DNA of 64,000 nucleotides from Heptranchias perlo (lineage: Eukaryota): positions 1,178,001 to 1,242,000 of the forward strand of contig NW_027138407.1 of the NCBI RefSeq assembly GCF_035084215.1. Direction: 5' to 3'. Below the pieces are notes generated by a model. It saw only the letters and a list, made by a program, of their open reading frames with translations. It was not told the DNA's origin and did not search any database. Of this stretch, positions 1-64,000 are shown in pieces. Within the stretch, counting starts at the first letter, position 1; each line of letters starts with the position of its first letter. The translations under genes and the position numbers were made by a program.

Positions 1-25761: not shown

Positions 25762-25838
25762 TTACTGTGGTGCTGGGTATAGACAAGGGGGATATTGTTA
25801 TTTGGATGGACCCGGGACAGTGGTGACCGTCACAGCCG
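25762..25838 (+). CDS. NAR-TCR J segment YCGAGYRQGGYCYLDGPGTVVTVTA
   Basis: IgNAR-like DGxGT-V-TV motif; phase-1 GTAAGT donor in frame with the supporting V exon. Confidence 0.9.
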
Positions 25839-26879
25839 GTAAGTGACTCCAAACCGCGCCGTGTTACAAACTGTCCAGGTTAATATTCAACTTCAATTTA
25901 TTATTGTGATCGGTATCACCTCAATCCCCTTCAACGTAAAACACAGCGGTTTTATAAGGGGACATTTCCATTGCAGTTTTCTATTGGGGACTAGAATATG
26001 AACCGGGGGAAGAGGTGTGAGAGCCCCACGGAACAGGCTTGACCCCATCTGGACCATCACTGGTTTAACGGGGGCTTTGGGGATCCCATGAACATCCCGG
26101 ACTCTTTCTCACTCTGATCCCCAGTAGGTGTTGTAAATGAGCACAGATTGTCGACACTCCGGCCTCTGCTCTCGGTGTGAACTGTAACTGAGGGAGCTCT
26201 GCCTGTCCCCGTGAACACGTGAGAGGCTACAGAGCTCTCTCCTGGGCAGCAGATTGCAGTCCGAGCTGGGCAGTGTGAATGAGGTACCGGTCGAGTAAAC
26301 CCAACACTACAGCGGCCCATCCGATAACTGCAGCGGCAGAAAAGCTGGAGCATAACACAGACAGAAGAGATCCGCTGTCGGTCGAGATGGCATTTCATGA
26401 TTGGACACCCAGTGATTGAAATTAATTGCATTTTAGCGAATATTTATTTCAATTCCCTTCAAATAAACAGTCATTTTTCTCCATGTTCCAGGTTTAAGTC
26501 GAAATTTGAAAGCCTCGAACTACAGACACTTTTCTATTTTTAATATCAGTGTTTGAGAGATCGGTTTGCATTAATTTACCTGGAGCCTTGGTTAATGTTC
26601 ATTGAAACAACATTGGGCAGTGAGAGAGTGAGTGCGAGGCGCAAATGTTCTTATAAAGGAGAACAGGAAGAACCGAGGGAACAAATACAGGCTGGAGAAA
26701 AGTCCATTTAGAACCACCAAGAAATAACTCACTGAAAGGGAGTGAAATATCGCCCATTGGGGGCAAGTGGGAATGTGGAGACACCGACCCCTGGGCCGTT
26801 CAAAGTACAATCCGGCACCGGTGGACTTAGATTTACCAGAGGGATGGGTTTCGATTGGGATCCGGTACTTTTCTCAGCT

Positions 26880-27390
26880 TTGCATTTCTTATACTCCTGA
26901 GAAAAGACATCAGCAGCAATCCACACCTATCTGGAAAGATTGAACAGGCCGGGGCTCTTTTCTCTGGAAAAGAGAAGAGTACGAAGAGACCTGATAAGAG
27001 GTCTTTAAAATTATGAAAATATTCGATAGGGTGGATGTGGAGAGGTCGTTTCCACTGGTGGGTGAGGCCAGAACAAGGGGCCAAAAATGTAACATAGTCG
27101 CTAACAGCTAAAATAAAGTATTAGCAGAAATGTATTTGCACAGAGAGCGATGAGAATGTGGAACGTGCTGCCACATTGAATAGTTGAAGCAGATAAGATT
27201 GACCCACTTAAGTTGAGGCATGATGTGTACATGAGGGAGAAAGGAATAGAGAGATAGCTGGGGAGAGAGGGTGGCGGGGTTCAGCGGGGAAGCCATAATT
27301 CGAGTTGGTGGAGGCTCTTTTGGAATATAAACACCGGCATAGACCAGCTGGGCCGAATGGCGTGTTTCTATTCTGCAGATTCTGTACAGT
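26880..27390 (+). mobile_element. CR1-type LINE 3' remnant
   Basis: LFSLEKRR..DLIEVFKIM-like sequence and CR1 3'UTR. Confidence 0.65.
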
Positions 27391-28442
27391 GTGAAACTCA
27401 GAGAAACTCAGTCCAGAGAACCGGGGACAGAATCAACCAATGGTTTGAAGGAATTGACATTGTTAGAGTTCAGGAAGAGACAGTTCCCAGTGAGTAAAAC
27501 CAAAGCGGAAACTGCACAGACTGATCCCACCAATAAATGAGAGAATTTGGGACAAGCTCTCGGGATGGCGGGAAAACACAAACAGGAGAAAGTGAGTGAC
27601 CCCGATGTAGAAATAAAATTAAACTAATTGGAAATAACTCCCATTAAAGTGAAATTGACAAATGGGCCCCATTGAGGGAAGAAATTAGGCAAATAGAGCG
27701 AGCAGCGGACAAGAGCTCCCGTGAAGTACGAAACTGCAGTTCAATTCTGACCTGTGACCCAAAGATGGTCAGTGCCAGTTTGGCTCAATCGGTGCCGATG
27801 TTCTGTCCAAGTTCAAAGATTTGTGTCGGACATGCTCCGGCCCACATTCCTCTCACAACAAAGTCCACCGATAAAGAATCTCACTGCTTTCATTTGGATC
27901 TTGCTGTGCGCAGTGAAACAGAACACAGTCGGGCTCCTCTCGGTACAACATTATTGTAAAATAATTGTCTCAGGGTGGAGGAGAATGGATTGTTCAAATG
28001 TCTCTTCGGGTTCGTCATTCACCAAGAAAAATAGAAGCAGAAATTTAATAGAAATCATTGAATCATACAGCATAGAAGGAGGCAATTGGGCCCATCATGT
28101 ATGTACCGGTTCTTTGAAAGAGGTTTCCAATTAGTCCCACTCCCCTGCGCTTTCACCCACAGCAGAGCACATTTTTCCTTTTCAAATATTTATCCAATTC
28201 TCCGTTGAAAGATACCATCGAATCTGCTCCCACCACCCTTTCAGGCACTGCATTCCAGATCATAACAACTCGCTGCGTAAACCAAATTCTCCTCTGGTAC
28301 TTTTCCCAATGAAAGTGAATAAATTTCGAACAGGCTTCAAATGAAGAACAACATTCCCGCTAGAGGCAGAACTAATCATGTGATTAACAAGTGTCTAAAC
28401 AGCAGCTAAAGAAATACTAATCCCCCAATTTTTATCCTGCAG

Positions 28443-28753
28443 ATTCCAGTTTATCGATGTCCCAGAGCCCGCCTCGACAAACCTCTGCTGCCGGTGACAC
28501 CGTTACTTTAAGCTGCGAATTTTCAGGGGTCTGTCCGTACACAGTACACTGGTACAGTCAGTCCCCAGGGCAGGCTCCGAAATACCTCCTACAGAGACAC
28601 ACTTCAGGAGCGGGGAATAATGAAAACGCTGCCGGGGGCCGAATTTCTGCTACTATCGATTCTGTCAAGAAAATCAGCCGGTTAAGCATCTCCAAACTAC
28701 AACCGAGTGACTCCGCTGTGTATCACTGTGCTGTGAGTGTGCGCACCGATACA
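28443..28753 (+). CDS. Leaderless NAR-TCR-supporting V-delta exon
   Basis: tcctgcag acceptor; DSSLSMSQSPP..TLSCEFSGVCPYTVHWYSQSPGQAPKYLLQR..DSAVYHCAVS; extra CDR1 Cys; no leader exon seen upstream. Confidence 0.92.
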
Positions 28754-28793
28754 CACAGTAGTTTGAGTCTGCTTAAGTGCTCGTACAATAACC
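28754..28793 (+). other. RSS of supporting V (24-bp spacer)
   Basis: CACAGTA, 24 bp, ACAATAACC. Confidence 0.85.
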
Positions 28794-29060
28794 TCCCACC
28801 AACTCAGAACGGTACAACAACATTCTCAACAAGCCCCGGGGAAGGCCCAGTTACAATCAAGCAACGGTTACCCCCGGAGCGTTACCGTTTTACATTCTGT
28901 TCATTTTGCAATTTTATTTCCCCTGGATATTTATTGCTGTGTTCACATTGCGGGAACGCCCCAAGACCGCTGGTGAATAAAGATATGCCATTAAGCTTAC
29001 CAATCCTATCCTTTTTGAACAAGATGATCAGTTGCTGGGAGATGTGGAGGAGAATCCAAG

Positions 29061-29151
29061 CGATCTTGTTATTGGGTTCAACTGTGATTAACATACGGAG
29101 ACAAAGAAAACCTCACGTTTTGGAATGGAGACAGGCTGATTGTGGAACCCA
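29061..29151 (+). pseudogene. J segment 1 (LTYGDKENLTFWNGDRLIVEP), ORF or pseudo
   Basis: FGxG changed to FWNG; RSS CGATCTTGT-10 bp-AACTGTG; intact GTAAGT donor. Confidence 0.75.
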
Positions 29152-29265
29152 GTAAGTACCTACTCCCGACTTGGATTTCTCAACTTTTTCCCTATTTTAC
29201 ATGTAATGGTTTCAAATTGGACTCAATCAAGACTCAGAGTCGCACAGTTATATTTTTATATAATA

Positions 29266-29327
29266 GAGTATGGGCGGGGTGATAAGCTAACATTTGGAAC
29301 CGGGGACCATATTGATTGTGCAACGGA
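29266..29327 (+). pseudogene. Pseudo-J 2 (EYGRGDKLTFGTG, frameshift, then TILIVQR)
   Basis: KLTFGTG motif followed by an extra G; no donor and no RSS. Confidence 0.75.
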
Positions 29328-29606
29328 ATGTGGAGATTTGGGTCTTCTTTATCTCAATTCAGGGCGATTTAGTAGATGATGCAAAGTTAGGGTCAATTCC
29401 ATAAACTGATATCCAGTCCTTAGCACGAACACACAAGTATGTGCTGGAGGGAGATGTTTCACTGAACTCTGTGTGTAATGGCGAAAGGCAATTAAGCCAC
29501 ACTTCTAAAGATATCCAATTAGTAATTCAGCAAGATGAGGCCACAGTTGAAGCCTCTGGTGCTTCTTTTAAGCTGCAGTCCAGACAGTTACAGCGCTTCT
29601 GGAACA

Positions 29607-29700
29607 GGTTTCTGCCTGTTCAGCTGTTAATGGGCAGGATATTGGAATACCACCACTAAACTAATATTCGTAAGTGAGGCCAGAATTATTTTACAACAGG
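29607..29700 (+). pseudogene. Pseudo-J 3 (WNTTTKLIFVSEARIILQQ)
   Basis: GGTTTCTGC-12-TAATGGG (dead heptamer); FGxG changed to FVSE; GTAAGT donor at 29701. Confidence 0.65.
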
Positions 29701-29925
29701 GTAAGTAAAATATAAGGACATTGTATCGTTCTTCCCTCTTGGTGAATATTGTTGGAGAGACCAGGTACCTATTATTAAATCGCGGTTAAGATAATTTTCC
29801 CCATTAACGTGGGTCTGCGGTACCCAGTTCGCTTTTCCAACAACCTGTCCTCTTTCTGGAGCAATGCGCATGAATCAGACCTCGTGGCGCAGAAAGGGTT
29901 TTACAGCTGGGTACTTATCACTGTG

Positions 29926-29987
29926 TGGATTAGTGTATGCTGCTAAACTAACATTCGGAGACGGAACTGAAGTGCTTGTAAAGCCAA
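29926..29987 (+). CDS. TRDJ: J segment 4 GLVYAAKLTFGDGTEVLVKP, functional-looking
   Basis: FGDG motif; CACTGTG at 29919-29925 with GGTTTTACA 13 bp upstream; phase-1 GTAAGT donor. Confidence 0.9.
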
Positions 29988-31069
29988 GTAAGTCACATTT
30001 AATCAAATTACACTTCCTTTTGAAACAGTAAAAGATTCATGGCATCAGGTATCTGCTAACCTTTGGTGGACGAGCTCGGTCGCGATTTTTAGAAAGAAAT
30101 AAAGAATTCCATTGATATAGCGCCTTTCGCGACCTCAGGACGTCTGAAGCTGCTTTACTGTTGTAACGTACGAAATGCGGCAGACATTTTGAGCACAGAA
30201 AGCTTTCCAAAGAGCAAAGTGATAACGACCAGATAATCAGATAGTTTACCCTTCGATATCAGATGCAATTTTCCAGCGATTGTGCGCGAGTATACATTAT
30301 TTCCATAAAGATAACAAATTGGATGCAATTTGACAGGTTTACTCGTTCCGTATTACCGCGAGGGAAAGGAAACCAGCGGTGGCTTCAGTGTCTGCCGAAT
30401 CATTCCAGAAGTTGCTTGTTGAATCATTATTCCAGGATTAATAAAGGGGGCTTAAATCATTGCATGCAGCAATCATATTTGAGACGTTGTGTTGTGTTCC
30501 CATTCATTTGGTGCAGGGTATGCAGAAACTTGCACCTGTTCACAGATAGGCTCTTGTTTTGAAATTTAACACTGTGTTTAGCGATGGGTGTACAGATGTT
30601 CTGATGATGGAATATAAAGTTGAGTAAGTTGAAATAGCCCATGTCTTATACACATTAATTGCAAAAGAACCAATAATCTGGATTCACAGATCATTGTGTG
30701 CCGATATATTGCGATCAATGTACGTTTAGATATTATGGGGTGCATTTTTCTCGCAAAAGCCAACCTTACACAAGCACAACTAATCCGCAAAAGACAAATT
30801 GTTCGATCCCGAGAATTATGGTGGTCCATGAAATTAAACCAGTAATCTACATTTGCTGAAAGAAAACTGGAAGTCATATTTTCAAGTTAGGGAACTAGAG
30901 TCAGTGGATTAAGAAATAACGTTTGCCACGTTATATAAGGATTTGAGCAACTAAAATCCATTTAAGGCGAGTAAGAGTCATCAATTTAAAATAGCCCCTA
31001 AGGGGTAGGAGATGAGAGACATTTCTGAACACGGAGAGTTATTGGAAAATGGGATTCGTTTGAATGTAG

Positions 31070-31410
31070 AATGGTTGAGGGGTTTAAGATAATTAAAGGA
31101 TTTGATAGGGTAGATAGAGAAAATCTAATTCCTCTGGTGGGGGAGTCCAGAACAAGAGGGCAAAACCTTAAAATTAGAGCCAGGCCGTTCAGGGGTGATG
31201 TCAGGGAGCACTTCATCACACAAATGGCAGTCGAAATCTAGACCTCTCTCCACGAAAAACTGTTGAGGCTGGGGGTCAATTGAAAATTTCAAAGCTGAGA
31301 TTGATAGATGTTGTTAGGCAAGGGTAATAAGGGTTACGGAACCAAGCGGGGAGATGGAGTTAAGATACAAATGAGCCATGATCTAATTGAATGGCGGATC
31401 AGCCTCGAGT
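31070..31410 (+). mobile_element. CR1-type LINE 3' remnant in the J-C intron
   Basis: Similar to 2400-2750. Confidence 0.7.
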
Positions 31411-31532
31411 GGCAGCTTTTCTTTAAATATGTGTGGACTATTATTTTATTGTCAGTCATTTATTGATGTATCGCTCTGTGCTCACATTGATGAATTCTGA
31501 ATAATTTACCCGTTCTGTTCTTCAATTTTCAG

Positions 31533-31853
31533 AGGACAAAACTCCAAAAGAGCCAACCGTGTCGGTCTTTTACCCGCCCGTGATTCAAAGACGGGACGGG
31601 GAGAGTACTGACACGGCGGCGGTATGTTTGGTATCGGAATTCTCTCCCAAAGAGATTGGGCTCTTCATGGATACAACCACTGTCCCAAAGACCGATGTCA
31701 CGAGATCCAGTCACTTATTAAACAACGGGTATTACAGGAGCTCGGGGTTCCTCTCTTTCAATTCATCCAAACATTCAGTAAATGTCACGTGTGAGGCAAA
31801 ACACAGGGCTCGATCTTTCTACGCAAAAAGCTACAGCCAGGTTTCTGCATCCG
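31533..31853 (+). CDS. TRDC: TCR delta constant region, Ig exon
   Basis: KDKTPKEPTVSVFYP..TAAVCLVSEFSPKEI..VTRSSHLLNNGYYRSSGFLSF..VNVTCEAKH; canonical phase-1 splice sites; matches my recollection of shark C-delta. Confidence 0.9.
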
Positions 31854-31879
31854 GTGAGTAATAAAATATTTCATGAATA

Positions 31880-32340
31880 AAGAACTTGAATTTATAAAGC
31901 GCCTTTTTGAGGTCTCGGGAATTCCCAAAGCGCTTTACAGCCAATGAAGTAGTGTTTGAAGTCTCGTCACTGCTGTAATGTAGGGTAATACAACAGCCAT
32001 TATGCGCACAGCGAGATCCCACAAACAAAGCAATGTGATAATGACCAGTTCATCTGTTCTTGTGACGTTCGTTCAGGGGTCAATATAGACCGGGGCACTG
32101 AGGAGAACACACTTGCTCTTCTTCGAAATACCATGGGGTCTTTCAGGTCCACCAGTGAGGGCAAACGGGGCCTCGGTTAAACATCTCATCCGAAAGACGG
32201 CACCTCCTATAGTGCAGCGCTCTCACAATGCTGGCACTGGCAGTGTCTGTCTGGATAATGGTCTCAAGTCTCTGGAGTGGGATTTTAACCCACAATCTTC
32301 TGATTCAGAAGCTAGATTGCTGCCAATGAGTCTTGGCATG
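31880..32340 (-). mobile_element. Deu-domain SINE
   Basis: Reverse complement of the 975-1425 family. Confidence 0.7.
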
Positions 32341-32516
32341 CTCAATTCTCCAAGTCCGACTGTAATTAATAAAACGGCTAAAGAATCAATACTACAGCTT
32401 TTTTACTACTTCCTCCATTACTACTGCTAATAACGATAACAATAAGTGATAGTAATGACAACAAAAGCAACAACAAAGTAACTTACTCAATAAAGCATTT
32501 AAATGTTTGTTCGCAG

Positions 32517-32588
32517 GCCCCGGCAGAAAGCCTGATTGTGGAAAACGTTCAAATAATTTCAGAGCAGGGACGAATGACGCCCAAACAG
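32517..32588 (+). CDS. TRDC: TCR delta connecting-peptide exon
   Basis: GPGRKPDCGKRSNNFRAGTNDAQT with the interchain Cys; AG/GT phase 1. Confidence 0.88.
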
Positions 32589-32806
32589 GTCAGTACCTTA
32601 TTTTAAATATGTTCAGGTAAAGGCAGAAAGACGGACAGAAATAGGGAGAGATAGATCGATACATGGACATAGATAGTTGTATAATAACCAGCCAGCTGGA
32701 TAGATGAGCAATACATTCCAATTTTGTGGTGCAGACATATTTATTTCAGTTAAATACAGTGGGTTTGTTTAACCAAATCAACGCTTTAATTTGATAATTG
32801 TTACAG

Positions 32807-32916
32807 ATCTACCGAGGGTGAATTTTCTGTCTTTGACAGTGTTAGGATTGAGAGTTCTCTTTTTTAAGAGCGTTGCCTTCAGTGTCCTGCTGACGGCCAG
32901 AGTGTGGTTATTTTAA
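32807..32916 (+). CDS. TRDC: TCR delta transmembrane exon
   Basis: DLPRVNFLSLTVLGLRVLFFKSVAFSVLLTARVWLF*; Arg and Lys CD3-contact residues of TCR alpha/delta; donor after the stop. Confidence 0.95.
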
Positions 32917-33509
32917 GGTAAGATTGATCACCTCAATGCACATGCAGAGTATAATTTGTTATTAACAATATTGTTAGCAATGATCTTGGCAATCAATAAA
33001 GTAAATCTCTCGATTCCCATTCCTATCACCGGCGGCCGACCGCAACGGCACTCTTAAAACAGACACTGAAAATAGTCTCGTGCTATTTGGGTGTAAAATG
33101 CAACTTCGGCGGGGGCGCAAAATGGCGGGTTGAGTTTTGGCCTCAGCTTCTGCACCCTGTCCGATTTTCCGTTGCCTTGTAGTATAATGATCAACCGATC
33201 CCTCTACTGCCCATTTTGCGACCCATCGACGTTGAATTGTAGTCCCTATGTCTTCTGAAACTTGTCCAGATTTGGAACATTTCTAATGTATTTCTGTGCC
33301 ACATTAGATTTGCCAAGTTCATCATCAATAAATGCGCTCATGCCGTTATCAATCTATTTATTTTCTGTTGCACCTCTTCATTGCTTGAATATCCAGTTTT
33401 AAAACAAGATTCCCACACTTCCACATATTACTCCAGTTGAGACCCAAACAACGCTTTGCACAAGTGCGTCATCAGCTACTTGGGATGATGAGTCCCCTTG
33501 TTTAGCATA

Positions 33510-33875
33510 ATCTTGTGCTCAAATCCTTCCATGACCTCGCACCTCCCCATCTCCATAACGTCCTTCACCCGTACAAGCCTCCGAGAACTCTGTATCCTTC
33601 CAATTCCCTCCTCTTGTGTATTCACCACTTCCTTCGCCTCACCATTGGCGGCCGTGCCTTTAGCTGCCTAGATCCTCCATAAAGCTCACCGCCTCTCCAT
33701 ATCTCCACTCCTTGAAGATAGTTCTCAATACCTGCCTCTTTGACCAAACTTGTCGTCACTGACCTTATATCTCCTTATGTTTCAAATTTTGTTTGGAAAC
33801 ACTGCTGTCAAGCGCCTTGGTACGTTTTACTACGTTAAAGGCGCTGTATAAATGAAAGTTGCTGCTGTTGTTGTT
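33510..33875 (+). mobile_element. L2-type LINE 3' end (also about 44310-44865, 53480-54020, 63470-64000)
   Basis: Conserved tail ..AAGCGCCTTGG..TAAAGGCGCT.TATAAATG.AAGTTG(TTG)n. Confidence 0.7.
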
Positions 33876-34314
33876 ACAGCGTAATTTCTGTCATTGACCC
33901 TGCTTTTAAATATCTGTCTATCTCTGGCCCCTGGATCTCTCGGTTTGTTTGCTTGATTGCAACTCGGCTTATGTTTCCAGACTCGATTATTTTCCCCCAA
34001 ACATGTTCGAGCTCACACAGATCCACGGTGAGCTCCCTTTGCCATATATCTCCCCTCTCTTCCAAACGGCGCAAGTCCTCCTGCAATCTGCCCCATTTTT
34101 CCTCCATTTCCCCACCCCCAAAATTATAAGGTCAGCAAATTTGATATCTCCTTCACGCCCATATCCAAATCAAGCGTGTCTATGAATAACAAGAGCGGGA
34201 CAAGCACCAAATGTACTCACATCCCACCAGCCACATTTTCTTCAGCTGAAAAAACATTAACTACCTGCACTCTATTAATTTCTAACCTTCAGCCATTTCT
34301 GAGGACAGATTGCG

Positions 34315-35540
34315 TAAACATGGCCTGTATTCCACTGAGTATAGAAGACTGAGAATTGATCTGTGTGAATTCTCAAAAATGTTAAAAGCAGTCGAATAGG
34401 GGAGATGCAGATAAACTATTCATCTGGTGGGGGAATCAATATCGAGGCGAAATAATCTTACAATTAGAGCCAGGCAATTTAAGAGGGAAATCAGGAAGCA
34501 TTTTTTCACACAAATTGTAGTAAAAATCTGAAATTCTCTCTCCCAAAAGGCTGTGGATGTTAGGGAACAATTGAGCTCTCAAAGCTGAGATAGGCAGTTT
34601 TTTTGTTAGACAGGGATATCAAATGATATGGAGCGGAGGTTGGAAAATAGCGTTGGACCTCAGATCAGACGTGATCTCATTGAATAGCGGCGCAGGCTCG
34701 ATGGGTTGAATGACCTTTTCCTGTTCCTCATGTTCCTATGTTCGGTACGAGCCCACAACGCCCTGGTACAGAATTCAGGTGCCATCTGTATTTACAGGTT
34801 GCAATGTAAAATCAATTTAAAGAGATTGCAACGCTACACCTTTATGGCCCTGAGTCAAATCCTGGGCCTCGCTACCAATCAGCATATGAGAGCCTCTTAA
34901 CCACGTGGGCGGCAGCGCTTCAATCAAAATCCCCACCCTCACTTCTCTTGGGCTGCTCATGATAGGCAAGAGATGCTATCCGTGCCAGCGATGCGCATAT
35001 GCCGAGATTTTGTTTTAGAAAAAAATGCATTGCTACAGTGGAATGAGAAAAAATGCACAGGAAATGTTGACATAGCAACTTCCAATGGTAATTAGATACC
35101 TATCAGGAAAAGCTGAACAGGCTGGGCCTCTTTTCTCTGGAAAACAGAAGGCTGAGGGTGACCTGATCGAGGTCTTCAGGACTGTGAAAGTGGTTGATAG
35201 GTTACACGTAGAGAATATGTTTCCACTCGTGAGGGAGACCAAATCGAGGGGCCATAAATAAAAGATAGTCACCAACAAATCCAATAGGGTATTCAGTAGA
35301 AAATACTTTACCCCGAGAACTTGCAACTCGCTATCACGTGGAATATTTGAGGCAAATAGCACAGATGCATTTAAAGTGAAGCTCGATAAGTTCATGAGGG
35401 AACAAGGAATGGAAGGATGTGTTGATAGGCTGAGATGAAGACATGTGGGAGAAGGCTCGTGTCTAGCAGAAACACAGACATGGAACAGTTGGGCCGAATG
35501 GCCTGTTTCTTTCCTGTACATTCTGTGTAATTCTATGCAT
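34315..35540 (+). mobile_element. Two CR1-type LINE 3' remnants in the last C-delta intron
   Basis: CR1 C-terminal and 3'UTR motifs at about 34315-34745 and 35100-35540. Confidence 0.65.
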
Positions 35541-35718
35541 AACAGAGGCAAGCCATGTGCATGCGTTAAGCGTTTGAGTATATGCACGGCAGAATTTTCC
35601 AAGGTGGAGAGTTAAAGACTGAAATACGTTCAACATCTAAATCCGCTCTTTTCACGTGCACTGTTCGATGTCACTGCTTGTAGTCCACTGATTACATCTG
35701 GTGCTTTTATTCAAATAG

Positions 35719-36655
35719 GAATTCTCTCCGATGAAATGGATTCCAGCGTGAGCACAACCCACTGGGAATTCAGAGCCCGAGACATCGAGTTCAACTGACT
35801 CAATTTACTTCAGTTCAATATCACAGGTGTTAAACGGCTAATTCTCTGCTCCTGCCACTGTTAAACCTTCTCCTTCAGAAAACTTTTGTCCAATTTCTGT
35901 GATATATTGATTTTATAGTCATTGTTTTGTACAATGCTCATTGCATATATTAGGAAAACAAATTGATCACATGCATGAAAATCGTCGATTTTTTAAGTAG
36001 AGTTCAAAATTATATTTTTATGCTTGAATTAGTCAATAGAAATTTTCAAAATATCACCTTAGCTTCCAATAATTACATGCATTTCTTAGAATCATGGAAT
36101 CTTGCAGCACAGACTGAGGGCATCTGGCCCATCGTGCCTGTGCCGGCACTTTAAAAGACCGATCCGATTAGGTCACCCTGCTCTTTCCCCAAACACCTGC
36201 AAATGTTTGGTTTTCTCTGAAAGTTATTGAAAATGCAGTTTGCTTTTATTTTCTATCATTTAAAAGCGCCAGATGCATTTCTTTGACAAAATCTGTCTGC
36301 ATTAGAAGCAAAGCATTCAACTCAAGAGTTGTGTCTGAATTGAAACCAGGAAGGCTAGTTTTAAAATATCCCGTAGCTATTCTCTCGTTCGGGATTTAAT
36401 GTCACTCTTTCTTTTCCATTTTGGAGGGAGATTTTCTCTGGTCGCCTCGCATTAGGACCGTGGTAAACGAGGAGAAAAGTTACACTCTATTCGCGATTGG
36501 CGGCTCTTTTGCTCTACTGTAATCGTTTTCTCCTTGATTTTTGGGTTTTACTGCAATTAATTAACAATACTTTTGGTAATTTTAATGATGCGCGGTTTCA
36601 AATTTTTGTCTGCTTGTACCACAATATGAATAAAGCTTTTAGTTTTGTTCAAAAT
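35719..36655 (+). other. TRDC: Probable 3'UTR exon of C-delta
   Basis: ttttattcaaatag acceptor, largely unique sequence, AATAAA at 36629-36634. Confidence 0.5.
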
Positions 36656-36789
36656 ATGGAATGAGCGATCCTTTCTCCTTGAATTTTAAGGGGAACTTTG
36701 GGGTTCTCTAATGTAAAGTTATTTTACGACACAAAAGTCTCCGGCGCTCGATCAGTCACCAGGTTTATTTTTTCCATTGGGTGTATTTT

Positions 36790-37060
36790 AAATCAAGCGG
36801 CAGCAGGAGGGTTAATTGACGTTAGGCTCCGTGTTTCGACCGCAACTGTTAAGGGCTAACGATTCACGAGTTGTCTCTTGACTGGAGGAACCAGAGCTCC
36901 GTTGACAAGGCAACCAGGGGCAGCAGGAAATGCGTTGAAGGTGCTGTTTCAGCGAACAAGGTCTCGGAATCTGTCAGTTTGAACACATGGGCAAACTGCG
37001 GTTTAATCGCCTGGGGCTGGAATCTAAAGCAGCGAGGTGGCAGTTAGGCGGGGAGGGGAG
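36790..37060. promoter_or_regulatory. Candidate 3' enhancer and CTCF site
   Basis: TGACGT, overlapping ACCGCA (Runx) and CAACTG (Myb) at 36839-36848, CAGGAAAT (Ets), TGCGGT (Runx), CAGCGAGGTGGCAG (CTCF-like, 37030-37043). Confidence 0.4.
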
Positions 37061-38419
37061 GGCGGATGTTGCAATGAGCAAGAACATAAAATAATAGCAA
37101 CATAAGCAAGTGACTTTCTGAGCAACAGAGATGAGGGCACATTTCTTTAAAGCATGAATTTTATCTGTTATTTAGACTGCAAGAAAAGTCAATCAGAAAC
37201 ACTTGGCCATGTTGCAATCCTGTGAATGCACTTGTTCATTGCCGTAAATCGTAGAATCATACAGCGCATTCGGCCCATCGTGCCCGTGCCGGCTCTTGCA
37301 AAGAGCTATCCAATCAGTCCCATTCACCCCTGCTCTATCCCCATATCCTTGCAAATATTACCTTTTCAAGTGTATATCCAATTCCCTTTTGAATTGTATT
37401 ATTGAATCTGTTTCTACCATCATCTCAGGCAGTGCATTGCAGACCTGAACATCCCGCTGCAGAAACATATTCTCCTCATTTCCCCATGGAGTTTTTTGCT
37501 CATTATCTTAAATCGTTGTGTCCTCTGGTTCCCTACCCTTCTGCCACTGGAGACAAGATTCATCCTATTTATTCCATCAAAACCCCTCATTATTTTGAAC
37601 GCCTCTATCAAATCTCCCCTGAACCTACTTTGTTCTAAGAGAAGAATCCGAGTTTCTCTCCATAATCTATGAAATTATTGACTGAATCAACAACAAAATG
37701 TAAACTCTGAATGCAGCCATACAGTATACTTGGATCAACCTGTTTATATACTTCACACAAGATATCACCAAACTTACAGGTTTAATTGTTACATGTTCCT
37801 CCGCTTCCACAAAGGATCTTTTGGAGCAGTTCCTTCTCAGCCCCCTTCGTCATCCCTTCCCCCTAAAATCCATATAGACGCGGTGAGTACAAATTCCACC
37901 ATTGGCAATTTGTGAAACTGAATTTTTAAAACATCCGTTAATTTGCGAGCTAGTTCCAGATAAAATTACAATGAAAACAGCGGAATTGTGGTCCGAAGCG
38001 AAATGGGCCACTGATATCTTTCAGTGGAGCGACCTGCCCCAATGCATAAACAAAACATTGCGGATGCTGAAAATCTAAAATAAAAACAGAAGATGGTGAA
38101 AACACTCAGCAGGTCAGGCACGATCTTTTGAGAGAGAAACAGAGTTAACGTTTCAGGTCGATGACCTTTCATGAGAACTGGAACATGTTAGAGACGAACA
38201 GTTTTTAAGCAAGTACAGCGCCAGGGGGATAAAAGGGGAGTGGTGCAGGGAAAGAAGAACAAAAGGGAAACTCAGCGTTAAGATGGAGCGTCAGGAGATG
38301 GTTAAATGAGAAAAGAGATGATGGTGCAAGGCAAATATAATGGGACAAGTAAAGAAACAAAGGTTAGGTCCAGAGGCGGTGTCAGTGGTTAGAACAGAAT
38401 AGCAGAGCCGGAGGGAAAC

Positions 38420-39375
38420 TTGGAAATCTGGCCAGGAGGTGAAGGTTCCCGTGGCCCTGTATTGTGGAGGAAGAAAGGCAGTTGGACCCGAGGGGTGTGG
38501 ACCACCCCGCCGGCGGATAGAGGTTCGCCACCCAATTCGGTACTAGGCCTGATTTCAACTTCGCAGTATGTCATTGCCTCTGAATGTCCTCGGGGAACTA
38601 GAGATGGGCAGTAATTACTGCCATATCAGGAAGTGAACCCACCTCCTTGTCCCTCCTTTGAAATTACAGGAACAAAAATCCTACGGGCTCTGTTCTGGGC
38701 ATTCCAACCATTCCGGCACATGTACTTTACTGTGCTCCATCTGAGCGATTCTCAAAGGCCAGAAGGTGAAGGATAAAAGCTCGCCCAGAATGCAGTGAGC
38801 AGAACAATTGGGCGCAGCTGGGGAGATTTTCACCAGTGTTACGCGCCCGCAAGTATTGGCTCGGCCCTGACTCTTGTAGAAACAACACAAGGACAGAGTT
38901 CAAATACCCAATGGCCTGCTCCTTTGCTGGAACATTCCATGGTTCTACAGTACATAGTGCATAGGACCACGGTGTCGATCTTATTCTTTCTTAGAGCCTT
39001 TCAGCTATGCAAGTCCACTCCACTCTTTTCTATTCCGCCGACAGCCTACGAGCTTCTAAGGCCCCAATTTGTTCTCACTTTATCACCAATTGTTGACCTA
39101 GCGAGTCTTCTCTTCTCTTCCCCTTAACTGGGAATGGCACTTTGGGCCTTCTTCCTCAATCTAAACACCAGTGAGTGACTGGAAGCGAAAGGGAAATGCG
39201 CCTACTCCGAGATTATTTTGACGTTCATAATTTTTCAGTGGATTTCTCCGATCACAGCTAACCGATTAAAGCATACCCTGAGTGGGCACCCGAACAATAG
39301 ACACGGTTATCTGCCTGCTCCGAAAGTTGGTCTCAGCTGTTTCTCCCAGTGACCTGAAGTGTGTGCCATAGCAGT
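38420..39375 (-). mobile_element. Decayed LTR-retroelement pol remnant (RNase H / integrase / dUTPase-like); copies at about 47520-48505 and 57645-58535
   Basis: ITVSIVRVPTQG (RNase H-like), FQQRSRPLGI..CFYKSQGRA..TL..WPLRIA (integrase-like), EIRPSTELGG..GGVVH..LHNTGP (dUTPase-like). Confidence 0.5.
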
Positions 39376-42300
39376 TAAAAGAAAGAAAGACAGAAAGAAA
39401 GAAAGAAAGATTTTGTATCATGCTATTGCCAGGGCAATTCAAATAATCTAAGGTCATGCTCTAGTTTGTGCATTGATCAAGACGAGAATCAGACTTGAAA
39501 GCGGATATGATGGTCCGTACTTGGAGAATTAATCGAAAACAGAGTGTGCGGTGAGCTCAGCTCCTGCAAATTGCTTTGTGCAACAGAGCCCCATCTGTAA
39601 TGTCATTGATTGGCTGTCATGCTGCAGAATGATATGCCTAAGCAGAAAATATAGACGCCTCACTTGTTAGAATCATGCAGCACAAAAGGAGGCTTTTCAG
39701 CCCATAATTCCTGTGCCAGCTTTTGAAAGAGCTATTCAGTTAGTCCCACTCACCTGCACTAACCCCATAGCCCTGCAAATTTCTCCCTTTCAACGACATA
39801 TCCAATGCCCTTTTGAAAGCTACTATTGAATCTGGTCCCGCCACCTTTTCAGGCACTGCATTTCAGGTCATAATAACTCGCTGCATAAAAAAAAATGTAT
39901 TTCTCCCCCCCTCCCCCCAAACCACGGATTTCTTTTGCAAATTACCTTAAATCTTCATCGCCTGGTTACTTACCCTCCTGCCGGTGGAATCAGTTTCTCC
40001 TTATTACTCTTTCAAATCTTTTCATAATTTTGAACACCTCTATTAAATCTCCCTTCAACCTTCTTGGAGAACCTTCTGAGGAGAACAACCCCAGATTCTC
40101 TACTCTCCCCACATAACTGAAGTCCCTCATCCTTGTAACGATTTTAATAAATCTTCTCTACACCATTTCCATCGTCATGTATCGTGCCCAGTCGTGGACG
40201 CAATTCTAAAGCTGAGGCCGAACCAGCGATTTATCAATGTTGAGCATCCGCTAACAGAGCTTTGCCCCGTTCAGCCCCAAATCTAATTGAATCCCAACCC
40301 TCATATAAAGCAAGCAGATATATTAATATTATGAAACCCTCAATCTCCTTTATTGACACAAAGTTCCTTTACAAAGATAAAAATAATCCAAAAGTAATTA
40401 CTTTTATTGATAATTTGCTTTCCGCATCCAGTATGTGGTGGGGTGGGTGGTGGAGTGAGTGAATAGCAGTTGGAGTTTTGTTTCCGATTTGTGGGAACTA
40501 ACTGATCAGTAACTATGAGCAACCTGATTTCTTTTTCATATGAACAGTTCTGGATGGCGCAACATTCCTTGCACGTTTCCTCTGCACTTTTGCACTGTGG
40601 TATGCATGTCGGGCGCCCTCTATTGGCTGCCTGTTGCTATGGATAATGTGCATTTTGAAATCGTGCAAATGTAACGCATTTAGATACGTCTCTTAAAGTT
40701 ATTTCTTTCAATCTGCAATTGGACACTTGAATCTTCACAGATTTACGCTTCGATGCTAACCGATTAGACTATGCCGACCAGCAAAGATTGAACAGGCTGG
40801 ACCCTTGTTTTTTAATCGGTGTCCTCTCGTTTCCGACCCTCCGACCAGCGGAAACAATTTCTGCCTGTCCACTCGATCAATCCCCTTCATATTTTTGATT
40901 ATTGTGGGAAATAATTGCTGTGTCGTCAATTTATTGACAGTAAATTTGATAGATTTATACAGCAAAATGTTAGATAGGAATTCAATTCTTCTTTGTGCAT
41001 TATGAAATCAGTGAACGTTGCAACACAGAAGGAGGCCATTCACCCATCGATCCTATGGCGGGACATTTAAAGAGCAATCCAATTAGCCCCACTTCCCCCT
41101 GCTTTTCTCCATAGCACTGCAATTTTCTCCGCTTTGAGTATTTATCCACTTCTCTTTTGAAAATTACCATTCAATCTGCTTCCACCACCATTTCAGGCAG
41201 TGCATTTCCAGAACATAATAACTCGATGGGTAAAAAAAAAACCTCCTCATCTCACCTCTCGCTCTTTTGCCAATTACCTTAAATTCTGCGAAGCTCCTGC
41301 TAATGGAAACAGTTTCTCCTTATTTACTCTATTAAAACCCTTCATGACTTTGAACACCTCTATAAGATCTCCCCTTAACGTACTCTGCTTTATGGACAAC
41401 AACCCCAGCTTCTCCAGTCTCTCCACATAACTGAAATCCCTCATCCCTGGTACCATTCTAGTAAATCTCCTCTGCACCTTCTTCCATATCTTAAAATTAT
41501 CTGTCCACCGATAACGCACTCCGAAATAATCCATTGTTCCTGAAGAACTCTGAATGGTTTTTGTGAGACGTGAGAATCGATGGCACAAATCAAAGCTTTT
41601 TCTTTCTATTTTTGATGTCGCACGTTGGAGCTTAAACAGTTTCAAATTATCACTGCAAAGATATGATTTCGTCCTTCCTTTCTTCTTTCCTTCATTTTCA
41701 TTTCTTCCAGTTACACTCTTAAATAAGATTAATTTATACAATATATACAGACGTTTTACTTCAAAGAGACAATAGAGTATTCCTGCACTTGAAGGCAACT
41801 TAAAATATATTACATATTTGAGATGCAAAATATGTAATGCGAGATAGGAATCTGCAGTCCCCGGTGGTCATTGTATCGACAATTAATTGTGTTGAGTCCG
41901 CTCATTATTTGGAAATTAATCTGATGCCGAGTCGAAATATGAGGCGGGGACTTTTTCATTATGGTCACGGAGCCCGATCAACAAGCTGCGCATGCCCAGC
42001 TTTTGCTTTCATACTTTCCATTTTGAACTGCTCTTTCCGGTCGTGGATTAAAGATTTGCACCGCCTTGTGGATGCTCAGCACATTGCGCTGCATAGAATT
42101 ACATTGAATGAACAGCACAGAAACGGCCATTCAGCCCAACTGGTCCGTGCCGGTGTTTATGCTCCACACCAGCCTCCTCCCAACCCTCTTCATCTAACCC
42201 GATCAGCAAAGCCTTCCGTTCCTTTCTCCCTCGTGTACTTATCAAGAACCGCCTAAAATGCAGCCATGCTATTCGCCTCAACTACTCCCTGTGGTAGTGA

Positions 42301-43058
42301 GTTCCACATTCTCACCACTCGCTGGGTAAAGAAGTTTCTCCTAAATTCCCGATTGGATTGATCAGACACTATCTTATATTTATCGCCCCTAGTTTTGTTC
42401 TGCAGTTGCAACACCGGAGAAGAAAGAGTGGATGTTTAATGAGCAACAGGGAGGGAAATCGGAAACAATGAAGAATTTGCAAACAATATATTCTTTTCAC
42501 CTCCACACCAAGCCAATTTCAATTAACTGCTCCATTTTTAATGAATTCCATGTTTTATTATCGCTGCTTTATTATTTTAAACGCGAATATAAATGTTGTT
42601 CATTGTGCTAGTTTCTACACGGATAGGTGGACAGGAAGTTGGAGAGTTATCAATGATCGTTATATATTGCGCCCCAATACCAGCTGTATTTGCATACGAT
42701 TACAGACTAGACCAAAATAACTTTGATGTGGTGACCTGTGTTGCTACGATCAGTATTTCTGCTTTCCAATTCAATTCATTCGATAATATCACATTACGAA
42801 AAACGGAAATATGACAAATGAAAGTTTCCAAATTACCTGTTTATAACTCAAATATCTATGGTATGTTGTGCATAATACCGATGCAGTGATGTATCTATAT
42901 ATTGTTTCCATATAAGTTTGTGGGCATGTATATCTGGGCCAATATATGCATCTAACTATCAATCCACATAGTGCATGAAACACCAATTTGTTATGCTCGA
43001 AGGGAGCGACGTAGATAGGCAGAGAGATGAATAGGTGGATAGGGACAGACAGATATTT

Positions 43059-43120
43059 GACTATTACTGCGCACTGAGCTCCACAGAGGCACGGAGCTGG
43101 GCTGACACTGCATAAAAAAT
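43059..43120 (+). pseudogene. Orphan V 3' stub (DYYCALSS) with 23-RSS, unit A
   Basis: CACAGAG (43082-43088), 23 bp, ATAAAAAAT. Confidence 0.75.
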
Positions 43121-46100
43121 GTCAGAGCGTCACTCAACATATCAGCTTTAGGATAGCAGTGTGATCAGGGACCAGTCTCAGCTAGTCCATATATTTGTGA
43201 TCGTTTTTTTATCCATTCTCAGGATGTGGGCGTCGCTGGCAAGGCCATCGTTTATTGCCCGTCGGAGTTGCGCTTGAGAAGTTGGTGGTGAGCCGCCTTC
43301 TTTTTCAACCGCTCCAGTTCGTGTAGTGAAGGTGCTCCCACAGTGCTGTTTGGCAGCGAGTTCCAGGTTTTGATCCAAAGACGATGAAAGATCTGCCGAT
43401 ATATGTCCAAGTCGGGATGGTGTGTGACTTGGAGGGGAACTTGGAGGTGATTATGTTCCAATGCACCCGCTGCCCTTGTCCTTCCAGATGGTAGAGGTCG
43501 CGGGTGTGGGAGGTGCTATCGTGGAAGCCTTGGCGAGTTGCTGCAATGCATCCTGTGGATGTTCCACACTGCAGCCACAGTGCGCCGATGCTGGCGGAAG
43601 TTATCGTTTAAAGTGGGGGATGATTACACATTGCACGAGAAAGAATTTTACAGCTCAGAAACAGGCCATTTGGGCCAACTGGTCCATGCCGGTGTTTATT
43701 CTTCACACTTCCTATTTCATCGAACCCTATCAGCATCTCCTTCTATTCTTTTCTCCCTCGTGTATTTATCTAGCTTCCCCTTAAATACATCTGTGTTATT
43801 CGTCTTAACTAACCCATGCAGTTTTGTTAAGCTACCTGTCGAAGAGAAATAGTCTTAAATATTAAATCATGGAATGAAGGACAGACTCATAAAGAGACAT
43901 AACTGTAATCCTCTTTCATTCACTCTTTCTCTCTTCTAGTTTCATTCGTTCTACCTCTATTTTTCTCTTTTCCTCCGTCTTTTTCTCTCCCAGTCTCACT
44001 TCCTCAACATCTAACAGAAGAGTATTATATGTTTCTATTCGTTTCCATATCCTACTCTTATTATTTCTCTCTTGCTCATTCTGTCTTTGTATCTCCTTTT
44101 CGATCTCAATTTTTCTCTCCCTCATTCTCTCCATTGTTTGTCATTCCATCTTTCTCTTAATGTCTGTCTCTGTCTCCATTGTTTCTGTCCATCTTAAATT
44201 TCCATCTTTCTTTCTCTATCTGTCTGTCGCTCTCTGTCTCCCCCGCCTTCTTTTTCAACATGTCTGAATTTCACTCGCTTTCTCTGTCCGAATCTTACTG
44301 AGGGTCCATTTTCCAACCTCTATAAACTTGACCTCATCCAAAACGCTGGTCTCCGTAAAGTAACTCGTACCAAGCCCCATTCACTCATCACCCCTGTCCT
44401 CGCTGACCTATTTGGGCTCCCCGTCGGGCAACGCCTCGATTTCAAAAATCTCATCCTTGTTTACAAATCTCTCCATGTCCTCACCACCACCACCACCACT
44501 TTCCCCTATCGCTGCGACCGCCGCCAGCCCTCCATCCCTCCGTGATCTCTCTGCTCCTCCAATTCTTGTCTATTGCACATTCCCGAGTTTAATCGTTCCA
44601 CCATAGACCGCCGTGCCTTAGCTGACCAGCTGCGTCCGCCCTAAGCTCTGGAATTCCCTCCATAAACCTCTCCGCCTCTCTACATATTTCTCCGCTTTTA
44701 CGGCGCACCTTGAAACCTACCTCTTTGACCAAGCTTTTGATCACCTGTCCTAATATCTCCTTATGTGGGTCGGTGTGAAATGTTGTTTTATAACGCTGAT
44801 GTGAAGCGCCTTGGGACGTTTTACTAGATAAAAGGCGCTATATAAATGCAAGTTGTTGTTGTTGTGCTTCCTCTCCATCTCTTTCTCTGTTCCGCAAATT
44901 CTACCCGCAGCATAACAGCAAGATATCTGTATATCTTTATCTCAATTTCACTGCTTTTACCTCTCCTCTTTCCTCGGCCTCTCCTCTTAAACATTGTTAC
45001 TGCAGAACAACACATCCGTGACAATCTTCTTATCTCTCTCTCTGGTTCTGTCTCTATTTTTCTGTATTTTTACCTCTCTCTCTCCCTTGCAGCCAACAAA
45101 ACCGTCGTGACGTGAAATTGAAATGTCATTTTATTCACAGAACACAGACACTGTTTACAGTGACATCGATAGAAAATAACACAAATTAATAACAATACAC
45201 ATGCATTCGATTGGAGAATTGTGAAGTAGAAATTAGCTGTTCCACCACATATAGAGGTTTAACTGTTGGGGCTTTACAGTTCATTGAAACGCGATGATGT
45301 GCTATGGATGCAGCTTGGCAGTGATGAGGAAACCGCGCTGTCCCGCTGGAGGAAGCGACGGTTTGATCTCTGTGTCTGATGGAAAATAAGCTGACTTTCA
45401 TTTAAAGAGTTGTGAATGAAGAGCCCGTTCAGGGAAGCTTAACGGTTTCGTGTGAAATCCCCTTGATAAGCTACTTGAACAGAGATGTCTATCCGCGACC
45501 GTGGACATTATTCCAGGCCCTAGCGTTTCGTCTGAATTCTCTGCTTCCTTAATATAACTCAGCTATTTCTTAAGCAAAAAGCTTTTCAGTGAACTCTTTC
45601 TCAAGAAAAAAGAGTACAATGTTGTAATCGCGGCAGCTTGTTTGCGCGCAGCAAGATCCCACATGCAGCAATGAGCTAAACAACCAATAATCCGTTGATT
45701 GACAGATGACCATTGGCCAGGTCACCGAGGAACGCCGCTGCTTTTTTTCCAATCTTGGCCGTAGTTTCTTAATATTCATTGGAGAGCGCTGGCAGGGCCT
45801 CGGTTTGACGTCTTATCCGAAAAACGGCACTTCCGACAGTACAGGGTTCCCTCAGTACTGGTTCTGAAACGTCACCCTGGATTCTGTGCTCAATTCTTTC
45901 TGAGTGGGGTTTAGAACTCAGAACCATCCAACTCAGAAGTCGAGAGGACTACCCAATGAGCCACGCCAGACACCTTGCGTTGCACCTGGCAATCTGATAT
46001 ATTTCGCTTCATTTTAATCAATTGTGGAGCAAACACCTGGACAAAATAGCTTCCTATTCAGGTAATTGGAAAATAAATCCTCAGCAGAAAGCTATGAATA

Positions 46101-46266
46101 TATTTTGTAAAAAAGTAACAATAACGTGGCTCATTTCAAACCGGATTACGGTGGACACCGTACTTCTAAAATAGCCGTGTTAAGATCCCAGCAGGTGATA
46201 CAAAGCCATTTCCTATTTCTGGAGCAGATTCTCAAGATCGCACTGTTCGGTTAGAAACAGGAAGCT

Positions 46267-46305
46267 GGTTTTTGTACGAGGCTGCCTGCAGTTTGAGTCA
46301 CTGTG
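46267..46305 (-). other. 23-RSS of V6
   Basis: CACAGTG, 23 bp, ACAAAAACC. Confidence 0.95.
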
Positions 46306-46754
46306 AGCTCAGCGCACAGTAATACACGGCGTTATCAGTCAGCTCCAAGGCAGAGATGGTCAGACTGGTGAATCCGTCCGCTTTTGTCAGCACTGAAGAG
46401 AACCGTTCTCCGAGATTATCTGCTTTATATTCGTTACCACCACTATATCTGTGCAGGAGATACTCCGGTCCTTTCTCTGGATGTTGTCGGAACCAATTCA
46501 TGTCATAGCCTGTGTAGCTTGTGGAATAAGTGCAGTTTAATGTCACGGTCGCTCCTTCTTTACGCTTTAACAAAGGCACCGTCTGTGTCACACTGTTACC
46601 ATTAACCAGGACCGCTGCAATAGTCAAAACAAAGGTAAACATGAAATCAGTGGAAAATAAAATATTAAGAAGCATTTTTTCCTGTCACTGAAGAGAAATA
46701 CTCACCCGGGAACAAAATAAAAAGTGTACTCAGCAAATATATCCCCACTAACAT
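46306..46754 (-). CDS. TCR V-alpha/delta segment V6 (leader 46706-46754, V exon 46306-46614), apparently functional
   Basis: MLVGIYLLSTLFILFP/AVLVNGNSVTQTV..TLNCTY..MNWFRQ..DNAVYYCALS. Confidence 0.93.
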
Positions 46755-46927
46755 GAGAGCCATTGCCTGAGCTGAGCTGTGTCGCCGCTTTCTTGTGAGA
46801 ATCTTTCCTTGGATATGAGAGAAACTGTCGGTCGATAACCCACTGCAAAATATAACGTGCAGCTGGAATTAAAAGCTGGTGAAACGTCATCTTGAGGGGT
46901 CAGAGAAGGCGTGGACAAGAGCGCACA

Positions 46928-46935
46928 TGACGTCA
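46928..46935. promoter_or_regulatory. Perfect CRE in V6 promoter
   Basis: TGACGTCA about 175 bp upstream of the ATG. Confidence 0.55.
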
Positions 46936-49900
46936 GAAATCTTCACCCGCTGATCCGACGGGTTGACATGCAATCTGATTGTGAGGAACTGAACACTAAC
47001 GCACACCATTTAAGGAAAGAAAATCAAAATACTGCGGATTCTGGAAATCTGAAATAAGACCAGAAAATGCCGGAAATATTCAACAAGTCAGGCGGCATCT
47101 GTGGAGAGAGAAGAACAGAGTTAACGTTTCAGGTGGATGGCCTTTCGTCAGAACCTCCTTATCAGGAAACATTTGGAAAACATCAGTGTTCTCCTCAATG
47201 TGCTGAGTCGGTGAATAACATGGATCTGATTCTCGGCAGTTAATAGACTGATACAAGACAGAAGGAGGACATTCGGCCCATCGTACCTGTGCTTGTCATT
47301 CATTTAGGGAGCGTTCTGCTGACCGAACTGATACCGAATGTGTCCCCGCCGTTCAGTTCATTTCCTGCCGACTGAGGCAACAGCTCGTGGACACAGAATG
47401 AGAACTGGTTTTATATTTTTTTCCCTAAGGTTGAAGGTTTAGCTGCTCATTTAATAAACAGGGATTGGAAGTATTGGAAGATTGGGAAATCCCACCCTCA
47501 GGTATCTGTGTTCCTGCACTCCCGTTACAGGGAGGATACCATGGAAATCTCTCAAGGAGGAGAAGGCTCCTATGGACATGGATTGTGGAGGAAGAAAGGC
47601 AGTTGGACCCCAGAGGTGTGGACTACCCCGCCGGCCGATAGGGGTTCGTCACCCAATTCGTTACCAGGCCTGATTTCAATCTCACAGTATGTTGTTGTCT
47701 CTGAATGTTCTCGGATGATTAGGGAAGGGCAGTAATTACAGCCACATCAGGAAGCGAGCCCGCCTGATTATCCGTCCATTGAAATTAGCGCAACAAAAAT
47801 ACGGCCGGTTCTATTCTGAGCGTTCCAACCATTCCGGCGGATCTCCTTTGCTCTGCCCCATCCGGGCGATGAATGAAGCGCAGATGGTAAAGGTTAAAAG
47901 CTAGCCCAGATGCAGTGAGCAAAGCACTGAGGGGTAGAATTGTAGCTGGGTAGATTTTCACGTGTTTCCCGCGCCCTCAATATCGGCTCGGCCCTGACTC
48001 GTGAAGAAACAACTCAAGGACAGAGTTCAAATAACCATTGGCCTGCTACTGTGCTGGAATATTCTCTGGTTCCACAGTCCACGGTTAATCGGACCATGCT
48101 ATACCATCTCATTCTTTCCCGGAGCTTTCAGATTTGCAAGCCCACTTCACAATCTTGCCTTCCTCCGACAGCATCCGATCTTTTCAGGTCCAAACTTGTT
48201 CTCACTTTATCACCGACTGTTGACCTAGCGACTCTTCTCTTCACTTCCCTTTAAAACGGGGAATGGCACTGTGGGTCTTCTACCGCAATGTATACACAAA
48301 TGGGTGACTGGACGCGAAAGGGAAATGCGCCTCCTCCAAGATTATGTTTACATGGACATTTTTTCAGTGGATTACTCCTATCACAACTGACCGATTAAAG
48401 CACATCCTGAATGGGCACCCGAACAATAGACACGGTTTACTGCCTACTCCGAAAGTTGGCCTCAATTGTTTCTCCCAACGACTTTAAGTATATGCCGTAG
48501 CAGTTAAAAGAAAGAAAGAAGGAAAGAAACAAAGAAAAAAGAAAGAAAATACAGCAAGATTTTGTATTGTGCTATTGCCAGGAAAATTCAAATAATCTAA
48601 TTAATGCATTAGATTGTGCATTTATCAAATCGAGAATCTGACTTGAAAAGGGATATTATCGTCCAGTACTTGAAGAGTTAATCCAATACTGAGTGTGCAG
48701 TGAGCTCAGCTGCGATAAATAGCTAAGTGCAAATTAGCCCCACCTGTAATATCATTGATTGGCTGTCATGGCGTAGCATGATGTGTGATGTGCCGAAGCA
48801 GAAAATATAAACGCCTCACTTTTTGGAATCATGAAGCACAGAAGGAGACCATTCAGCCCATCGAGCCTGTGCCGGCTTTTGAAAGAGGTGTCCAATTCGT
48901 CCCACACACCTGATCTAACCCCACAGCTCTGCAAATGTCTCCATTTCAAATATATATCCAGTGCTCTATTGAAAGCTACAATTGAATCTGTTTCCACCAC
49001 CCTTTCAGGCACTGTATTCCAGATCATAATAACTCGCTGCATAAAAAAGTTTTGCTCTTCTCCCACCTGGAATTTTTTGCAAATTACCTTAAATCTTCAT
49101 CGCCTGGCTACCGACCCTCCTGCCAGTGGATTGAGTTTCTCCCTGTTCCTCTATCAAACCCCGACATAACTTTGAAAACTTCTATTTAATCTCACTTTAA
49201 CCTTCTCTGCTCCAAGAAGAACAACCCCAGCTTCTCTATGCTCCCCACATAACTGAATTCACTCATCCCTCTAACGATTTTTAAAAACCATCTCAAAGGC
49301 CTTGACATCCTTACTAAAGTTTGGTGCCCAATATTGGACGGCGTACTAAAAGTGAGGCCAAACCAGTGTTTTATCAAAGTTGAGCATCCGTTTACAAAGC
49401 TTTGCCCCGTTCAGCTCCAAATCCATGTGAATCCCAACCCTCATATAAAGCAAGCAGATATATTACTAACGTGAAACACTCAAACTCCATATCGAAACAA
49501 AGTTCATCTATAAAAATAAAAATACTCCAGAATTAATTACTTTGATTGATCGTTTGCTTTCCGTATCCAGTATGTGGTGGGGTGGGGGTGAGGTGAAGAA
49601 TTCCAGTTGGAGTTTTGTTTCCGATTTGTGGCAACTAACTGATCAGTAACAATGAGCAACCAGGTTTCTTTCTTATATGAACAGTTGTGGATGGAGCGAC
49701 TTTCCGTGGACATTTCCTCTCTAATTTTGTGCTGTGGTATGCATGTCGGGCGCCCTCTATTGGCTGCCTGTTGCTATGGATAATGTATGTTTTGAAAGTC
49801 AGATCTTGCAGACGGAACGTATTTGGAAAGGTCTCCGAAAGTTTTCAATTTCACTCTGCAATTGGACACTTGAATCTTCACAGATTTACGATTCGATGCT

Positions 49901-52214
49901 AACCGATCAGGTTTTAGCTATCAGCAAAAACGGAACAGGCTGGGCTCTTTTCTTTAATCGGTATCCTCTGGTTACCGACCCCGCTACTGGTGGAAACAGT
50001 TTCTGCCGACGCACTCGATCAAACCCCGACATATCTTTGAGTGCTGCAGGACACAATTGCTGTGTCATCACTTTAGCGACAGTAAACTTGACAGATTTAT
50101 ACAGCAAAATGTTACATTGCATTTTAATTCTTCTTTATGCATCATCCCTAACATCATAGAATCATTGAATGTTACAACACAGAAGGAGGCCATTCGGCCC
50201 ATCGTGTCTATGCGGGGTCTTTTAAAGAGCGTTCCAATGAGTCCCACTTCCTCCTGCTTCTCCCCTGAGCACTACAATTTTCTCCTTTTCGAGTATTTAT
50301 CCACTTCCCTTTTGAAAGCTATAATTAAATCTGCTTCCACCACCATTTCAGGCAGTGCATTTTCAGATAGTAATAACTCGATAGTTAAAAAAAAATCGCC
50401 TCATCTCACCTCTGGCTCTTTTGCTAATTACCCTGAATTCTGCGACCCTCCTGCTAGTGGAAGCAGTTTCTCCTTATTTACTCTATTAAAACCCTTCATG
50501 ACTTTGAACGCCTCTACCAAATCTCCCCTTAACCTCCTCTGCTCTGAGGAGAGCAATACAAGCTGCTCCAGTCTCTCCACATAACTGAAGTCCATCAAAC
50601 CTGATACCATTCTCTTAAATCTCCTCTGCACCTTCTTCTATATCTTACAATTTTCTGTCCAAAGGTACCGCGCTCCGCAATAATCCATTGTTCCTGAAGA
50701 ACTCGGAGCGGTTTTTGCGAGACTTGAGAATCGATGGCACAAATCAAAGCTTTTTCTTTCTATTTTTGCTGTCGTACGTTGGAGTTTAAATAGTTTCAAA
50801 TGATCACTGTAAAGATACGATTTCTTCCTTCCTTTCTTCTTTCCTTCAACTACATTTCTTCCAGTTACAGTCTAAAATAAGATTAACTTATACAATATAT
50901 ATAGCCGTTTTACTTCAAACAGACAATAAAGTATTCCGGCACTTGAAGGCAAATTAAAATATCTTGTATATTTTACATGGAAATTATGTAATGCGAGATA
51001 GCTATCTACAGACCCCGGTCGTCATTGTCTCGACACTTAATTATCTTGACTCCGCTCTTTATTTGGAAATTAAATTCTGATGCCGAGTCCATACCTGAAG
51101 CGTGGACATTTTCATTCTGATCACGGAGCCTGATCAACAAGCTGCGCATGTCTCGCATTTGCTATTGAAACTTTCCAATTTGAACTTCACTTTACGGTCG
51201 TGGATTAAAGACTTGCACCGCCTTGTGGATGCTCAGCACATTGCGCTGCATCGAATTGCATGGAATGTCCAGCGCAGAAACGGCCATTCGGCCGAAATGG
51301 TCCATGCCGGTGTTTATGCTCCAGACCAGCCTCCTCCCTTCCCTCTTCATCTAACCCGATCAGCAGCGCCTTCAGTCCTTTTCTCCCAAAAGTACTTATC
51401 TAGCTCCGCCTAAAATGCACCCATGCCAGTCGCCTCAACTACTCAATGTGGTAGCGAGTTCCACAATCTCACTCCTCGCTGGGTAAAGGAGTTTCTCCTG
51501 AATTCATTATTGGATTAATTAGTGACTATCTTATATTTATGGCCCCTAGTTTTGGTCACTAGTTGCAATACCGGAGAAGAAAGAGTGGATGTTTCATGAG
51601 CAACAGGGAGGGAAATCGGAAGCAATGAAGCATTTACAAACAATATATTCTTTTCACTCCACACGAAGCCAACTTGAATTAACTGCTCTATTTTCACCGA
51701 ATTCCATGTTTTATTATCACTACCTTCTTATTTAAAACGCGAATGTAAATGTTGTTCATTGTGCCAGTTGCTGCAAGCATTTTTGGACAGGAAGTTGGAG
51801 AGGTATCAATGATCATTATGTATTGCGCCCTAATACCCGCTGTATTTACACACTGTTACAGTCTGGAACAAAATCACTTTGATGTGGTGAGCTGTAATGC
51901 TACGATCAGTATTTCTGCTTTCCAATTCAATTCATTCGAGCATATAATATTAAGAAAAACGGAAATATGACCAATGAAAGTTTCCACATTACCTATTTAT
52001 AACTCAAATATCTGTGGTATGTTTTGCATAATACCGACGCAGTGATGTATCTATATATTGTTTCCATATACGGTTGCGTGCATGTATATCTGGACCAATG
52101 TGTGCATCGAACTATCAATCCACATAGTGCATGAAACACCAATTTGTTATACTCGGGGGTGGCTACCTCGATAGGCAGAGAGATAAATGGGTAGATAGGG
52201 ACAGACAGATATTT

Positions 52215-52276
52215 GACTATTACTGCGCACTGAGCTCCACAGAGACAGGAAGCTGGGCTGACCCTGCACAAAAACT
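52215..52276 (+). pseudogene. Orphan V 3' stub (DYYCALSS) with near-consensus 23-RSS, unit B
   Basis: CACAGAG (52238-52244), 23 bp, ACAAAAACT. Confidence 0.8.
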
Positions 52277-55200
52277 GTCAGAGCGTAGCTCAACCTATCA
52301 GCTTTCGGATGACAGTGTGATCAGAGACCAGTCTCAGCTGCTCCGTATATTTGTGATCATTTTCTTAATCCATTCTCGGGATATGGACGACGCTGGCAAG
52401 ACCATCATTTATTGCCCGTCCGAGTTGCGCTTGAGAAGTTGATAATGAGCCGCCATCTTTTTCAACCGTTCCAATCCGTGTCGTGAAGATTCTCCCACCG
52501 TGCTGTTAGGCAGCGAGTTCCAGGTTTTGATCCAACGACGATGATGGAACGGCCGATGCACGTCCAAGTCGGGATGGTATGTGACTTAGAGGGGAACTTG
52601 GCGGTGATGGCATTCTAATGCACCCGCTGCCCTTGTCCTTCTAGATGGCAGAGATCGCTGGTTTGGGAGGTGCTGTCATAGAAGCCTTGGCGAGTTGCTG
52701 CAATGCATCCTGTCGATGTTCCAGGCTGCAGCCACAGCAGTCCGATGGTGGCGGGAGTTATTGTTTAACGTGGTGGATGATTACACATTGTAGGACATAG
52801 AATGTTACAGCTCACAAACAGGCCATTTGGGCCAACTGGTCCATGCCGGTGTTAATTCTCCACACTTCCTATTTCATCTAACCTTATCAGCAGATCCTTC
52901 TATTCCTTTCTCCCTCGTGTATTTACCTAGCTTATCCATAAATCCATCTGTGCTATTCTTCTTAACTACCCCATGCGGTTTTGTTAAGCAACCGTTCGAA
53001 GAGAAATAGTCTTAAATATCAAATCATGGAATGAAGGACTGACTCATAAAGAGACATAACTGTCATCCTCTTTTATTCACCCTTTCTCTCCATTCTCTCT
53101 TTCTCTCTGTTCGTCTTTCATTCTTTCTATCTCTGTTTATCTCTTTTCCTCCGTCCTTTCCCTCCCAGTCTCACTTCCTCAACATCGAACAGAACAGTAT
53201 TATATGTTTCTATCCGTTTCCATAGCCTACTCTTACTGTTTCTCTCTTGCTCATTCTGTCTTTGTATCCCTTTTTAGATCTCTATTTTTCTCTCCCTCTT
53301 TCTCTCTCTTGTTTGACATTCCCTCTTTCTATCATTGTCTGTTTCTGTCTCCATTGTTTCTATCTAACTTCACTTTCCATCTTTCTATCTCTATCTGTCT
53401 GTCGCTCACTGTCTCTCCCGCCTTCTTTTTCAATGTGTCTGAATTTGATTGCATTTCTCTGTCAGAATCTTACTGAGGATCCATCTTCCACCCTCTATAA
53501 ACGTCAGCCCATCCAAAATGCTGCTGTCCGTAAACTGACCAGCACCAAGCCCCATTCTCTCATCACTTCTGTGCTCGCTGACCTATTCTGGCTCCCGGTC
53601 CGACAACGATTCGATTTTTAAAAACTCATCCTTGTTTTCAGAACTCTCCATGTCCTCACCACCCCCTCCCTATCTCCGTGACCTCCGCCAGCCCTACATC
53701 CCTCTGAGATCTCTGTGCTCCTCCAATTCTTGGCTATTGCGCATTCCGATTTCAATCGTTCCACCATTGACCGCCGTGCCTTCAGCTGCCTCGGCCCTAA
53801 GCACTTGAATTCCCTCCCTAAAACTCTCAGCCTCTACATCTTTCTCCGCCTTTTCTACGCTCCTTGAAGCCTACCTCTTTGAGCAAGCTTTTGATCACCT
53901 GTCCTAATATCTCCTCATGTGGGTCGGTGCTAAATTTTGTTTCATAACGCTCCTGTGAAGCGACTAGAGACGCTTTGCTACATTAAAGGCGCTATATAAA
54001 TGCAAGTTGTTGTTGTTGTGATCCCTCTCTTTCTCTGCTCCGCAAATTCTACCCGCAGCATTACAGTAGGATATCTGAATATCTTTATCTCCATTTCACT
54101 ACTTTTTCCGCTCCTCATTCGCGGCCTCTCGTCTGAAACATTCCTACTGCGGAACAACATATCAGTGACAATCTTCTTATCTCACTCTTTCTCCCTCTGG
54201 TTCTGCCTCTCTTTATCTCTATTTCTTCCTCTTTCTCCTTTGCAGCCAATAAAACGGTCGTCAGGTGAAATTGAAATGTTATTTTATTCACAGAACTCAG
54301 AAACTGTTTACAGTGACATCGATAGAAAATAACACAAAGTAAAAACGGTACACATGTGTTCGATTGAAGAATTGTGATGTAGAAATTAGCTGTTTCACCA
54401 CATATAGAGGTTTCACTGTTGGAGGTTTACAGTTCATTGACCCGCGTTGATGTACGCAGCTTGGCAGTGATGAGGGAACCGCACTGTCCCGCTGCAGGAA
54501 GCGACGGTTTGATCTCTCTGTCTGAGGGAAAAATAAGTTGACATTCTTATGAAGAGTTGTGAATCAGGAACCCGTTCAGGGAAGCTTAACGGTTCTTGTG
54601 AAATCCCCTGATTCGCCACTTGATCAGAGATTTCTATCCCCGACCGTGGACATTACTCTAGGCCCTAGCGTTTCGTCTGAACTTCCTCCTTCCTCAATAT
54701 AACTCAGCTATTTCTTAAACACAAATCTTTTCAGTGAACTCTTTCTCAGGAAAAAAAAGTTTAATGTTGTAATCATGGTAGCTTGTTTGCACACAGCAAG
54801 ATCCCACATACAGTAATGTGTTAATCAAACAATAATCCGTTGGTTGAGAGTTCAATATTGGCCAGGCCACCGAGGAACTCCGCTGCTTTTATCCCATAGT
54901 GGCCGTAGTTTTTTTAATGTCTATTGGAGAGCGCAGACGGGGCCTCGGTTTCACGTCTCATCCGAAAAAACGGCACCTCCGACAGCATAGCGTTCCCTCA
55001 GTACTGGCTCTGAAACGTCAACCTGGATTCTGTGCTCAAGTCTTCCGAGGGTGGGGCTTAGAACCCACGAAATTCCGACTACAGAAGTCGAGAGTGCGAC
55101 TCACTGAGCCACGCCAGACACCTGACTGAGCGCCTGGCAATCTGAATTCCTTCGCTTCATTTGAAACAATTGTGGAGCAAACACCTGGACAAACTAGAGT

Positions 55201-55418
55201 CCTATTCGGGTATTTGGAAATAAAAAATATCCTCAACGGAAAGCTATGATTATATTTTGTAAAAATGTTACAATAACGTGGCTTATTTAAAACCCGATTG
55301 CGGTAAACACCGTATTTGTAAAATAGCCGTATAAAGATCCCAGCAGGTGATGCAAACCTCTTCTCTATTTCTGGAGCAGAATCTCAAGATCGCCCTGTTC
55401 GGGTAGAAACAGGAAGCT

Positions 55419-55457
55419 GGTTTTTGTACGAGGCTGCCTGCAGTTTGAGTCACTGTG
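55419..55457 (-). other. 23-RSS of V7
   Basis: CACAGTG, 23 bp, ACAAAAACC. Confidence 0.95.
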
Positions 55458-55906
55458 AGCTCAGCGCACAGCAATACACGGCGTTATCAATCAGTTCCAA
55501 GGCAGAGATAGTCAGACTGGTGAATCCGTCCGCTTTTTTCAGCACTGAAGAGAACCGTTTTCCGAGATTATCTGCTTTATATTCGGTACCATCACTGTAT
55601 CTCTGAAGGAGATACTCCGGTCCTTTCTGTGGATGTTGTCGGTACCAATTCAGGAAGTAGTATGCGTAGCTTGTGGAATAAGTACAGTCTAATGTCACGG
55701 TCGCTCCTTCTTTACGCTTTAATAAAGGCACCGTCTGTGTCACACTGTTACCATTAACCAGGACCGCTGCAATAGTCAAAACAAACGTAAACATGAAATC
55801 AGAGGAAAACAAAGATTAAGATGCATTTTTTTCCATACACTGTACAAAAATACTCACCCGGGAACAAATAAAAAAGTGTCCTCAGCAAATATATCCCCAC
55901 TAACAT
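55458..55906 (-). CDS. TCR V-alpha/delta segment V7 (leader 55858-55906, V exon 55458-55766), intact with YCC
   Basis: MLVGIYLLRTLFYLFP/AVLVNGNSVTQTV..TLDCTY..LNWYRQ..DNAVYCCALS. Confidence 0.9.
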
Positions 55907-56825
55907 GATAGCCATTGCCTGAGCTGAACTGTGTCGCCGCTTTCTTGTGAGAAACTGTCCTTGGATATGAGAGAGAAAGTGTCGGTCGAAAACCCGCTGC
56001 AAAACACAAGCTGCAGCTGGAATTAAAAGCTGGTGAAACGTCATCTTCAGGGGTAAAAGAAGGCGTGGACAAGAGAGCACATGACAGAAGACATCTTCAC
56101 CCACTGATCAGACAGGTGGACATGCAATCGAATGAGGAGGAACTGAACCCTAACTCACACGTTATGAGGAAAGAAAAGCAAAATGCTGGGAATTCTGGAA
56201 ATCTGAAATGAGATCAGAAAATGCTGGAAATACTCAACAAGTCAGTTTGCATCTGTGGAGAGAGAAGAACAGAGTTAACGTTTAAGGTGGCTGGCCTTTC
56301 GTCAGAACCTCCTCATAAGGAAACATTTGGAAAACATCAGTGTTGCCCACATTGTGCTGAGTAGGTGAATAACGTGGATCTGATTCTCGGCAGTTCATAG
56401 ACTGATACAAGGCAGAAGGAGGCCATTCGGCCAATCGTGCCTGCGCTTGTCATTCATTTAGGGGGCTGTCTGCAGATAAAAATTAAAACCGAATGTGTCC
56501 CCGCCGTTCAGTTCATTTCCTGAGGCAACAGATTGTGGGTACAGAATGAGAACTGGTTTTATATTTCTTTCCCTAAGGTTGAAGGTTAAGTTGCGCATTT
56601 AATAAACAGGGATTGGAAGTACCGTCCCATCAAACCTCTGATTCTGAAATTAACAGCACGATTATTGTTATTAATAATAAACATTAACATTCCTGTTCTG
56701 TATTGTCAGTTCAATTGTTGGTGATTTGCCTGTTTTTACACCGACAATCTTCTTTGATAAGTACCGACAGTTCTTGTTTCCCCCACACTGCCCGCTATCC
56801 TGTTGACCTGGTCACATTCCGGCAG

Positions 56826-57070
56826 TGTATTTGTACGAGGCTCCATCTGGTTCCTGTCACTGTGACTCTCAGCCTGCAGTAATATACCACGCTGTCCGAC
56901 CGCCGCAGGTCACTGACGGTGAATTTGCCCTCACTTTTCGAAGCGTCGAGAGATGCGTAAAATGGAGCCACTGACCACTCTGCTCTTTAAAAAGCCCCAT
57001 AAGTAGAGTTGTCGGTCGGGAATGCGGTGCCTTTCTCCCGGGCCTGAAGGTCCAGTTCAAAGTATCAGAG
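56826..57070 (-). pseudogene. 5'-truncated V pseudogene V8 (paralog of V4)
   Basis: ..ASLDASKSEGKFTVSDLRRSDSVVYYCRLR; RSS CACAGTG (56858-56864), 23 bp, ACAAATACA; 5' part replaced by CR1 debris. Confidence 0.85.
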
Positions 57071-57644
57071 TAAGTACAGCACACGAGAAGGCCACGAGGT
57101 CCACCCTGTCTATGCCGGCACTTTGAATGAGCTATCCAATTAGTCCCATTCCCGCGCTCTTTCCCCACAGCCCTGAAATTTTTTACCCTTCAAGTATTTC
57201 TTCAATTCCCTTTTGAAAGTTACCATTGAATCTGCTGTCACCACCATTTCAGGCAGTACATTCCAGATCATTACAATTCGCTGCTTAAAAAAAGGTTTCC
57301 TCGTGTTGCCTCTCGCTCTTTTGCTCACCGCCGTAAGTCTGTGTCCTGCGTTTCCCAATCCTTCTGCCACTGGAAGTAGTTTCCCCTTATTCACTCTGTC
57401 AATACCATTCATGATCCTTCCGAAAGTGTGGGGCCCAGAATTGAAAACAATACTCCAGCTGAGGCGTTACCAGTGTTAATAATGGTGTAGTATAAATCCC
57501 TTGCTTTTTTACTCTATGCCTCTATCAATAAAGCCCAGGATAACATATGCTTTCTTAACAACCGTCTCACGTTGTCCTGCCCACTTCAAATATTTGTTTA
57601 TGTGCACCCCCAGGTGTCTGTGTTGCTGCACTCCCTTCAGGCGG

Positions 57645-60600
57645 AGGGAACCATGGAGTTCTGGCCAGGAGGAGAAGGCTCCCGTGGCCCTGGATTGTGC
57701 AGGAAGAAAGGCAGTTGGACCCCACGGGTGTGGACCACCCCGCTGGCCGATAGGGGATCGCCGCCCAATTCAGAACCAGGCCTGATTTCAATCTCAGAAT
57801 ATGTCGTTGCCTCTGAATGTCCTCGGGGAACTAGGGATGGGCAGTAATTACAGCCGTATCAGGAAGCCAGCCCGCCTGATAATCCATCCATTGAAATTAG
57901 CGGAACAAATATCCGGCGGGTTCTGTTCGGGGCGTTCCAATCATTCCGGCGGATCTCCTTTGCTGTGCCCCATCCGGGTGTTGCTTCAGGCCCAGGGGAT
58001 AAAGGCTAAAAGATAGCCCAGAATGCAGTGAGCAAAGCACTGAGGTGCAGAAATTTAGCTGGGTAGATTTTCACCTGTTTCCCGTGCCTTCAATTATCCG
58101 CTCGACCCTCGACCGTTCATAGGACCATGGTAAACGAACTCATTATTTCCCGCAACTTTCAGATATGCAAGTCCACTCCACACTCTTCCCTTCCTCCAAC
58201 AGTCTACGAGCTTTTAAGGCCTAAATTTGTTCTCACTTTATCACCAATTATTGACCTAGCGAGCCTTCTCTTCACTTCCCTTTAAAACGGGGAATGGCAC
58301 TTTGGGCCTTTCACCTCAATCTAAACACCAGTGGGTGAGTGAACGCGAATGGGAAATGCGCCTCGTCCAAGATTATGTTGACATCTACATTTTTTCAGTG
58401 GATTACTCCTATCACAACTGATCGATTAAAGCATATCCTGAGTGGGCAACCGAACAACAGACACGGTTTTCTGCCTACTCCGAAAACTGGTCTCAGTTGT
58501 TTCTCCCAGTGACCTGAAGTGTGTGCCGTAGCAGTTAAAAGAAAGAAAGAAGGAAAGAAAGAAAAAAGCAGCAAGATTTTGTATTGTGCTATTGCCAGGA
58601 CAATTCAAATAATCTAATTTCATGCTCTAGTTTGTGCATTTAACAAGAAGAGAATCTGACTTGAAAGCGGATTTGATGGTCCAGTACTTTGAGAGTTAAT
58701 CCAAAACATAGTGTGCAGTGAGCTCAGCTGCTGCAAATAGCTTAGTGCAACAGAGCCCCATCTGTAATATCATTGATTGACTGTCATGACGTAGAATGAT
58801 GTGTTTAAGCTGAAAATATAAACGCCTCACTTATCAGAATGATGAAGCACAGAAGGAGAGCCTTCAACCCATAATACCCGTGCCGGCTTTTGAAACAGCT
58901 GTCCAATTAGTCCCACACACCTGCTCTCACCACAAAGCTCTGCAAATTTCTCCCTCTCAAATATGTATCCAATGACCTTTTGAAAGCTACTATTGAATCT
59001 GCTTCCACCAGCCTTTCAGGCAGTGTATTCCAGATCATAATAACTCGCTGCATAAAACAATTTTGCTCTTCTCCCATCTGGATTTTTTTGCAAATTACCT
59101 TAAATGTTCCCCTGGATTCAGTTTCTCCTTATTACTCTTTCAAACTCCTTCATAATTGTGAACGCCTCTATTAAATCTCCATTTAACCTTCTCTGCTCTC
59201 AGGAGAACAGCCCAGCTTCTCCAATCTCTCCACGTAACTGAAGTCCCTCATCACTGGTACCATTTTTACAAATCTGCTCTGCACCATCTCCAAGGCCTTG
59301 ACATCCTTCCTAAAGTGTGCTGCCGAATACTAACGCTGAGGCCTAACCAGTGAATTGTAAATTTGAGCATCCGTTTACTAAGCTTTGCCCCGTTCAACAC
59401 CAAATGCATTTGAATCCGAACCTTTATTTAAAGCAAGCTGATATATTAATAATCTGAAACCCTGACTCTCACTTTATTGACACAAAGTTCCTTTATAAAA
59501 ATTAAACTACCCCAAAATTCAATACGTTTATTGTTAGTTTGCTTTCCGTATCCAGTATGTGGCGGGGTGGGTGGGGGTGGGGGTGGGGTCGGGGGATGGG
59601 TGCTTGGGGACGGTGTGTGGCATGGAGTGAGTGAATAGCAGTTGGAGTTTTGTTTCCGATTTGTGGGAACTAACTGATCAGTAACTATGAGCAAACAGAT
59701 TTCTTTTTTATATGAACAGTTCTGAATGGCGCTACTTTTCTTCCACGTTTCCTCTTTACTTTTGTACTGTGGTATGCATGTCGGGCGCTCTCTATTGGCT
59801 GCCTGTTGCAATGGATAATGTGCATTTTGAAAGTCAGATCGTGCATATGTAACGTATTCAGAAACGTCTCCTAAAGTTATTTCTTTCATTCTGCAATTGG
59901 ACACTTGAATCTTCACAGGTTCAGCTTCAATGCTAACCAATCAGATTGTGCATATCAGCAAGGACTGAACAGGCTGGGCCATTTTCTTTAATCCGTGTCC
60001 ACTGGTTACCGACCCTCCGACCAGTGGAAAAGGTTTCTGCCAATTGTCTCGATCATAACCCTTCATATCTTTGAGAGCTGGAGGAAACAATTGCTGTGTC
60101 GCCACTTTAGGGACAGTGAACTTCATAGATTTATAGAGAAAAATATTGCACAGTAATTCTATTCGTTTTGATGCATCATCCCTACTATCATAGAATCATT
60201 GAATGTTACAACACAGAAGGAGGCCATTCGGCCCATCGTGCCTATGCCGGCTCTTTGAAAGTGCGAAACCATTAGTCCCACTTCCTCCTGCTTTTCCCCA
60301 AAGCATTGCGATCTTCTCCCCCTCGAGTATTTATCCACTTCCCTTTTGAAAGTTACCATTCAATCTGCTTCCACCACCATTTCAGGCAGTGCATTCCAGA
60401 TCATAATAACTCGATGGGTAAAAACAGTTCTTCTCATCTCACCTCCGGCTTTTTTGCCAATTACATTAAATTCTGCGTCCCTCCTGCCAGTGGAAGCAGT
60501 TTCTCCTTATTTACTCTCTTAAAACACTTCATGGCTTTGAACACCTCCATTAAATATCCCCTTCATCTTCTCTGCTCCAAGGGGAACAATCCCAGCTTCT

Positions 60601-63600
60601 CCAATCTCTCCACATAACTGAAGTCCCTCATCCCTGGTTCCATTCCAGCAAATCTCCTCTGCACCATCTTATACACCTTACAATTTTCTGAAACAATCCA
60701 TTGCTCCTGAAGAACTCTGAACGGTTTTTGTGAGACGTGAGAATGGATGGCACAAATCAAAGCTTTTTCTTTCTATTTTTGCTGTAACACGTTGGAGTTT
60801 AAATAGTTTCAAATTATCACTGTAAAGATATGTTGTTTTCCTTCCTTTCTTCTTTCCTTCATCTTCATTTCTTCCAGTTACACTCTAAAATAAGATTAAT
60901 TTATACTCTATATATAGATATAGACGTTTTTCGTCAAAGAGACAATAAAATATTCCTGCGCTTGAAGGCAAATTGAAATATATTATATATTTAACATGCA
61001 AAATATGTAATGCGAGATAGGTATCTAAAAACCCCGGTGGTCATTGTCTCGGCAATTAATTGTGTCGAGTCCGCTCGTTGTTTGGAAATTAAATTCGGAT
61101 GCCGAGTCAACATATGAACCGTGGACTTTTTCATTCTGGTCACGGAGCCAGATCAACAAGCTGCGCATGCCCAGCATTTGCTTTTATCCTTTCCAATTTG
61201 AACTTCTCTTTCCGGTGGTGGATTAAAGAGTGCACCGCCTTGTGGATGCTCAGCACATTGCGCTACATCGAATTACATGGAATAAACAGCACAGAAACGG
61301 CCATTCGGTCCAACTGGTCCGTGCCGGTGTTTTGCACCACACCTGCCACCTCCCAATCTTCTTCATCTAACCCTATCAGCAAAACCTTCTGTTCCTTTCT
61401 CCCTCATGTACTTATCTAGAATCGCCTAAAATGCACCCATGCTATTCGCCTCAACTGCTCCCTGTGGTAGTGAGTTCCACATTCTCACGACTCGCTGGGT
61501 AAAGGAGTTTCTCCTATATTCCCGATTGGATTGATCAGAGACTATCTTATATTTATGGCCCCTAGTTTTGTTCTGTAGTTGCAACACCGGAGAAGAAAGA
61601 GTGGATGTTTATTGAGCAACAGGGAGGGAAATCGGAAGCAATGAAGAATTTGCAAACAATATATTCTTTTCACCTCCACACCAAGCCAATTTCAATTAAC
61701 TGATCTATTTTTAATGAATTCCATGTTTTATTATCGCTGCTTTATTATTTTAAACGCGAATATAAATGTTGTTCATTGTGCTAGTTCCTGCACGGATAGG
61801 TGGACAGGAAGTTGGAGAGTTATCAATGATCGTTATGTATTGCGCCCCAATACCAGCTGTATTTGCATACGATTACAGACGAGAACAAAATAACTTTGAT
61901 GTGTTGAGCTGTGTTGCTACGATCAGTATTTCTGCTTTCCAATTCAATTCATTCGATATCATATTAAGCAAAACGGAAATATGACAAATGAAAGTTTCCA
62001 CATTACCTGTTAATAAGTCAAATATCTATGGCATGTTTTGCATAATACCGATTCAGTGATGTATCTCTATATTGTTTCCATATAAGTTTGTGGGCATGTA
62101 TATCTGGGCCAATGTATGCATCTAACTATCAATCCACATAGTGCATGAAACACCAATTTGTTATGCTGGACGGGAGCTACGTCGGTAGGCAGAGAGATAA
62201 ATAGGTGGATAGGGACAGACAGATATTTGACTATTACTGCGCACTGAACTCCACAGAGGCACGGAGCTGGGCTGACACTGCATAAAAAATGTCAGAGCGT
62301 CACTCAACATATCAGCTTTAGGATAACAGTGTGATCAGGGACCAGTCTCAGCTAGTCCATATATTTGTGATCGTTTTTTTATCCATTCTCAGGATGTGGG
62401 CGTCGCTGGCAAGGCCATCGTTTATTGCCCGTCGAAGTTGCGCTTAAGAAGTTGGTGGTGAGCCGCCTTCTTTTTCAACCGCTCCAGTTCGTGCAGTGAA
62501 GGTGCTCCCATATTGCTGTTAGGCAGCGAGTTCCAGGTTTTGATCCAAAGACGATGGAAGATCTGCCGATATATGTCCAAGTCGGGATGGTCTGTGACTT
62601 GGAGGGGAACTTGGAGGTGATTTTGTTCAAATGAACCCGCTGCCCTTGTCCATCTAGATGGTAGAGATCGCGGGTTTGGGAGGTGCTGCCGGAGAAGCCT
62701 TGGCGAGTTGCTGCAATGCATCCTGAAGATGTTCCACACTGAAGCCACAGTCGGCCGATGGTGGCGGGAATTATTGTTTAACGTGGGGGATGATTAAACA
62801 TTGCACGACACAGAATGTTACAGCTCACAAACAGGCCATTTGGGCCAACTGGTCCATGCCGGTGTTTATTCTTCACACTTCCAATTTCATCTATCCCCTA
62901 TCAGCATATCCTTCTATTCCTTTCTCCCTCGTGTATTTATCGAGCTTCCCCTTAACTCCATCTGTGTTATTCATCTTAACTAACCCATGCGGTTTTGTTA
63001 AGCTACCGTTCGAAGAGAAATAGTCTTAAATATTAAATCATGGAATGAAGGACAGACTCATAAAGAGACATAACTGTAATCCTCTTTCATTCACTCTTTC
63101 TCTCCTTTCTCTCTTTCTCTCTTCTAGTTTCATTCTTTCTACCTCTGATTTTCTCTTTTCCTCCGTCTTTTTCTCTCCCAGTCTAACTTCCTCAACATCA
63201 AACAGAACAGTATTATATGTTTCTATTCGGTTCCATATCCCACTCTTATTATTTCTCTCTTGCTCATTCTGTCTTTGCATCCCCTTTTCGATCTCAATTT
63301 TTCTCTTCCTCTTTCTCTCTATTGTTTGACATTCCCTCTTTCTATCAATGTCTGTCTCTGTGTCCATCTTAAATTTCCATCTTTCTTTCTCTATCTGTCT
63401 TTCGCTCTCTGTCTCTCCCGCCTTGTTTTTCAATGTGTCTGAATTTCACTTGGTTTCTCTGTCCGAATCTCACCGAGGGTCCATTTTGCACCCTCGATAA
63501 ACTTGAGCTTATCCAAAACGCTGCTGTCCGTAAGGTAACTCGTACCAAGCCCCATTAACTCATCACCTGTCCTCGCTGACCTATTTGGGCTCCCCGTCGG

Positions 63601-64000
63601 GCAACGCCTCGATTTCAAAAATCTCATCCTTGTTTACAAATCTCTTCATGTCCTCACCACCACCACCAACACTTCCCCCCTATCGCTGCGACCGTCGCCA
63701 GCCTTACATCCCGCCGTGATCTCTGTGCCCCTCCAATTCTTGTCTATTGCGCATTCCCGAGTTTAATCGTTCCACCATTGACCGCCGTGCCTTCAGCTGC
63801 CTCGGCCCGAAGCTCTGGAATTCCCTCCCTAAACCTCTCCGCCTCTCTGTATATTTCTCCGCTTTTACGACGCCCCTTGAAACCTACCTCTTTCACCAAG
63901 CTTTTGATCACCTGTCCTAATATCTCCTTATGTGGGTCGGTGTGAAATTTTGTTTTATAACGCTCCTGTGAAGCGCCTTGGGACGTTTTACCACATTAAA
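57645..64000. repeat. Segmental duplication unit C (runs off the window)
   Basis: Collinear with 38420-44830. Confidence 0.92.
62229..62290 (+). pseudogene. Orphan V 3' stub (DYYCALNS) with 23-RSS, unit C
   Basis: CACAGAG (62252-62258), 23 bp, ATAAAAAAT. Confidence 0.75.

Follow-up and report, generated by a model that had tools for sequence, protein, structure and literature searches.

The NAR-TCR of sharks was reportedly described by Criscitiello in 2006. Excerpts of PMC1845163 characterize the NAR-TcRV as a NAR-like V that is preceded by a leader, bears an a-b loop cysteine and lacks the WYRK tryptophan, and the J segments of the shark receptor are described in passages of the same paper and of PMC3457774; its ligands are given as unknown in an excerpt of PMC7615758. 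The IgNAR antibodies of types I-III carry non-canonical cysteines in CDR3 (PMC12907318 and PMC4622739, both in excerpt). In cattle, the V segment IGHV1-7 carries an 8-bp duplication at its 3' end, which goes with the ultralong CDR H3 (PMC7265228, in excerpt). A search of titles and abstracts, by which most subscription journals and the primary nurse shark NAR-TCR papers were not covered, returned none on NAR-TCR J cysteines or on heptamer capture.

The window analyzed here is a stretch of 64,000 nucleotides of Heptranchias perlo, and the positions of the features in it are collected in Table 1. An analysis of the cluster revealed a leader and a NAR-like V with the a-b loop cysteine, a supporting V with a cysteine in CDR1, a D and a J of its own with their RSSs, and a J splice that, as read from the sequence, was in phase with the supporting V. 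The D of 13 nt contained neither a cysteine nor a stop in any frame. The J heptamer read CACGGTG (CACCGTG on the RSS strand), and the nonamer was one mismatch off the consensus. In a protein search, the V was 54-76% identical to V domains of shark and ray gene models, some of which are named NARTCR in table S1 of PMC12227049. No proteins from rearranged NAR-TCR cDNAs turned up in the protein searches. By every sequence feature tested, the J at 25762-25838 belongs to the NAR-TCR family, and the identity proposed in an earlier sequence-only reading of this DNA was supported by the fit of the V, D, J and supporting-V features. We take the TCR constant gene of the cluster to be of the delta type, from its context and a motif; a PDB search with the C exon returned light-chain constant domains only, matches that do not discriminate alpha from delta.

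Table 1. Positions of features of the NAR-TCR cluster in the window
Feature	Position	Strand	Details
Leader exon of NAR-type V	24492-24534	+	ATG...GT donor; MGIFLVFILFICLP; common to all six clusters
NAR-TCR V exon	24684-24967	+	open; a-b loop Cys; without the WYRK Trp; three Cys only
V RSS	24968-25005	+	22-bp spacer
Single D with flanking RSSs	25330-25398	+	D 25358-25370, 13 nt; two 12-spacer RSSs
J RSS in use (predicted)	25723-25761	-	nonamer 25723-25731, 23-bp spacer, heptamer 25755-25761
8-bp tandem duplication GGTGTCAC / GGTGTTAC	25750-25765	+	across the spacer-heptamer border
Long NAR-TCR J	25762-25838	+	77 nt; C-x9-C, then D-G-P-G FR4
Probable former J heptamer TACTGTG	25763-25769	+	now coding; its TGT is Cys1
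10-nt identity to part of IgNAR D2 of the H. perlo genome	25772-25781	+	possible converted patch or chance
Hypervariable three-codon tip	25778-25786	+	YRQ; ERL and YYE in paralogues; conserved Gly flanks
Cys2 (TGT)	25796-25798	+	three residues ahead of the FR4 Asp
Supporting TCR-delta-type V	28443-28753	+	open; CDR1 Cys; in phase with the J donor
Supporting-V RSS	28754-28793		24-bp spacer; same spacer length in all six clusters
J for the supporting V	29926-29987	+	F-G-D-G; RSS with 13-bp spacer
TCR constant gene of the cluster	31533-32916	+	C 31533-31853 with open frame, hinge 32517-32588, transmembrane exon 32807-32916

Six NAR-TCR clusters were found in the genome, all on one contig, and the same count was obtained by J, V, supporting V and C. 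Each of the six cassettes (G000:C240, approximately 1.16-1.48 Mb) had its own supporting V, J segments and a constant exon about 6 kb downstream; the interval from the supporting V to its J contained no D that could be found. This V-D-J-V-J-C layout resembles that of platypus TCR-mu as outlined in an excerpt of PMC7615758. The C exons of the six clusters were 83-100% identical; a seventh C, 61% identical, was located at C240:791782, and related C were also present in six Mustelus and Cetorhinus gene models. Further J-like remnants followed the supporting V, ahead of the J in use (window 29270-29320, 29085-29150 and 29620-29700); at least one of them was frameshifted in several clusters, and some were intact in the paralogues L026 and L029. 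Elsewhere in the window, conventional TCR V genes with a 23-spacer RSS, some of them broken, occupied both strands (540-873 (+), 14550-18050, 46305-46640 and 55457-57200 (-)), RSS-like remnants with degenerate V ends were located at 43082, 52238 and 62252, and a short-repeat array on the minus strand resembling 22/23-spacer RSSs, with no adjoining V reading frame, spanned 4500-5350.

The J segment itself showed the sequence features expected of a functional J, namely an RSS with CAC, a 23-bp spacer and a nonamer, a G-x-G in FR4, and a GT donor at 25839 which forms the 3' border. Its frame was open and its translation, read from the sequence, was YCGAGYRQGGYCYLDGPGTVVTVTA. The codon of the first cysteine (Cys1, TGT at 25766-25768) occupied nucleotides 5-7 of the J, 4 nt in from the coding end. 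The description of this segment as a 77-nt NAR-TCR J with C-x9-C before DGPG held, and two more 77-nt paralogues with two cysteines were present on the contig. The long J was thus found in the window, L008 and L009, and a short, cysteine-free J of 63 nt was found in L010-L012. An assembly artefact or chance was rejected as the source of the long J, which is not artefactual because there were three independent copies and contigs bearing long-J letters of the L008 type were present in run X1.

The J was compared with an outgroup set of 69 NAR-TCR-like gene models (P0004-P0072), of which 58 yielded 61 J-like motifs from 11 species and 11 were unmatched. Neither C-x9-C nor a cysteine at the Cys2 position was found in any of the 61 motifs from these 11 other species, for which the gene models are automatic and often enter the J part-way, so that Cys2 is better tested than Cys1. 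The other half of the described motif proved to be usual: C-x9-C stood as noted, but DGPG is not unusual, since Asp began FR4 in 54 of the 61 motifs from gene models of other sharks and likewise in the IgNAR J of the H. perlo genome. D-G-x-G is the ordinary NAR-type start of FR4 and no defect.

Comparison of the long and short paralogues revealed how the additional length may have been acquired. The J nonamer and spacer were nearly identical across all six clusters, and an 8-bp unit at the border of spacer and heptamer was single in the three short-J paralogues and double in the three long-J paralogues. The order in the short J was ...GGTGTCAC-TGTG-GTG (one copy with G in place of the first C), and that in the long J was ...GGTGTCAC-GGTGTTAC-TGTG-GTG. 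Past the new heptamer, the long J agreed at 10 of 11 bases with the stretch of the short J that runs from the end of the spacer through the heptamer into the coding start (chance about 1e-4, over 14 registers). One 8-bp duplication accounts for the new heptamer with its change at position 4 (T>G), for the inner heptamer, and for 8 of the 14 extra bases. The remaining 6 extra bases were located in the loop, where the alignment leaves their exact placement ambiguous. The TGT of the heptamer was already in the J frame in the short copies, so it reads as cysteine once it lies within the coding end. At the position of Cys2, the short paralogues had TAT (Tyr) in L010 and L011 and GCT in the third, and Cys2 likely arose by a TAT>TGT change. 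Taken as a whole, the comparison makes it very probable that the long J originated by duplication with capture of the heptamer. The TACTGTG that the sequence-only reading regarded as a cryptic heptamer is present where it was placed; rather than being incidental, it encodes Cys1 and in all likelihood once served as the heptamer of the J.

According to the duplication account, the single-unit state would be ancestral. The 8-bp duplication would have produced a new CACCGTG heptamer 23 bp from the nonamer, at which RAG would cut, and the old heptamer, whose distance to the nonamer is now 31 bp and which was in the J frame from the outset, would stay in the coding end. Six more nucleotides would then have been gained in the loop, and the Tyr codon would have become Cys2. 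That the J was lengthened by the 8-bp duplication, with the RAG cut site shifted, the heptamer turned into a Cys codon and the two cysteines closing a small predicted CDR3 hairpin, is the account we favor with some reserve.

The choice of heptamer by RAG bears directly on the presence of Cys1 in the receptor. The new heptamer retained CAC, departed from the consensus at position 4 only, and was correctly spaced from the nonamer. An excerpt of PMC10536018 states that CAC is required and positions 4-7 are not, RAG making no base-specific contact at position 4. The new heptamer CACCGTG is the predicted RAG cut site. The old heptamer (CACAGTA on the RSS strand) was intact and still good, and no alternative nonamer for it was found at 10-14 or 20-24 bp in a sequence scan. 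RAG cleaves some sites that have no clear nonamer (same excerpt of PMC10536018), so the old heptamer may occasionally be used, which would remove Cys1.

A pairing of the two cysteines with each other is plausible from the germline segments. The V exons of the long-J clusters had no cysteines besides the two canonical ones and that of the a-b loop, and none was located in CDR1 or FR2. As V and D have no spare cysteine, the J cysteines are each other's sole germline partner in CDR3, and in the window cluster the germline segments V, D and J together gave an even number of CDR3 cysteines with no other partner. The variation among the three long copies was concentrated in the tip at codons 6-8, centered between the cysteines at codons 2 and 12: 8 of 9 columns varied there, compared with 7 of 68 over the remainder of the J and 38 of 323 in the DNA that separates D from J, and any 9-base window as variable as the tip arose in 33 of 200000 permutations. 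This pattern is in keeping with a closed hairpin whose exposed tip diversifies, and suggests that receptors retain this part of the J; clustered mutation or conversion could also be the source of the variation. The V of the long-J cluster L008 (G000:C240:1293310-1296591) had an in-frame TGA, and contigs with the letters of its J were nonetheless present in run X1.

Trimming of the J end sets the condition for such a loop. Shark junctions undergo trimming, as excerpts of PMC5931798 and PMC4622739 report, and no trimming figures for the NAR-TCR J were found in the literature. Cys1 is kept only when no more than 4 nt are trimmed from the J end, and in a fully joined IgNAR gene of the H. perlo genome (n=1) 3-4 nt of the J were lost. 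Left untrimmed and without N nucleotides, V, D and J would together give a CDR3 of 74 nt, or about 24-25 residues. With no more than 4 nt trimmed, the J part of the CDR3 of the unpaired NAR V domain would form a disulfide-closed hairpin of nine residues with a Gly-flanked tip, and the V-D-N part would form a separate, somatically variable bulge. Junctions that lack Cys1 would leave Cys2 free and would likely be disfavored. We lean slightly towards a disulfide loop as a regular feature of the expressed receptors.

The same duplication could have taken place with no regular function of the cysteine pair, if Cys1 is usually trimmed away or the old heptamer is cut, which would give a longer J with at most one cysteine. 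The position of Cys1 at nucleotides 5-7 from the coding end and the intact CACAGTA are consistent with such loss, and the invariance of the two Cys codons in the three long copies, expected by chance in 47% of cases for copies likely of one origin, is non-significant. A lone CDR3 cysteine is also found in lamniform NAR-TCR models, one of which is annotated as germline-joined, and in an IgNAR-cluster J of this genome. Against this, Cys2 was found only alongside Cys1 (three of three long copies, none of three short ones), V and D offer the pair no other partner, the nonamer is 31 bp from the old heptamer, and the sole fully joined IgNAR gene seen had lost just 3-4 nt of its J (n=1). We consider a pair with no regular function unlikely.

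Assembled contigs from three runs of one sample, guessed to be RNA, were compared with the clusters. The results showed a splice of leader to V, a splice of C to hinge from this or a paralogous gene, and contigs spanning the unrearranged V-J interval. One V-to-J joint was present, and its ends fit the short-J cluster L012. Among the matches listed, from contigs in which assembly drops rare junctions, there was no joint or loose end at a long J, a result that speaks neither for nor against trimming.

The sequence-only reading had also proposed a germline-fused D-J relic. As a joint made by RAG this was rejected: the cluster has kept its own D with 12/12 signals, the D-J interval of about 390 bp is undeleted as in the short-J clusters, and the J is preceded not by a D-type 12-spacer RSS but by a 23-spacer RSS homologous to that of the short-J paralogues. 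The sequence scan revealed no nonamer 10-14 bp from the inner heptamer of the long J. The 8-bp duplication is the better explanation of the extra bases at the 5' end of the J.

A copying event is a different form of the D origin, in which the 5' part of the long J would stem from a copied piece of an IgNAR-type D, possibly including the 5' heptamer of that D, so that the J is a D-J chimera. The exact 10-nt match to IgNAR D2 lies two bases past a heptamer in the IgNAR clusters L014 and L015, an offset equal to that in the J, and four of the five NAR-TCR D segments likewise have TACTGTG as their 5' heptamer. The match was noticed post hoc, and one in any register arose by chance in 27 of 20000 shuffled and 276 of 20000 Markov sequences. 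It was confined to the window copy, whereas the other two long copies matched any D over 6-nt runs only; the 5' end of the J had no match to the NAR-TCR D. A joint by RAG would leave a 12-spacer RSS and delete the interval, but both RSS and interval are intact, as in the short-J paralogues, and the 3' RSS of IgNAR D2 has a 22-bp spacer, which is incompatible with a J of the 23-RSS type. In addition, GTG follows the (old) heptamer in all six NAR-TCR J copies, unlike in D. A chimera of this kind is thus quite improbable in our judgment. The 10-nt match is unaccounted for by the 8-bp duplication, and a short D-derived conversion patch in the long J, including neither cysteine, is possible.

The direction of the change was examined with trees and outgroups. 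In the tree of the six clusters, long and short copies split at 64% bootstrap with mosaic flanks, and the tree was unrooted for this change; because of this support and these flanks it is undecided on polarity, and the outgroups decide. A V-protein tree was largely unresolved, and three outgroup rows from the wrong domain grouped far off. The IgNAR J of the H. perlo genome had a homologous RSS, in which 22 of 30 spacer and heptamer positions were identical and the TGT of the one heptamer was in the J frame, and 19 of the 61 J-like motifs from gene models of other species read through one heptamer into a J of 50-59 nt. A reverse course, in which loss of the sequence between the 8-bp units shortened an originally long J, is very improbable, as is an origin of the long J from a rearranged V-D-J end (Y-C-x...D-G-x-G) that V replacement left behind: the six-cluster tree leaves the change unrooted and the J peptide aligned weakly with antibody FR3-CDR3-FR4 ends in PDB (E 0.08 and worse), but these PDB matches are non-significant, the shorter single-heptamer J is found both in the IgNAR here and in the 19 readable shark and ray gene models, and FR3 of the V family ends in TACTGTA or similar followed by Lys, not in TACTGTG-Gly.

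Cysteines of CDR3 that are encoded by J or fixed in the germline are not new as such, as a one-cysteine IgNAR J (L019-L023) and lamniform NAR-TCR models already have them. L019-L023 (C1392 and C284) were five IgNAR clusters in which V, D1 and D2 were joined and D3 was able to encode a cysteine; their J had one cysteine (IYGYCSSIGTG), and their V had no CDR1 cysteine. In L016 (G000:C572:14809-18069), all segments of an IgNAR V-D-D-D-J were joined in frame, and CDR1 and CDR3 had one cysteine each; this gene is either germline-joined or an assembly piece derived from a lymphocyte. In L011 (G000:C240:1164588-1167869), a NAR-TCR V was joined in frame to a D remnant, with neither a V RSS nor a 5' D RSS; the 3' D RSS and the short J were intact, so that V and D of this TCR gene are apparently joined in the germline. 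The great white and basking shark NAR-TCR models P0028, P0029, P0004 and P0020 had an identical one-cysteine CDR3, which fits an old germline-joined copy, and a great white NARTCR is labeled 'gj' in table S1 of PMC12227049.

The duplication with heptamer capture would be a simple route to both length and a cysteine: if the TGT of the heptamer is in frame with the J, a cysteine is gained immediately when a small duplication displaces the cut site. The three long two-cysteine J and the three short cysteine-free J, in clusters that are otherwise similar, form a natural experiment within one genome, which could ask whether thymic selection retains a CDR3 disulfide in NAR-TCR. A fixed hairpin on the J side might also inspire scaffolds for single-domain binders. 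Since the gene family is already known and the change is apparently in one lineage only, the reach of the finding is limited.

Compared with known systems, the segment is closest in kind to other NAR-TCR J, with which it shares the V features, an own D and J, the D-G-x-G of FR4 and the in-phase splice to a supporting V with a CDR1 cysteine. It differs from them in length, 77 nt against 63 nt in the paralogues and an estimated 50-59 nt in the 19 gene models, and in its two J-encoded cysteines, against none in the 61 motifs. The likeness to IgNAR consists of a single unpaired NAR-type V, a long CDR3, extra disulfides (predicted here) and germline cysteines in D or J; in IgNAR, three D segments take part and CDR3 is bonded either to CDR1 or to FR2/FR4, whereas here both cysteines come from one J. 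Should the loop form, it would act in the manner of the IgNAR CDR3 loops held by cysteines (PMC12907318, in excerpt). Germline-joined Ig/NAR segments of sharks, as described in part of PMC4622739, likewise have germline-fixed CDR3 sequence, but the window cluster has lost neither an RSS nor intervening DNA, and V-D and D-J rearrangement is still needed. The closest parallel in origin is bovine IGHV1-7, where an 8-bp duplication also affects a segment end next to CDR3 and gives a longer germline CDR3 with a loop shaped by cysteines. If the account given here is true, the J side of a shark TCR has converged with the 8-bp duplication of the bovine ultralong antibodies. The broadest form of the idea, in which an RSS was recruited as coding sequence and now supplies a J-encoded, disulfide-closed "mini-knob" with a germline-diversifying tip in a two-lobed CDR3, convergent with the bovine duplication, is put forward only tentatively. 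In cattle, the duplication at the 3' end of V encodes a strand of the stalk and the cysteines come from a D of 49 residues and from mutation, whereas in the shark the change is at the 5' end of a J of a TCR, an RSS heptamer was probably captured as a Cys codon, and one loop of nine residues is predicted.
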